From NCBI GenBank assembly GCA_965218695.1, contig OZ244651.1, positions 1,664,001 through 1,728,000 of the forward strand: DNA of 64,000 nt. The letters are read 5' to 3'. The position numbers were made by a program, and so were the translations under genes. The notes below the pieces were generated by a model, which saw nothing but the letters and a program-made list of their open reading frames with translations, did no database searches and was not told the DNA's origin. Positions 1-64,000 of the stretch are shown here, in pieces (position 1 is the first letter of the stretch; every line of letters begins with the position of its first letter). This stretch comes from Nitrosopumilus sp. Lineage in GTDB: Archaea; Thermoproteota; Nitrososphaeria; Nitrososphaerales; Nitrosopumilaceae.

Positions 1-1313
1 AATTCTGGCCCCGGGTTTTTCATGGTCAGGGTGCGGATGATCTCGCGGAGGTAGTGGTAGTGGCACTTTTGGTGGGTCCTGCCGATGCGGTTCCACGCAG
101 CGTGTGAATCAGAGGTGACGTGGCCTGCGTACCCTCCAAACAGGGTCTCCAGCACGTCTCCTCCCCGGCGCTTGTCCACGTAAAAGACAGTCGAGTTGTC
201 ACCGACTAGTATCCACAGCCAGTACAGCACACCGGCTACCCTCCAGCTGGTCTCGTCCCCGAAGACATGCTCTGAGAAGAATATCTCCTTGAGCATCTCC
301 TCGTAGAGCGGGTGGAGGGATCCTGTCACGGCATCCACGTGGCCGATGACAGTCGACTTGGCAAGGTCCGTGTGGTAGATTATGTTGATCAGCTTGCGGA
401 TGGGTTCGTAGGGAATGTTGTACATCCTCATCGTCGTCTCAAGGCACGTCAGGCTGGCGCCGAACCGTCCGCCGGGGACGACCCCTGGGATCTCGGGGGC
501 AAACTGCCTGCCGCATTCCCTGCAGTACCTGCGGACGACGGTATACTGGATGCCGGTCAGCTTCCCGTCGATAATCTCCTCGACTACCCGGATGGTCACC
601 TCGGTGGGCTCCTTCGAGAGGGCATGGCCGTGCGGGCAGGCGGGCATGTCGACTAGCTTTTTTTCGGATATCGGGGGAGGATCACGGCCGGTGCGCAGGC
701 AGACGACCTTCCTGAACGGGTCTGGTGCAGGCCCGGGTGATTCCCGGAGCCGCTTCTGGGAGCGGCGGCTTTTGATGCCCAGATTCTCGGCTGCCAGCGC
801 CGAGTTGGCCGCGCGCGCCTCCCTTAACTGAGAGGCATGCTCTGATGCCTGCTGCTCCAGGCGGGCTATCCTGTCCATGACTGCCTGCGAGACGTCGCAT
901 CCCTGCAGCAGGGCGGCATTCTCTGCCCGCAGCTTCTCTACCTCTACCTTCAAATTCTCCATATCTCCTCCCAGATTCTCTATCTCTGCATCTTTCAGCT
1001 CTATCTCGGAGTCCTTTTGTTCTATCTCGGAGTCCTTTTGTTCTATCTCGGAGTCCTTTTGCACATTCTCTTCTTCCAGCAGTTTGATCCTGGCATCCAT
1101 CTCCGTCAGCATCGCATGTTCCCCTGAGAAGGCCTCTGCCTCCTCCTTCAGCTGCTCGATGTCTTTTCTCAGCGCCATGCTCTCCTCGTCCTTGGATTTG
1201 AGCATGTCCAAGACGGATTCGAAGAGGGACTTGGTGTCGGTTACGGAGTTCCAGTCAATCTTTTCCAAGTCGATTACAGGCACCACGCCATAACACGGGA
1301 AGGCATGATCCAT
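1..1313 (-). CDS. IS66-family transposase (single ORF), 3' end runs off the window
   Basis: Manual translation from ATG at 1313 is open to the window edge: coiled-coil N-terminus, CPHGH...YCRECG zinc finger, GDETSWRV, VTSDSHAAW and HQKCHYHYLRE motifs. Absent from the ORF track because no stop codon lies in the window. Confidence 0.88.
   Translation of the reverse strand, partial: MDHAFPCYGVVPVIDLEKIDWNSVTDTKSLFESVLDMLKSKDEESMALRKDIEQLKEEAEAFSGEHAMLTEMDARIKLLEEENVQKDSEIEQKDSEIEQKDSEIELKDAEIENLGGDMENLKVEVEKLRAENAALLQGCDVSQAVMDRIARLEQQASEHASQLREARAANSALAAENLGIKSRRSQKRLRESPGPAPDPFRKVVCLRTGRDPPPISEKKLVDMPACPHGHALSKEPTEVTIRVVEEIIDGKLTGIQYTVVRRYCRECGRQFAPEIPGVVPGGRFGASLTCLETTMRMYNIPYEPIRKLINIIYHTDLAKSTVIGHVDAVTGSLHPLYEEMLKEIFFSEHVFGDETSWRVAGVLYWLWILVGDNSTVFYVDKRRGGDVLETLFGGYAGHVTSDSHAAWNRIGRTHQKCHYHYLREIIRTLTMKNPGPE
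1000..1062. repeat. 3 x 21-bp tandem repeat (QKDSEIE heptad) in the IS66 transposase
   Basis: tctatctcggagtccttttg(t/c) at 1000, 1021 and 1042. Confidence 0.95.
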
Positions 1314-2056
1314 AAAGCTTTTGGGCACGCAGCGCCTGCCGGAAAATGCGGCGCAAAAGATCCAACCGGAAGAGCCTTGATCCGAAAACCGCTCTGCCTG
1401 CCTGAGGACCGTGTTGATAACGTGCAATTAATCGGGTATTTATGGTCAAAAACGTAGCTCAGTTGGTAATTAATCGGAACAGATCAGGCACGGAATCGCT
1501 TCGCAAAGGCGACCTCTTACCGGAATAGTCAGATGCAGAAGTGAGGACGAGCTGCCCATCTGTGATTGCAAAGTCGTCGGCATCGGCACCCGTAACCTCG
1601 TAACTGTCAATGTCCGTATCAAAGCCCACACGTGCGGATATGTTACCCACCAGTATCTCGCTGTTGTCAACTGACTCATTCTCCAGAATGATGAACCATT
1701 GCCCCAGATTATGGTCGAATGCGGTGGCATCAGAGAACATGAAACTCATGTACCTCACCTGAGACACGTTCCAGCCAATGATGTCTGCGTTGAAGGAGCT
1801 GGCGGTAGAGAACATGGATCTCATGTCTGTCACCGTGGAGACGTCCCAGTCGGAGATGTCTTGGTTGAAGGAGCTGGCGCCAGAGAACATTAGAAGCTAT
1901 GCGTAATCCTTCCATTTCGCTGGATTAAACCGGAAAATTCCGGAAAATATTAAAAATTCTGATTTAATTCTCGCCATGTTAGCCATGTGGGGATCCTGTC
2001 CTGCCCGAAATACGAAATAACGTGCGCAGCCTTGCAGCACCACGATGTGCACGGGA

Positions 2057-3373
2057 TTAATTGTTTGAGACGGCGCTGCCGGGGGCGTTTGCCTGTTCCC
2101 AGTTTATCACCGGCCCCAGATTGCCGCCTGAAGGAGGCGGTCCCTTCTCCAGGTAGTTCCACACGAGGTCCAGGTTTACAAGCCCGGCTATTATGTTAAA
2201 TTCCCTGTTAAAGTCGCCAATCTTTCCTTTGTATGGCGCGGTAAGCCGGCCGTACCGCTTCAGCCTGCCGATGGAGTGCTCCACCTTTACCCGGGCGGAG
2301 TTGATTTTATGGTTGTGCTCTTTTTCCTCCTTTGTAAAGCGCTTGTGGTTCTTGGTCTTCTTGTGCGGCTGCAGGGTGTTTGTGCCGGGCAGATCCTTTG
2401 CAATTCCCTTGTAGCCGCGGTCAGTAAGGGTGTGGATCCTGTCCTCTTCGGGGGTGTTCTCGTCGCACATGCGGTCCCACCATTTTCCAAATGGCAGCGG
2501 GCTCTCCCTGAGCAGCGTGATGTCGTGGACGGATCCCACGGTGCTGCCGGATATGGCGACTATCACCCCGTTTTCGTTTATGCACACGGTGGTGTTGAGC
2601 GTGAATTTCTTCTTCTTGCCAGAATACATCATGCTCCTCATCTGTTTTTCGTCCGGCCTCTGTATGGGGCAGTGCGTGCCGTCGATCATCATAATGCCCC
2701 CGTCAGGCCCGGAAATTATTTTTTTGAGATCCTCTTTTGTCTCCGTGTCCTCTATCTCCTTTGAGATGTTGGCAGCGGTGGGCAGCACCGCCTCAAGCAC
2801 CCCGTCTAGTACATCGATATACCGGGACACGGTCGCCTGGTCTATTCCAAAGAATGCCGCAAGCACGCCCTGCGTGGGGTTGCCCTTTTTGTACATCAGT
2901 GACATGAGCAGCGCGTGCCTTGGGTACAGCTTGCAGCGGTTCCCGGGATCCGACGCCCTCGTCTCGTCACTCCTGAAGAGCGGGGATTTGCCGCTTTGCC
3001 TTATCCACGCCTCGGCCCTGTCAAGCATGTATTGGAACTGTTCCCTGCGCTTCAGCGTCGCGTCATGAAGATTTTCCCCGACTCTGATGATCTCATCAAG
3101 CACCTCCACGCGGTGCAGCAGGGCGGGCTCTCCTGCGGCTCCGGACTCGGAGCCGTCCCGTGTGCGCCACAGGCTTTGCTCGTGCCTGGCAGCTGCGTCC
3201 TGGCGCTTGATGTCAGCGTCCTGGCGCTTGATGTCAGCGTCCTGGCGCTTGATGTCAGCGTCCTGGCGCTTGATCATGTCTCTGAGAGCCTTGTTCTCTT
3301 TTTGCAGGTCACTTGTTTTCTGTTCCGACAACAGTATGAACCGGCATATTCTGGTTTTAATTGGATGGATCAT
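2057..3373 (-). CDS. DDE transposase (HTH_Tnp_4 + DDE_Tnp_4 type)
   Basis: LAAFFGIDQATVSR HTH, IDGTHCPIQRP, YSGKKK, DRGYKG, RVKVEHSIGRLK motifs. Confidence 0.92.
   Translation of the reverse strand: MIHPIKTRICRFILLSEQKTSDLQKENKALRDMIKRQDADIKRQDADIKRQDADIKRQDAAARHEQSLWRTRDGSESGAAGEPALLHRVEVLDEIIRVGENLHDATLKRREQFQYMLDRAEAWIRQSGKSPLFRSDETRASDPGNRCKLYPRHALLMSLMYKKGNPTQGVLAAFFGIDQATVSRYIDVLDGVLEAVLPTAANISKEIEDTETKEDLKKIISGPDGGIMMIDGTHCPIQRPDEKQMRSMMYSGKKKKFTLNTTVCINENGVIVAISGSTVGSVHDITLLRESPLPFGKWWDRMCDENTPEEDRIHTLTDRGYKGIAKDLPGTNTLQPHKKTKNHKRFTKEEKEHNHKINSARVKVEHSIGRLKRYGRLTAPYKGKIGDFNREFNIIAGLVNLDLVWNYLEKGPPPSGGNLGPVINWEQANAPGSAVSNN
3195..3274. repeat. about 4 x 21-bp tandem repeat (KRQDADI heptad) in the transposase
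   Basis: gcgtcctggcgcttgatgtca at 3195, 3216, 3237 and a partial copy at 3258. Confidence 0.95.
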
Positions 3374-4467
3374 AAATTTTTGACAGCAGGACTAACGTCA
3401 ACGCGGAGTTTGAAAAAGTTCTGGATTACGCATATTTTCTATTGCACCCAGGTCTGTCACCTTGGAGACGTCCCAGCCGGAGATGTCGGCGTTGAAGGCG
3501 TAGGCCTGATAGAACATGTAATCCATATCAGTCACACCCGAGACGTTCCAGTCGGAGATGTCGCCGTTAAAGGCGTAGGCCTCGGCGAACATGTATGTCA
3601 TGTCAGTCACGCCCGAGACGTTCCAGTCGGAGATGTCGCCGTTAAAGGCGTAGGCCTTGTTGAACATGTAGTGCAGGCTGGTCATTAGGGACACGTCCCA
3701 ATTGGACAAGTCGCCGTCAAAAGCTTCGGTCTTGTAGAACATGTTAAGCACGTCGGGGTCGGAGGAGAGATCAGGCGCATCGGTTGCCTCGTATTGCATG
3801 TTGACGGCATCCCTGAACATCGCTTCCATGCTGGACCATTGGGTATCGCCCCACTGGTCTACAGACAGCAGCAACTGCGGGGTATCGTACATTACGGCAA
3901 GCCGAGTGTCATAGTCAAAATAGAAGCGTTGCAGGTCGCCGGTGATTGCGACTGTGGCGCTAGTGGGCGTGCCGGGACTGAGGTTTGTGTAATAGTGTCG
4001 CGGTTCCCCCGTCGCGTTGTACGTGTCAGTATCGCCATCACCCCAGTCTACGTGCACTTCTCCACCGGATTCCACGCCTATACTAAACTTGACCTCGGCG
4101 AGGCTGCTGGGGGCAGAGGTAGGCGGTCCGGTAATGTTCCACGTGGTGACAAAGGCGGAGCTAGGCGGTTGCGCATACGCATTCGGCAACAGTATTGAAT
4201 TTGCCACCACCACCTCTGTCATGTCAGTCCAAGCACTGGCCACAGGATACAACGAGTTGTTCGCCCCTGTCTGCCACGACTCGTCGTGAAATACCGCATA
4301 CAATCCCGATACCATCACCGCGCCCAGTAGCAGCAGCATGGCACCTGCAGCAAGCCGCCTGCGTGATTTGAAGTTGTAGCATACCTCATAGTTTAGAATA
4401 CAACGAAGCGCAGACATTTGTCAATTTATTTCAAATTATTTATAATTAGTGCGTGTGATCAAAGATT

Positions 4468-4701
4468 TTACAAATGGAGTTCATTAAATAAGCTGTTTTC
4501 GCGGTTTGCCTTTTTCTGGCCGCAGGCGATACACCACTTATCGTGGTGGCATTGGTTGCACAGAAGCACCAAACTGGGTCCAGCATCATGCTTACCACAA
4601 GCATGCAGACATGGCGTAAACGGAAGCTCAACTTCTGCCCAAGAATTCGGCCGTCTCCTGAATGCATGTGTCTGGTCCATGCCGATACGAAACGCGTACA
4701 T
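4468..4701 (-). CDS. small Cys/His-rich hypothetical protein, possible zinc finger
   Basis: CLHAC, CNQC and CIAC motifs in a 77-aa ORF in a gene-sized gap. Confidence 0.35.
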   Translation of the reverse strand: MYAFRIGMDQTHAFRRRPNSWAEVELPFTPCLHACGKHDAGPSLVLLCNQCHHDKWCIACGQKKANRENSLFNELHL

Positions 4702-5052
4702 CAGCGCCTGACTCTGCTAGATGGATAATGGCATCAGAGATCCTAAGGCAAAATGGCATCCGCGATTTCTTGTATTCATACTGCCTGTGCTGTTCTCGAT
4801 AGTGTTTGGCTATGCGGCAATGGCCGACATACTTCAAAAGCCTGACCACGCCTTCAATGTGGGCCTAGTCGAGATTCAATCTCATGACTTCCAAGGGGTA
4901 TCGTAGGATCCCCGATAACTTCTGCCATTATTGGATGGATCGCGTGGGGGATCCGTACCCACTGTGCGAGTCCCTTTATGCCCGCATGATCTTGAGCCGT
5001 TCTGGAATGATTTGGTCGTACAGGGAGAGGAGCGCTCAGGATAACGTTACGC

Positions 5053-6555
5053 TCAGGACGCAGCTGCGTCCTCATCGCTGCCAACAATCCTGCCCACCTC
5101 GTCTCCCAGACCCTCGATGCACGTACTTATCCTGTTCTCCCTCTTTGTGAGATCCGTCCGGTACCGTTCTATTGCGGCAACGCGGTCTGATATCATCCTC
5201 TTTTGCTCGGCATACCCGGACGAGCCGTACGAGTTTCTGGCCTTCATGGAGGATGCAACGGTGGTGGAGGACACTATTCTGGACACAACCTCCGAGTCCA
5301 CCCCGGTGTCCTCGACTGACTTTAGTATGTCTGCAGAGTCAAGCCTCCGAATGGGCCTTTTGGACATGTGTGCTGCCTGCACCAGGGAGCCTGCAATCTT
5401 GTGCGTGATGCGGAACGGAATCCCCTCCAGCACCAGCCGCTCTGCTATGTCAAGGGCTATCAGGTTACCGGATACGGCAGCCCTTCTCATCTGTTTTTCA
5501 TTGACCCTCATGGTAAGTATCACGGACCTCATTATCAGCAGCGCGCTGACTGACATTCTTGAGGCAGCCCAGACAGGCACCTTTATCTGCTGCAGGTCGC
5601 GCCCGTATCCGGAGGCCAGCCCCTTGAGGGCGGACAGGACGGCAACCAGGCTCCCGATGGTGTGTGCAGTCTTGCCGCGGGTCAGCTCCAGTATGTCAGG
5701 GTTCTTCTTCTGCGGCATGACGCTTGACGGGGACGTGAACTCGTCTGCAAGCTCGACAAATGAAAACTCTGATGTCGACCACACCACAAGGTCCTCTGCC
5801 ATCCTGCTCAGGTTGGTCATCATAATGGATATCATGGCGATGTATTCTGCCACAAAGTCGCGCGTTCCCGTGGCATCCAGAGAGTTCTCTACAAGCCCGT
5901 CAAATCCCAGCATTCGGGCCGTGTCATGCCGGTCGATCGGAATGCTGGTCCCGCCTACCGGGCCTGCGCCAAGCGGGCTCAGGTTGACTCTCTCAAATGT
6001 TCCGTAAAGCCTTTGAAAGTCCCTCAGCAGGGCGTCTGCCTGTGCCAGAAGATAGTGCGAGAAGAGTCCGGCCTGGGCCTGCTGGAGATGCGTGTACAGC
6101 GGCATGACTGTCCTCTGGTGGATTCGGGCCACCGATATCATGGCCTCTGCCGTATCCAAAAGACACCTGCAGGCGGCATTGATGTCATCACGGATCTTCA
6201 TCCGCATGTCCAGAGCCACCTGGTCGTTCCTGGAACGGGCAGTGTGCATCCTGCCGCCTGACTCCATTCCGGCCCTTTCAATCACCATGGACTCTATCAT
6301 CTCGTGGACATCCTCTGCTGCACCTGATGCTGATGCTGCAGCAGCAACAGCAGCCCCTTCGTTCCGGATATCATCCAGTGCAGACAGTATCCTCTTCAGA
6401 TCATGCATCTTCAGGATTCCGTTCCGGTGGAGCATCAGCACGTGCGCCTGGCTTCCAAGGATGTCATAGCGTATAATCTCAGAGTCGTCCTCAACAGACG
6501 AGACATACTTGAGTGTAACGTCGTCCAGATCATTTCCAAGGCGGGAACGATACAT
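5053..6555 (-). CDS. argH: argininosuccinate lyase
   Basis: HTARSRNDQV, YTHLQQAQ and SSVMPQKKNPD signatures. Confidence 0.97.
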   Translation of the reverse strand: MYRSRLGNDLDDVTLKYVSSVEDDSEIIRYDILGSQAHVLMLHRNGILKMHDLKRILSALDDIRNEGAAVAAAASASGAAEDVHEMIESMVIERAGMESGGRMHTARSRNDQVALDMRMKIRDDINAACRCLLDTAEAMISVARIHQRTVMPLYTHLQQAQAGLFSHYLLAQADALLRDFQRLYGTFERVNLSPLGAGPVGGTSIPIDRHDTARMLGFDGLVENSLDATGTRDFVAEYIAMISIMMTNLSRMAEDLVVWSTSEFSFVELADEFTSPSSVMPQKKNPDILELTRGKTAHTIGSLVAVLSALKGLASGYGRDLQQIKVPVWAASRMSVSALLIMRSVILTMRVNEKQMRRAAVSGNLIALDIAERLVLEGIPFRITHKIAGSLVQAAHMSKRPIRRLDSADILKSVEDTGVDSEVVSRIVSSTTVASSMKARNSYGSSGYAEQKRMISDRVAAIERYRTDLTKRENRISTCIEGLGDEVGRIVGSDEDAAAS

Positions 6556-6604
6556 CAACTATGATTCTTGAATGGTTATATATAGCATCGACGCTTTTGC
6601 CGAC

Positions 6605-6919
6605 ATGAGCCAGGAAATCAAACAGATGAGGGTAAAGATATTTGACGAGCTCTCCAAGATAATGGATCCCGAGATAAACACGTCGATAGTGGAGCTGGAG
6701 CTGATAGACGAAGTTGACATCAAGGACAAGAACGTCAATGTCGACTTGCACCTTACAAGCCCGTTCTGTCCTGCGGTATTTGGTTTCAAGATATGCCAGG
6801 ACATTCATGACAACCTCCTAAGGGTGGACGGCGTAGACGATGTCAAGGTGAACGTATCAAACCACTTCATGGCAGAACAGATCAACAACCAGGTAAACAA
6901 CAGTCCAAAGCCGGCGTAA
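6605..6919 (+). CDS. DUF59/SufT-like metal-sulfur cluster assembly factor
   Basis: IMDPEINTSIVELELI and LTSPFCP motifs. Confidence 0.9.
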   Translation: MSQEIKQMRVKIFDELSKIMDPEINTSIVELELIDEVDIKDKNVNVDLHLTSPFCPAVFGFKICQDIHDNLLRVDGVDDVKVNVSNHFMAEQINNQVNNSPKPA

Positions 6920-7020
6920 CTATCGCATGCCCGTGTTGTGTGTGCAAGAGTCCCACACCGTCAAGTAGGTGCGATCCCGTGTCAGGACATGCATTATGAT
7001 TCAGTCTAGGACGGAAGAAT

Positions 7021-7812
7021 CTATTTTTTGAATCCCAGCATGTAGCCGCGGAGCATCTGGATTCCCATGGCAGGATCCACTCCCTTGGGACACACCTGGC
7101 TGCACGATCCTGCAAAATGGCACCGCCATATTCCGTGCGACTCGTCTATCACCTTGAGTCTGGAATCCTTTCCGTGATCCCGGTTGTCCCCCACATACCT
7201 GTACGCCTGGGCAAGCGCCTGCGGACCGACAAACTTCGAGTCAGTGGCCATCGTGGGGCAGACAGAGTTGCACAGGCCGCACTTTATGCATCCGGCAAAC
7301 TGGATGTACTCCTGCACCTCCTTGGGCGTCTGCAGGAACTCCTTTTTGGGGGGATCCTCAGAGTCGTCAAGCATCACGAACGGCTTGATGGTGCGGTGGG
7401 CCTCAAAGAGCCTGTCAAACCTTACTGCCAGATCGCGAATAATTGGAAAGTTCTTCATGGGCTCGACTGTGACAGTGTCAGAGTCCAGTTCGCTGATCTT
7501 TGTAAAGCACGCAAGCCTTGGCCTGCCGTTGATTATCATGCCGCACGAGCCGCACGTGGCCTGCCTGCACGAGTACCTTACCGCAACGGAGTGGTCAATG
7601 TACTTTTTTACCTCAAGTATGGCGTCAAGGACGGTGGTCCAGCGCCTGTACGGAACGGTAAACTCCATGAAATTTCTCTTTGAGTCATGTCCGGGGTTGT
7701 ACCTTGAGATGCGGAGCGTTATGGTCTCCTGTGCAGGCTGCTGCTGTTGTTGTTGCTGCTGTTGCTGCTGTTGCGGTTGTTGCTGCTGCTGCACGGCCTC
7801 GGTTTGTGCCAT
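7021..7812 (-). CDS. sdhB: succinate dehydrogenase iron-sulfur subunit
   Basis: SCRQATCGSC, CIKCGLCNSVCP, CHFAGSCSQVCP; N-terminal polyQ tract. Confidence 0.96.
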   Translation of the reverse strand: MAQTEAVQQQQQPQQQQQQQQQQQQPAQETITLRISRYNPGHDSKRNFMEFTVPYRRWTTVLDAILEVKKYIDHSVAVRYSCRQATCGSCGMIINGRPRLACFTKISELDSDTVTVEPMKNFPIIRDLAVRFDRLFEAHRTIKPFVMLDDSEDPPKKEFLQTPKEVQEYIQFAGCIKCGLCNSVCPTMATDSKFVGPQALAQAYRYVGDNRDHGKDSRLKVIDESHGIWRCHFAGSCSQVCPKGVDPAMGIQMLRGYMLGFKK

Positions 7813-7813
7813 G

Positions 7814-8170
7814 CTATACCATCCCCATGTTGGTCATAATAATTGTTCTGGAGCCGTACGCTATCAGTGCGAACATGCCTGCAAGGCACCCGTAGGATAC
7901 TGTCTTCTCATAGGCCCTCCCCTGCTTGAGTTCCAGCAGTATCACCCGCAGTCCGTTGAACCCGTGAACCGAGAGAAGTATCAGGATCAGTTCAAGCAGT
8001 ATCACGTACGGGATGAACTTGTAGTTGGCAAGGACAGTCTCATACTCGAGTGACTCTGCAAACCCCGTCGTAAGGCGCATCAGCACGTGGACTGCAACCA
8101 GAGCGACTGCGGCAAGGGCAGTCCCGTAGTGAATCTTCATTATAACGCTCTCCCTCATCTCATTCACCAA
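7814..8170 (-). CDS. sdhD: succinate dehydrogenase membrane anchor
   Basis: Three hydrophobic segments, HGFNGLRVIL, position in sdh operon. Confidence 0.85.
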   Translation of the reverse strand: MVNEMRESVIMKIHYGTALAAVALVAVHVLMRLTTGFAESLEYETVLANYKFIPYVILLELILILLSVHGFNGLRVILLELKQGRAYEKTVSYGCLAGMFALIAYGSRTIIMTNMGMV

Positions 8171-8591
8171 ACATTACTGCCAGCCCGTACATCATGGCGA
8201 CTGCGGCAAGGACTATTGCAGAGTATATCCCTATCTTGTGCCTGTAGTTCTGGGATGCCGGAGTGTACGGATAGTCTGGACGGGCCGGCCGGCCCACGCC
8301 TACGCCTCCATGTCCGAGCATCACCCGGATTCCATTAACCGTATGAAACACGCACATCCCAATCACGATTGCCAGCACTATGTGACCCTCGGTGGTCTGG
8401 GTCATGGCAAGGACCTCGTCCCATCCCACCCTGCCGCGCAGTATGTTGCTTGTCTCGTAAATGTGTGCAATAAAGTATACCAGCAGACCCAACCCGCTGA
8501 GCCGCATCAGCCAGTATGCCAGGCGCTCTATTCCGTAGCGGCCCGGATTGGCCATCCCCCCGATGCCCTCCTTGTGCTCGTCCTGTGTCAT
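8160..8591 (-). CDS. sdhC: succinate dehydrogenase cytochrome b subunit
   Basis: LMRLSGLGL, FHTVNGIRVML, position in sdh operon. Confidence 0.87.
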   Translation of the reverse strand: MTQDEHKEGIGGMANPGRYGIERLAYWLMRLSGLGLLVYFIAHIYETSNILRGRVGWDEVLAMTQTTEGHIVLAIVIGMCVFHTVNGIRVMLGHGGVGVGRPARPDYPYTPASQNYRHKIGIYSAIVLAAVAMMYGLAVMFGE

Positions 8592-10304
8592 CTAGTATCT
8601 TCTCTCCACGGGCTTGTATCTGGTAATGGTGACCGGATACTTTTTCATTATGGGTGCCTCAGGATCATAGTAGGCAAGGGTATGGTGTAAAAAGTTTGCA
8701 TCGTCACGCTGGGTATAGTCGGTCCTTGCGTGCGCCCCGCGGGACTCCTTTCTGTTTATTGCGCCAATCAGCACGATCTCGGCCACCCTGAACATCGAGT
8801 CAAGCTCCATGACGTTTTCAAAGTTGGTGTTGTACTCTTTTGCCTTGTCATCCACGTGTCTCCATGACTGCCTCCTCAGCTGGCGGATCCTTTTGAGTCC
8901 GTCTACAAGATCCCTCTCGTTCCTGTACACGTATGCCTTGTCATTCATGGTATCGGTCAACTGCTGCCTTATCTCATACGGATTGTCATGGCCGCCGCCC
9001 CGGAATATTCCGTCGTAGATGCGCTTCTCCTCTGCTGCCACCAGGTGATGCGGCCACGAGTCGGCGCCGGCCTGTTTCTGTACATACTCTGCTGCCAGCT
9101 CCCCGGTAATCTTCCCCCACACTATACACTCGGATGTGGAGTTTGCCCCAAGCCGGTTTGAGCCGTGGACGCTGTTGCATGCAGCCTCGCCGGCAGCCCA
9201 CACGCCCTGGATCTCCGTTGCCCCCTCGATGTCGGTGTGAATGCCGCCCATCATGTAATGGCAGACCGGCCGTATGTCAAGCAGACCCTGCGCCGGATCG
9301 ATTCCGGAGAACTTGATGGAGATCTCCCGGATGCCGCCAAGCTTGTCCTTTATCTTCTCGTCCCCGATGTGCCTAAGATCAAGCTTCATGCAGTCAACGC
9401 CGGACTCGTGCCTGAACCCGCGACCCTCCTGAATCTCAGTTATGATCGCACGGGAGACGATGTCCCGCGGTGCCAGTTCCATCTTTTCTGCAGCGTACTT
9501 TTTCATGAACCGCTCGCCGCTGGAGTTGAGCAGGTATCCGCCCTCCCCCCTTGCGCCCTCGGTAATCAGTATCCCCGAGGGCAGTATCCCGGTGGGGTGA
9601 AACTGCACAAACTCCATGTCCTTGAGGGCCATTCCCGAGCGCAGTCCCATGTCCAGGCCGTCAGGCGTGGAGGAGAGGGCATAGGTTGAAAAGCTGTACA
9701 GCCTTCCGGCGCCGCCGGTTGCAATTATCATGGCCTTGGCCCGGATGGTATAGAATGTGCCAGACGAGAGCTCTATTGCAGTAATCCCCATGAACTTCCG
9801 CCCGTCGTGTATTATGGAGGTTGCAAACCATTCGTTAAGGTACTCTATATTGTCAAACCTCTGGCACGTGTCATACAGCGTCTGCATCGCAAAGAAGCCC
9901 ACCTTGTCTGAGGCATAGGTGGCCCTCGGGAAGCTGTACCCGCCAAAGTTTCTCTGGTCTATCCTGCCGTCGTCCCTTCTGGACCACGGCATCCCCCAGT
10001 GATCCATCTGGTATATCTCCTCTGAGATCTCGGTGCAGAGCTTTTCTGCAACGTCTTGGTCTGCAAGAAAGTCGCTCCCCTTGACAGTGTCATATATGTG
10101 GGACTCGACGGTGTCCCCCTCGTCACCAAACAGGACGGCTGCGGTGCCTCCCTCTGCAGAGACGGAGTGTGATCGCATAACCTGCAGCTTTGAGACTATC
10201 CCAATCCTGAGGTTTGGGGCCTTTTGAGCAGCTGCGATTGCTGCGCGCAGGCCGGCAAGCCCGGAACCGCACACCAACAGATCAAAATCTATTGAATCCA
10301 CCAT
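8592..10304 (-). CDS. sdhA: succinate dehydrogenase flavoprotein subunit
   Basis: [42 protein letters not shown]. Confidence 0.97.
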
Positions 10305-10391
10305 TTTCTAAGACAGGCTTGTTTTGTACAGGATAAATATGTAATAATCTCCAGACAGGAAGACTAAAATATATCGCTACTGATATCACTA

Positions 10392-10892
10392 GTGATGATT
10401 TCCGACTGGTTCCAGAGGGTGGGAAGTTCCGTTCCCAGGGGATTCTCACGATACTATGTCTTGGAACTGCTCAAGACAAAACCGCACACCGGAAAGGAGA
10501 TAATCGACCACGCAGCAGAGCAGAGCAGCGGGATGTGGAAGCCCTCGCCGGGACTTGTCTATCCGCTGCTAGGCAGGCTGCTTGAGGAGGGACTGATAGA
10601 GGAGACGCCTGACGGAAGATACCAGATTACGGCAAGGGGCACGGAGACTGCAGGAGACATAGACAAGATAAACGATACTGTCAGGAGGCAGCTTGACGTG
10701 CTGCTGAGGCTGGGAAACGTTGGAAGGTTTGTGGCAATGGATCTTCTTGAGAGGATATCAATGATGGGAACGGTTCTAAGCGCCAACATGGAAAGCATTA
10801 CTGACGAGGAGAAGGAGAGGTACAGGGAATTCCTCAGGGACGAGCTTGACAAGATTGACGGCAAGGATGCAAAGGAGATCAAGGTAGAGTAG
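10392..10892 (+). CDS. PadR-family transcriptional regulator
   Basis: WKPSPGLVYPLLGRLLEEGLI...YQITARG winged helix. Confidence 0.9.
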   Translation: MMISDWFQRVGSSVPRGFSRYYVLELLKTKPHTGKEIIDHAAEQSSGMWKPSPGLVYPLLGRLLEEGLIEETPDGRYQITARGTETAGDIDKINDTVRRQLDVLLRLGNVGRFVAMDLLERISMMGTVLSANMESITDEEKERYREFLRDELDKIDGKDAKEIKVE

Positions 10893-11174
10893 ACGGTCCA
10901 TTTTTCGACGGGCGCTGTCTTCATACTGCGCCGTTCACCAGTTCTTGTGGATAGAAAGATCCTGGTGGCCGTAACAATTGCAATTCTTGCAGTATTGGTG
11001 ATAGATGTGATGACCTCGATGCTTCGGTCTGAAGAGGCAGGCATGCCGGCAGAAACCGGCATGGAGGAGGGAATGCCGGAGACATCCTTGCCGCAGCCGT
11101 AAGCCTCTGCCTGGAAACCATGCAGCCAAGATATGCCCTTAAAGTCATAAATAACTCCATGGCAAACCCAATCT

Positions 11175-12035
11175 GTGAAAACCCTGCGCAGGATGCTCAA
11201 AGGTGACGGGCCGCTGGTCATTCCGGGCGTATATGATGCAATGGGTGCAAAGATTGCAGAGAAGGTCGGATTTGAGGCGATGTTCCAGACCGGGTACGGC
11301 ACGTCTGCAACCCTGTTTGGAATGCCAGACTACGGGTTCATCGGGGCAGCAGAGACTGCAGACAATGCCAGGAGGATATGCAACGCAGTCTCGGTTCCGG
11401 TAATCGTGGATTCGGATACCGGCTACGGGAATGCGCTGAGCGTGTGGAAGCTTGTAAGGGAACTAGAGTCGGCCGGGGCGTCGGGGATTTTTTTGGAGGA
11501 TCAGAGATGGCCCAAGAGATGCGGGCACATGCAGGGAAAGGAGGTCATATCGCAAGAGGAGTACACAGAGAAGCTTGGGGCTGCAATCGATGCAAGGCAG
11601 AGCAGGGACTTTGTCATAGTGGCAAGGACGGATGCAAGGGCGACTGACGGGCTTGATGCTGCAATCCAGCGCGGCCTGGAAAACAAAAAGACAGGCGCCG
11701 ATGCCATCTTCATAGAGGCGCCAAGGTCATACGAGGAGATGCAGAGGATAGGGAGGGAGATCAAGGCGCCGCTTGTCGCAAACATGATTGAGGGAGGGGC
11801 GACGCCGCTGCGGCCGGCCCAGGAACTCTCCGATATCGGATTCAAGATAATACTGTACCCGCTGTCCGTGCTGTTTGCAAGCACGTTTGCTGCCATGGGC
11901 GTCCTAAAGGAGCTCATGGAGACGGGGACCACCGGAAGGTTCAGGAGAAGAATGGTAGGCTTTGACCAGTTCAACGACATGGTGGATCTTTCAAAGTTCA
12001 AGGACATGGAGCAGAGATACGGATTTAAAGAATAA
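11175..12035 (+). CDS. isocitrate lyase/PEP mutase family protein (methylisocitrate lyase-like)
   Basis: DSDTGYG, EDQRWPKRCGH, ARTDA motifs. Confidence 0.92.
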   Translation: MKTLRRMLKGDGPLVIPGVYDAMGAKIAEKVGFEAMFQTGYGTSATLFGMPDYGFIGAAETADNARRICNAVSVPVIVDSDTGYGNALSVWKLVRELESAGASGIFLEDQRWPKRCGHMQGKEVISQEEYTEKLGAAIDARQSRDFVIVARTDARATDGLDAAIQRGLENKKTGADAIFIEAPRSYEEMQRIGREIKAPLVANMIEGGATPLRPAQELSDIGFKIILYPLSVLFASTFAAMGVLKELMETGTTGRFRRRMVGFDQFNDMVDLSKFKDMEQRYGFKE

Positions 12036-12057
12036 AAGAAAAAGTTTCAAGAAACGC

Positions 12058-12348
12058 TTATGCTGTTGTGTTTCTCTTCACTTCGATCTCGATTGTTGAA
12101 ACATTTCTGTTTTTGCCGTCTTGTGACTCGAGGGACTCTGAGCCGATCTTGATATCACCGATGGTGTATCCTGCGTTCTCTGTCTTTCTTGCAATGATTT
12201 GGGCTACATCTACAGCTCTACCAATGCTGAGTCCCCTAGCCTTGATGTTCACGGCAGGTAAGCTTGCCAGTTGGATCAACGTGGATGTCACGTATGCCAT
12301 CAACGGTTTCTTACCAATGAATATGGTGTCTCTTGCTTCGGTTGACAT
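12058..12348 (-). CDS. albA: DNA/RNA-binding protein Alba
   Basis: IFIGKKPLMAYV, IKARGLSIGRAVDVA, VSTIEI. Confidence 0.95.
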   Translation of the reverse strand: MSTEARDTIFIGKKPLMAYVTSTLIQLASLPAVNIKARGLSIGRAVDVAQIIARKTENAGYTIGDIKIGSESLESQDGKNRNVSTIEIEVKRNTTA

Positions 12349-12458
12349 GCAAAATTTGATATTAAACGATAATTTAAAGCTAGAAGCATTGCCACAGATT
12401 AACGGACGCGTACAGGATAGGATATGTACCCCCCAGGGTCAGACAGCCCTGAGAAGAG

Positions 12459-13007
12459 GTGTCTGGTGAGGGTTTGAGCGTCTCAAAAATTCTCAGGTCA
12501 GGCAGGAGCGCAGAGAAGATCAGGATCCTGCAGACAATCAGTTCAATCTGCGACATGGAGGTTCTAGAGGAGATAGTCTCGAGGCTTGACGACGAGGACA
12601 TTCAGGTAAGGGGCGAGGCCTTTGGCCTTCTGGTGCTCAACGACGGGGACATTACAGACCTTCTGGCAAGGAGCATGGGATCGCCGAGCAGAAACATCAG
12701 GGGGTTTGTGGCACTCGTGCTGGCAAACAGGAATGAGCAGTCTGCAATACCAGAGATAGCCAGGCTGGCCGACGACGAGTCGTCCATGGTAAGATCCTGC
12801 GCAATCGGAGCCCTGGGTCACCTGAAGGCCAGAGATGCAGCAGATGTCTTTGTCAGGGCACTTGAAGATGCCAGCCAAGAGGTAAGGAAGAGCGCGCTGT
12901 TTGCGGTGATTGGCATGAACATCCCAGTATCCGAAGAGAGGATGCAGGCTGTTCTCAGGGACGGCGATATGGAGACTACCAAGATGCTCTCTCGCTTGAA
13001 GATATAG
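12459..13007 (+). CDS. HEAT-repeat protein
   Basis: Repeated L.D.....VR..A..AL helices. Confidence 0.85.
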   Translation: MSGEGLSVSKILRSGRSAEKIRILQTISSICDMEVLEEIVSRLDDEDIQVRGEAFGLLVLNDGDITDLLARSMGSPSRNIRGFVALVLANRNEQSAIPEIARLADDESSMVRSCAIGALGHLKARDAADVFVRALEDASQEVRKSALFAVIGMNIPVSEERMQAVLRDGDMETTKMLSRLKI

Positions 13008-13081
13008 TGGACCGGAAGGGATTTGAACCCTTGATCCGATGCATGCCATGCACCTATCCTACCAGACTAGACGACCGGCCC
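13008..13081 (-). tRNA. tRNA-Ala(GGC)
   Basis: Minus strand GGGCCGG...GGTGC-ATGGCAT-GCATC...GGTTCAAATCC-CTTCCGGTCCA folds as a cloverleaf. Confidence 0.92.
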
Positions 13082-13271
13082 AAGAATCAGAATTCTGACT
13101 TGGTAATGGTCTCAGTGTTGGGTATTAACGTTTAGCGGTTGGTTGGCAACATCTGCACATGCAGGCCAGACCTGTAAGAGCAGACCATGCAGGGGGCGTG
13201 CATGCGTGACTGGAATACACAATTCTAGTCCGACATAATATATTTAACCATGAGAAGAAGACTGATCAGTT

Positions 13272-14117
13272 GTGGTTGTAGATAATAAAGGAACTGTTAC
13301 GTACGTTCATTTGTTGAAGGAGGATCTTGTAATTATCAGGATGGTGCCAGACGACGGTCCGGTGCCAAACTACAAGCCGGGCCAGTTCATCACGCTGGGA
13401 CTACCAAACCCCGTGGAAGGCGGAAAGATTGTCAGGCGGGCATACTCCATTGCATCGCATCCGGAGAACAGGGACTACATCGAACTTGTAATCAGGTGGG
13501 TAAGAAAACCTCTCCCCGGAAGGCTAACCACCCAGTTATTCAACATAAAGGAGGGCGACGAGATCCTCTGGCTCAAGCCCACCGGCAGGGCGCTGCTGAT
13601 CAACGACGAGCTTCCAAACGGAGAAAAGGACAACAGAAGGATAATATGCATTGGGGGAGGCACCGGGCTTGCACCGTTTGTCAGTTTTGCACAACACCTT
13701 CACCATGCCCAGGACAAGAGGGAGATCATAGTTCTTCACGGCGCAAGCTATCTTGACGAGCTGGCCTACAAGGACGTCCTGACGCGTCTTGAATACGACA
13801 GCATCAAAAGGGGCAAGGACGAGTGGAACTTTAGGTACAGGGCCTCAGTCAGCAGGCCGCAGGAGTGGTTCAACAGATCATGGACAGGCCAGATAGGCAG
13901 GGTCGAGACGTTTTTGAGGCCCAAGGAGGGCGGAATGTCCCCGCTTGAGGAGATGCTCGGCGAGAAGGTAACGAGGGAGAATACCATATTTTACGTCTGC
14001 GGCTGGCAGGGAACCATCGACGGGGTGATGGACTTTCTAAAGCCGATGGGCTTTGTAACAGAGCATAACAAGCGCGAGGACAAAAGCTTTGAAGTCAAGT
14101 ACGAGTCGTATGGGTAG
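13272..14117 (+). CDS. ferredoxin--NADP reductase
   Basis: RRAYSIAS, GGGTGLAPF, FYVCG, terminal ESYG. Confidence 0.92.
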   Translation: MVVDNKGTVTYVHLLKEDLVIIRMVPDDGPVPNYKPGQFITLGLPNPVEGGKIVRRAYSIASHPENRDYIELVIRWVRKPLPGRLTTQLFNIKEGDEILWLKPTGRALLINDELPNGEKDNRRIICIGGGTGLAPFVSFAQHLHHAQDKREIIVLHGASYLDELAYKDVLTRLEYDSIKRGKDEWNFRYRASVSRPQEWFNRSWTGQIGRVETFLRPKEGGMSPLEEMLGEKVTRENTIFYVCGWQGTIDGVMDFLKPMGFVTEHNKREDKSFEVKYESYG

Positions 14118-14206
14118 TAGTAGTAGTAATAATAATAACAGTCGTATTGGTGGTAACAGTCCCATGGACAGATACCAACACTCCACAGTACCCGTTTAGC
14201 CGGTGC

Positions 14207-14812
14207 ATGTTGACTACCGCGCTATACCTTGCACACCTGAATCCGGTAACCAACGCCCATGTCAGGATAATCTCGGAACTGCAGGCAGACGCAGGCACGG
14301 TCAAGGTCATGCCGGTGGTGTTCAGGGATGGGGACAGGGAGATCAACACCAGGAGCTTTCCGTTCAGCTTTGAGACAAGAAGCAGGATGCTGCAGTCCGT
14401 CTTTGGGAATTCCATAGAGATCACCGACGACTATGCCTTCCACGCACCGTTCAAAAGATACATGCCGCCGCTGTTCTCCCCGAGATCGTGGCAGCTGAGA
14501 AGGCAGATTCTCAGCGGGGTCAGCGGGGATTTCTTTTCATACACGGGAGACAAGGCCGAGGGGTACATGCTCAAAATGTACAGGCTGAGGCCCAAGACCG
14601 GCCAGAGAAAGCCGCTCTCTGCAACGTCAGTCAAGGAGGGACTGTACGAGGCGGCCCTTGGAGGGGATTCCGGGTGGAAGGGTGACGTCCCGGAGAGCAT
14701 CACAAAGATAATCGAGGATGACTGGGAGACTGTGAAGATGTTTGCAGGCATGCCTGATGCCACCACCAGGGTTGCGGGAATGAAGTTCCCCAAGGACGGA
14801 TGGTCAAGATAA
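14207..14812 (+). CDS. nucleotidyltransferase-like (HIGH-type fold) protein
   Basis: LYLAHLNPVTNAH resembles FxPxHxGH; PFSFETR and LSATSVK motifs. Confidence 0.65.
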   Translation: MLTTALYLAHLNPVTNAHVRIISELQADAGTVKVMPVVFRDGDREINTRSFPFSFETRSRMLQSVFGNSIEITDDYAFHAPFKRYMPPLFSPRSWQLRRQILSGVSGDFFSYTGDKAEGYMLKMYRLRPKTGQRKPLSATSVKEGLYEAALGGDSGWKGDVPESITKIIEDDWETVKMFAGMPDATTRVAGMKFPKDGWSR

Positions 14813-14922
14813 GCGCATGTCAGTCCCACCTGACGGCAGCGGATCCGGTCAGGCATGGCCGCCGCTACAGGGAATCCGCAAAATGACTAGAAGTTAATAT
14901 ACGGATCTGGTGCAATTGCCCC

Positions 14923-15840
14923 ATGACAGTGTCGTTTTCAAGGTATGCATGGCTGGACCAGAGATACGTCCTGACAAAGGATGCCGGCATTCCCATAACC
15001 ACGCACGCCATCCACTACGGAACCTCCGTCTTTGAGGGAATAAGGGCGTACTGGAACGATGCAAGCCTCAACGTGTTCAGGCTTGATGCCCACATAGCCA
15101 GGTTCAGGAGATCCGGTCAATTCTACGGCATGCCCCTGAGGTTTTCGGATGCAGAGGTTGCAGGAGCCATCACCGAGACCTGCAAAAAGAACAGGATCAG
15201 GGAGTCGTGCTACATCAAGCCGTTTTACTTTGTGGGGGAGTACGGAATCAACCTTCACATTACCGACAGGACCCCCACAAGCATGGGAATAATCACATTT
15301 CCGTTCGGGGAGATATTTGACGGGAACGGGATCTCGGCTGCGGTGGTCTCGTGGAGAAAGTTCTCAGGCATGTCAACGCCTGCACAGTCAAAGATCAGCG
15401 GAAACTATCTCAACTCAGTCATTGCAACCAACGAGGCAAGGGAACGCGGGGCAGACGAGGCGATCCTGCTTGACCACCACGGAAACGTAAGCGAGGCTGC
15501 AGGGGAGAACGTCTTCATTGTAAGTGACGGCCAGCTCGTCACGCCGTCGCAGGCATCAGGCCCGCTCGAGGGGATCACTATGGATACCGTAATCAGAATC
15601 GCAGGGGACATGGGCGTCGATGTCATCCAGAGGAGGATTACGCGGGACGAGCTGTCAATGGCAGAGGAGATCTTCCTTACCGGAACCGCAGCAGAGATAA
15701 CCCCGGTCACGTCAGTCGACTCCGTGACGATAGGACGAGGCACGCCGGGAGACATGACATGCAAGATCAAGGGCATGTACGCAGACATTGTAATGGGCAG
15801 GAATCCGGACTACTCCCACTGGCTGACCGGGGTATACTAG
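14923..15840 (+). CDS. ilvE: branched-chain amino acid aminotransferase
   Basis: HYGTSVFEGIRAY, KISGNY, EAAGENVF, LEGIT, EIFLTGTAAEI. Confidence 0.94.
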   Translation: MTVSFSRYAWLDQRYVLTKDAGIPITTHAIHYGTSVFEGIRAYWNDASLNVFRLDAHIARFRRSGQFYGMPLRFSDAEVAGAITETCKKNRIRESCYIKPFYFVGEYGINLHITDRTPTSMGIITFPFGEIFDGNGISAAVVSWRKFSGMSTPAQSKISGNYLNSVIATNEARERGADEAILLDHHGNVSEAAGENVFIVSDGQLVTPSQASGPLEGITMDTVIRIAGDMGVDVIQRRITRDELSMAEEIFLTGTAAEITPVTSVDSVTIGRGTPGDMTCKIKGMYADIVMGRNPDYSHWLTGVY

Positions 15841-16782
15841 ATGATGAGGGTAGTACAGATAGGGGTCGGCGGATGGGGCAGGAACCACTCCAGGATTCTC
15901 TCACAGCTAGGCGTGCTTGGCGCAGTGTGCGATGCTGACCCTGCACGCAGCAAAGAGTACGGAGAGAGATACTCTGTAAACCACTACCGGTCAGTCGATG
16001 AGATGCTGGCAGCAGAAGAGGAGTTTGACGGGGCCTTTGTAGTCACGCCCACCAGAACGCACGCAGACATTACGCAGAGGCTGCTGGAGGCAAAAAAACA
16101 CGTCTTTGTGGAAAAGCCCCTCACGCATACAGCAGAGGACGGGGAGAGGCTTGCATTGCTTGCAGAGAGAAACAGGGTAGTCCTGACATGCGGCTACATC
16201 GAGAGGTTCAACCCCGCAGTGCGCAGGGTAAAGGAGATTGTAACGGACAGGACATACGGGGATCTCATCATGCTGGAGTTTCACCGCGGGAACAGGATTC
16301 CCCTCCACATCAAGGACGTGGGCATCATCCACGACACTGCCACGCATGACATCGATACTGCAAACTGGCTGTTTGGCCGGATGCCGCACGTGGTCTTTGC
16401 AAGGGCAGGCAGCATAAGGCACGAGCACGAGGACTTTTCAAGCATAATGCTTGGGTACGAAGACCAAAAGATTGCCATGATATCGTCAAACTGGATCACC
16501 CCAAAGAAGATCAGAAAGTTTGACGCAGTGTGTACCGACGCGGTGATATCCTCTGACTTTATAACGCAAAAGATAACAGTGGAGGAGCAGGACAGCACCG
16601 TCACGATAGACAACGTAAAGCAGGAGCCGCTCCTGCTAGAGATTCAGAGCTTTCTTGGCGCAATGGAGGGCAGGAACAGGCATCCCGTAATGGCCTCAGA
16701 GGCAGTCAACATCACAAGGATTGCCGAAGCGGCACTTTTATCTAGCCAGAAGGGGATCCCAATCTATCTGGATTTGAGATGA
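15841..16782 (+). CDS. Gfo/Idh/MocA oxidoreductase
   Basis: IGVGGWG, HVFVEKP, ERFNP, HDID. Confidence 0.92.
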   Translation: MMRVVQIGVGGWGRNHSRILSQLGVLGAVCDADPARSKEYGERYSVNHYRSVDEMLAAEEEFDGAFVVTPTRTHADITQRLLEAKKHVFVEKPLTHTAEDGERLALLAERNRVVLTCGYIERFNPAVRRVKEIVTDRTYGDLIMLEFHRGNRIPLHIKDVGIIHDTATHDIDTANWLFGRMPHVVFARAGSIRHEHEDFSSIMLGYEDQKIAMISSNWITPKKIRKFDAVCTDAVISSDFITQKITVEEQDSTVTIDNVKQEPLLLEIQSFLGAMEGRNRHPVMASEAVNITRIAEAALLSSQKGIPIYLDLR

Positions 16783-17057
16783 ACAGGACAATGATGGACA
16801 TTCTGGCGTGCCCAAACGACAAGAGCTACCCGCTGGAACTGTTCGTGATTAAGGAGGGGAAGGGGGAGGACGGCAGGGTCTCGGAGGGGGCCCTGTACTG
16901 TCAGGAGTGCTCCAGGTTCTACCCCATAATAGATGAGATTCCCATCATGCTCCCAGACGAACTGAGAGACAGGGAGCAGGAGGTGGGCTTCCTGCAGGAG
17001 CACAAGGACAACCTGCCTGAAAAGATTATTAGATCGGCAGGCCCATGGCACCTTTAG
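16779..17057 (+). CDS. Trm112-family protein
   Basis: ILACP...LYCQEC.RFYPIIDEIPIMLPD. Confidence 0.9.
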   Translation: MNRTMMDILACPNDKSYPLELFVIKEGKGEDGRVSEGALYCQECSRFYPIIDEIPIMLPDELRDREQEVGFLQEHKDNLPEKIIRSAGPWHL

Positions 17058-17058
17058 G

Positions 17059-17541
17059 TTGGTTGTTGTTAACTTTGTATCCGAGTCGGCAAAGATCGGC
17101 AAAAATGTCAAGATATGGCACTTTGCATACGTTGGCGATGACGTGGAGATTGGCGACAACGTCAAGATAGGATCGCTTGTCCACCTAGACTATGGCGCAA
17201 AGGTCGGGGAGGGCACAAAGATAGAGGGAAACGCGCACATCTCGTACCTCTCCAGAATAGGAAAGAACGTCTTCATAGGGCCCTCTGTCACCACCACCAA
17301 CGATCCCTACCCGATGTCTGACAGGCTTGCAGGAATCACAATAAAGGACAACGCCGTGATTGGCGCAAATGCAACCCTCATGGCAGGGATAACCATAGGC
17401 CGGGACAGCGTGGTCGCGATGGGATCGGTGGTGACAAGGAGCGTCCCGGACGGCGTGGTCGTCATGGGGGTGCCTGCAACCATAAGGTACACCAGGGCAG
17501 AGTACGAAAAGAAGAGAAAGGCGTGGATGGAGGGCAGCTAG
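17059..17541 (+). CDS. hexapeptide-repeat N-acetyltransferase
   Basis: Left-handed beta-helix repeats, TTTNDPYP, GVPA. Confidence 0.9.
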   Translation: MVVVNFVSESAKIGKNVKIWHFAYVGDDVEIGDNVKIGSLVHLDYGAKVGEGTKIEGNAHISYLSRIGKNVFIGPSVTTTNDPYPMSDRLAGITIKDNAVIGANATLMAGITIGRDSVVAMGSVVTRSVPDGVVVMGVPATIRYTRAEYEKKRKAWMEGS

Positions 17542-17756
17542 TACCGTATCCGCCTCCCAAGCACCCAGTTCTTCATGCGCGACAGCACCAGCACCCACAC
17601 CACCACCATGCCTATTGCCACTGCGCCCTTTAGGGCAGACGTGAACAGCGGGTCGACGCCCTCAAGGTGCAGCGGTCCCAGCACAAGCACCGCGATTCCC
17701 CCTCCCCCGAGGATCAGCAGCCACATTACTACCAGCATGACGTATATGGACTTCAC
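17538..17756 (-). CDS. small two-helix membrane protein
   Basis: GTG start overlaps the upstream stop; two hydrophobic segments. Confidence 0.6.
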   Translation of the reverse strand: MKSIYVMLVVMWLLILGGGGIAVLVLGPLHLEGVDPLFTSALKGAVAIGMVVVWVLVLSRMKNWVLGRRIRY

Positions 17757-18742
17757 TGGAACACACCTGCCAGAACAGCTGTGGCCACTGCAAGGCCCCC
17801 CGAGAAGGCGGCAAGCCTGAAGATCGCCATGGCCGCCTGCCGTTCTGACAGCGGCCCCCATGTCAGGATCAGTCTCGTCAGGCTCTTCGGGGCGGTCTTG
17901 TCGCCCGTGTCCCGGAGCAGCAGGTCGTCGGTCACCTCCACCGGATTTCCCGGGACCTTCCGGTACTCGACTATCCGCCTTGTGCTGGACAGGAAGAGAA
18001 AGGAGTTGAATATGGCAGGGAGCAGCGCGACTGCGGCTATGACCTCGACTCCCCCGACTATCGCGATTGCGCCGTACATGGCACCGAACGCCAGCGCTCC
18101 CGAATCCCCGGGGAATATGCTGCTTGGGATCTTGTGGTACCTGTAGAATGCCAGCGCCACAAATCCCAGCGGCAGGCTGACCAGCGCCATCTCAAAGTTC
18201 TGCAGTATGAAGAGGCAGAGCGAGAGCGAAAATCCCGCAATAACCATGAACCCGCTTGCGGCGCCGTTCATGACATCGATGGAGTTTATCGTGTTGCCGG
18301 TTACTGCGATCATGATGGGTATTATCCCCAGGTACAGTATTGGAATCCTCACCTCCCCGAACAGCGGAAACGCAAGGTTCGTATCATACGTGCCGAGCAG
18401 GATTATCGGCGCTGCAGAGACCGCAAGCAGTATCGGCTTGAACCACCCGCCCATCGTCCTCCGGTCATCTACATACCCGACGGCAAACGCGGCCCCCGTG
18501 GTGGCCATCACCGCAAGGATCGCGTCAAGCTGCAAAAACGCATACAATACTGCCTCAGAGGCGATCATTCCGGCGACGATCGAGATGCCTCCGGGGCGCG
18601 CGACCATCGCGTCCTTCTTGATGACGTCCCGGACCACCATGCCCTTTTTCTCCAGGTACCGGGTCAGCGGGGGAGTCATGGCATACACTATAACGAATGC
18701 TACGATGCATGATGCCAGCGCCGGAATTACTAGATCTGCCAA
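17753..18742 (-). CDS. glycosyltransferase family 4 (UDP-GlcNAc-1-phosphate transferase, MraY/AglH-like)
   Basis: GYVDD, NTINSIDVMNG, IFPGDSG; many transmembrane segments. Confidence 0.9.
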   Translation of the reverse strand: MADLVIPALASCIVAFVIVYAMTPPLTRYLEKKGMVVRDVIKKDAMVARPGGISIVAGMIASEAVLYAFLQLDAILAVMATTGAAFAVGYVDDRRTMGGWFKPILLAVSAAPIILLGTYDTNLAFPLFGEVRIPILYLGIIPIMIAVTGNTINSIDVMNGAASGFMVIAGFSLSLCLFILQNFEMALVSLPLGFVALAFYRYHKIPSSIFPGDSGALAFGAMYGAIAIVGGVEVIAAVALLPAIFNSFLFLSSTRRIVEYRKVPGNPVEVTDDLLLRDTGDKTAPKSLTRLILTWGPLSERQAAMAIFRLAAFSGGLAVATAVLAGVFQ

Positions 18743-18746
18743 CTAC

Positions 18747-20900
18747 CTACCTGATCCTTTTCAGTTCGGACTTTATTTTGTTTGCAAGCACGGGTCCTAT
18801 CTTGTCGACTTCTGCAAGCTTTTTTGGAGTGACCTCGGAGAGATCCTTGAGGGTCCTGATCCCGCTCTTGTATAGCGCCCTTGCCCTCACCCGGCCTATC
18901 CCCCTTATGCGCACAAGGCCCACAAGCTCCTCGTTAATTCCGTTGACCACCCGGGTTCTCAGCGTGTTAACCTCCTCGAGCAGCTCGGTCCGGTCTGCAA
19001 TCTTTGAGATCTCTCCCAGGCAGTAGAGGAGCCGGTCTGCGTTCTCGACCAGCCTGTGCATGTCGCCTGACTCGATTCCCAGGCTGTCAGATATGACAAG
19101 CTCGGATGACTCTGATATCCATGAATGAAGCGCAAGCAGGCTTCGGGACACGTGATGGGCGGCAGCATCAGCAGCAGCAGCAGCTGCAGGCACGGACTCT
19201 AGCATCTGTTCGGGGTGGCTCTCAACGAGCGCCTGCGCCAGGTCATGATCCCTGCTCCTGAGGGCAAACTTTGGATAAAACTCCTCGCATTCGGTCACCA
19301 GGTGCAGGAACCCAAGCGTGTGCGTTCCCGGGGTCGTCGCGTCCCTTGCAGCCTCAAGGAGGGTCGTGGCAGTCACGGGATCAAGGTACAGCAGGGACGT
19401 CCTTCTTCCCAGCCGGGTTGCAGCATACCTGCCGCCCTTTTGTACTATCATGGAGCTGCTAGCGAGGAGCCGCAGCGATATGTTCACGCCGAACTTGACA
19501 GAGGATGTGCGGGACTGCTGCCCCCCCAGCGTCCCCATGAAAAAGTCCAAGATGTCCTCTTTCTTTATTCCCGGGTTCGTGACGATTACGCTGAGCGTGT
19601 GTATCCTCAGGGACCGGTCATCCATCATCTGGGACTCGATCGGTTCAGGCTCACCGTTGACATAGTACTCCATGAGATCCCCGTACGTGTCAGTCTCGAT
19701 CACTATGGACTCCCCGTACTCGTCGTACTGGGGCCGTCCGGCCCTTCCGCACAGCTGCTTGTACTCCAGCACGCTGATCGGCGCGTTCATGCCCGCCCTG
19801 ACGTCATACCTGCTGACACTTGATATCACCACCCTTCTTGCAGGCAGGTTGACTCCTGCAGCAAGCGTGGGAGTCGACGAGAGCAGCTTGATCGTTCCCC
19901 TTCGGAACTCGTCTTCGATCGTCTCCCTGCAGTTCTGGTTCAGTCCGGCGTGGTGGAATGCAACGCCCTTTTTGACCAGTGTGGCAAGCGTCGTTACCAG
20001 TTCGGTGTGCTCATTCTTTGACATGATGTCGCCTGACACCTTCTCAAGCCTGCCGGCGTCTGCTGCCTTGAGGGTACCCGATACTGCGTCTGCTGCCTTC
20101 GTCGCAAGGGACTTTGAGCGGATGCGCGTCGATGCAAATATCAGGGACTGCCCCCCGTCAAGCACCGACTGCACGCCAAGGTCCACCGGCGTCCCCCGCA
20201 CGCTGTGCGGAACCTCGAATGTCCGGCCGTCATTCATCGTGACCACTCCCCCGCTGTACACCCCCTCTGAGAGCGGGACCGGCCTCCAGCTGTTCTGGAC
20301 CAGCTTGCACCCTAGCCATCTTGCTATCTCTTCTGAGTTGGTGACAGTGGCGCTCAGGCCCACTATCTGGGGGTTGGTGTTCAGCCGTCTGAGCTGCGTG
20401 AGCGTCATCTCAAGGGCGGGGCCCCTTCCCCGGTCCCCTATCAGGTGCACCTCGTCAGATATTACCAGCCCTATATCCTCAAGCCAGTCCTCGCCGCGCC
20501 TTATTATGGAGTCCATCTTTTCATTGGTCAGGACCAGCACGTCGTTCTTGTCCAGGTTTCGCCGGGAGCCCTCGTAGTCACCGGTGTCCATTCCCACCCG
20601 GATGCTCCTCTCAAGGGCGACGTTCTGGAGCTCCCGAAACTCTGCAAACTTTTCTGCTGCGAGGGCGCGCAGCGGACTGAGATATACCACCTTCCCGCCG
20701 TTCCCGGAGAGGTATCCCAGCATCGCAATCATCGCAATCAGGGTCTTTCCGCTTGCCGTGGGCGCAGACACCAGGATGCTCTCCCCCTCAAGCAGGCCGG
20801 CCCTTACGCTTGCCGCCTGCGGCGGGTACAGCTCCTCAAACCCCTGCGACATGAGAAACTCGATTGCTGGGTTGGGAAGTTTCAGGTTCTCTATTTTCAT
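18747..20900 (-). CDS. hel308: Ski2-like DNA helicase Hel308
   Basis: APTASGKT, DEVH, TPTLAAGVNLP, QLCGRAGRP, C-terminal HhH. Confidence 0.93.
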   Translation of the reverse strand: MKIENLKLPNPAIEFLMSQGFEELYPPQAASVRAGLLEGESILVSAPTASGKTLIAMIAMLGYLSGNGGKVVYLSPLRALAAEKFAEFRELQNVALERSIRVGMDTGDYEGSRRNLDKNDVLVLTNEKMDSIIRRGEDWLEDIGLVISDEVHLIGDRGRGPALEMTLTQLRRLNTNPQIVGLSATVTNSEEIARWLGCKLVQNSWRPVPLSEGVYSGGVVTMNDGRTFEVPHSVRGTPVDLGVQSVLDGGQSLIFASTRIRSKSLATKAADAVSGTLKAADAGRLEKVSGDIMSKNEHTELVTTLATLVKKGVAFHHAGLNQNCRETIEDEFRRGTIKLLSSTPTLAAGVNLPARRVVISSVSRYDVRAGMNAPISVLEYKQLCGRAGRPQYDEYGESIVIETDTYGDLMEYYVNGEPEPIESQMMDDRSLRIHTLSVIVTNPGIKKEDILDFFMGTLGGQQSRTSSVKFGVNISLRLLASSSMIVQKGGRYAATRLGRRTSLLYLDPVTATTLLEAARDATTPGTHTLGFLHLVTECEEFYPKFALRSRDHDLAQALVESHPEQMLESVPAAAAAADAAAHHVSRSLLALHSWISESSELVISDSLGIESGDMHRLVENADRLLYCLGEISKIADRTELLEEVNTLRTRVVNGINEELVGLVRIRGIGRVRARALYKSGIRTLKDLSEVTPKKLAEVDKIGPVLANKIKSELKRIR

Positions 20901-22984
20901 ACCCGGTTATAGTGGCCTGGCCTTGATTCATAAATAGTTCCATCTCTCTGCATCCTTCGGATGTACTCCCTTGCCTCCTCCTCGGTAAACTTTTCAGTCT
21001 TTTCGAGCTCCTTGACAAATGTTCTCTCCTCCACGGGTATCTTGTTGTCACCCTCTAGCGACTTTAGCACGTCCACGAACAGATGCATCTTGGATACCTC
21101 GCTTCTTGGCTTTCCCTGCAAGACGCCCAAGTCCACCTTGCCGGTGTTGACATCCACGCCTGCGTCCTGCAGCATGCTCTGAATCAGGAATATGGCGCGC
21201 TCTGCATCCTCCTCCTCTACTATGTCCTTCATCAGCAGCCTGGCTCTTGCCGTGGAGAGCCTGATTATTCCCTCCAGTTGTCTGGGAGTTACTGTGATCA
21301 TCTCCTCTGATTCCACGTTCCTCATCTGAAGGTAGTAGTCCAGTATCTTCTCCTCTGCCTCCTTTGTCAGGCTGGGCGCAGAGCGCTTTGCATACGAGAG
21401 GTATTTTGTAAGCAGATCCACGTCGATCACCGAGCGCCTGTCTGTCCCCTTGGGGGTGTGCAGCTCTATGATGTGCCTTGCAATCACCTCGTCCCTCTCC
21501 CGTGCAGGTATGTCCCTTACTACAAATATCAGGTCAAAACGCGTCAGAAGCGGGATCGGCAGGTTGACGTTTTCTGTGATGTTCTTGAAGGGATCGTACT
21601 TGCCGTACATCGGGTTGGCAGCAGCCAAGATGGATGTCCTTGCATTGAGCGTGGCCACGATTCCCCCCTTTGCTATGCTTGCAGACTGCTGCTCCATGAC
21701 CTCGTGCAGCGCGCTTCTGTCCTCGGCCTTCATCTTGTCAAACTCGTCGATGCTGACCAGTCCCTGATCGCCGAGCACGACGGCACCTGCCTCGAGCATC
21801 ATGATTCCCGTCTTGTCCCGGACTACGGCAGCTGTCAGGCCCGCCGCAGTGGAGCCCCTGCCCGACGTGTACAGGCCGCGCGGGGCGATCCTTGAGCAGA
21901 ACTTTAGCATCTCGCTCTTTGCGGTTCCCGGATCCCCCACCAGAAACACGTTGATGTCGCCCCGAATCTTGCTTCCGTCCACCAATATTCTCTGGTTGGA
22001 GCCTACGATCAGCAGCAGTATGGCCTCCTTGATCAGCGACTGGCCCTGGATGTGCGGCGCAAACGAGTCTATCAGCCTCTGGTATACGTCCGGACTCTGG
22101 GCCAGGGCCCTGATCGTCTTCTCATCCTCCGGGGCGATCTCCTCCCTCTCAATCTTGCGCGAGGTCTTTGTGCCCCGGCCGCCCAGGAACTCTACGTTGT
22201 TTCCCTCGATTCTCAGCCTGTACAGTCCGCTGTGCCCCCTCTGGACGCCTGCCACGGACTCCTGCTCTACCCGGACCAGCCCGGTAAGAATTATCCTGTC
22301 TCCCGGCCTTGCGCTGTTCACCAGATCCTGCTTGATCGAGACATCGATGTAGTGGGGCAGCTGTCCGGGCGGCAGATCCTCCGGAAGCTCCTGCAGCCTG
22401 AGAATCTGAAAGTCGATAAACCTGCTCTCCTCTGGTTTTAGCTCAAACTCGCGGTGCTTGCACTCCGTATTGCTGCACCTCACAGGGGTTGAGACGTCCA
22501 TTCCCTTTATCCGGACCACCCTGTTGGGGTGTTCGTCGGGACAGACAAAGAGCAGCTCCTTGGCAAGCGGCTTTACCTCAGAGGCCCTCACCACCATCCC
22601 AGACACGCTGGTTATGGTCCCTATGGTCTCTGCATTGATCTGCCGCAGGCTCCGCTCCAGCGGGTAGTTGACTATTCTGACGCGGATCTCGTCTTTGATC
22701 TTCTCGGCATACTCGGGGAACCTTGTCTGGAGGGCCTCCTTGATTGCATTTGAGAACGTCTCAAGGATGCGGTCAGGATTCTCCGTAAACATGGCCTCGA
22801 TCTCGGGCTGTGTCACCAGGTCGTTATAGTCCACGATGATATACTTTGCATCCTTTGGCATCATCTGGTCTATCGCATCCAGGTACCGGTATGCGCCGTC
22901 CCTGTCTTTGAACCTGACAAGAAACTGCTTTACCAGATCAGACAGCGCAGAGTCGCTAAACGTCCTGACCTGCGTCTCACTCAT
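20897..22984 (-). CDS. mcm: replicative helicase MCM
   Basis: GDPGTAKS, IDEFDKM, LLTRFDL, TPRQLE. Confidence 0.97.
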   Translation of the reverse strand: MSETQVRTFSDSALSDLVKQFLVRFKDRDGAYRYLDAIDQMMPKDAKYIIVDYNDLVTQPEIEAMFTENPDRILETFSNAIKEALQTRFPEYAEKIKDEIRVRIVNYPLERSLRQINAETIGTITSVSGMVVRASEVKPLAKELLFVCPDEHPNRVVRIKGMDVSTPVRCSNTECKHREFELKPEESRFIDFQILRLQELPEDLPPGQLPHYIDVSIKQDLVNSARPGDRIILTGLVRVEQESVAGVQRGHSGLYRLRIEGNNVEFLGGRGTKTSRKIEREEIAPEDEKTIRALAQSPDVYQRLIDSFAPHIQGQSLIKEAILLLIVGSNQRILVDGSKIRGDINVFLVGDPGTAKSEMLKFCSRIAPRGLYTSGRGSTAAGLTAAVVRDKTGIMMLEAGAVVLGDQGLVSIDEFDKMKAEDRSALHEVMEQQSASIAKGGIVATLNARTSILAAANPMYGKYDPFKNITENVNLPIPLLTRFDLIFVVRDIPARERDEVIARHIIELHTPKGTDRRSVIDVDLLTKYLSYAKRSAPSLTKEAEEKILDYYLQMRNVESEEMITVTPRQLEGIIRLSTARARLLMKDIVEEEDAERAIFLIQSMLQDAGVDVNTGKVDLGVLQGKPRSEVSKMHLFVDVLKSLEGDNKIPVEERTFVKELEKTEKFTEEEAREYIRRMQRDGTIYESRPGHYNRV

Positions 22985-23507
22985 GGGCGACATCCCTTAT
23001 CTGTGTCTCAAGGGCCTTGCTGTTCTCGTAGATGGTCCGATAAAAGATGCTCTCCTCCACAGTCAGCCTGCCGTACAGGTCCGAGTTCAGCTTGATAGAG
23101 TCTGCCAGCTTTACCAGCTTGCCGCGCCTCATCCTGAACAGCTCCAGCATCATGCTCTCGATCCTGTCAAAGTCGTCACGGGCAAGCTCCCTCATGGACT
23201 CTCTTAGCTTTATGTAAAAGTGGGAGTCAAGCGTGGCCATCTGGTACTCCCCGACCATCTTCTCCTTTGCAAGGGCCTGTTTGAGCTCGGTAATCATGTC
23301 AGGCGATTCCAGCACCCCGAGATTGTTCTTGGTAAGAATCTTTCCCAGCCACCGCGGTATGTTGTTGACCTCGCCCTGGGTTCCCTTTACCTTGGTGCCG
23401 GCAACGTCGAATCCAAAGTCCCGGCCGACGGTAAACTTTGCATCCTTTAGGCCATATCCGATCGAGTGTAACCTTTCCACGCTGCCAATATCCATCAAAA
23501 TTACCAT
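22977..23507 (-). CDS. GINS complex protein
   Basis: IPRWLG, HFYIK, RRGKLVKLA, LTVEE motifs; directly upstream of mcm. Confidence 0.85.
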   Translation of the reverse strand: MVILMDIGSVERLHSIGYGLKDAKFTVGRDFGFDVAGTKVKGTQGEVNNIPRWLGKILTKNNLGVLESPDMITELKQALAKEKMVGEYQMATLDSHFYIKLRESMRELARDDFDRIESMMLELFRMRRGKLVKLADSIKLNSDLYGRLTVEESIFYRTIYENSKALETQIRDVAHE

Positions 23508-23790
23508 TCCCTCACTGAAGACTCAATTAGTACAGCATTGACAGTTAGAATCAACAAAGTTGTAAGTAGAATTTAGTCCAGCGTTCAAGTTGCCCATACC
23601 GTACATTGGGCACACGTCTGCATTTTAGATGCGGGTTATAGTGTAATACCCAACAGGGTGAATACGCCCAGAGCGTGTCCAGGCCGGCGCGATACGCGCA
23701 GGATTCATGCCTGCCCCCGGGCGTGCCGGCCAGAATCACTACTGCAGCAAATCTGCCCGATTTATTAGTGGGAATCACGTGCGTACCATC

Positions 23791-24741
23791 ATGTCAGGCG
23801 CGGGCATGTGGGTGGAAAAGTATAGGCCCAAGACACTCTCAGAGGTAGTCAACCAGACAGACATAATTGGGAGTCTAGAGGCGTTGATCAAGGATCCCAC
23901 GGACATGCCGCATCTTCTGTTCTCGGGTTCTGCAGGAGTGGGCAAGACGACCACGGCCATGTGCATTGCCAGGCAGATCCTCGGGGACCACTCCAAGGAA
24001 TACACCCTTGAGCTTAACGCCTCTGACGAGAGGGGAATCGAGATGGTAAGGGAGAGGGTAAAGAGGTTCTCAAGGTTTGCAGTCATGAGCGACCTGCCGT
24101 TCAAGATCATAATACTGGACGAGGCAGACGAGATGACTTCCGGCGCCCAGACGGCGCTGCGGAGGATCATCGAGGACACTGCAAGGACGTGCAGGTTCAT
24201 CCTGATTGCAAACAACGTATCAAAGATCATAGATCCGCTGCAGAGCAGGTGCGCCACATTCAAGTTCACATCCGTTGCAGAAGGCGATGTCATAGCAAGA
24301 CTCGAGGAGATCGCAGGGAGGGAGGGCGTCTCCGCTGACAGGAACGGCCTCAAGGCAGTCTATGGCTACTCGGAGGGGGACATGAGGCATGCAATCAACA
24401 TCATGCAGGCTGCTGCAAGCCTCGGCCCGATTACAGAGGAGAGCGTCAAGGCATCTGCCGGGCTGACAAGAACCTCCGATGTCGACACCGTTCTGAAGGC
24501 GGCGCTGTCAGGCAGGCTGGCCGAGGCAAGGGAGAAGATGATCGAGCTGATCCGGGTGTATGGAATGTCCGAGTCGGACTTTCTCAAGTATATCAACTCT
24601 GCAGTGTTCAAGTCAGGGCACGACAGGCTCCCGGAGATTCTTGAGATTATTGCAAGGTACGACTACCGGGTGCTGGTGGGCGCAAACTCGGAGATCCAGC
24701 TCTCTGCAATGCTTGCAGAGCTTGGAACCCTGAGGGACTGA
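23791..24741 (+). CDS. rfcS: replication factor C small subunit
   Basis: WVEKYRP, GVGKTT, ELNASDERG, LDEAD, QSRC. Confidence 0.95.
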   Translation: MSGAGMWVEKYRPKTLSEVVNQTDIIGSLEALIKDPTDMPHLLFSGSAGVGKTTTAMCIARQILGDHSKEYTLELNASDERGIEMVRERVKRFSRFAVMSDLPFKIIILDEADEMTSGAQTALRRIIEDTARTCRFILIANNVSKIIDPLQSRCATFKFTSVAEGDVIARLEEIAGREGVSADRNGLKAVYGYSEGDMRHAINIMQAAASLGPITEESVKASAGLTRTSDVDTVLKAALSGRLAEAREKMIELIRVYGMSESDFLKYINSAVFKSGHDRLPEILEIIARYDYRVLVGANSEIQLSAMLAELGTLRD

Positions 24742-24778
24742 GCCACCAAGGCCGGCAGCAGGCATGGTTGGAATAAGG

Positions 24779-24862
24779 CGCAGAGAGAGGGATTTGAACC
24801 CCCGTATGCTTGCACACACAGGCTCTCAAGGCCCGCGCCCTACCGAGCTAGGCGACCTCTGC
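24779..24862 (-). tRNA. tRNA-Ser(TGA)
   Basis: Minus strand GCAGAGG...CGGGC-CTTGAGA-GCCTG, long variable arm, GGTTCAAATCC, discriminator G. Confidence 0.88.
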
Positions 24863-25001
24863 AAGGACTTGTAAATGGCGGTGGTTAAAATTTGTTGAGG
24901 ATCTCTCTTTATGTGGCAGGATCAGGGCTGGTTGGGAACGGTGCTGAGCGGCATGCCGTCTAGTGTCGTGTCTTAAAAATAAGAAAAAGGAAGAGATTTC
25001 C

Positions 25002-25538
25002 TTAATGGAGTGAGTGTGGACTGCTACCGGAGCTTGGCATCACGACGTACGTGCCTGCCTCCTTCTCATGGTATTCCAGGTATGATGGCTCGATCAGAAT
25101 TGCATGTGTTGGGCATACCTCCTGACAGGCCATGCACTGTGTACAGTCGTGCTCCCTGATTGGTTGCGACTTGTCCGAGTAGTCTAGACGCTCATCCTGC
25201 TCTGTCCCGCCTGTTCCATCAAACGTGGCATTAAGACAATCGGCTGCAGGAATGTCCTGCTCAGTTCTGTACCACTGGAAGGTCTGTACCGGACAGACGA
25301 TCATACATTCGCCTGCTGCGATGCAGGAGTCCCAGTCTACGGCGACAGTCGTTCCGTGGATACCGAGTGGGACCTGTTCCTCCCCTCTCTCCTCGTATGC
25401 TGCAAGGACATTCTCGTCTGAGAATGCCTCACCGTCGGTCCTGCCTTCGCCCCAGATAAAGTGAAGATTCTCACCGTCTGAGTGGTTGGTCTGTCCAACT
25501 ACTTCTAGATTTTCAACAAACTTTTCGTCTATTGGCAT
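25002..25538 (-). CDS. dicluster ferredoxin
   Basis: CIAAGECMIVCP and CTQCMACQEVCP. Confidence 0.92.
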   Translation of the reverse strand: MPIDEKFVENLEVVGQTNHSDGENLHFIWGEGRTDGEAFSDENVLAAYEERGEEQVPLGIHGTTVAVDWDSCIAAGECMIVCPVQTFQWYRTEQDIPAADCLNATFDGTGGTEQDERLDYSDKSQPIREHDCTQCMACQEVCPTHAILIEPSYLEYHEKEAGTYVVMPSSGSSPHSLH

Positions 25539-25620
25539 AGACTCTTTTATTTTCGATTATTATTTAAATCTAGACAAAATTAGTCACGACTAAATCGGAG
25601 TTTTAGAGAACATGTGGGCA

Positions 25621-26133
<513 letters not shown>

Positions 26134-26351
26134 TCAACATCGGCGTGAATGTTATTTAAAGATAGATGATGTCGATGTAGGTTCGGGTCGACGCCGGCCA
26201 CGCCCGTCAGGCCGTCATGTATTCACAGGGACACGGTAGGCCTTGGCGTGGTTTTGCAGGCACGATACGGAGCCGGTCGTGGCCACCACCGGCGGCATTC
26301 CCCTGGGATCTGCCCGATCCGGCAATTACGAATGCACGGGCAGAACCCGCT

Positions 26352-27896
26352 GTATGAATTCACCTGTCCTTCCTGTCACAAAAAAATGATCATACTGATC
26401 CATATGCTGGCAATACACATCACTTTACATGGTAAATTCACGGCACATGAGCAGGGACCAGCTAAAAGAGGAACTCCTAGCACGGAACCGGGAGATTGCC
26501 ACCCTCAAATCCGATCTTGAGAAGGCACTTGGCAGGATAGAACGTCTTGAAAGGGCCTTGGGGTACAGCGAACGCCTCATGACATACTATACAAACCCCA
26601 ACACGCCGCCCTCATCTGAATCCCTGGAATGGAAGGCCCAGAAGAGGGAGCGGGCAAAAAAACAGGAAAAGGAGGGCAAATCCAAGCGCGGGGGAAGAAA
26701 GGGACACGCGGGGGCGTCGCGCCCCCACGACCCGGAAAGGACCGTATCCCACAGGTTCGGGCGCAGGAAGTCGGGCAGGAGGCGGGTGCCGGTGCTCCCG
26801 GAATGCGGGTGCGGCGGCGGCGGCGGCCGGATGGCGATTGGCAGTCCGCGCGTGCGGGACATCACGGACATCAGGGTGACTGCGTGCGAGACGCGGCACC
26901 GCGTGGAGACTGCAGTATGCGGCTCATGCGGCCGCAGGGAAGATGCTCCAAACGACCTGCCGCGGCGGGGCAACTTCGGCAAGGGCATGGTCGGACTCGT
27001 CTCAGAACTGCGCGCGGCACGGGTGCCGCTCAAGGGAATCTCGGTCGCGGTGCGCTCCATAACGGGCATTATGCTTGCAGGATCCACCGTCAACAACATC
27101 ATGGCACGCGTCGGGGACGCCTCGGGCCACGAGGCAGGCAGGATCCTCGGGGAAGTGGAGGCTTCTGACTGTGCCGGGTTTGACGAAACCAGCTGGCGAA
27201 ACGACGGCCAGAAGGTACACGCAAACGTGGCACAGTCGGGCAAAAACATCGCAATAAACATCAGCCAGAGCAGGGCCACGCTCATGCTCGATGCCATGGA
27301 CAAATTTGACGGGGTGGCGATAACTGACGGGTACACCGGATATGACAGGTTTGACAAGGACGGCATGCACCAGTCGTGCTGGGCGCACGACCTCCGGCAG
27401 ACAAGGCACCTGGCAGAAAAATACTGCGCCGTGCCTCCCGAGACCAAACGTGTCCGGCGGCGGCGGCAGCAGCTCCACGAGGACCACAAGTGGGTGTTTG
27501 AGAGGGCAAAACTGCTGGCCGCGCAGGAGGCGCGCTCGCCACAGCTGCGGCATACGATGAACCGCACCATGCAGGACGTGCTTGACCGGTACCGCGATGC
27601 CGGTGGTGGTGGTGACGATGACGACATGCAAAAGGTGCTGGACAAGCTCGAGAGGCACCTGCACCGCATGTTTGCGTTCCTGGAGCATCCCGGCGTCGAG
27701 CCTACAAACAACGCCAGCGAGAGGGCGCTGCGCTACCTGGTGGTGTTCCGCAAGATAAGCGGGCAGACCAAGGGCGGCTCCAAGGCCATGAAGCGCCTTG
27801 CAGATTTTGTCACGTGCGTCCTCACGTGGAGGGCACATGGCAAGAGCGTGGCCGAAGAAGTTGGTCGACTGATATAAGGGGCAGGTGAATTCATAC
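26352..27896 (+). mobile_element. complete IS66-family element (single-ORF type)
   Basis: TIRs GTATGAATTCACCTG(T/C)CC; 8-bp TSD AACCCGCT at 26344-26351 and 27897-27904. Confidence 0.95.
26429..27877 (+). CDS. IS66 transposase
   Basis: NTPPSS, FDETSWR, TDGYTGY, HQSCWAHDLR, EPTNNASERALR. Confidence 0.95.
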   Translation: MVNSRHMSRDQLKEELLARNREIATLKSDLEKALGRIERLERALGYSERLMTYYTNPNTPPSSESLEWKAQKRERAKKQEKEGKSKRGGRKGHAGASRPHDPERTVSHRFGRRKSGRRRVPVLPECGCGGGGGRMAIGSPRVRDITDIRVTACETRHRVETAVCGSCGRREDAPNDLPRRGNFGKGMVGLVSELRAARVPLKGISVAVRSITGIMLAGSTVNNIMARVGDASGHEAGRILGEVEASDCAGFDETSWRNDGQKVHANVAQSGKNIAINISQSRATLMLDAMDKFDGVAITDGYTGYDRFDKDGMHQSCWAHDLRQTRHLAEKYCAVPPETKRVRRRRQQLHEDHKWVFERAKLLAAQEARSPQLRHTMNRTMQDVLDRYRDAGGGGDDDDMQKVLDKLERHLHRMFAFLEHPGVEPTNNASERALRYLVVFRKISGQTKGGSKAMKRLADFVTCVLTWRAHGKSVAEEVGRLI

Positions 27897-27945
27897 AACC
27901 CGCTTCAAACAAGATTCATAACGCACGACAGGGCCATCCGAGGAC

Positions 27946-28611
27946 ATGGATATCATCAAGTATGATGTGTACAGGGGATCAAACATAGGGGTGTACATCA
28001 GGACGAATGCGGATCTGGTTCTGATCCCGATGGGGTTTGCCAAGTCAAGGGCAGAGAAGCTGGGGGCGTACCTTGGAGTCAGATACATGTACATGTCAGT
28101 TGCAAACACCAGGCTGATGGGATCACTGTCGGTGATGAACAACAAGGGAATACTGCTGCCAAAGACGGCGTATCAAAACGAGTATGACCTCCTGAAGGAG
28201 GAGACTGATCTGGAGGTCGGCGTGCTGGATTCAAGGTTTACCGCGCTTGGAAACGTGATATGCGCAAACGACAGGGGAGCGGTGGTATCCCCGTGGCTCT
28301 CAGGCAGTGACTGCCAGACGATATCAGACGTGCTGGGAGTCGAGACGATTCAGAGAAAGATCGCAGGATTCAACCAGACAGGGGCAGTCATGGTTGCAAA
28401 CAACACCGGGGCTGCAATCCATCCAGAGGCAGACGAGAAGGACATGGAGATCTTTGCAAGCCTGCTGGGGGTAAAAGTCGAGCAGAGTTCCATAAACAAC
28501 GGTGTCCCCTATGTGGCATCGGGGATTCTTGCAAACGACAATGCCGTGGTGGTCGGAACGCTGACCACGGGTCCCGAGATAATGATGCTTACGAGGGCCT
28601 TTCTAAACTGA
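27946..28611 (+). CDS. eif6: translation initiation factor 6
   Basis: SNIGVY, ALGNVICANDRGA, VVGTLTTGPE. Confidence 0.94.
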   Translation: MDIIKYDVYRGSNIGVYIRTNADLVLIPMGFAKSRAEKLGAYLGVRYMYMSVANTRLMGSLSVMNNKGILLPKTAYQNEYDLLKEETDLEVGVLDSRFTALGNVICANDRGAVVSPWLSGSDCQTISDVLGVETIQRKIAGFNQTGAVMVANNTGAAIHPEADEKDMEIFASLLGVKVEQSSINNGVPYVASGILANDNAVVVGTLTTGPEIMMLTRAFLN

Positions 28612-29875
28612 GGACGGATCTTGGATCCTCGGTGAGTTTTTCCAGGAGAATGACTCCCTCGGTGCCGTCCTGCATGTCACGCAGCACGACGCCCCCTTCT
28701 GCCAGTTCCTGCGGCCCCACAATTATGGCAAGCCTTGCGCTGCCTGCCATATCCATCTGCTTTTTAAGGCTTCTGCCTGCAAGATCCATGTCGGCATGTA
28801 TGCCGTTGAGCCGGAGGAGCGACGTGATGGAGGATGCGACCTTTTGCATCTCGTCGTTGACATAAAGTACCGCGACTCGTTCCCTGACAGGGGACGGCAC
28901 TATTCCCTGCTGATGCATCGTCAGGATTATCCTCTCCACGCCCCCTGCGACGCCGGATGCCCCGATGTCGTCCCTTCCAAAGGCCCGGGTCAGCGCGTCA
29001 TACCTGCCGCCGCCTGCCAGCGCGCCAAACCCGGAGCCCTCTGCAAACACCTCAAAGACGGTACCAGAGTAGTAGTCAAGCCCGCGGACTATGCCAAAGT
29101 TGATCCTGATATTTGAGACGCCCCTGTTCTCCAGGGATTCAAAGAGATTCTTCAGGTAGTCCCACCGCTCCAGATGGGCGGTGTCAAACATTTTTTCCAC
29201 CTCGGGTATGGTTCCCCTGACCTGGGAGAACTCCAGAACCATCTCCAGTTTCTGCCGGTCATATCCCTTTTCTTCAAATTCGTGCAGGATCTCTTTGTGT
29301 GACTTTTTTGATGTCTTGTCTACTGCGCGCAGGATGTCGGCGACCAGTCCGGGATCCTGCGATTCGAAGATCCTGTTGATGTACGACTCAACCAGGTCCC
29401 GGTGGCTGATCTCGATTGTGATTCCCTTTAGGAGCAGCGAGTCGAACAGCCGCGATGTCATCTCGATTATCTCGGATTCTGACTCCAGAGACGGCCTGCC
29501 GTAAATCTCCACATTCCACTGGTGAAAGTAGCGGTACCGCCCTTTCTGCGGCTCGTCATACCTGAAGACGCCCCCAAAGCTTGAGAGCTTGGCAGGGAGC
29601 CTCATGGACTTTTGGGATGCAATGTACCGGGTCAGCCCCATGGTAAAGTCAAAGCGCAGCGCCACCTCCCGCTCCCCCTTGTCCTCAAAGTAGTATATCT
29701 CCTCCCGGATTGCAGGTCCCGACTTGGTCTCTAGGGTAGAGAGCAGTTCTATGGGGGATGGCTGCATGAACGAGAACCCGTACAGGTCAGAGAGCCTCCG
29801 AAAGTGGTGCCGGACGTGCTCGATGTCTGCTGTTTCTGCGGCCTCAAAGTCCTTCATTCCGCGCGGCAGTTTCAA
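28589..29875 (-). CDS. hisS: histidine--tRNA ligase
   Basis: LPRGMKDF, FRYDEPQKGRYRYF, RGLDYYSG, GGGRYD. Confidence 0.97.
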   Translation of the reverse strand: MKLPRGMKDFEAAETADIEHVRHHFRRLSDLYGFSFMQPSPIELLSTLETKSGPAIREEIYYFEDKGEREVALRFDFTMGLTRYIASQKSMRLPAKLSSFGGVFRYDEPQKGRYRYFHQWNVEIYGRPSLESESEIIEMTSRLFDSLLLKGITIEISHRDLVESYINRIFESQDPGLVADILRAVDKTSKKSHKEILHEFEEKGYDRQKLEMVLEFSQVRGTIPEVEKMFDTAHLERWDYLKNLFESLENRGVSNIRINFGIVRGLDYYSGTVFEVFAEGSGFGALAGGGRYDALTRAFGRDDIGASGVAGGVERIILTMHQQGIVPSPVRERVAVLYVNDEMQKVASSITSLLRLNGIHADMDLAGRSLKKQMDMAGSARLAIIVGPQELAEGGVVLRDMQDGTEGVILLEKLTEDPRSVLSLERPS

Positions 29876-30056
29876 ATTGTTCTTTGGTGAGGGATTGCGG
29901 ATTTAAGCATTGTCTAGCGAAGGCCCGGACACCAACCGTAGGATGAAGGCCGGGAATAAATGACGCACAGGATCATTTAGAAAATAGTGTAAAAATTGGT
30001 GCCAAAAACAGGGATTCAGATCAATATAGTTAAACCTGATAGTAACCAAAGACAAA

Positions 30057-31520
30057 TTGGTAATGTGGCTAATTAAACCCACAAGAGTGCAGGGACGAGA
30101 AAAAACAAAAAGAATTGCTGCCAGAGGACGGTGGATTGAACGTGTATTTGGTTTTGAGTATACCCCATTTGAAATGCATCAAATTGAGGAATTTAACAGG
30201 GCCAAAAATGCAAAATTGGTTGAAATTAGCGGATTTGTGTCTTGGATAGATCGAACAAAGTTTTTACTGCTGCCCACTAAAACCACAAACAGCATCTACT
30301 TCATATGTAAAGTAACTGATGGGTTGGATTTTCCTGCAAATCACCAATATGTCTATTGCAAAGGACGATGGAAATATGATTTAGCGGGACAGTCGGCTTA
30401 CAAAATTCTTGTTGCAGAAAATATCGCTTCTGACGAGCCTGACCACAGCCAATTTATATCGGATATAAAATCCTCTGACTTTCAAGGCAATCTCTTTGAA
30501 AACTGGAGCAATATTGATTCCATTCAACCGGATTTTTTAATACGGTACTTCGTAAGCTCCCCATCGCTACCTAATCGAGTGGGAGGAATCACAGTGTCAC
30601 TGTTTAGCCCGCCACGTGAATTAAAAATTATCAGATTCCTTTACAATGATTTAGTAATGTTCATTGCTCCCGAATTACTAGGATCTAAAAAAATGATTTT
30701 TGATGTTCCGGAGTTAAAAAAATCGCATAGATTGCTTCCGTTTCAATGGAGTGAAAAAACGCTTGATTTTGAAAAAATTACAAAAAATACAGAAGGATTC
30801 CTCAGTAGAAAGCCCGATCAGGGTACCGTCGAACAATCAATAGCATTATTGTCAAAAAAACACAAGCCAGAGAATTTTGAGTCATTAGGGCTTGTCAACT
30901 CGGATTACCCCATTACAGTTGAGGAACATGCAGGGAGGAGAAGGAGAAACATTTCCCCACACACAGATTTGAGAATGACTCAGTTTCTCGTTGCTGCACA
31001 TATGAATTCCCCCAGCATCGATCTGAAGACTCAGGATGAGTCATTAGTTTATGTTAGAAATGAGATCCAGAAATTTGCCGACACAAAAAAGGATTTGATT
31101 AGCCAATTATTGGGTCCCAATAAAATGTTAAATTTAGATTTTAATGGAAAGCCTGCATCCATTTTAAACCTGGCAATTTCATAGCAGCGTGTTTCAAATA
31201 CCGGCACCGTTGATAAGGATATGATCATTTCAACTACGAAGGATTATATCAAAAACCTAAATTTCGCCTTTAGAATCTGGGATGAGAAAACCACAGGCGG
31301 AGTTCTCAATCCATTTAAAAATCAGCTAAACCTTGAAGATGAACGTGTTCTGGTATTTTTGTATAAAGAAGGCCCACGCACGTTTGATGAAATTCGTGTA
31401 GCCACAGGTCTTAGTCACGACATGTGCAGTAAAGCAATTAATTATCTTTATGAACGGGTAAATCTAATTTATTTATACTCTCCAACGAAGTACGATGCGG
31501 TTCACCGCAATTTGGGATAG
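30057..31520 (+). pseudogene. degenerate MCM-like protein (OB-like, decayed AAA+, lid, winged helix) with an in-frame TAG at 31182-31184
   Basis: ORFs 30057..31184 and 31221..31520 share a frame, separated by one TAG. The C-terminal half aligns by eye to the C-terminus of the window's own MCM. AT-rich. Confidence 0.55.
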
Positions 31521-31856
31521 TTTATGGAGCATTCCAATCTCTAATTTTAAAAATTTTTAGATATTTTGAGAGTATGCTACAGAAATAGGATTCAAGATCA
31601 TTCCTATCTAGAGATTTTAGATAATTCTATAGCTTTTGAGAATTATGCGGATCATTTCTCCAAAAACTATGCATGCTTGTCTGATTATCTGTCTGATGCT
31701 AAATGTTGATCTGTGTCCATAATTATCAATTTGATTTGGTGGCAACCGAGATCAAGCATGACAGTCAGGTGGGAAAATTATTTGGAACAGGCCATCTTGC
31801 AACGCCCGTGAAACCAGCAGGACTATTACTTGTAATTTGCAAAATCAAAAGGCGTG

Positions 31857-32528
31857 CTAGTGCCGCTTTGGAAGGAACGGTATCAGTGCCCTTGCAAACT
31901 CCATGATGTTCTTTGTCTGCATGTAGACTGTTCCGGGGCCCGTAATCTCTACTACCAGCGCCTCACCTCCAAACAGCGTGGTCTTGAGACTACCGTGCTT
32001 TGCGACGCGGTAGTCTGCAGTGGCACTCATGGCCACCAGCTGGTAGTTGTCGACTATCATCCTCTCGCCGGGAGCCAGTTCCGTCTTGAAGATGCCGCCC
32101 CACGCGTTTACAAACATGTCCCCCCGTCCGAGAGTCTTCAGCATGAACAGGTTGCTTCCAAAGACGCCCTTGGTAAATCCCTGCCACTGCGTATCCAGCG
32201 TCAGATCCCCGACGGAGCACACGAATGCACCCGACTGGACGATAAACTCCGAATCAACGGTAATAACCTCAATGTCTCCAAGCATGTTTCCGGTGAGGCC
32301 AAGCCTGCACCCGTCCTCCCGCGCAGTAAACTCGTTGACAAAGAACGACTGACCTCCAAATGCAGCCACCTTCAGCGACTGAAAGAGGCCGCTCTTTCTT
32401 TTCCGGGTTTCTGTCTCTATGTTGCCCCGCATGAAGACCATTGCCGCAGCCTCTGCAGTTACCTTCTCCCCCCTGTCCATGGAGAACTGTATCATTCCGG
32501 TGGGGTTTTTTATGATGTCATGCTTCAA
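31857..32528 (-). CDS. TIGR00266/AIM24-family protein
   Basis: AEAAAMVFM, GGQSFFVNEF, FGGEALVVEITGPGTVYMQT. Confidence 0.9.
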   Translation of the reverse strand: MKHDIIKNPTGMIQFSMDRGEKVTAEAAAMVFMRGNIETETRKRKSGLFQSLKVAAFGGQSFFVNEFTAREDGCRLGLTGNMLGDIEVITVDSEFIVQSGAFVCSVGDLTLDTQWQGFTKGVFGSNLFMLKTLGRGDMFVNAWGGIFKTELAPGERMIVDNYQLVAMSATADYRVAKHGSLKTTLFGGEALVVEITGPGTVYMQTKNIMEFARALIPFLPKRH

Positions 32529-32638
32529 TGATGCCGAATAAGATATGGGAAATTTAGATGTTGTTGTTTGAATCTATCATGACAGCACCATCTGAGATGC
32601 ATCTCAGGTTTATAGATGACATGGCACCCCGCACAGGC

Positions 32639-33310
32639 ATGGCATCCAGGCTCAGGGAGATCAGATCCTTGAACGGCAAGATTTTAGAGTGCAAAAGATG
32701 TCCCCGGCTTGCATCATACATCAGGGACGTTGCACGCAACAAGGTAAGGCGGTTCAGGGACGAGGAGTACCACGGAAGACCGCTGCCGGGATTCGGCGAC
32801 GTCAATGCAAGACTGATGATAGTCGGGCTTGCGCCTGCAGCCCACGGGGGAAACAGGACGGGAAGAATGTTTACCGGAGACTCGTCTGGCGACTGGCTTG
32901 CAAAGGCAATGCACATGCATGGGTTTGCGTCAATCCCGACCAGCCAGTCGCGCGATGACGGACTGGTCCTCAAAAACGCATACGTCACTGCGGCAGTAAG
33001 ATGCGCGCCTCCCCAGAACAAGCCCACGAGAGAGGAGACAGACGCCTGCATTTCGTACCTGGAGCAGGAGAGAAAGATCCTGGACAGGGTTACCACCATC
33101 CTGTGCCTTGGAAGAATCGCCTACGAGGCAGTATGCAGGATGTACGGGGTGAGGCCTGCAGGGTTTGGCCACAACAGACTCTTCAAGCACGAATCAATTC
33201 AAATTCTGACCTCGTATCACCCGTCAAGGCAGAACACGCAGACGGGACGGCTGAGCTGGGAGGAGTGGTCGGCAGTCTTTGCAAGGGCAAAGGCACTGAC
33301 AGAGCCGTAA
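32639..33310 (+). CDS. uracil-DNA glycosylase, family 5
   Basis: CKRCPRL, GLAPAAHGGNRTGRMFTGD, YHPSRQNTQTG. Confidence 0.93.
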   Translation: MASRLREIRSLNGKILECKRCPRLASYIRDVARNKVRRFRDEEYHGRPLPGFGDVNARLMIVGLAPAAHGGNRTGRMFTGDSSGDWLAKAMHMHGFASIPTSQSRDDGLVLKNAYVTAAVRCAPPQNKPTREETDACISYLEQERKILDRVTTILCLGRIAYEAVCRMYGVRPAGFGHNRLFKHESIQILTSYHPSRQNTQTGRLSWEEWSAVFARAKALTEP

Positions 33311-33323
33311 CTTTTATGACAAG

Positions 33324-34910
33324 ATGGCATCATTCTCAGACATGAGAATTCTGATAGTCTTGCTGGCACTGTTGTTGATTCCTGCAGCAGCAACAGCATC
33401 TGCACAGGAGTATCCGGAGCTTGGGGTAAGGGTGGATGTGGTGGCCGAGAACCTGGCGGTTCCGTGGAGCATGGACTGGATGCCGGACGGTGCGATTCTG
33501 TTTACAGAAAGGGAGGGAAACCTCAGGGTGATCCAGGACGGAATGCTTGTGCCAGAACCGCTGGTGTCGGTGGGGGACAGCAACGCAGAGGGCGGGCTGC
33601 TTGGAGTCGCAGTCGATCCGGACTTTGAGGAGAACGGCTATGTCTATCTGTATTATACCTACAGCGATCTTCTCTCTACGGCAAACAAGGTGGTCCGCTA
33701 CCAGTTTGTCAATGGTGTACTCGCCGAGGACAAGGTGCTGGTTGAGGGAATTCCAGGCGGATGGTTCCACAACGGCGGAAGGATCCAGTTCGGACCGGAC
33801 CAAAGACTCTACATCGCCACGGGGGATGCGGGGGATGCGGGCACGGCGCAGAATCCGGACTCTCTGGCAGGAAAGATTCTCAGAATCAACCCTGACGGGA
33901 CGATACCAGAGGACAACCCGTACGGCGGCTCCCCGGTATGGTCCATCGGACACAGGAACCCCCAGGGGATGGACTGGGACGAGTCCGGCAACATGGTCGC
34001 AACAGAGCACGGACCGTCAGGGTGGAGGGGCGTTGCCCATGACGAGGTCAACGTCATAACTCCGGGGACAAACTACGGCTGGCCTGACATAGTGGGGGAC
34101 GAATCAGCAGACGGCCTGCAGGAGCCCATACTGCATACGGGGAACGACACATGGGCACCGTCAGGTGCTGAATTTTATGACGGGGATCAAATCCCGGAAT
34201 GGACAGGCAGGTACTTTGTCGCAGCCCTCCGCGGAAGTCATCTGCACATGATCGACTTTGACCTGCAAAACAACAGGGTGATCTCCCACGAGAAACTCTT
34301 TCAGGGAGAGTTTGGAAGGATTCGGGACGTGCAGACCGGGCCTGACGGATTTCTATACCTTCTGACAAGCAACCGCGACGGCAGGGGAGCCCCCGAACCC
34401 AACGACGACCGCATCCTTCGCATCACCCCGATACCCGGAGACATGCCATCATTCCCTGCAGAGGCCAGGCACCTAGAGTACGGGTATGACGGGGAACAGC
34501 TGAGCGCAATGATGTCGTACGCCGGATACGAGGTATCGCCGATCAGGTTTGACCTGGATTCAAAGAGTATCAGTTTTGATTTTGTAAGGATTGACGGGGC
34601 AATCCATGACCGTATCGAACTGCTGATTGAAAGGCCCCTGATCTCACCGCCATACACCATACAGATAGAGTCAGAAGACGGAACCGTGTGGAATCAGGAT
34701 GATCCTGACATAACGATTACGGAGGATAATTTTTACAGATACGAACCGGTGCCGGACCAGACTGTAAAGGCAGGAACCGTTACGGTAACCGGAACGTACG
34801 TGATTCCGGAGTTTGGAACCGTCATGCTGTTGCTGGTGGCCCTGACAGCGGGCTTGATTCCGGCGGTACTCTGGTCAAGATTCCGGCCTGGACTGTGGAT
34901 CCGGGGATAG
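33324..34910 (+). CDS. PQQ-dependent sugar dehydrogenase (GSDH family) with PEFG-CTERM anchor
   Basis: Signal peptide, EGGLLG, HNGGRIQFGPD, GHRNPQG, C-terminal VIPEFG plus transmembrane helix. Confidence 0.92.
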   Translation: MASFSDMRILIVLLALLLIPAAATASAQEYPELGVRVDVVAENLAVPWSMDWMPDGAILFTEREGNLRVIQDGMLVPEPLVSVGDSNAEGGLLGVAVDPDFEENGYVYLYYTYSDLLSTANKVVRYQFVNGVLAEDKVLVEGIPGGWFHNGGRIQFGPDQRLYIATGDAGDAGTAQNPDSLAGKILRINPDGTIPEDNPYGGSPVWSIGHRNPQGMDWDESGNMVATEHGPSGWRGVAHDEVNVITPGTNYGWPDIVGDESADGLQEPILHTGNDTWAPSGAEFYDGDQIPEWTGRYFVAALRGSHLHMIDFDLQNNRVISHEKLFQGEFGRIRDVQTGPDGFLYLLTSNRDGRGAPEPNDDRILRITPIPGDMPSFPAEARHLEYGYDGEQLSAMMSYAGYEVSPIRFDLDSKSISFDFVRIDGAIHDRIELLIERPLISPPYTIQIESEDGTVWNQDDPDITITEDNFYRYEPVPDQTVKAGTVTVTGTYVIPEFGTVMLLLVALTAGLIPAVLWSRFRPGLWIRG

Positions 34911-34955
34911 GCACCTCCGGGAACAGCAGCAGGCAAATGTGTGACGACATGACAT

Positions 34956-35504
34956 TCAGGGCGGCAACAAAGTCTCAGCAGAGCCAAGACCGATCGCCTC
35001 GCCAAAGTAGTATCCGGCCAGGATGGTTCCGGCGGCCCAGACACACGATCCTGAAAATGTGTAGAGTACAAACTTTGGCATCCTCATCCTGAGCAGTCCT
35101 GCAGGAATGGAGATCATCTCCCTCATTACAGGAACCATCCTTCCCAGAAAGACGGCCTTGTCACCATGCCTTTCAAACCATGCCTCCACACGCTGCAACT
35201 TTGCATCAGACACCCTGAAACGACCCAGATATCTAAGCATGACTACCCGTCCGAGCTTCAGGGACACAAGATAGATGATAAAGCTGCCAAGGGTGGAGCC
35301 CATTGCACCAAGAAGAATCATCAGGGCTACCCCGGCAAGCGGAACCCCGCTCTGCGATGCCAGAAATCCTGCAGTTGGAAAGACTGCAAGTGTTGGTATT
35401 GGCGGAACCACCGTCTCAAGAAGGGCCGCCAGAAAGGTTCCCTCGTAGATATGCTCTCCGAGAAATGTTGAGATCCATACCAGAAACGAGTCAATTGCCT
35501 CCAT
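34956..35504 (-). CDS. DedA-family membrane protein
   Basis: LETVVPPIP, WFERHG.KAVFLGRMVP, ISIPAG. Confidence 0.9.
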   Translation of the reverse strand: MEAIDSFLVWISTFLGEHIYEGTFLAALLETVVPPIPTLAVFPTAGFLASQSGVPLAGVALMILLGAMGSTLGSFIIYLVSLKLGRVVMLRYLGRFRVSDAKLQRVEAWFERHGDKAVFLGRMVPVMREMISIPAGLLRMRMPKFVLYTFSGSCVWAAGTILAGYYFGEAIGLGSAETLLPP

Positions 35505-35704
35505 GGGGTTCTGGCAACGGAATCGTCCTAAATTTCTTGCCGGCATGCACCGGACGATCCGCATCAGGGTACATGGGAATCGGAGGCAACAGGGAGTCCC
35601 GAATCTGCCGGTACTGACGCAACCGCAGGACGGCCGCATCTTGAATTTTCAGGGAGTCACGGATTGGGTAAAATATACTAATAGAGCCAAGGGTAAAAAT
35701 CCGT

Positions 35705-36424
35705 ATGAACAAATCATGGGCAATTATCGCAGTAGCAGTGATAGTTGGGGCAATTGCAACATATGCAGTGGCACCCTACTTTACCGAATCAACTGTGGAT
35801 GAGGCACTGCCTGAAGGGGCCATCATTCCAGAGCCAACCGAGGCTGAAATGATGGAAAAAGACGAGATAATGATAGATGACTCAAGGACGATGTATGAGG
35901 TAGGCAGGGCAGAGACGATAGACCTAAGCGAGATGAGCATGGAGGAGCTGGAGGCCATAAGCGAAGAGAAGGGAATAGACATGGAGGAGCTGGAGGCACT
36001 GAGCGTGCCAGACAACACCAAGGACGAGGCCACCATGAGCGACCTAGAAGTGGAAGGCGTGACAGAAACGCAGATGACCGAGATGGAGATGGCAGCTGCC
36101 ACGCACTATGCGGGAATGTTCGTAGGGGTCAACGACGGAATCCACAATGCCAACGGTGACGCATACACAATTCCGCTAGAAGACGGAAGCACCATACTGA
36201 GGCTGGAGAATTTTGCAGCCACCAACGGACCTGACCTGCACGTCTACCTGGCAACGGACAAGAGGGCTACAGACTATATTGATCTTGGAAAGCTCAAGGC
36301 AAACAAGGGAAACCAGAACTACGGCATACCCGAAGGCACCGATCTTGAGGCATACAGCAACGTCCTGATCTGGTGTGAGCCATTCAGGGTTCTGTTTGGA
36401 AGCGCCGAATTGTCACCCCAGTAA
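35705..36424 (+). CDS. DM13-domain protein
   Basis: LRLENF..TNGPDLHVYL, LKANKGNQNY, VLIWC..F.VLFGSA. Confidence 0.9.
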   Translation: MNKSWAIIAVAVIVGAIATYAVAPYFTESTVDEALPEGAIIPEPTEAEMMEKDEIMIDDSRTMYEVGRAETIDLSEMSMEELEAISEEKGIDMEELEALSVPDNTKDEATMSDLEVEGVTETQMTEMEMAAATHYAGMFVGVNDGIHNANGDAYTIPLEDGSTILRLENFAATNGPDLHVYLATDKRATDYIDLGKLKANKGNQNYGIPEGTDLEAYSNVLIWCEPFRVLFGSAELSPQ

Positions 36425-36539
36425 TGGGCACCAAGTGTTTTTTATTATTCAAACAACCATGGGAGACTCCCGGCAGCCTTGTGTGAATCGGTCATGCTAG
36501 AAACCGTGGGTTGCCTGCCGCAAATACAGGCGCTACGTC

Positions 36540-36911
36540 ATGCTCTGTGATTCACATCACAATACTCTTTATGGGCTGGAGGAGGAGGAGGACACCATGT
36601 CCATTCGCCCCAAACTGTGGTTTGCCACCCTTGCTATTACCGGCATCATATCCTCCAACATAGTGGCTGGCATACTCTACAGCCTTCCGTTGATCGGAGC
36701 AGGGTGTATCAATCTGGCGGCAGCCGCTGTTATGGGGGCACCCTTTGTGGCAACTGTGATAATCATGCGCAGGAAGGGCATGCTGAGGTGGTGGCATGTC
36801 GCGCTGGTGGTGGCAGTCGGAGCGGCACTGTTTCCTAGCCAAACCCCGACCATCGGGCATCTGTGCATCTCGGGGCCTTACGCCCCGCCGCCAGGGTTCC
36901 TGCTCGATTGA
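36540..36911 (+). CDS. hypothetical membrane protein
   Basis: Three hydrophobic segments; start uncertain (possibly MSIRP). Confidence 0.55.
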   Translation: MLCDSHHNTLYGLEEEEDTMSIRPKLWFATLAITGIISSNIVAGILYSLPLIGAGCINLAAAAVMGAPFVATVIIMRRKGMLRWWHVALVVAVGAALFPSQTPTIGHLCISGPYAPPPGFLLD

Positions 36912-38074
36912 TATACCTTTCCTACCGTCACGGGCATAACCCGCACTGGTGCCAAATAGAGTCAAAAGTTTGCACCAAACAGTGCGTGCCATGACGTGCC
37001 CACACCAAGGCAAGCTGACACACGCCATTAGGCCTGTTTTTTTTATTTTGATTTCCCATGGGATCCCTGGGCACTCAGGTTGTCTCATGCGGTCTTACAA
37101 AGACCTTCATGACGTCAGGCCGCCTTGCGTGTTCTACTGCCTCGGAGAATCTTTCCAGCGGAAAGGTGGAATCAATCACGGATTCGACGGATATAATTCC
37201 GGATGCAAGCGCCTTGATTGCAGGCTTGAACAGGCCGCATCTGGAGCCCACAATGGTCACCTCGTTTATCACTGCAGGGGTAAGATTCGGATTCCCCCTT
37301 GATGCGACAGTGGACTTTAGTATTATGGTGCCCCTTGGCCGTACGAGCCTCATGGTGTCGGCAAACCCGGAGTTGCTCCCGGAGGACTCCACCACCAGAT
37401 CATATTGCTGTTCATCAGGGGAGCCTATCCCGATCTTGGTCGTTATTCCGAATTTTGCCAGCCGGGCAAGCTTGCTTTTGTGCCTTCCAAAGCACGAGAC
37501 GTGCGGGCAGGCAATCCTGAGTACCTGGGAGATCAGATGCGCCAGCCTGCCATCGCCCACTACTGCAACATTCCATTCGGGTTTCAGGCGGATCTGCTCT
37601 GCAATCTCAAATGCTGCAGCCAACGGTTCCACAAATACTGCCTGCTCGTCACTCATCGAGTCGGGGATGGGGTGCAGGTTCCTTTCAGGGAGCGAGAGGA
37701 GTTCTGCAAAGGCGCCGTCCCGCCCCAGTATTCCAAGGACTGTCCTGTCAGGACAGTGCCTTGCCATTCCCCGGGCACAGTACCCACATGTATCGCATCC
37801 GGCATTGATCTCGCCTACGACCCTCCGTCCGATCATCCCAGGATTCTCAGATTTCAGGACTGTTCCGACAAACTCGTGGCCCATGATGCCCCTGTATCCC
37901 ATGTAACCGTCAAGAATCTCCAGGTCGGTTCCGCAGATTCCCGCCAGGTCGACCCTGACAAGCGACTCTCCGGGTTTTGGAACCGGATGGTTCTCATCCA
38001 TGACTGCATGTGGGAATTACATACAAAAGTTACATTCTTACCGCATTTTTTGGCGTTTTCTCGGCAAATGGCGC

Positions 38075-38083
38075 TTTTAAATA
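38075..38083 (+). promoter_or_regulatory. candidate archaeal TATA box for a leaderless tnpB transcript
   Basis: TTTTAAATA about 25 nt upstream of the TTG start at 38106. Confidence 0.45.
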
Positions 38084-38105
38084 ATAACGCGCCATATGTG
38101 CAATA

Positions 38106-39461
38106 TTGATCCTCACCAAAACGCTCCGCGTCAAGCAATCCAAAGAAAATTCGTCAAAGATATGGGATCTGCACCACGCCGCAAGGTGGTGTTTCAACGA
38201 GGGAGTAAAAACTATGTTCACGCGCGACATTTCTTCAAGAAAGGCAGAAGGCTTGCTGACAAAACTCCGGAAGGAGCAAAAATGGCAGCTGAAATATCCA
38301 AGAAACATGCTGCGCGCAAATTTCAACAACGGCTGCAAGGCTGTCAATTTGGCAAGAGCTGTCCGGAGGAAAAACAAGACGCCGCCTCCGTTAACGCCTG
38401 ATCCGTATTTCAGGAGGAAGCAAGGCGGCAGGCAGCCCGCGATCAGCTCGTTTCAAAAATTAAAGATCATCAAAAACACGCTGAACATGGGGCCGTGCAA
38501 GATTGGGTTGGCCGACGCGTGCGACGAGGAAATAAAATCGTTCCAGATAGTCGAGACCACGCGCAAGATAACCAGACATACAAGGCCCGAAGACCGCACG
38601 TACGAACTGCACGTCCAGTACGAGCACGTCCCAATTGCCAAAAAGGACGGCGACGCCAAGGCAATAGATCTCGGAGCCGACAACATGATCGGCATGTCGG
38701 TGCTGGACAACGGCTCACACGAACTGATAAAGCTGCCAAAAGGCGCAAAGAGGCACAAGCATGACGCCCTGGCAAAAAGGCAGTCAAGACAGTCCAAGAG
38801 GCACAAGAACGGCAGGAATTACAGGCAGGAACAGAGGCGGATCAACAAGAAGAACCTGAAGATAGTACGCAAAAAGGCTGATTTCGTGCGCAAGTCATTG
38901 TGCAGGATTTTCAAGGACGCGGCCGTCGTGGTGTTGGAAGACTTGAAGACGGCCCAACTCATAGGCAAGGGTTATGGAAAACGTGGGCTTAACAGGACGC
39001 TGTCTTATGCCTCGCTCGGCTACGTCAAGGATGAAATAATCCAGCATTGTGCCAAGAACGGCATCCACGTAGTTTTGGTAGATCCGGCATATACAAGCCA
39101 GACGTGCTCGGTTTGCGGGCACGTGGACAAAAAATCGAGGGACGGAGAAAAGTTCCAATGCACGAAGTGCACGCTGGCAAATCACGCTGACATCAATGCC
39201 TCGGAGAACATGGTTTACAGGGCGGTATCAGGGGCGGCAGGGAATGTCGTCTGCAAGCAGAAGGACGGCATGGGACGGATCGCCCTCAAGGTGAAAAAGT
39301 TCCAGAAGGAGAGAACCAATCCGGACCGTTTCCAGTTTGGCTCCAGGAGCCATGCGGGGCATTATTGCGGGAGGGCTGATGCCCATCTGCCCGCAATGGT
39401 GCCATTGCTGCTAGAAAAACACGAAAGTTGCACCAAGAAACGGTGTAACTTTTGTATGTAA
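38106..39461 (+). CDS. tnpB: RNA-guided endonuclease TnpB family protein
   Basis: AARWCFN, RuvC-I AIDLG, RuvC-II VVLEDL, VDPAYTSQTCSVCG...CTKC zinc ribbon, RuvC-III HADINASEN. Confidence 0.93.
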   Translation: MILTKTLRVKQSKENSSKIWDLHHAARWCFNEGVKTMFTRDISSRKAEGLLTKLRKEQKWQLKYPRNMLRANFNNGCKAVNLARAVRRKNKTPPPLTPDPYFRRKQGGRQPAISSFQKLKIIKNTLNMGPCKIGLADACDEEIKSFQIVETTRKITRHTRPEDRTYELHVQYEHVPIAKKDGDAKAIDLGADNMIGMSVLDNGSHELIKLPKGAKRHKHDALAKRQSRQSKRHKNGRNYRQEQRRINKKNLKIVRKKADFVRKSLCRIFKDAAVVVLEDLKTAQLIGKGYGKRGLNRTLSYASLGYVKDEIIQHCAKNGIHVVLVDPAYTSQTCSVCGHVDKKSRDGEKFQCTKCTLANHADINASENMVYRAVSGAAGNVVCKQKDGMGRIALKVKKFQKERTNPDRFQFGSRSHAGHYCGRADAHLPAMVPLLLEKHESCTKKRCNFCM

Positions 39462-39605
39462 TTCCCCTGCATGCCTTCCATCAAAGCAGATGGCTCTCAT
39501 GGTACGGCTGTATTCGTGCCGGGTTTTAAAATAACTGATTTGTATCGGAACCGGCATGCCACACACGGGATGCCAATTAATAATCGGAGGTATTTCAGAC
39601 TGCAA

Positions 39606-40031
39606 ATGAGTTATCGGTTTTTGGATCATGCAACGGATGCAATCGTTGAGGTGGACGCAAAGGATCTCAAGGAAGCCTTTGCGGTGGCTGCCCGTGCAGT
39701 CATAGACCTGACCATCGACCAGGGTACGGTGGCAGAGAAGGGCCAAAGGCAGTTTTCGGCAGGCGGCAAGGATCTGCACTATCTTCTGTTCAGCTGGCTT
39801 GAGGAGGTCGTGTTTGTGCTCATTACGGAGGGGTTTGCAATAGCCAGGCTGGAACTTGACCTAGAGGAGGAGACGACTGGCGGCACCCACAGGATACACG
39901 CAAGGGCGTACGGCGAACCGCTTGACCTCCGCAGGCACAACTTCAAGGTGGAGGTAAAGGCACCCACGTTTTACGACATGCAGATCAGCGAGAAGGACAG
40001 GGTCCGCATGAGGTTCCTGCTTGACTTGTGA
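39606..40031 (+). CDS. archease
   Basis: YRFLDHATD, LFSWLEE, EVKAPTFY, FLLDL. Confidence 0.92.
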   Translation: MSYRFLDHATDAIVEVDAKDLKEAFAVAARAVIDLTIDQGTVAEKGQRQFSAGGKDLHYLLFSWLEEVVFVLITEGFAIARLELDLEEETTGGTHRIHARAYGEPLDLRRHNFKVEVKAPTFYDMQISEKDRVRMRFLLDL

Positions 40032-40099
40032 ATAATTATTCGCAAGATCATATAACAAAATACACATCTTTTTTAAAAGTCAGATAATACAGAACTAGC

Positions 40100-42211
40100 A
40101 TGATGCAGACGGTGGCAATATTTGCGGTTCTTTCGCTGGCCATCGTTGCGATCATCCCCGCATATGCAGAGGTTACCTCTATGTCACTGACAGAGGATTC
40201 ATTCTCTGTAGATCAGTCCTTTACCATCAGCGGCATCAATGATGAGGGGGGAATAGTCAATGTAATCATTAGAAATTCCAACGGAGATTATAAGGGATTA
40301 GTATCCGGCAGAGCTGTAGGAACTGGTGATGGCTTTGAGACAATTGCCAAGCCGGTATCGGATTTTTTCACTTCATCTGGGGTTTACACTGCCACTGGAT
40401 TTGTGGGGAAACAGAAAGAGGCTGACGGTGTAATCATCCAGATACAGTTTGACGGAGGTAAAATCTTTGAGGCTCCAGACTTTGAGCTAAAACTCAGCGC
40501 CGTCCGGGACAAGAGAGTAGAGACAGGGGAGAGACTGACGTTTACTGCAACCACCACGGATCGCAGCCTGACGGGTGTGGAATATAGCCTAAGGAGGGAC
40601 GCGCCTGTAGGTGCCACGATAGATGCAGAGACGGGCAAGTTTGAATGGACGCCTGCTGCATCGCAAGGGTCAGAGCGTGGAACCGAGTATAATTTTGATA
40701 TTGTGGTAGAAAAATCATCCCAGGAGGACAGGCAGTCAGTCAGGATTACCGTGACGGTGGCTCCCCCACCGGAGCCCGTACTGCAGATACCTGCCCCGTT
40801 TGTTGAGGCCTCAAATGGCCCCCAGTACTACGTGGACAGGTACAACAACGAGCCAAGCTACAGGGATTGGTTTGATTCCACATACCCAGGGTACGCCTCA
40901 ATATACCAGGCAGTTGGACTAGATGAGCCTCGAGCAGAACCAGTAGCAAGCGATACGCTTGTGATTCCTGCCCCGTTTGTTGAGGCCTCAAATGGCCCCC
41001 AGTACTACGTGGACAGGTACAACAACGAGCCAAGCTACAGGGATTGGTTTGATTCCACATACCCAGGGTACGCCTCAATATACCAGGCAGTTGGACTAGA
41101 TGAGCCAGGGGCAGGCCCTGATACACCAGACGGTTCCCAAGGAACCTCAAATGAGACCCCTGTGATTCCTGCCCCGTTTGTTGACAAAACAAGGGATCCC
41201 CAGAGCTACGTGAACAGGTACAACAACGAGCCAAGCTACAGGGAGTGGTTTGACAAGACACATTCAGAGTACGCCTCAATATACCAAGCAGTGGGACTAG
41301 ACGAGCCCAAGGAGCTGGCACCGTTTGTAGACCCCGCACAGGATCCCCAGTACTACATAGACAGGTACAACAACGAGCCGGACTACATGGAGTGGTTTGA
41401 CAGGACGTACCCCGACATTACAATCTATGACGCAGTGGGCGTTGATCCGCCCAAGGAGCTGGCACCGTTTGTAGACCCCGCACAGGATCCCCAGTACTAC
41501 ATAGACAGGTACAACAACGAGCCGGACTACATGGAGTGGTTTGACAGGACGTACCCCGACATTACAATCTATGACGCAGTGGGCGTTGATCCGCCCAAGG
41601 AGCTGGCACCGTTTGTAGACCCCGCACAGGATCCCCAGTACTACATAGACAGGTACAACAACGAGCCGGACTACATGGAGTGGTTTGACAGGACGTACCC
41701 CGACATTACAATCTATGACGCAGTGGGCGTTGATGAGTCAGGAACGGAGGCGCCGGAGGAGGAATGCGGCAAGGGAACTGAACTTGTAGACGGCCAATGT
41801 GTGGCCACATCTGACAACGGCGGCGGATGCCTTATTGCGACAGCAGCATACGGATCCGAGATGGCACCACAGATCCAGATTCTCAGGGAGATTCGTGACG
41901 ACCAGCTGATGAACACCGCATCGGGCGAATCATTCATGACAGGGTTCAACCAGGTATACTACTCGTTCTCGCCATCCGTTGCAGACTACCAGAGGGAGAA
42001 TCCGGCATTCAGGGAGATGGTCAGAGTCGGAATAACCCCGCTGCTATCGACGCTGTCAATCATGGAACACGCAGATACCGAGACGGAGGTCTTGGGGTAT
42101 GGAATCGGTGTGATTCTGCTTAACCTTGGAATGTACGTCGCAGCACCGACGATGCTGCTGTTCTTCGGGATAAGAAGGGCCAGACGAGTCCTTGTCAAGA
42201 CTGCAAGATAG
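40100..42211 (+). CDS. CFI-box-CTERM surface protein with Ig/cadherin-like domain and six Tyr-rich repeats
   Basis: Signal peptide; GGGCLIATAAYGSEMAPQ...LREIRD; repeats APFV....PQYY.DRYNNEP.Y..WFD.TYP....Y.AVG. Confidence 0.88.
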   Translation: MMQTVAIFAVLSLAIVAIIPAYAEVTSMSLTEDSFSVDQSFTISGINDEGGIVNVIIRNSNGDYKGLVSGRAVGTGDGFETIAKPVSDFFTSSGVYTATGFVGKQKEADGVIIQIQFDGGKIFEAPDFELKLSAVRDKRVETGERLTFTATTTDRSLTGVEYSLRRDAPVGATIDAETGKFEWTPAASQGSERGTEYNFDIVVEKSSQEDRQSVRITVTVAPPPEPVLQIPAPFVEASNGPQYYVDRYNNEPSYRDWFDSTYPGYASIYQAVGLDEPRAEPVASDTLVIPAPFVEASNGPQYYVDRYNNEPSYRDWFDSTYPGYASIYQAVGLDEPGAGPDTPDGSQGTSNETPVIPAPFVDKTRDPQSYVNRYNNEPSYREWFDKTHSEYASIYQAVGLDEPKELAPFVDPAQDPQYYIDRYNNEPDYMEWFDRTYPDITIYDAVGVDPPKELAPFVDPAQDPQYYIDRYNNEPDYMEWFDRTYPDITIYDAVGVDPPKELAPFVDPAQDPQYYIDRYNNEPDYMEWFDRTYPDITIYDAVGVDESGTEAPEEECGKGTELVDGQCVATSDNGGGCLIATAAYGSEMAPQIQILREIRDDQLMNTASGESFMTGFNQVYYSFSPSVADYQRENPAFREMVRVGITPLLSTLSIMEHADTETEVLGYGIGVILLNLGMYVAAPTMLLFFGIRRARRVLVKTAR
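41306..41734. repeat. 3 x 144-bp identical tandem repeat; a second near-identical pair lies at about 40789-41106 with 177-bp spacing
   Basis: Units begin cccaaggagctggcaccg at 41306, 41450 and 41594. Confidence 0.93.
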
Positions 42212-42256
42212 CGCGCCTTCCATCCTGTCTTCAAATATAGATTTTTAGTAGAGCCG

Positions 42257-42682
42257 ATGCCAGTACGCCTGTTGTCCGAAGATCCAGAAATAGAGAGGAT
42301 AAAGCAGAGAAAACTCGAAGAGATGCTGAGGCAACAGCAGCAGAACAGGCCATCGCCAAGGGAATCTGGAATCGTGGACCTGAACGACTCCAACTTTGAC
42401 CAAATAATATCAGCAGAGAGCCCCACGCTGGTGGACTTTTGGGCCGAGTGGTGCGGACCGTGCAAGATGATGCACCCGGTCTTTGAGAGCCTGGACAGAA
42501 AGTATCCGAGGGTGAGGTTTGCAAGGGTGAACGTTGATGCCAGCCAGGGAATCGCCATGAGGTTTGGCGTCCAGTCCATTCCGACATTCATCATGTTCAG
42601 GTCGGGGCGCATGGTGGACAAGATGATGGGCGCAGTGGGCGCCCCTGGGATTCACATGATCTGCAAAAAGCACTCCGGCTGA
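42257..42682 (+). CDS. trxA: thioredoxin
   Basis: DFWAEWCGPCK, SIPT. Confidence 0.93.
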   Translation: MPVRLLSEDPEIERIKQRKLEEMLRQQQQNRPSPRESGIVDLNDSNFDQIISAESPTLVDFWAEWCGPCKMMHPVFESLDRKYPRVRFARVNVDASQGIAMRFGVQSIPTFIMFRSGRMVDKMMGAVGAPGIHMICKKHSG

Positions 42683-42712
42683 CCCGCCGGGCCCTGCCGC
42701 AGAATGCCGCAT

Positions 42713-44494
42713 TCAGTATGCGTATGCAGCGTCCCGTGACCGCTGAATCTCTACAATCGCGTTTAGCGTCTTTTGCTCCTCGGGGTTCAGCCTGTGCATG
42801 TATCTGGCAAGGAGCATCTTGGCCTCGCGTGAGTGCGGCAGGGTATAGTACGTGTCATCCTCGAAGAGATGCTTGCCGATCACGGCATTCTGGACAGAGC
42901 ATGCAACCTCGTCGCCCTTTCTTGCCGAGTCCACAGTCTTGCCGTCCAGCTGAAGCTGGTGGATGGTCCCTACCCTTCTGCCGTGCTTGTCCATGAACGA
43001 GACCTTCTGCCGCAGCACCCCGGTGTCTATGGTTATCCCAAAGACTGCGGGGCTGCTGTTTCTAAAGACGAACCCCTTCATGAACGTAAACCGGGAGATC
43101 GGCGTGAGTTCTGCAAATATGGCGTCGTCCTCGTGCGCAGTGTCCTCCTCTACCCACGCGTTGTAGCCGTCAACCAGGCTGTAGATTATCCTGTCCTCAA
43201 ATATCCTGACGTGGGACTCTTCTGATGCCTCCCTTGCGTCAGGCAGGACGCGCACGTTGAATGCCAGGACCACCCCCAGATGCCGGTCCTTCTCCTTGAC
43301 GGTTCCTGCGTCCACGACGTCCCGTCGGTTCACGGAACCGATGTCGGCCTTTGCTATGGGCACCTGTAAGCGCCTGAGCATCTCGGCTACGGCCTCAAGG
43401 GAGCCGATCGTGTCGCACTTGACCACCACTCCGTTGCTCATGGTGTCGACAAATACGGTGCTCATCTCAGACTCTATCAGGCCGGTAAACCTTTTGATGT
43501 CGTCCTGGTCTGATGCGACATAGAGCGTGCTGCCCGGGAGGACCCCCTCCAGGTCCGGCGATGCTATCTTGAGGCCGGCGGCGGCCTCCACCTCGGACAC
43601 CGACATGAACTTGTCTCTCGGATCCCGCATCTCGTCAAGCGGCTTTGGCAGGAGCAGCGCCTTTGGCTTTGTCACCACCACCGAATCCCTCCTTGCCACC
43701 ACGATCCTGTCCTCCTTTCGCATGGTTCCGTCAATCAGGATTATGTTGGCAGTCTGTCCGAGTCCCGTCTCGTCATTCACCTCAAGGACGATCCCGCGCG
43801 GGTCCTTCTCTTCCTGATCCAGCCGCTTCTGCAGGTACTGCTGGGTCAGCCCCACAAGCACGCTGAGAAGTTCCGGGATGCCGACATCAGAGCGAGCCGA
43901 GATCGGCACGATTGCTACTTCTGACTTGAAGTCCTTGACCCGGTAGAACGCCTCGGACTTGTAGCCCAGTATGGACAGGGTCCCCACAACATCATAGAGT
44001 TTTTGTTCAAGATCCGCCTGGACAGACGCGTCCTGCTCCTTTATCACCTGTGAGATGAACCGGGACTCTGACTTTCTCCACCCGGAGATCTGATCGCACT
44101 TGTTCAGAGCCACCACAAACGGAACCTTCCTGCTCTGGAGTATCCTCAGGCTCTCGTTTGTCTGGGGCTGGAACCCGCGGTTGACATCGACTACCAGTAC
44201 TGCAATGTCGGCAGCCGAGCCGCCCCGTGACCGGAGGTTTGTAAAGACCTCGTGGCCGGGAGTGTCAATTACCAGTATTCCGGGAATCTTGCTGCCTGCG
44301 TGCTCCAGCCTTTCGTACAGGCGGCCGCACGTATCCCGGATGGTATCAACGGGAAGAAAGCTTGCGCCTATGTGCTGTGTGATGCCGCCTGCCTCTCGTC
44401 CCTGTACGCCTGTTCCGCGAATCCGGTCCAGAAGGGATGTCTTGCCAGAGTCTACATGACCGAGAACTGCCACTATTGGCTGTCTGATGTGCAA
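42713..44494 (-). CDS. infB: translation initiation factor aIF5B/IF-2
   Basis: GHVDSGKTS, EAGGITQHIGA, DTPGHE, NKCD. Confidence 0.96.
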   Translation of the reverse strand: MHIRQPIVAVLGHVDSGKTSLLDRIRGTGVQGREAGGITQHIGASFLPVDTIRDTCGRLYERLEHAGSKIPGILVIDTPGHEVFTNLRSRGGSAADIAVLVVDVNRGFQPQTNESLRILQSRKVPFVVALNKCDQISGWRKSESRFISQVIKEQDASVQADLEQKLYDVVGTLSILGYKSEAFYRVKDFKSEVAIVPISARSDVGIPELLSVLVGLTQQYLQKRLDQEEKDPRGIVLEVNDETGLGQTANIILIDGTMRKEDRIVVARRDSVVVTKPKALLLPKPLDEMRDPRDKFMSVSEVEAAAGLKIASPDLEGVLPGSTLYVASDQDDIKRFTGLIESEMSTVFVDTMSNGVVVKCDTIGSLEAVAEMLRRLQVPIAKADIGSVNRRDVVDAGTVKEKDRHLGVVLAFNVRVLPDAREASEESHVRIFEDRIIYSLVDGYNAWVEEDTAHEDDAIFAELTPISRFTFMKGFVFRNSSPAVFGITIDTGVLRQKVSFMDKHGRRVGTIHQLQLDGKTVDSARKGDEVACSVQNAVIGKHLFEDDTYYTLPHSREAKMLLARYMHRLNPEEQKTLNAIVEIQRSRDAAYAY

Positions 44495-44500
44495 GATGGA

Positions 44501-44902
44501 TCACTCAAACGCTACCCTCGATTCGTGATCAAAACTTGCCTGTGAATCTGATGCGTGGATTATGTTTTCGCTGAATCCCAGTCCAAAGTCGCCCCTGACG
44601 GAGCCTGGTGCAGCCTCTGCAGAATTTGTAGCGCCGATGATCGTCCGGGTCGCTGCAACTGCGCAGTTGCCCTTGATGACTGCTGCCACCACCGGCCCTG
44701 ACGTGATGAATGATGTAAGCTCTCCAAAGAAGGGCTTGTCCTTGTGGACATCGTAGAATCTTTCTGCCTGCTCCATGCTAAAGGTAAACATCCTTAGTTT
44801 TAGAATGCGGAATCCCTTCTCCTCAAACCGGGATATGATGCGACCCACCAGGTTTCGTGCCACGGCATCAGGCTTTACGATGAACAGCGTCTGTTCGGTC
44901 AA
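44501..44902 (-). CDS. ndk: nucleoside diphosphate kinase
   Basis: IVKPDAV, PGSVRGDFG, NIIHASDS. Confidence 0.96.
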   Translation of the reverse strand: MTEQTLFIVKPDAVARNLVGRIISRFEEKGFRILKLRMFTFSMEQAERFYDVHKDKPFFGELTSFITSGPVVAAVIKGNCAVAATRTIIGATNSAEAAPGSVRGDFGLGFSENIIHASDSQASFDHESRVAFE

Positions 44903-44906
44903 GGCT

Positions 44907-45107
44907 CTACTTTCTCCTGATTCCACCCTTGACGTACTTGTTGGTCCACTTTAGCTTTCTTGGATCGCGCTTGAGTTCAAGTGCGTTCTTTTTGCATTTG
45001 GCAGAGCAGTACCACAGGACAGTGCCGTCGTTTTTGGCAAACATGGTGCCTGAACCCTTGGCGACTGGCCTATTGCAGAAATTACACGGTTTGACTAAGA
45101 GGCTCAT
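44907..45107 (-). CDS. rpl24e: 50S ribosomal protein L24e
   Basis: CNFC...GSGTMF...CSAKC...PRKLKWT. Confidence 0.95.
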   Translation of the reverse strand: MSLLVKPCNFCNRPVAKGSGTMFAKNDGTVLWYCSAKCKKNALELKRDPRKLKWTNKYVKGGIRRK

Positions 45108-45117
45108 GCATGCTCAC

Positions 45118-45330
45118 CTACTTTATCTTCTTGGCTTCCCTCTCAGTCTCCCTGAGCATCAGGATCTCCCCTATCCTGACGGAGCCCTTTACGTTCCTAG
45201 TGAGAATCCGTCCCCGGTCCTTGCCGGTAAGAATCTTGACGCGGACCTGGATCACCTCGCCTGCAATGCCGGTACGCCCGACGATCTGAATTATCTCGGA
45301 TTGGACCACCTCGTCAGTCGTGGCGCTCAT
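45118..45330 (-). CDS. rps28e: 30S ribosomal protein S28e
   Basis: [25 protein letters not shown]. Confidence 0.95.
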
Positions 45331-45713
45331 CAGTCAGTCTTGCCGCCCTTAATCTTAGAAATTGATGAGACAACCTGGTCTACAATGTGTTGTGCATCAC
45401 CGGCATCCAAAATTGCAGCCGCAGCAGAAGTAATGTCAATGCCCAGCGATTTGCCGAGTTCCTGTTTGCTTGGGACGAATGCAAATGCCGCGCCCTGCTC
45501 CTCGCACAGAATTGGAAGATGTGCTACAATTTCAGGGGGCTCCACGTCCTCTGCGATGATAATCAGCTTGCTTATGCCGCGCTCTATTGCCTTTGTTGCC
45601 TCGTTTGTGCCCTTTTTGACCTTGCCGCTGGTGGATGCAACCCTGACTGCCTCCAGAATCGGATTTACCAGATCCTGTGGCGTCTCAAATTTAACATAAT
45701 ACGCTTTTGCCAT
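45330..45713 (-). CDS. rpl7ae: 50S ribosomal protein L7Ae
   Basis: [28 protein letters not shown]. Confidence 0.96.
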
Positions 45714-45758
45714 CTTTTTGATCCTTGTGCATGGTTTTAAAAGTGTTAGCCGGTAGGC

Positions 45759-47520
45759 CAGCTAACCCAAATCTAATTCACTACACGCAAGTCCAACACG
45801 TGATGCCATGCATTCTGATGTAAAACTGCCCGCAGGTTCCATGAAAACGGAATTAGTCGACCGACACGCGCATCCCAAACCCGGAGTGCTGGCATCCTGT
45901 CCATGTGATGTGCAGATATCGACGCGGCGTGAAAAAATGTGCGCAATATGCCCTGTCATGCGGCATGCAGGCAGGCAGGCAACAGATGAGATCAGGCGGG
46001 CACTGGCCGGACGCCGGGCAAGTCAGGCAAGCCCGGCGGGGGTTCGGGACCGGGCCGCTGCCCAAGGATCCACAACAGCAGCACGAACTTTAGCGCAGTC
46101 TGCGTGGTCTTGGGGCCGGCATGGTCTCCTGACCGGAACGCCAAAAGCGCGTTGGCTGCAACCCACAGGTTGAATAACAGCAGGGAGTACAGGAAGCAGA
46201 AGAGGCGCGCGACGCGGTTGCGGCTGCGCGTCTTGGCCCTCATGCTCTCTATCTTGGCGTATCCGGTCTCTATCCCCCATCGGGCGGCATACGCGTCGGG
46301 GTTTATGCCCGGCACGCTGGTGGCAAACCCGATGTACTTCTCTTCTGGTTTGGCGTTGGGATCTTGGCAGCCCTTTCGCCTCACTATGGACAGAAAGCAC
46401 GATGCCGACTTGCCCCGGCCGTGCATGACGTACTCTGAGACTGCGTTTCTGGTGCCTTCTGCAAACTCCCGCAGCGCCTCTGCCACCCCGGGGGTGTTCC
46501 TGGCAGGCATGAGGTAGTCGATTCCCCTGCTGTTTAGCGCGTCGATCGTCTGCATTGCAAAAAATTCCCTGTCCATCAGGACAAGGCCGATCTTGGCTCC
46601 TGCGGCAAGGCAGCCGTCAAGCACGGCTCCTGCCATGTCCGGGCCTGACGTGAGCGCCGGCACGCCCAGCGCGGCAAGGTTCAGGCGCGCGCCGGGGTTG
46701 ACTGCTTGGGCGGTGATGTATCTTTCAAAATATTTTGTCCCGTTTTTGTACCTAGAGCGCGCAAGCTCGGGACCGCGCGTTCGGTCATACCGGGATATCA
46801 GGTGCATGTCTATGGCGACTGTGAGCCCCTCGACAGGCAGCATGCCTGCCTGTCCCAGCCGGTCCAGCTGCCCAGAGACTGCCTGCCTGAACCGGCACGC
46901 CATGTTGTCCTCGTCGATGCCAAGCAGCCTCAGCCGGAACCACTCGTCACTTGGAACCGCATGGCCTGCCCTTGCGTCTCCGGCCTCCGATGCCGACCGC
47001 ATGCCGTTGGCCGCGCCGCCGACTGACGTGTCAAGGATGGCTCCCCTCACCATGCCGTCGCTCAGGTCCGATACGCCGTATTTCCTGTTGCGTCCGGCCG
47101 GAAGAGGGACGATCGACCCGACGACGTCGCAGAGTCCCGGCATCATTTGGCAGCGGATCCGGGAGTTGTTTCGGAAGTCGCGCATGATCTTGTTTGCCCC
47201 CTGATTGGAGGGCACGCCGTGTCTGCTCATCCCGGCTGCCTCCCCGGGGCGTGCTGCGTTTGTGCCTGCACGGCACGCCTTGCCGCCGCACGGGTGCGCT
47301 TAAATAAAAACCCGGCAAGGATATTATGGATTCTGGGTTGTCCTGTGTGGTGGTGCATGCCGTGCATCCCCGAATCCACTTATCTGCACAACAACCATCC
47401 CGAGCCCGGAATGCGGTCCGATGTGACGTGCGTTGACACTGATCATCTAGGTCGAATGCTTCTGCAGCCATGTTTTGGCGCATGTGCGTTACGTGGACAA
47501 AATTACTTTTGGGTTAGCTG
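45759..47520 (-). mobile_element. ISH3-like insertion sequence
   Basis: TIR CAGCTAACCCAAA at both ends; direct repeat GTAGGC at 45753-45758 and 47521-47526. Confidence 0.85.
45992..47230 (-). CDS. ISH3/IS4-type DDE transposase
   Basis: VAIDMH, LMDREFF, YAARWGIETGY (Y2R3E motif). Confidence 0.88.
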   Translation of the reverse strand: MSRHGVPSNQGANKIMRDFRNNSRIRCQMMPGLCDVVGSIVPLPAGRNRKYGVSDLSDGMVRGAILDTSVGGAANGMRSASEAGDARAGHAVPSDEWFRLRLLGIDEDNMACRFRQAVSGQLDRLGQAGMLPVEGLTVAIDMHLISRYDRTRGPELARSRYKNGTKYFERYITAQAVNPGARLNLAALGVPALTSGPDMAGAVLDGCLAAGAKIGLVLMDREFFAMQTIDALNSRGIDYLMPARNTPGVAEALREFAEGTRNAVSEYVMHGRGKSASCFLSIVRRKGCQDPNAKPEEKYIGFATSVPGINPDAYAARWGIETGYAKIESMRAKTRSRNRVARLFCFLYSLLLFNLWVAANALLAFRSGDHAGPKTTQTALKFVLLLWILGQRPGPEPPPGLPDLPGVRPVPA

Positions 47521-47529
47521 GTAGGCCAG

Positions 47530-47809
47530 AGGGACTGTGGGGGTCTTCATAATATGCCAAGCGCCTCCTGAGATCGGTGATCATCACCTCGCGCTCCGCA
47601 TCCTTTAGTGAGTTCCGCATTCTCTGCTTGCATTGCCTTTATGATCTCGACCATCCCTCCAGTTGTTTTTCATATTTCCCGATGACCCTTGCCAGTTCGT
47701 CGCGCAGTATCTTGATTTCCGGGTTTGACAATGGGTGCTGTTGGGCAGCTTGTGATTTAGATCATGATGGTTGCAGAAAAATGGCTTAGGCGTAAACCTA
47801 AACTGTTAC
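47530..47809 (-). pseudogene. 5' remnant of an IS66 element
   Basis: Minus strand begins GTAACAG; a decayed frame ends DLRRRLAYYEDPHSPS, resembling RLMTYYTNPNTPPS of the intact IS66 transposase. Confidence 0.5.
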
Positions 47810-47818
47810 TAGGCCAGA

Positions 47819-49180
47819 CTATCCACTGAGAATCGAGTTTATTTTTCCGGTGTACTCTGACATTATTTCATCCAACCTGTCCTGGCTTTTGGCCTCGGCA
47901 TATATCCGGACTATGGGTTCTGTGCCGCTGGGTCGAATCATCACCCACTCCCCGGAGTCCAGCAGTATCCTAACGCCGTCAGTCGTATCAGATTCTGGAA
48001 ACTCCTCGTTCAGTGCAGAGATGAGTCCCGGGACGTCCCGTGCAGGACACGGAACCCTGTCCTTGGTGGTAAAGGATGGGGGCAGTTCCAGTACCTCGTC
48101 AGACAGGCCCTTCCTCCCCCCGGACGACGCTGCAAGGACGTCAAGCATCAGTGCCAGTGTCATGCAGCCGTCCCGAACCTGGTTGTGCGGTCCGTACATG
48201 AATCCGCCGTTCTCCTCAAAGCCGATAAGCGCACCTGTCTGGACCATCATCCTGGACACCTCCACGCTTCCGACCTTGGTGCGGATTACCTTGGAGCCGG
48301 ACTGCGCAGCCAGCGACTCTATACCGGAGCCCGAGTTCAGGCAGGTAATGGCAAGGGATTCCGGGGAGTTCCCAAGGATGTGCCTTGCAAGGACGAGTGC
48401 GGAGCTGTCGCCGGTCAACACCTTTCCATGCTCGTCACAGAATATGCTTCGATCCCCGTCGCCGTCAAAGGCGATTCCCAGATCCGCGTGATTTTCCACG
48501 ACTGCCTCGGAGAGATCCGAGAGGTTCTGCGGCGTCGGCTCCGAGCCCCGTCCTGGAAAGTTTCCGTCAATGTCTTCATTTACAAGGTACACCCTGCACC
48601 CCAGCATCCTGCACAGGTCCGGTGCAGACACTGCCTGTGCGCCGTTTCCAAGATCCAGCACCACGCCAAACCCCCTTGACCTGACCCTGTCAGAGTCTAT
48701 CCTGGATGCAACCCCGTCAAGGTACGCCCTTGTTGCGCGCTCTTCCGTACCAGTCTCCCCCCACGAGGCAGCAGCAGGCTTGCCCCATCCCTTCTGCAGG
48801 TATATCTCCTCCACTGCAAGCTCGTCACTCCTAGATATCTCCACCCCGTCAGGCGCGACAGGCTTGATGCCGTTGTACTCTGGCGGGTTGTGCGAGGCTG
48901 TAATCATTATTCCCCCAGAGTATCCCAGGGATCTCACCGCGTACTCTAGGCACGGGGTCGGGACTATTCCTGCCACGCTACAGTCGACTCCTATGGAGTT
49001 TAGCGCAGAGCAGACCACTTTGCACAGTACGGGCCCGGACTCCCTTCCGTCATACCCGACCAGCACGGGGGGCCCTCCAAAGAACGTCCCTAACGCAAGT
49101 GTCATGTCATGGACAAATTCCAGTGTGAGGTCCTGTCCGAACACCCCCCGAATGCCGTTTGTCCCAAAGAATCTTGCCAC
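47819..49180 (-). CDS. phosphoglucosamine mutase / phosphomannomutase
   Basis: FGTNGIRG, TASHNP, FDGDGDR, RPSGTEP. Confidence 0.94.
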   Translation of the reverse strand: MARFFGTNGIRGVFGQDLTLEFVHDMTLALGTFFGGPPVLVGYDGRESGPVLCKVVCSALNSIGVDCSVAGIVPTPCLEYAVRSLGYSGGIMITASHNPPEYNGIKPVAPDGVEISRSDELAVEEIYLQKGWGKPAAASWGETGTEERATRAYLDGVASRIDSDRVRSRGFGVVLDLGNGAQAVSAPDLCRMLGCRVYLVNEDIDGNFPGRGSEPTPQNLSDLSEAVVENHADLGIAFDGDGDRSIFCDEHGKVLTGDSSALVLARHILGNSPESLAITCLNSGSGIESLAAQSGSKVIRTKVGSVEVSRMMVQTGALIGFEENGGFMYGPHNQVRDGCMTLALMLDVLAASSGGRKGLSDEVLELPPSFTTKDRVPCPARDVPGLISALNEEFPESDTTDGVRILLDSGEWVMIRPSGTEPIVRIYAEAKSQDRLDEIMSEYTGKINSILSG

Positions 49181-49334
49181 AATACCACCAGCGTACTTGA
49201 TGAATTTGTGGGTATCTGTCAGCGTACCGCATGGCATCGTCCGGACGGCAGACGCCCATACCATTCTGGCAGGGCATCCCGCCGGACCACGCCGGCCTGG
49301 ATAAGTTAAATTTATGCCCTGCCGTACACCGTGT

Positions 49335-49419
49335 GCGGGAGTTGCCCAGCCCGGTCAAAGGCGTAGGGTTTAGGTCCCTATCTCTCAGGAGTTCGTGGGT
49401 TCAAATCCCACCTCCCGCA
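49335..49419 (+). tRNA. tRNA-Leu(TAG)
   Basis: GCGGGAG acceptor stem, TAGGG-TTTAGGT-CCCTA anticodon arm, variable arm, GGTTCAAATCC. Confidence 0.93.
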
Positions 49420-49433
49420 TTACAATCCGTGCG

Positions 49434-50210
49434 TAGTTGCACAACCTTCTGCGGTTCGACCTTCATGATCAAGACAGCATGGCCCAAGACGTATCTTTGT
49501 CTCACGTCCTTGCGATTGCCTCCTGCGATGCGCGCAACATGCGGTTGTACGGCCAAATCTTGATCCGGATTTCCTGTTTTATGTTCTTCCACTTTGCGGC
49601 CCAGACGGCATCACCAAATACCCCCTTGAATGCCGATAATGCAACCTCCACATTCCACCGCTTGCCATGGCCTACGCGAACCTTCCATCGTTCCCTGTTC
49701 TTCTAGCGCTTCTTCGCGTTCAGGGGCCGCGAACTTTTTGGGGTCGGTGACGCCGCCTCCAAGCTGATCCGGCACGGCGCTGGTGCGGAACCTGTCCACG
49801 CAGTTCGAACGCGCGTTGGGGTTCCCGTCGTATTCAAACGGACGACCGTTCTTCTTGCGGTTCATCCCCGCAACCCCGTTGGTCCAGTCCGGATCAACGC
49901 AAGGTGCAGTGCCGTTCCACGGTCCACGTACCTTGCGTCGTTTTGCGCATGCGTGATGCGTAGTAATGATTTCTGTCTGGCAGGTTTTGCAGCATCCGTC
50001 TTGCTCGTTATCACACGCACAGCACGCACTGATCTTTGTGCATATAGAACAAACACGATTGATCTTTTGGCTGATCATGATTGATCCAAGAGATGCCAGA
50101 CAGCACGGGACGCGTAATGGTAATCCTTGGAACAGCTGGCCGACAGTCCAGATGATTACAAACGTAACTGCTGCTGAACTGCTTCGTATCCGGACATAGT
50201 TGTGCAACTA
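49434..50210 (-). mobile_element. internally deleted IS5-family remnant
   Basis: Inverted repeat TAGTTGCACAAC at 49434-49445 and 50199-50210; transposase fragments MNRKKNGRPFEY and GKRWNVEVALSAFKGVFG. Confidence 0.65.
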
Positions 50211-50262
50211 ACTGCCACAAGGCAACATGTTTTATTTGACCGTATCTTGACGTGAATCTGTA

Positions 50263-53200
50263 ATGATAATTCTCCACGCCGGCGCCCACGAGAGAAGCAT
50301 AGTTCTCTGGGGGGAGAAGGCGCACAACTACAGTACTGGTGCCGTACCGTGGTGGAAGGGCGTGAGGCTCTCCCGGGCAAGGAAACATCCGCTAGGTGCC
50401 GACTCTGAGGATCTGACCCGAACCTTGGGGGCTGTGTTGCCTTCGGATTCAAAGACGGCCGGGGAGTGCACGGTAGCCGTCTGGCTGCCCACCAAGGGTT
50501 CCTACCCTATCCCGTCAAGTGACATAATCGCAGATCCTCCCCCATCCCAGGCAGGTACAAAGATGGCGGCGTGGAAAGTCGCCGCACGCAGGCTATCTCC
50601 AGTAGAGGCAGTGGGTCTGTTGAGCGCGTCTGCCGGCAGGCGGACTGTCGCTCCCGGCGTGCTAGTCGGTCCCGACATGGCGTACTGGACAGACGCGCTG
50701 CGCTTTGCAGGCTTTTTGGTCGCGCGGCAGCAGTTCCTTCCCGGCCTAGATGGTGACAGACGGCGGTACGTGGCAAAGTGGAATCCGGTCTTTGTGGGCA
50801 GGGATGCCGAGAGGTTTGACGTGTTGGCCCGGCGCATGCCGGCTGCGGCAAGGGCGCTTTCAGAGCCGGGTGCACGAAAGGCCCCCGAGATGCCTGCAGC
50901 CGTGGTGCTCAAAGGGATAGTTGCCTCGCTGACTGATCACATGGTACGCGGGGCCGCCGCACCGTACGTGTCATCCGGGCGACACCGTGCCAAGTTCGAC
51001 AGCATGCACGATTCTTGGCTTTACTCCCTAAAGTCTGAAGACGGGATAACCCACGGAGATTCTTCCGGCTTGGCCGAGCTTGCCGCCCGGATACACGAAT
51101 GGCAACGATCTATGACAGTCTCAACTGCATCTCCCTTTCGGCTCTGCTTCCGCCTAGAGGAGCCTGCCGGCGGCGCAGATGCCGGCGGCGCATGGTTTGT
51201 CCGCTACCTGCTCCAAGCCAGGAACGATCCCAGCTTGATAGTGTCGGCATCCGAGGTATGGGACGGCAGGGCCGCCGTGCTGGACAGGGGCGGCCACAAC
51301 GCCAAGGAGTTTTTGCTCCTCTCACTCGGACAGGCCTCGGGCATATGCAGGGGCATTGCCGCAGGCCTGAAGGACACCCGACTGGAAGGTCACGCAGTCG
51401 ACACCACAGAAGCATACGAGTTCCTTGCAGCCGAGGCTACAGCACTCGAGCAGGCAGGATATGGGATCATGCTCCCGTCTTGGTGGACTAGCAAGAGCGC
51501 AAGGGCCAAGCTTGCCGCGCGGGTCAGCGTACAGTTACCCAAGATGAAAGGGTACGGGGGACTGTCGCTTGATGCGATAATGAGATTCAAATGGGAGATT
51601 GCGCTGGGCGGACAGAAGATCACGCTTGAAGATCTCGAGGAGATCGCCGAGATGAAGTCGTTGTTGGTCAGGGTTCGCGGACAGTGGATGGAGGTCAGCG
51701 CTTCTGACATCCAGTCTGCCATCAAGTTTCTCAAGAAGGGCAAGGGCAGGGCGCAATTCAAGGACGTGATCCGGATGGCGCTGGGAGCAGAAGAGACGCC
51801 CGGGGGGCTTGAGATCGACGGCGTCAAGTCCACCGGCAGGCTTGCCGAAGTGCTCGGGCAGATTGACGGGACGGTGGGAATACGGGATCTTGACCATCCC
51901 GAAGGGTTCTCAGGCACGCTCCGGCCGTACCAGGTCCGTGGCTACTCTTGGCTTTCGTTTCTCCGCCAGTGGGGTCTTGGAGGATGTCTGGCAGACGACA
52001 TGGGTCTTGGCAAGACCGTCCAGACGCTGGCACTCGTACAACGTGACTGGCAGGCAGGCAACCGGCCCGTCCTGCTGGTCTGCCCCACGTCTGTGGTGGA
52101 CAACTGGTACCGGGAGGCTGCACGATTCACACCCGGACTGCCGGTGATGATCCACCACGGCACGGGCAGGATGCGCGGGGCGGCGTTTAGAAAGGCGGCA
52201 GAAAAGCAGGCCATCGTCATCTCCAGCTACGGGCTGATACAGCGGGATGCTGACATGTTCGGCAAGGTCGGCTGGGACGGGGTGGTGTTGGACGAGGCGC
52301 AGAACATCAAGAACCCGGAGACCAAACAGGCACGGGCCGTCAGGTCGCTGGGGGCCCAATACCGCCTTGCCCTGACAGGAACGCCGGTGGAGAACAACGT
52401 AGGCGACCTGTGGTCGATCATGGAGTTTCTGAATCCTGGGTTTTTGGGTACGCGGGAGGAGTTTCGGCGCAAGTTCTTCGTGCCGATCCAGGCAAAGCAG
52501 GACGCAGAGGCAGCAGAGCATCTCAAGCGTGCCACCGGACCGTTCATACTCCGGAGGCTAAAGACTGACAAGTCCATAATATCCGACCTGCCCGAAAAGA
52601 TGGAGGCAAAAGTGTTCTGCCCGCTGACAGAGGAGCAGGCATCCCTGTACGCCTCCGTTCTGGACGAGTGCATGAGGGATCTGAAGGCGTCTGAGGGCAT
52701 CCAGAGGAAGGGCATAATACTCTCCACCATATCCAAGCTCAAGCAGGTCTGCAACCACCCGGCACAGTTCCTCTCCGACGGCTCCGGCATAGCCGGCCGA
52801 TCCGGCAAGCTAGCCAGGCTGACAGAGATGCTATCGGAGGTGGTGGAATCCGGCGACCGGGCACTGGTATTCAGCCAGTTTGCCGAGATGGGCCACATGC
52901 TCAAACGCCACCTGCAAGAGACGTTCGGACTGGAGGTGCTGTTTATTCACGGCAGTGTCCCCCGGGGACAGCGCACCCGGATGGTCGAGCGTTTCCAGAA
53001 CGACCCGGACGGACCGCAGATATTCATCCTCTCATTAAAGGCAGGCGGCACCGGGCTGAACCTCACGGCTGCAAACCACGTCTTCCACTTTGACCGCTGG
53101 TGGAACCCGGCCGTGGAGGACCAGGCCACAGACAGGATCTTCCGCATCGGACAGAAGCGCAACGTCCAAGTCCACAAGTTTATCTGTGCGGGAACACTCG

Positions 53201-53337
53201 AGGAGAAGATAGACGGCATGATCGAGCGCAAAGTAAGGGTGGCCCGCATGGTGGTCGGGACAGGCGAGAAGTGGCTGACGGAGCTGTCCGACGACGACTT
53301 GAGGGACATGCTGTCGCTTGGCGGGGAGGGACGGTAG
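50263..53337 (+). CDS. SNF2-family helicase (DUF3670-type N-terminus)
   Basis: LRPYQ, LADDMGLGKT, LDEAQNIKN, LTGTPVEN, FDRWWNPAVEDQATDR. Confidence 0.95.
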   Translation: MIILHAGAHERSIVLWGEKAHNYSTGAVPWWKGVRLSRARKHPLGADSEDLTRTLGAVLPSDSKTAGECTVAVWLPTKGSYPIPSSDIIADPPPSQAGTKMAAWKVAARRLSPVEAVGLLSASAGRRTVAPGVLVGPDMAYWTDALRFAGFLVARQQFLPGLDGDRRRYVAKWNPVFVGRDAERFDVLARRMPAAARALSEPGARKAPEMPAAVVLKGIVASLTDHMVRGAAAPYVSSGRHRAKFDSMHDSWLYSLKSEDGITHGDSSGLAELAARIHEWQRSMTVSTASPFRLCFRLEEPAGGADAGGAWFVRYLLQARNDPSLIVSASEVWDGRAAVLDRGGHNAKEFLLLSLGQASGICRGIAAGLKDTRLEGHAVDTTEAYEFLAAEATALEQAGYGIMLPSWWTSKSARAKLAARVSVQLPKMKGYGGLSLDAIMRFKWEIALGGQKITLEDLEEIAEMKSLLVRVRGQWMEVSASDIQSAIKFLKKGKGRAQFKDVIRMALGAEETPGGLEIDGVKSTGRLAEVLGQIDGTVGIRDLDHPEGFSGTLRPYQVRGYSWLSFLRQWGLGGCLADDMGLGKTVQTLALVQRDWQAGNRPVLLVCPTSVVDNWYREAARFTPGLPVMIHHGTGRMRGAAFRKAAEKQAIVISSYGLIQRDADMFGKVGWDGVVLDEAQNIKNPETKQARAVRSLGAQYRLALTGTPVENNVGDLWSIMEFLNPGFLGTREEFRRKFFVPIQAKQDAEAAEHLKRATGPFILRRLKTDKSIISDLPEKMEAKVFCPLTEEQASLYASVLDECMRDLKASEGIQRKGIILSTISKLKQVCNHPAQFLSDGSGIAGRSGKLARLTEMLSEVVESGDRALVFSQFAEMGHMLKRHLQETFGLEVLFIHGSVPRGQRTRMVERFQNDPDGPQIFILSLKAGGTGLNLTAANHVFHFDRWWNPAVEDQATDRIFRIGQKRNVQVHKFICAGTLEEKIDGMIERKVRVARMVVGTGEKWLTELSDDDLRDMLSLGGEGR

Positions 53338-54314
53338 TGTCGTTTTGGTACTACAGATTCACAGGACCCAAGGAGGTCAGGGGCGGCATCAAGGCGCAGA
53401 CCAAGCGCGGCGCGTTTGGCCAGAGCTGGTGGGCCAGGAGGTGGATCAACATACTTGACGACTTTAACATAGATGAGCGGCTTGCGCGCGGCAGGTCATA
53501 TGCCCGCCGGGGTCAGGTGGTGTCTGTAAGTGTGAAAAAGGGCATTGTGACCGGACGCGTGCAGGGCTCTGATCGCACGCCCTACAAGGTGGAAATCAAG
53601 GTCAAGACTCTGCCCAAGCGGGCCTGGAGTATGGCGGTGCCGAAGCTTTTTGCGCGGCCAGACATTGCCGCAAGCCTGCTGGCTGGCCGGATGCCCGATG
53701 ATATAGAGGAGATCTTTGCCAAAATCGGATACTCGCTGTTGCCATCCCGTGGCAAGGAACTCAAGACAGGCTGCGACTGTTTTGACTGGTCAAACCCGTG
53801 CAAGCACGTGGCGGCCGTATACTACATCCTGGCAGAGGAGTTTGACCGTGATCCGTTTCTCATATTCAAGATGCGCGGGGCCGATGTGGAGGATCTTCTC
53901 AAGGCCGCCAATCTCAGGCCAGTGGAAGTGACTGCCCCTGTCGGTCCGCCGGCAGAACCTCTTTCGACGGATCCGGAAAAATTCTGGGGCCGGGAGGGAG
54001 TGGCAAGCAAACCGGAGATGCATGCACACGTGCCAAAGATGCAGGCAGCCCTGCCCAAGCAGCTGGGCAGCTTTCCGTTTTGGAGGGGAAAAGACGAGTT
54101 CATGCCTGCAATGGAGGAGATATACAAACACGCCTCGTCTGCGGGGATGGATTCATTTCTGGGCGGCGGGCGGCAGGAGTCGTCGGAAGCCTCGCGCGAT
54201 ACAGGCCACGTCCAAAGGCGGCACACGCGGGGCCGTCCTTCCCGCACAACATCGCCTCCATCAGACAAGGCAGGCACCCAAAAGGGGCGCACGCGCAGCA
54301 GGACGCCCATATAG
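53337..54314 (+). CDS. SWIM zinc-finger protein
   Basis: RLARGRSYAR.G.V, CDCFDWSNPCKHVAA, FDRDPFL; GTG start overlaps the SNF2 stop. Confidence 0.9.
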   Translation: MSFWYYRFTGPKEVRGGIKAQTKRGAFGQSWWARRWINILDDFNIDERLARGRSYARRGQVVSVSVKKGIVTGRVQGSDRTPYKVEIKVKTLPKRAWSMAVPKLFARPDIAASLLAGRMPDDIEEIFAKIGYSLLPSRGKELKTGCDCFDWSNPCKHVAAVYYILAEEFDRDPFLIFKMRGADVEDLLKAANLRPVEVTAPVGPPAEPLSTDPEKFWGREGVASKPEMHAHVPKMQAALPKQLGSFPFWRGKDEFMPAMEEIYKHASSAGMDSFLGGGRQESSEASRDTGHVQRRHTRGRPSRTTSPPSDKAGTQKGRTRSRTPI

Positions 54315-54905
54315 ACACAGGCTCCTGCAGGCGTACCTTCGGCCCTTCATGCAACCTGTCGGGGTTCATGATCCGGCCTGACTGGAATTCCACCCCGCTC
54401 TAGCGGGTACGGCCAAACCTAAAAACGCCACGCGCCGTTCCAACCATCATCCCTCAGGCGCGCGATCATTCTAACCGTCTCGGCATCTCCTTCCCTGAAA
54501 ACATCCTGCATTCTCTCCTTTGACACCCGGATGCTCATCTTGATCACCGCAGACAACGCGCTATTTCTTACCCACTGGGCGGTGTCAAACAAGTACGCCA
54601 TCCACTTTCTGGTGAACACATCAACCAGACGCGTTAGCCATGTGACTCTGTGATCAGCTGGTCTTGCCGCCTCTTCCCGAGTCATTTTCGATGGAATCTG
54701 CCACGGACGGCATCCTGCCGGCACATCAAGGCATACTCTGAGCAACTGCGTCTTGCCCCAAAGACGACAGAATTGGCCCTGAAGTATGTAGACATGATCA
54801 CTGGCAGGGGGTTTGGCGTTGGAAGAAAGCCGAGCGGGTTGGCAGCGACCATACTCTATGCGGCATGCAGAGAATGGGAAAAATACATCACAAAAAACTC
54901 ACTTA

Positions 54906-55997
54906 TAGCAACGCGCAAAAGTCCGTGTGCGAATAATCGAAAAGTTTGTAGATCAGATCTTCTTTCAGCAAGGCATGGACGACACTAAACGGGAAGAGCT
55001 CGAAAAGTCGTGCAAAAAAGAAAAAGACCACAAGGTTCGAACCAGAATGGTCGCGGTACGTATGGTGCGCGTGCGCAACATGCCCGTGGAAGAGGCTGCT
55101 GACATCCTGGTACGGTGCCCCACATGGGTCCGCAAGTGGCTGCGCCGTTACGACGAAGGAGGCCTGCAAGGCCTCCGGGATCTTCCCAGATGCGGACGGC
55201 CCAGAAGGGTCCCGCGAGACGTCATGGACAGAATAATGGCAAGGGTGGCAGGTTCCAGAATCACTCCCGTAGGGATGCAGCAGCACATACGAGATGAAGC
55301 AGGCACAAACCTTCACATCACGTACATTCGCAAGATCATGCATCAGTACAACCTGTCTCCAAAGGTAGCGCAAAAGATCCACATCAATCGGGCAGGCAAG
55401 AAGGCAGTCTGGAACTGGAGATACTACCTCAAACGACGAATTTCGTGCCTAGAAAAGGAGGGATTTGCCGTGATCATGCAGGACGAGGCGTTTTTCATAC
55501 ACGACACCGTGTCTGGCCGAAAGTACTGGTCCCCCAAGGGCGGGCGGATAAACGTGCCATACACCGGAAGCCACAGGAAGGTCACCATATACGGGTCGCT
55601 TGCCCTAGACGGCAGGCAATTCTTTCGGACGTACGACCGGTTCAACGCTTCCACCTTTGTCGCCTACCTCAAGGAGCTGCAGCGGCATTTCGGAAAAGCG
55701 GTGATAATAACTGACCGGGCGCCGCAGCATCGCTCGAAGATGGTGAGGGAATTTCTTCGCACGAACAAAAGCATCAGGATCATGTATTTCCCCAAGGGCT
55801 CGCCGTACCTGAACGCCGTGGAAGAGTGCTGGCGTCAGGGAAAGCGCAAGTTGCTGGTTTCCGAATATTATCGGACATTTTCGGACATGTGCCGGGCCGT
55901 CTTTACCTATTATCGAACGGCACGGTTTCGTCTGGAATTGATCAGCTATATGAACAAAAAAACCGTGTTGCTCCACACGAACTTATGATCTTTGCTA
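54906..55997 (+). mobile_element. IS630-family element
   Basis: Imperfect TIRs TAGCAA.....A.AAGT.CGTGTG; TA duplication at 54904-54905 and 55998-55999. Confidence 0.88.
54927..55988 (+). CDS. IS630 transposase
   Basis: WLRRYDEGGLQGL..PRCGRP HTH, QDEAF, TDRAPQH, PKGSPYLNAVEECW. Confidence 0.93.
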   Translation: MRIIEKFVDQIFFQQGMDDTKREELEKSCKKEKDHKVRTRMVAVRMVRVRNMPVEEAADILVRCPTWVRKWLRRYDEGGLQGLRDLPRCGRPRRVPRDVMDRIMARVAGSRITPVGMQQHIRDEAGTNLHITYIRKIMHQYNLSPKVAQKIHINRAGKKAVWNWRYYLKRRISCLEKEGFAVIMQDEAFFIHDTVSGRKYWSPKGGRINVPYTGSHRKVTIYGSLALDGRQFFRTYDRFNASTFVAYLKELQRHFGKAVIITDRAPQHRSKMVREFLRTNKSIRIMYFPKGSPYLNAVEECWRQGKRKLLVSEYYRTFSDMCRAVFTYYRTARFRLELISYMNKKTVLLHTNL

Positions 55998-56498
55998 TAG
56001 GGCAGTATCCGGACTGAGTCAACCAAGCTTTGACAACCTGTGCAAGAGTGCCACATATTTCATCGAGTGGGCCGGTTCCAGCTAAAACGGGAACGAACAA
56101 GATCCTCCCATGTGTTACGGGTATCCAAACCCGTTGATGTCGTGTGTTGGTAATGCGTCTGGTCCAGTCCGATTTGGGTTGGTTGGGCAATTTTTTAAAG
56201 ATTTGCGGATATGTTCGGTGTACATGGAATTGTCCGTGCCGGATCCGACAGGATCAAACGAGGGTTTTATGGTTCTGGACTGTGCCGGTGCAGAGGCCGA
56301 CAGGCATTTCTGCGGATCCGAAAGAATGGTGTACAGCTACCGCTATGGGTTTTCCCGTGTCCCGAGGCAGATGCGCCAGACGACTGCTGTCAATATTGTT
56401 TTCGGCAAGCCAGGGGGCATGGAGGAGGCGTTGAGCCGCCCCCCGCTGTGCAGGGGCGGCGAAACGCATCCCGGGGCGTCCAATCATCCCCATGATGC

Positions 56499-57570
56499 CT
56501 AGACTCGGGACTCGGCGATCCGCTTTACTCTCTGGAACTTCCGCCTGACAAGATCCTTGTCCTGTGTCCTGTATTCGGTGCTATGCTCAAGCATCTCCCA
56601 GACCCATTCGAGCATCTGCCTGGCTACGGCGACTCTTGCCTTCATGGGCCCTATGCGGGTTGCCAGTTTTTGGTAACGTGCCCCTATCCGGGCATCGTGT
56701 TGGACTGCAACGAACGCGGCCTCGACCATGGCACGGCGCAGCCAGACAGAACCGCGCTTTGTGATGTCGCCGGTCCTGAGTCTCCCCGCTGTTGTGGTGT
56801 TTTGGCACCAGGCCAGCGTACGAGGCCACCTTTTCGGCGTCGGCGAACCTTTTGTGGTCGACTATTTCGGCAAGTATGGTTACTGCCGTGATGTAGCCTA
56901 TTCCGGGTATGGTCATGATCAATTGTGCCCTCCTGTCGCTCATCGCAATCCCGGCTATCTTTTTCTCAAATCTTGCTACCTGCTTTAGTATGGTGTCGAT
57001 GGTGGTCAGGTGCGACTGTACCGCCATGCGGTCGACCTCTCTCAGGGGCACACTCTGCAGCCACTCGAGCCCCGGTCCTGTAAACAGTCCCCCCTTGGGC
57101 TGCTCGTGCGGGTATTTGGCTAGGATCGCGTGGATGCGGTTTTTGGGACTGGTGGCGTGCATCTTCATGCCCAGACGGGTGCGGGTCAGTTCGCGCAGGT
57201 CCCGCGCTGGCTTGTCTGCCACGAACGACTCGGGGATCATGTCCAACCTGCACAGGTCTGCCAGCTTTTCCGAGTCCGCCTTGTCGTTTTTGTACACGGT
57301 TTCGGTTATGATCTTCGTGTTGTGCGGGTGGGCCAACAGGGTGTTGATTCCTGCATCCTCGAGCATGTCGTGCACGACTATCCAGTAGTTGGCAGTGGAT
57401 TCGCAAACGGCCGTCGCCGGCACGTACCCGTCCCGGCGGATCATCTTGACGAATCCGGTTATTCCCCAGACGTTGTTGTCAAATTCGGTCTGCTTTAGTA
57501 TCTTGTTGGTTTTGCCCTTAATGGTTGAAACGCATTTCTTTTTGTGAACGTCTATTCCAATGTAATACGT
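56499..57570 (-). pseudogene. IS110-family recombinase, frameshifted
   Basis: YIGIDVHK, VCEST, KNDKADS, TIPGIG, SYAGLVP..SG. Frameshift near 56780 continues into RTGDITKRGSVWLRRAMVEAA. A GGAGGTGA Shine-Dalgarno precedes ACG at 57570, probably a mutated ATG. Confidence 0.88.
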
Positions 57571-57780
57571 GTTATCACCTCCTTTGCAGCATATCGGACC
57601 CGACCAGCGGAAAACTCCCATTCACCGTCAAAGCGGTATTTGACCATCCGCATACCTTGAGTCAGTCTTATGCACGCCCTCATATGTGGCAAGTTCGTGT
57701 CGACTCTCAGGTCCAACAGGGTAAATGCCACAGTCGCCGCTATAACGGCAACACATGGCGTCTTATGCTTTTAGCTATAG

Positions 57781-58030
57781 GCAGAGGTGTAGATATTGTC
57801 AACTGGATCATGATCCAAGCCGCAAACACCGCCATCAGGTACGATGACAGGATAGCCGGGTTCTGCGAGAGGGTCAAGGCACGGCGCAGGGGACGGCACC
57901 AGATAGCAATAACCCAATCGCAGACAAGATGCTGACGATCATCTAGCATATGCTGAGCACCATGATGCCGTATTCCACCATGAACAGGAGCAGGTACCAA
58001 AGAAAGATTAAAAGAATCGACGAGGCATAA
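57781..58030 (+). pseudogene. C-terminal remnant of a second IS110 recombinase
   Basis: WIMIQAANTAIRYDDRIAGFCERVKARR...IAI, then frameshifted ADKMLTII*HML. Confidence 0.65.
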
Positions 58031-58134
58031 AATGTGCAGATCGAGAGTCAGTTGGGATCAACACAATTTAGTGGGAACGGATGTTGACATATGTGGGTTA
58101 TCTGAAGAAGCCAGTTACTTTTTAACCTACAATA

Positions 58135-58323
58135 ATGGAAAAAATAATGAGCATGGTGTGGTACATGATAGCGATTCCGATTGTAGTAGTTGTAATAATA
58201 AAATTGGTCATTCCTTACATAAAAAAAAATCATATCAACGATACCGCAATTTGCGGGATTTGCAGCAGCACATACAACAAAAAATTAAATGGCTGTCCCA
58301 AGTGCGGTGTCGGCCAAAGATGA
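58135..58323 (+). CDS. small membrane-anchored zinc-ribbon protein
   Basis: Transmembrane helix plus CGIC...CPKC. Confidence 0.6.
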   Translation: MEKIMSMVWYMIAIPIVVVVIIKLVIPYIKKNHINDTAICGICSSTYNKKLNGCPKCGVGQR

Positions 58324-58447
58324 TTTTCATTAGAACCGTACTTGTTGATCATAGTAATTTACCCGGATAGGCAGAAATTGAAAACCAGATACTTTGCCAT
58401 TGGTGCAGCAATACTGCTTCTTTTGGGCGTTGCCGTAATCATAAAGC

Positions 58448-58657
58448 ATGGAGATGATGCCCTCTGAACCTGCAGAGGATTTGCCAATGGGCATGACTCC
58501 CATCACTCCCGAGGTAGGAAAAACAACAGCAAATCCTGTTGGAATGTATTTGACTGTTGCAGGCATTGTTGCCTTGATTGGAAGTGGGATTTACTCTCCA
58601 ATTGGAGTCCTAAGGAGAAAAATTGGAAGATGGGGTTGTTGCCTTGATGCTCTGTAA
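58448..58657 (+). CDS. small hypothetical membrane protein or fragment
   Basis: One hydrophobic segment. Confidence 0.35.
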   Translation: MEMMPSEPAEDLPMGMTPITPEVGKTTANPVGMYLTVAGIVALIGSGIYSPIGVLRRKIGRWGCCLDAL

Positions 58658-58683
58658 AACCATTGAAGAGGTAATTTGGAAAG

Positions 58684-59811
58684 ATGAATACTAGGCTTTT
58701 GGCAACAGTTGCGGCGTTCCTCTTGCTGATCCCCTGGGTCGGCATGCTGGACTTTGGCAGGGTCGGGGCAGACGGAGTCTACACAAGCGAAGTCGTGGCC
58801 ATGACTTTGGCTGTCTTCTTTTCCATGGTGTCGTGGGCGATGCTTTCGTGGGCATCAAAATGCATCAGGCCTGCAGGAGTTTTGCTGAGCATAATTACAG
58901 GTGCATCCTTGGTAATCCCGTTTATTGAAAAACTGGGACCCATGGCAGCAGTAATCGTCGGGATTGTGGCCGGGTTTTCAGCATTCATGCTCCAAAAAAA
59001 GATGATAAACCCGGCAGGGAACCGTCCCGTCGTAATTGCAGTCCTCACCCTTGCGGCAGCATACTTGGCCCTGATCCTCCTGGTCTTGGCAGCTCAGAGC
59101 TCGCACAGCGGCATCGACTCGTGGAGCGGCACCGCAGAAGGCATTGAGGAGTCCGGGTTTGACAACATCTTCAATAACGGTATTGGGTTTGCGTACTTTT
59201 TGGTCATAATTCCATCATTGGCGGCAACCGTGCTGGCGCTTCGAGTGGGGAAAATGAAGACCAGATACAAAATCATAATAATCGCAGTCTTGTCGTTTGC
59301 AGTTCTTGACCTGCCCTTCTTCACGTCCATAACCGTAATCAACGATGCTTTTGAGATCGCCCACCTCTTGCATTTTTGGAGCATACCCATTCACACCGAG
59401 GTCTCCGGGATAAAGCAAGCTTATGAGGCAGGGGAGCCAATTGAATTCAACGTGACCCATTACAACTTTGGATACTATCAAGAACATCCTCAATACGAAA
59501 TAGTTCAAGGAAATGGCAGCATTTCAGTAGTTGGTGGCGGAATGACAAACGGCTCCGTCGGTTACGGGCCATTTACAATCTTGACAATATGGCACGGGGA
59601 CTGGGAGATCAGCGAATACACAGAACACAATCTTGTGGACCGAGACGGGAACAGGATTGACTCCAAACCCCAAGATGACAACTGGCGCGTAATCTCAGAG
59701 GAAAGACCCATTGCGTTGAACGAGCCCGGAAATTACACACTGCGTATTCACACAGAGGCAAGGCACGGGGAGATTTCAGTCCCCTTTGAGGTCGTAGTAA
59801 ATGAAGGCTGA
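58684..59811 (+). CDS. multi-pass membrane protein with Ig-like C-terminal domain
   Basis: About 7 hydrophobic segments, then YEAGEPIEFNV...EPGNYTLRI. Confidence 0.7.
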   Translation: MNTRLLATVAAFLLLIPWVGMLDFGRVGADGVYTSEVVAMTLAVFFSMVSWAMLSWASKCIRPAGVLLSIITGASLVIPFIEKLGPMAAVIVGIVAGFSAFMLQKKMINPAGNRPVVIAVLTLAAAYLALILLVLAAQSSHSGIDSWSGTAEGIEESGFDNIFNNGIGFAYFLVIIPSLAATVLALRVGKMKTRYKIIIIAVLSFAVLDLPFFTSITVINDAFEIAHLLHFWSIPIHTEVSGIKQAYEAGEPIEFNVTHYNFGYYQEHPQYEIVQGNGSISVVGGGMTNGSVGYGPFTILTIWHGDWEISEYTEHNLVDRDGNRIDSKPQDDNWRVISEERPIALNEPGNYTLRIHTEARHGEISVPFEVVVNEG

Positions 59812-59889
59812 GCTTTGCATAGTTTTCGTCATGGTGCCGCCCCTCCCGCACTCTAAATGATTAATAAAAGACATATGGAACACAGAGTC

Positions 59890-60726
59890 ATGAAGGATAC
59901 TGTAATCGGCATTACAGTGATAGGCAAGGACAGGGGCGGAATCGTTGCCGCGTTTACAAACTTTGTCTTCTTTAGGGGCGGAAACATCCAGAAGATAAAC
60001 CAGAACGTCTACAACGACCTCTTTGGCATGTACCTGGAGACCTCGTTTGCAAGGCCCATCGACGTCAAAAAGTTTGATGCAGACATCCAGGAGATGGCCA
60101 AACAGGAGAGGATGGAGGTCAGCACCCAGCACGTGACGGACTCGAAGGCAAACATTGCAATATTTGTCACAAGGGAGCCGCACTGCCTGGATGCCATCCT
60201 GAAGAGCTCCGGGTCGCTAAAGGGAGTGATTTCGATAATTATCGGCACAGAGGACACGCTTGCGCCAAAGGCTGCAAAGGCAGGCATTCCGTTTGTGGCG
60301 ATTGGGAACAAGAACCAGCAGGAGGCAGAGGACAGGATCCTCCAGGTGTGCAAAAAGCATGCCATTGATCTGATTGTTCTGGCAAGATACATGAGGATCC
60401 TGACGCCAAGCTTTGTCTGGCGGTATCCCAACAGGATCATCAACATTCATCCGTCGCTGCTGCCTGCGTTTCGCGGCGCATCGGCATACTCGCAGGCCTT
60501 TGAGAGGGGGACAAAGGTTGTGGGCGTGACATGCCACTACGTTACAGAGAGTCTGGATCAGGGACCGATAATACTCCAGGACGTCTTTCAGGTGGAGCCG
60601 GAAGACACCCTGGAGAGGATAAAGTCGAAGGGACAGAGGCTGGAGGCAAGGACTCTTCTCAAGGCCACCAAGATGCACCTTGAGAACAAACTGGATGTAC
60701 GCTGGAGAAAGGTCCACATCAAGTGA
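59890..60726 (+). CDS. purU: formyltetrahydrofolate deformylase
   Basis: ACT domain GKDRGGIVA, LARYMRIL, INIHPSLLPAF, LDQGPII. Confidence 0.93.
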   Translation: MKDTVIGITVIGKDRGGIVAAFTNFVFFRGGNIQKINQNVYNDLFGMYLETSFARPIDVKKFDADIQEMAKQERMEVSTQHVTDSKANIAIFVTREPHCLDAILKSSGSLKGVISIIIGTEDTLAPKAAKAGIPFVAIGNKNQQEAEDRILQVCKKHAIDLIVLARYMRILTPSFVWRYPNRIINIHPSLLPAFRGASAYSQAFERGTKVVGVTCHYVTESLDQGPIILQDVFQVEPEDTLERIKSKGQRLEARTLLKATKMHLENKLDVRWRKVHIK

Positions 60727-61469
60727 GTCAGATGCAGGAGATTAGAACCAGAACCGATCCCGGCATCAGAAGAACCATCAGTGCCGGGAACCACACTGCA
60801 GTCATTCCGGTGGGCTCCACGGAGCAGCACGGCCCCCACCTGCCTGTATCGACTGACTCGGATATCGCAGGGGAGGTGGCAAGAAGGATCGCAGAGAGGA
60901 ACAGGTACCTCCTGTGCCCGGTTCTGACGTACGGCGTCTCCTTTGAGCACGCGCCGCTGTTTCATCTGAGCGTCAGGAAATCGACGCTGCGCCGCGTCCT
61001 GACTGACCTGTGTTCGTCGCTCCTCTCAAACGGGGTGGAGACAGTCTTTGTGATAAACGGGCATCACGGAAACCAGGACGCCATAAGGGACGTGGGAAGG
61101 CACATGGGTGCAGCCTCAGACGGGAGGCTCAGTGTGCACACATTCTCATACTGGCACTTCATGGAGGGGGATTTTGACCATGCCGGGTTTGTCGAGACCT
61201 CGCTGATGCTGGCAGTGTCAGACAGGGTCAGAATGGGGCTGGCCCGAAAGGGGCTGGTCACAGACGGCATGACAGACAGGGAGATCCAAAGGATCGGACG
61301 GCTGGCCCAAAAGTCTTTCCCGGAGGCCACAGGAAACGGGATCTGGGGCGATCCGACGCGTGCCACAAGGCAGGACGGGCAGAGAATCCTCAGGGAGATA
61401 GTCAGGAACCTTGGCAAAAAGTGCCAAGAATGCCTTGCAGGCCAAAGCCAAAGGTCAAATTTAATATAA
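60723..61469 (+). CDS. creatininase-family protein
   Basis: PVGSTEQHGPHLP..TD, NGHHGN, DHAG..ETS. Confidence 0.92.
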   Translation: MSQMQEIRTRTDPGIRRTISAGNHTAVIPVGSTEQHGPHLPVSTDSDIAGEVARRIAERNRYLLCPVLTYGVSFEHAPLFHLSVRKSTLRRVLTDLCSSLLSNGVETVFVINGHHGNQDAIRDVGRHMGAASDGRLSVHTFSYWHFMEGDFDHAGFVETSLMLAVSDRVRMGLARKGLVTDGMTDREIQRIGRLAQKSFPEATGNGIWGDPTRATRQDGQRILREIVRNLGKKCQECLAGQSQRSNLI

Positions 61470-61500
61470 TGCCTCGACGCCAAGACAGTGAGTGAGATAG

Positions 61501-61737
61501 ATGTCTGTTGATATGGCCGTTAAGGTATTGGATGAGAGCATAAACGAAGTGGTACTCATAAAACTCAAGGGAAACAAGACGATCAGAGGCAATCTTCTTG
61601 GATTTGACCAGCACATGAATCTGCTACTTGACTATTCAGAAGACATTCCTGCCCAAGGCGAGCCAAAGGGCTTGGGGACCATCGTAGTCAGGGGCGACAA
61701 CGTAGTCATGATATCCCCTCCGCCCCCGCAGAGATAG
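61501..61737 (+). CDS. Sm-like (LSM) protein
   Basis: [27 protein letters not shown]. Confidence 0.95.
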
Positions 61738-61746
61738 GTGGTCTGG

Positions 61747-61914
61747 ATGGTCAAAGGCACAACTTCCATGGGGGGTTTTACAAAAAAGAAGGTTCACATC
61801 AGATGCAGGAGATGCGGCAAGAATTCACTCCACAAACGCCACCACAAATGCGCAAGCTGTGGGTTCCCCGATGCCAAACGCAGAAAATATTCCTGGATTA
61901 AATGGTACACATAG
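61747..61914 (+). CDS. rpl37e: 50S ribosomal protein L37e (not in ORF track)
   Basis: Manual translation [10 protein letters not shown]...[13 protein letters not shown]...CASCGFP...RKYSW; follows the LSM gene. Confidence 0.95.
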
Positions 61915-62895
61915 ATGCAGGAGATTGCGATTATTCTCGGTTCGCTAGCTGGAGTGGCCACAGCAGCGGCTGCCATACGAATCGCCCCCAAGGGTAACGG
62001 CGTGCCTGACGGCCCGCAGAACACAGGCGAGTCAAGATATCTGGAGATCGAAAGGGACATTCTTACCAAGACGATTGCGAGGCTGTACGAGGCAGACGCC
62101 GGGCTTACCAAGGGCCAGAGGAACAGTCTCCTGATCAAGTACCAGCACCGGTTGGAGACCATACAGCTCAAGATACAGAGGCTAAAGCATACAGGCAGCA
62201 GCAAGGAGACAGACGAAGGCGTAAGCAACCTGATGATCAGGATGGATGAAAAGCTCTCCAGACTGGATGAAAGGATCCACGAGCTGTCATCAAGCATGGC
62301 AGAGACCAGGGAGAGGCTGCTCCAGGAGACACGGGCCAGAAGGCAGATACAGGAGCCTCTTCCCCCAGGCGTGCCTGCCAGAACAATACCTGTTGAGGCA
62401 CCGGCAGGCATTCCAGTAACATCGTTGCCCGAGGCGCCAGTCGGCATACCCGAAGACATTCCAGCAACGCCATTGCCCGAGGCGCCGGTTGTAATGCCTG
62501 CAGGCACAGATGATGGTGGTGGTGGTGATGGTGATGTCAAGACAAACGACCCGGCCAGAGCAGGCAGCATCTCAAAGGAGGTGCCGCCGCATCCAAGGGG
62601 TCAGGAGATAAGACCCCTGCCAAAGCCGAAGAAGATCGATGCCGAGGTGGAACCAAAAAAGGAACAGACCGCCCAGACTGTAGCAAGCCGCAAAAGCAAG
62701 ACTGATGCCAAGACGGCAACCCCCGAAGAAGGCGCCGTGGACAAGGCAACCCCCGATACGCCGCTGGCATCCCAGACAAGCATACCGGAGCTGGAGGAAC
62801 CAAGCGATGATATTGACGATGCAGAGGAGCTCAAAAAGATCAAGGACGACATCAACAAGGCCCTGACAAAGCTTGCCCAGACAGAGGTGGAATAG
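61915..62895 (+). CDS. membrane-anchored coiled-coil / Pro-rich hypothetical protein
   Basis: N-terminal transmembrane helix, coiled coil, EAP-containing repeats; abuts both neighbours. Confidence 0.75.
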   Translation: MQEIAIILGSLAGVATAAAAIRIAPKGNGVPDGPQNTGESRYLEIERDILTKTIARLYEADAGLTKGQRNSLLIKYQHRLETIQLKIQRLKHTGSSKETDEGVSNLMIRMDEKLSRLDERIHELSSSMAETRERLLQETRARRQIQEPLPPGVPARTIPVEAPAGIPVTSLPEAPVGIPEDIPATPLPEAPVVMPAGTDDGGGGDGDVKTNDPARAGSISKEVPPHPRGQEIRPLPKPKKIDAEVEPKKEQTAQTVASRKSKTDAKTATPEEGAVDKATPDTPLASQTSIPELEEPSDDIDDAEELKKIKDDINKALTKLAQTEVE

Positions 62896-63573
62896 ATGTC
62901 GTCCTATGATGAGGCCATAAGGGCGGTGGCAGACGATGCGCTAAAACACGTCAGGGAGAGATTCGTCGTGGGACTGGGAAGCGGAAGGGCCGCAGCCGCG
63001 CTGGTAAGGTCGCTTGCAGAACGGAACAAAAAGGAGGATCTGCATGTCGTGGGGGTTCCAACCTCGCTTCAAATCAAGATGGTTGCAAGGGACTGCGGCA
63101 TGCCACTAACCGAGGCAGACCAGGTGGACGACATCGACGTGGTGTTTGACGGCGCAGACCAGATTGATTCTGAAGGGTTTGTAATCAAGGGCGGAGGGGG
63201 CGCCCTGCTGCGCGAGAACATCCTGTTCAGCCTTGCAAAAAAGGTCGTGGTAATGGCAGACGAGACAAAGTTTGTAGAGGATCTCTGCAGGGAGGTCCCA
63301 GTGGAGGTTCACCCGCTTGCAAGGACGACGGTAGAAAACTCCATTGCCGAGCTTGACGGAAGCGCGGCCCTCCGTACGCTTGAGAGGGGGTATCCGTTCT
63401 TTACAGAGAACGGCAACATAATTCTGGACTGCGATTTTGGCACCATAGTGGATCCGGCAGTCCTGACCCAGAGGATCAAAAGCATACCGGGGGTCATGGA
63501 GTCAGGCATATTCCTGAGGAGGCCGGATGTAATCTACAGGGCCGGAACAGACGGCAAGTTTGACGTGCTCTAG
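62896..63573 (+). CDS. rpiA: ribose-5-phosphate isomerase A
   Basis: GLGSG, DGADQID, IKGGGGALLRE, TENGN. Confidence 0.95.
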   Translation: MSSYDEAIRAVADDALKHVRERFVVGLGSGRAAAALVRSLAERNKKEDLHVVGVPTSLQIKMVARDCGMPLTEADQVDDIDVVFDGADQIDSEGFVIKGGGGALLRENILFSLAKKVVVMADETKFVEDLCREVPVEVHPLARTTVENSIAELDGSAALRTLERGYPFFTENGNIILDCDFGTIVDPAVLTQRIKSIPGVMESGIFLRRPDVIYRAGTDGKFDVL

Positions 63574-63633
63574 GTTCAGGCAGTCGGCGTAGCGCCCAGA
63601 CATAGCGACGACCTTGAATCCCCTGCAACCCAC

Positions 63634-64000
63634 TCAGGTCACAAACAAGAACCTGTCCTCCTGCCATCCCTCCTGCAGCCTGCCCTCTATCGGGATTCGG
63701 TTCCCGCAGAACGCGCAGCAGTTGTTCTGATCAAGGTTCCACTGCCTTATCCTGAACCCGTACCTGTTGACTACCACGTTCTGGCATTCGGCGCAGTAGG
63801 TATGCTCAAGTTTGTGGCCCGGGGTGTTTCCCAGGTAGACGTACCGGAGACCCTCCTCTTTTGCAACATCATAGTGCCTCTCAAGGGTCTCAACGGGAGT
63901 GCTCGGATACTCCATCATCTTGTAGTCCGGGTGAAACCTCAGGAAATGAATGGGCATCTCTGGCCCGAATTCGTCATAGATGAATTTTGAGAGTTTCCTT
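63634..64000 (-). CDS. AmmeMemoRadiSam radical SAM enzyme, C-terminal part
   Basis: PIHFLRFHPDY, GLRYVYLGN, TYCAEC...R.G...CAFCG; 5' part outside the window. Confidence 0.85.
   Translation of the reverse strand, partial: RKLSKFIYDEFGPEMPIHFLRFHPDYKMMEYPSTPVETLERHYDVAKEEGLRYVYLGNTPGHKLEHTYCAECQNVVVNRYGFRIRQWNLDQNNCCAFCGNRIPIEGRLQEGWQEDRFLFVT

Follow-up and report, generated by a model that had tools for sequence, protein, structure and literature searches.

A tnpB-only element with IS1595-type ends interrupts an alcohol dehydrogenase gene in Nitrosopumilus sp.

Introduction

Which enzyme moves a transposon whose only gene is tnpB and whose ends are terminal inverted repeats (TIRs) with a target-site duplication (TSD) on either side, and what could an RNA-guided nuclease do for such an element? 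Cas12 descends from TnpB, the natural role of which is understood in single-strand transposons of the IS605 type; to our knowledge, its service to classical DDE transposons has barely been explored. The element described here lies in the window, i.e., the whole stretch of 64,000 nucleotides of Nitrosopumilus sp. DNA that was analysed. An earlier note on this DNA had proposed a non-autonomous DDE-type transposon that carries TnpB, is mobilised in trans and perhaps recuts empty sites, a proposal that the present analysis supports, with IS1595 elements sharing both the termini and the TSD.

Architecture of the element

The locus comprises the following features:

37075-38003, minus strand: zinc-dependent alcohol dehydrogenase (ADH) gene, interrupted, 3' part
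38004-38011, unstranded: left TSD copy, CTGCATGT, the last base of which is not the one present in the right copy and in the empty site
38012-39466, plus strand: whole element, 1455 bp, tnpB-only, non-autonomous, with IS1595-type ends
38012-38034, plus strand: left TIR, GGGAATTACATACAAAAGTTACA, with termini conserved in 41 related elements
38065-38098, plus strand: hairpin-forming inverted repeat I24 in the 5' leader, directly upstream of the tnpB start (inverted-repeat scan)
38106-39461, plus strand: tnpB open reading frame, 451 aa, RuvC D-E-D and zinc ribbon intact (ORF list, Pfam, alignments)
39444-39466, minus strand: right TIR, with the TAA stop codon of tnpB
39467-39474, unstranded: right TSD copy, CTGCATGC, with which the predicted guide would also begin
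39467-39500, minus strand: interrupted ADH gene, 5' part, 11 codons plus one base, MRAICFDGRHA

The inverted-repeat scan of the window recovers both ends as the arms of a single repeat (I1, 38012-38034 and 39444-39466; 23 nt, 100% complementary), in keeping with the 1455-bp element and perfect 23-bp TIRs described from the sequence beforehand. The 23-mer, searched with up to three mismatches, occurs at two places in the window, both of them the ends of this element, with none expected from 100 shuffles, and that search bears out the earlier observation that the other IS ends of the window lack this TIR. The heptamer CTGCATG occupies 38004-38010 and 39467-39473, on both sides as first noted, with an additional T at 38011; the TSD length, previously left at 6-8 bp, is best taken as 8 bp with one mismatch (left CTGCATGT versus right CTGCATGC, 7/8). 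A 9-bp TSD with correspondingly shorter ends was rejected, a register that misfits the window element and the related element L043. One hairpin lies near either end, I24 (13-nt arms, 85% complementary, 8-nt spacer) and I14, described below, the two being mutually dissimilar. IS200/IS605 elements have neither TIR nor TSD, whereas the window element displays a perfect 23-bp TIR and an 8-bp TSD, and the presence of the TSD argues against a Y1 (HUH) TnpA or a serine recombinase as the mover.

The 451-aa product scores above the cut-offs of two Pfam families, OrfB_IS605 (35.3 against 30.5 bits) and Cas12f1-like_TNB (63.9 against 26.3 bits), and its residues 49-377 align with the ISDra2 TnpB chains 8bf8/8exa. 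In the alignment of eight family members, the RuvC acidic residues D188, E278, and D362 and the zinc-ribbon cysteines C334/C337/C352/C355 are invariant. The TAA stop codon (39459-39461) falls within the right TIR, and the first description of the sole gene is confirmed in all its parts: TnpB of this length, catalytic triad, zinc ribbon, and stop codon inside the repeat. A profile search of 1.84 billion proteins returned 23,851 TnpB matches, with only about 16 representatives scoring at least 229 bits, and the JGI metagenomes, scanned with the peptide patterns of the clade, gave 103 pattern matches with no relative among them.

The target is an ADH gene that had been read as split after codon 11; the break lies inside codon 12. 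Its uninterrupted allele, which the earlier note had suggested looking for, was found in two forms, comprising (i) the ADH orthologue of the related genome G002, which reads through and contains a single copy of the target, and (ii) contigs of runs X5, X6, and X7, from three other sequencing studies, in which 38003 is joined to 39467, with 1463 nt skipped and seven letters shared. The insertion into ADH is recent and strain-specific. Occupied and empty alleles were also found together in one sample (run X5).

A family of tnpB-only elements

Forty-one distinct tnpB-only elements were identified in ten genomes (the window's own, G000, and G018, G002, G320, G140, G105, G174, G184, G152, and G046), their strand being assigned by tblastn and not by the longest ORF, which is wrong for some loci. 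All 41 start GGGAATTA-like and end TAATTCCC-like, with GGGAATTA(C/T)ATA as the termini in common; the TSD is a perfect 8 bp in 27, matches at 7/8 positions in 7 more (34/41 altogether), and is absent in the remaining 7. For two of the elements that lack a TSD, L041 and L042, recombination with one another was considered and set aside, the flanks showing no cross-match. TnpB identity within the family falls to 22-32%, G018 contains copies 99.6% identical at different sites, and the different flanks and TSDs of related elements exclude the segmental duplication of one locus. TIR and 8-bp TSD are traits of the tnpB-only family. A multi-copy TnpB family of G002 (L034, L036) was discarded as a different type, with terminal repeats that differ and are imperfect and an unclear TSD. 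A further element, L111 (G105, 318 bp), retains just the ends and an omegaRNA-like 200 nt, without tnpB; it is what a deletion has left of the 3' end of tnpB, with 81% identity to L175.

IS1595 partner elements

Elements that encode an IS1595 transposase display the same ends. These comprise (i) L109 (2837 bp) and L110 (2690 bp) from G140, with GGGAATTATATAC termini, perfect 8-bp TSDs, and a protein containing the domains DDE_Tnp_IS1595 (E = 1e-40) and Zn_ribbon_IS1595; (ii) L175 (2562 bp), in which an intact IS1595 transposase and tnpB lie within a single TIR pair, with the TSD GATACCGG matching at 8/8 positions; (iii) L176 (2601 bp), with the same layout, a disrupted transposase, and an 8/8 TSD; and (iv) the autonomous L153 (G123) and L173 (G398, of the window's genus), with TIRs that match those of tnpB-only elements over about 20 nt. 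The outer 9-13 nt of L109, L110, L130, L133, L160, L168, L174, and L175 are identical to the tnpB-only termini, and within G140 the TIR identity between autonomous and tnpB-only elements is confined to the outer 13 nt. The end consensus of the ISNwi1 group in ISfinder, which we take to be ggnnatTAT, would fit GGGAATTAT. Some of the IS1595 sister elements carry other passenger genes, namely an N6_N4 methylase fused to HNH. The search for transposase-bearing elements with the same ends, recommended at the outset together with fixing the TSD length, led to IS1595 sister elements and to a TSD of 8 bp.

The IS1595 family is usually flanked by 8-bp TSDs, according to the available portion of PMC8101967. 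The window element shares with it an 8-bp TSD (7/8) and termini common to transposase-bearing members, but encodes no transposase, whereas its same-ended sister elements do encode DDE_Tnp_IS1595; it is a non-autonomous IS1595 derivative, not IS1595 proper. Among 401 genomes of the archaeal family, the tnpB clade is present in 10, the transposase in 16, and both in 7, the genomes being related and not independent. PF12762 finds no match in the window's genome (99.99% complete), which contains just three short transposase remnants, the recognisable ends of which are lost; the transposase was not found in G002, and G018 has a truncated copy only. A self-BLAST census of the window's genome, in which about 200 segments proved to be repeated and 55 served as representatives of families, revealed GGGAATTA-like ends in none, and other sequences of that genome that come close to the TIR core, considered as partner ends, do so by chance.

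A candidate omegaRNA at the 3' end

Two further features overlap the end of the gene:

39237-39466, plus strand: candidate omegaRNA scaffold, over the ORF tail and the right TIR (blastn, covariation, folding)
39421-39455, plus strand: terminal hairpin I14 of the candidate omegaRNA, with the right TIR's inner half as its 3' arm

Divergent elements align by blastn with the 3' part only, at 39237-39466. Compensatory changes affect 9/14 predicted pairs of this candidate, and its folding z-score is -5.3. In the hairpin 39421-39455, 10/14 pairs change on both sides and 0/500 shuffles reach the observed score, for a structure predicted from the sequence of the window, a choice that tips the test in its favour. 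Searched against Rfam, the candidate matched no family with E of 1 or below, and the sequencing runs listed for the locus include no RNA run. The covariation and folding support a structured RNA at the 3' end of the element, probably the omegaRNA; the hairpin could, on the other hand, act as DNA and not as RNA.

Proposed mechanism

The reading that we hold with considerable confidence is that the window element belongs, as a tnpB-only member, to a Nitrosopumilaceae-type IS1595 (DDE) group, that it was moved in trans, and that its TnpB-omegaRNA would cut the empty allele. The tnpB gene and a putative guide-RNA gene would stand where the transposase gene would be in this IS1595 group. An IS1595-type transposase supplied in trans would recognise the GGGAATTA... 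termini, cut the target, here the ADH gene, with an 8-bp stagger, and insert the element. The last ~230 nt would probably be the template of the omegaRNA, which would end at the right terminus, so that the flanking DNA, beginning with the 8-bp duplication, would serve as the guide. TnpB-omegaRNA may in turn recognise and cut the empty allele, arranged as TAM, duplication, and right flank, and such cutting would help the element to be retained or to home. No cognate transposase is left in the window's genome, and the window copy is therefore probably stranded now. Against this reading, no intact IS1595 transposase was found in this genome, G002, or G018, yet G018 contains the 99.6% identical copies at different sites and the window insertion looks recent; the 13-nt limit of TIR identity in G140, the seven elements lacking a TSD, and the A at -9 in the window element also count against it.

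An oriented target base and alternative explanations

The position that the proposed mechanism would assign to the TAM is:

38000-38003, plus strand: putative TAM position, ATGA in the window element, with A as the base at -9

At -9, the position immediately 5' of the duplication at the end upstream of tnpB, 35/41 tnpB-only elements have G, compared with 10/41 at the corresponding position of the other end (Fisher P = 4e-8). Transposase-only elements have G at 4/16 ends (P = 3e-5 against 35/41), a control that comprises just 8 elements. Other positions are weakly biased, 32/41 elements having a purine at -12 and 30/41 an A or T at -11. The location of the bias would fit a putative TAM. A tentative suggestion, which we regard as less probable than its opposite, is that the RNA-guided nuclease decides where copies of a DDE transposon of this archaeal IS1595 group persist or insert: the elements with tnpB would all face one way, 8 bp downstream of a G resembling a TAM, so that TnpB-omegaRNA would be able to cut the empty allele.

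A serious competitor, albeit one to which we give well under even chances, accepts mobilisation in trans by an IS1595 transposase and takes the G at -9 as a target or orientation preference of that transposase, or as an effect of sampling, with TnpB as a passenger that has some different role or no role. Known TAMs are 4-5 nt long, whereas a single position is strongly biased here and its neighbours weakly; the base is A in the recent insertion of the window and in L175 and L176, the two transposase-plus-tnpB elements; and, besides the small control, a frequency of 85% would demand strong homing selection. Against this, the TIRs of tnpB-only elements are symmetric and leave a transposase no obvious way to sense the orientation of tnpB, the frequency in transposase-only elements is that of the background, and, for a guide beginning at the right terminus, the biased base occupies the exact site of the last TAM base.

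It is improbable, in our view, that the element is autonomous, with TnpB, alone or with a host factor, catalysing a TIR-dependent insertion that gives the 8-bp duplication. The RuvC domain of TnpB shares its fold class with DDE enzymes, tnpB is the sole gene in 41 elements, and the target bias is oriented relative to tnpB and absent from transposase-only elements; moreover, the three genomes G000, G002, and G018 have no intact IS1595 transposase, despite the nearly identical G018 copies and the recent insertion in the window. However, bona fide IS1595 DDE transposase elements, with or without tnpB, have the same termini and 8-bp duplication, which explains the ends without any new activity of TnpB; metagenome-assembled genomes can miss plasmids or viruses that carry the transposase; and TnpB is dispensable for IS605-type transposition, as described in part of PMC3119063.

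Least of all do we credit a one-off nesting of an IS605/IS1341-type tnpB element inside an unrelated MITE, the refuting scenario of the earlier note, for although L111 is a short TIR-bounded element without tnpB and hairpins lie near the two ends of the window element, 41 independent insertions in 10 genomes share one architecture despite their divergent TnpBs, the right TIR contains the tnpB stop codon, the arm of I14 belongs to the TIR, with which it covaries, I24 and I14 are unlike one another, and L111 derives by deletion from the 3' end of tnpB.

Significance

Should the nuclease indeed govern persistence or insertion, it would serve a classical TIR/TSD transposon as a module for addiction or homing, and it might let tnpB-only copies go on spreading where the transposase has been lost. 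The elements form a clean natural series, comprising (i) transposase only, (ii) transposase plus tnpB, (iii) tnpB only, and (iv) omegaRNA-only, which, together with the co-occurring alleles and the tnpB-oriented target bias, brings the question of retention or homing within reach of a test in a DDE transposon. For nuclease screens, the family is also a source of compact archaeal TnpBs (~450 aa), together with a candidate TAM and a prediction of where the guide begins.

Comparison with known systems

Merlin is the eukaryotic kin of IS1595. It is not mentioned in the available portions of the Fanzor texts PMC3627910 and PMC10530073. The window element resembles Fanzor1, associated with Mariner, IS4-like, Sola, MuDr, and Helitron, in placing a TnpB homologue in DDE-type TIR transposons, and Fanzor1 transposons are often non-autonomous with the nuclease gene intact; unlike the window element, Fanzor1 is hosted by eukaryotes and their viruses (PMC3627910, in part).

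IS1341-type elements (IS200/IS605) likewise carry tnpB as the single gene, measure ~1.4-1.5 kb, and encode the same protein family, but they have no TIR or TSD, as set out in the available portions of PMC3627910 and PMC3119063. They use Y1 or serine enzymes and insert beside a short target motif, whereas the window element has 23-bp TIRs and an 8-bp TSD.

The likeness to the IS1595 family comprises TIRs starting with GG, the 8-bp TSD, and a sister-element transposase with both family domains (PMC8101967, in part). Unlike that family, the window element has tnpB only, without a transposase, and a right TIR that doubles as part of a structured RNA.

The closest precedent is that of Altae-Tran et al. 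2023, which describes six DDE-associated TnpB branches (DDE-1 to DDE-6) that have inverted terminal repeats, together with solo TnpBs whose ends resemble those of relatives carrying a transposase, a likeness read as mobilisation in trans (PMC10691335, in part). As in these branches, the prokaryotic TnpB lies here inside inverted terminal repeats, with the 3' end of tnpB near the transposon end, and some members combine the repeats with a DDE transposase, intact in L175 and disrupted in L176. The earlier note likened the arrangement to that of eukaryotic Fanzors; these branches give it prokaryotic precedents (PMC10691335, in part). In the available part of its main text, IS630 (DDE-6) is the sole family named, with no mention of IS1595, Nitrosopumilus-type archaea, an 8-bp TSD, or an oriented base. 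DDE-linked TnpBs with inverted repeats and solo copies moved in trans were already published in 2023, a picture to which the link with IS1595 and an oriented target base add new detail.

Structure and insertion site of the element

The earlier note described a TnpB element with terminal inverted repeats (TIRs) splitting an alcohol dehydrogenase (ADH) gene, a description that is confirmed. The features of the element are as follows:

38012-38034 and 39444-39466: perfect inverted repeat, 23 nt (inverted-repeat search)
38106-39461, + strand: tnpB ORF, 451 aa, the sole credible ORF between the arms (ORF search)
Both sides of the element: CTGCATG flank, with an extra T at 38011 (sequence reading)
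39421-39455: terminal hairpin, 14 bp, its 3′ arm being the inner half of the right repeat

With up to three mismatches, the repeat 23-mer has no further site in the window, and 0 matches are expected in shuffled sequences. The 451-aa protein matches the Pfam families OrfB_IS605 and Cas12f1-like_TNB, both above cut-off, with residues 49-377 aligning with the ISDra2 TnpB chains; D188, E278, and D362, together with four cysteines, are invariant in an alignment of TnpB from eight family members. The TAA stop codon of tnpB is located inside the right repeat.

Both flanks encode a zinc-type ADH on the minus strand, split inside codon 12. The uninterrupted allele that the earlier note suggested seeking in relatives is present in (i) the orthologue from the related genome G002 (94% protein identity), with one copy of the target; (ii) six further relatives, displaying a continuous ADH N-terminus; and (iii) contigs of the sequencing runs X5, X6, and X7 (three separate studies), which join 38003 to 39467 and have flanks ~95% identical to the window. 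These contigs skip 1463 nt, comprising the 1455-bp element and 8 nt, with 7 letters common to both sides. In the 8-bp reading of the target-site duplication (TSD), the left copy, CTGCATGT, and the right copy, identical to the empty site, CTGCATGC, differ at the base adjoining the element. X5 additionally yields contigs, at low depth, that match the occupied junctions exactly; one sample thus contains the filled and the empty allele. The insertion is genuine, and it is recent.

In X7, contigs ~95% identical to the element (38058-39467) match it as far as 39466-39467, beyond which their flank is a different one; this points to a related copy inserted elsewhere, in another sample. An archease gene (39471-40031, + strand; Pfam PF01951, residues 48-185) adjoins the insertion; its listed ORF start falls inside the TSD, the real start being probably a later ATG near 39606. 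In a 703-aa ORF (40100-42211, + strand), the N-terminus is signal-like and a unit of ~50 aa (…PQYYVDRYNNEPSYRDWFD…) is repeated many times in tandem.

The tnpB-only family

G000, the genome of the window, contains one copy of the element. Protein searches disclosed TnpB relatives in two congeneric genomes, with records labelled Nitrosopumilus sp., and more distant relatives elsewhere in the archaeal family, in other genera. The resulting set comprises 41 distinct tnpB-only elements from 10 genomes, oriented by tblastn, and excludes L122 (same locus as L095), the short element L111, L086 and L096 (left ends beyond a transposase gene), and L050, L052, and L114 (a single end each). All 41 start with a GGGAATTA(C/T)ATA-like and finish with a TAATTCCC-like sequence; the 8-bp duplication is perfect in 27, matches at 7/8 positions in 7, and is absent in 7. 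Because these termini and duplications are a family trait, common to elements whose TnpB identity to the window's protein descends to 22-32%, a one-off nested insertion, a scenario named by the earlier note as refuting its reading, is excluded.

Irregularities cluster at the left junction, upstream of tnpB (38011 in the window, L043, L100, L038, and L040). The mismatched TSD base adjoins the left end in the window's element, L043, and L100 (three of the seven single mismatches), and L038, L040, and L043 start their left TIR with T or A in place of G; no such change occurs at the right end. The genome's second tnpB element, L051 (G000:C1:2314663-2322532; element 1000-6871), has 5872 bp between TIRs and a perfect 8-bp TSD; it is enlarged by an insert of ~4.4 kb that contains three further transposase-like ORFs (354, 383, and 386 aa).

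A quick maximum-likelihood tree of 39 TnpBs (truncated L016 dropped; L101 relabelled once its right end had been located) places 26/26 end-linked TnpBs in one 30-row clade (SH-aLRT 92), with four TnpBs lacking these ends nested within it and 9 shorter TnpBs outside. The end-linked TnpBs may have a single origin, as judged from this protein phylogeny. A multi-copy TnpB family of G002 (L034, L036), nested in the same clade, has terminal repeats of another kind, which are imperfect (TATAG...GCGAAAGTTCGTGCAA), and lacks a clear TSD.

An IS1595-type transposase with the same termini

Mapping of the terminal motif in the related genomes G140 and G105 revealed pairs at unusual spacing. Two elements of G140, L109 (2837 bp) and L110 (2690 bp), show GGGAATTATATAC termini and perfect 8-bp duplications, and encode a 320-aa protein comprising DDE_Tnp_IS1595 (E = 1e-40) and Zn_ribbon_IS1595 domains. 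The passenger gene of both encodes a fusion of a DNA methylase (N6_N4_Mtase) and an HNH nuclease. Transposases of this type are present in 16 of 401 genomes searched across the archaeal family. In G184, the transposase gene lies directly upstream of tnpB, a single pair of GGGAATTA termini enclosing both genes in each of two elements: L175 (2562 bp), in which the transposase is intact, and L176 (2601 bp), in which it is disrupted. The duplication matches at 8/8 positions in both (GATACCGG in L175). The repeats of the autonomous elements L153 (G123) and L173 (G398, of the window's genus) match those of the tnpB-only elements over ~20 nt. The family's termini would fit ggnnatTAT, the end consensus of the ISfinder ISNwi1 group.

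L109, L110, L153, L173, L175, and L176 thus provide the transposase-bearing elements with the same ends that the earlier note had proposed to find. Together with the family-wide ends and TSDs, they support its proposal of a non-autonomous DDE-type transposon mobilised in trans, and the window's element is very probably a tnpB-only, non-autonomous IS1595-type element.

At 99.99% completeness, the genome G000 abounds in insertion sequences, with ~200 repeated segments (at least 900 bp) and 55 family representatives, none of which has window-type ends. One repeat family numbers ~30 or more members, each about 1.5 kb long. The PF12762 search for an IS1595-type transposase gave no match in G000, which contains three short transposase remnants without recognisable ends; no transposase was found in G002, and the copy in G018 is truncated. 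Yet G018 harbors four 1503-bp copies (95-99.6% identity) with different duplications; given the missing intact transposase, these copies weigh most heavily against mobilisation in trans. Either the transposase was recently lost, or it resides on DNA outside the assemblies, or there is another mover. A role for TnpB itself in moving the elements draws its main support from these same G018 copies and from the lack of an intact transposase in all three genomes, and is of low probability.

A probable structured RNA at the 3′ end

Blastn between divergent elements aligns only the last ~240-440 nt. RNAalifold on 25 sequences predicted 14 pairs, 9 with compensatory changes, including a helix in which a conserved GGGA pairs with the terminal UCCC; the last 254 nt of the window's element show a folding z-score of -5.3. 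In the terminal hairpin, 10/14 pairs change on both sides (16 sequences), with a covariation score of 0.376 vs 0.195 in shuffles, reached by 0/500 shuffles, and slid controls of at most 0.152. Rfam has no match for the 3′ region. Caveats are the derivation of the tested structure from the window's own sequence and the fact that this stretch encodes the protein's tail as well. These patterns support, with moderate confidence, the 3′ end as a candidate omegaRNA; the terminal hairpin may alternatively act as a DNA hairpin. L111 (G105:C1:1710543-1710860; 318 bp), comprising both ends and ~200 nt matching the 3′ region of the tnpB elements (81% to L175), is a candidate stand-alone omegaRNA MITE.

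An oriented target base

Position -9, which immediately precedes the left 8-bp duplication copy on its 5′ side in tnpB orientation, is G in 35/41 tnpB-only elements (binomial P 9e-15 at background 0.27), with a purine at -12 in 32/41 and A or T at -11 in 30/41. The mirror position on the other side is G in 10/41 (Fisher P = 4e-8), and a small control of only eight transposase-bearing elements without tnpB, all with clean duplications, shows G at 4/16 ends (Fisher P = 3e-5 vs 35/41). Because the tnpB-only repeats are symmetric, leaving the transposase without obvious means to sense tnpB orientation, and because a guide starting from the right terminus would require the last TAM base at exactly -9, the bias is read as TAM-related, at about even odds. 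Counting against this reading are the A at -9 in the window's own element and in both two-gene elements (L175 and L176), and the small control. The bias may originate from (i) target choice, (ii) homing into empty sister copies, or (iii) survival of loss-protected copies.

Comparison with known systems

A full-text literature search for IS1595 together with TnpB returned nothing relevant by title or abstract, and Merlin and IS1595 are unmentioned in PMC3627910 and PMC10530073. The literature searched holds no IS1595 link, repeat-omegaRNA overlap, or oriented target base, although supplements may have them. The earlier note's view of prokaryotic tnpB elements is that of Bao and Jurka, who describe prokaryotic tnpB-only elements without TIRs and TSDs (PMC3627910). 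The main text of PMC10691335 (Altae-Tran et al. 2023) names IS630 only, with no IS1595 and no Nitroso- names. That report describes (i) DDE transposases in place of Y1 or serine enzymes beside TnpB and (ii) solo TnpBs with nearly identical ends, read as mobilisation in trans; DDE-linked TnpB is therefore a kind already known, and L111 resembles the stand-alone omegaRNAs mentioned there.
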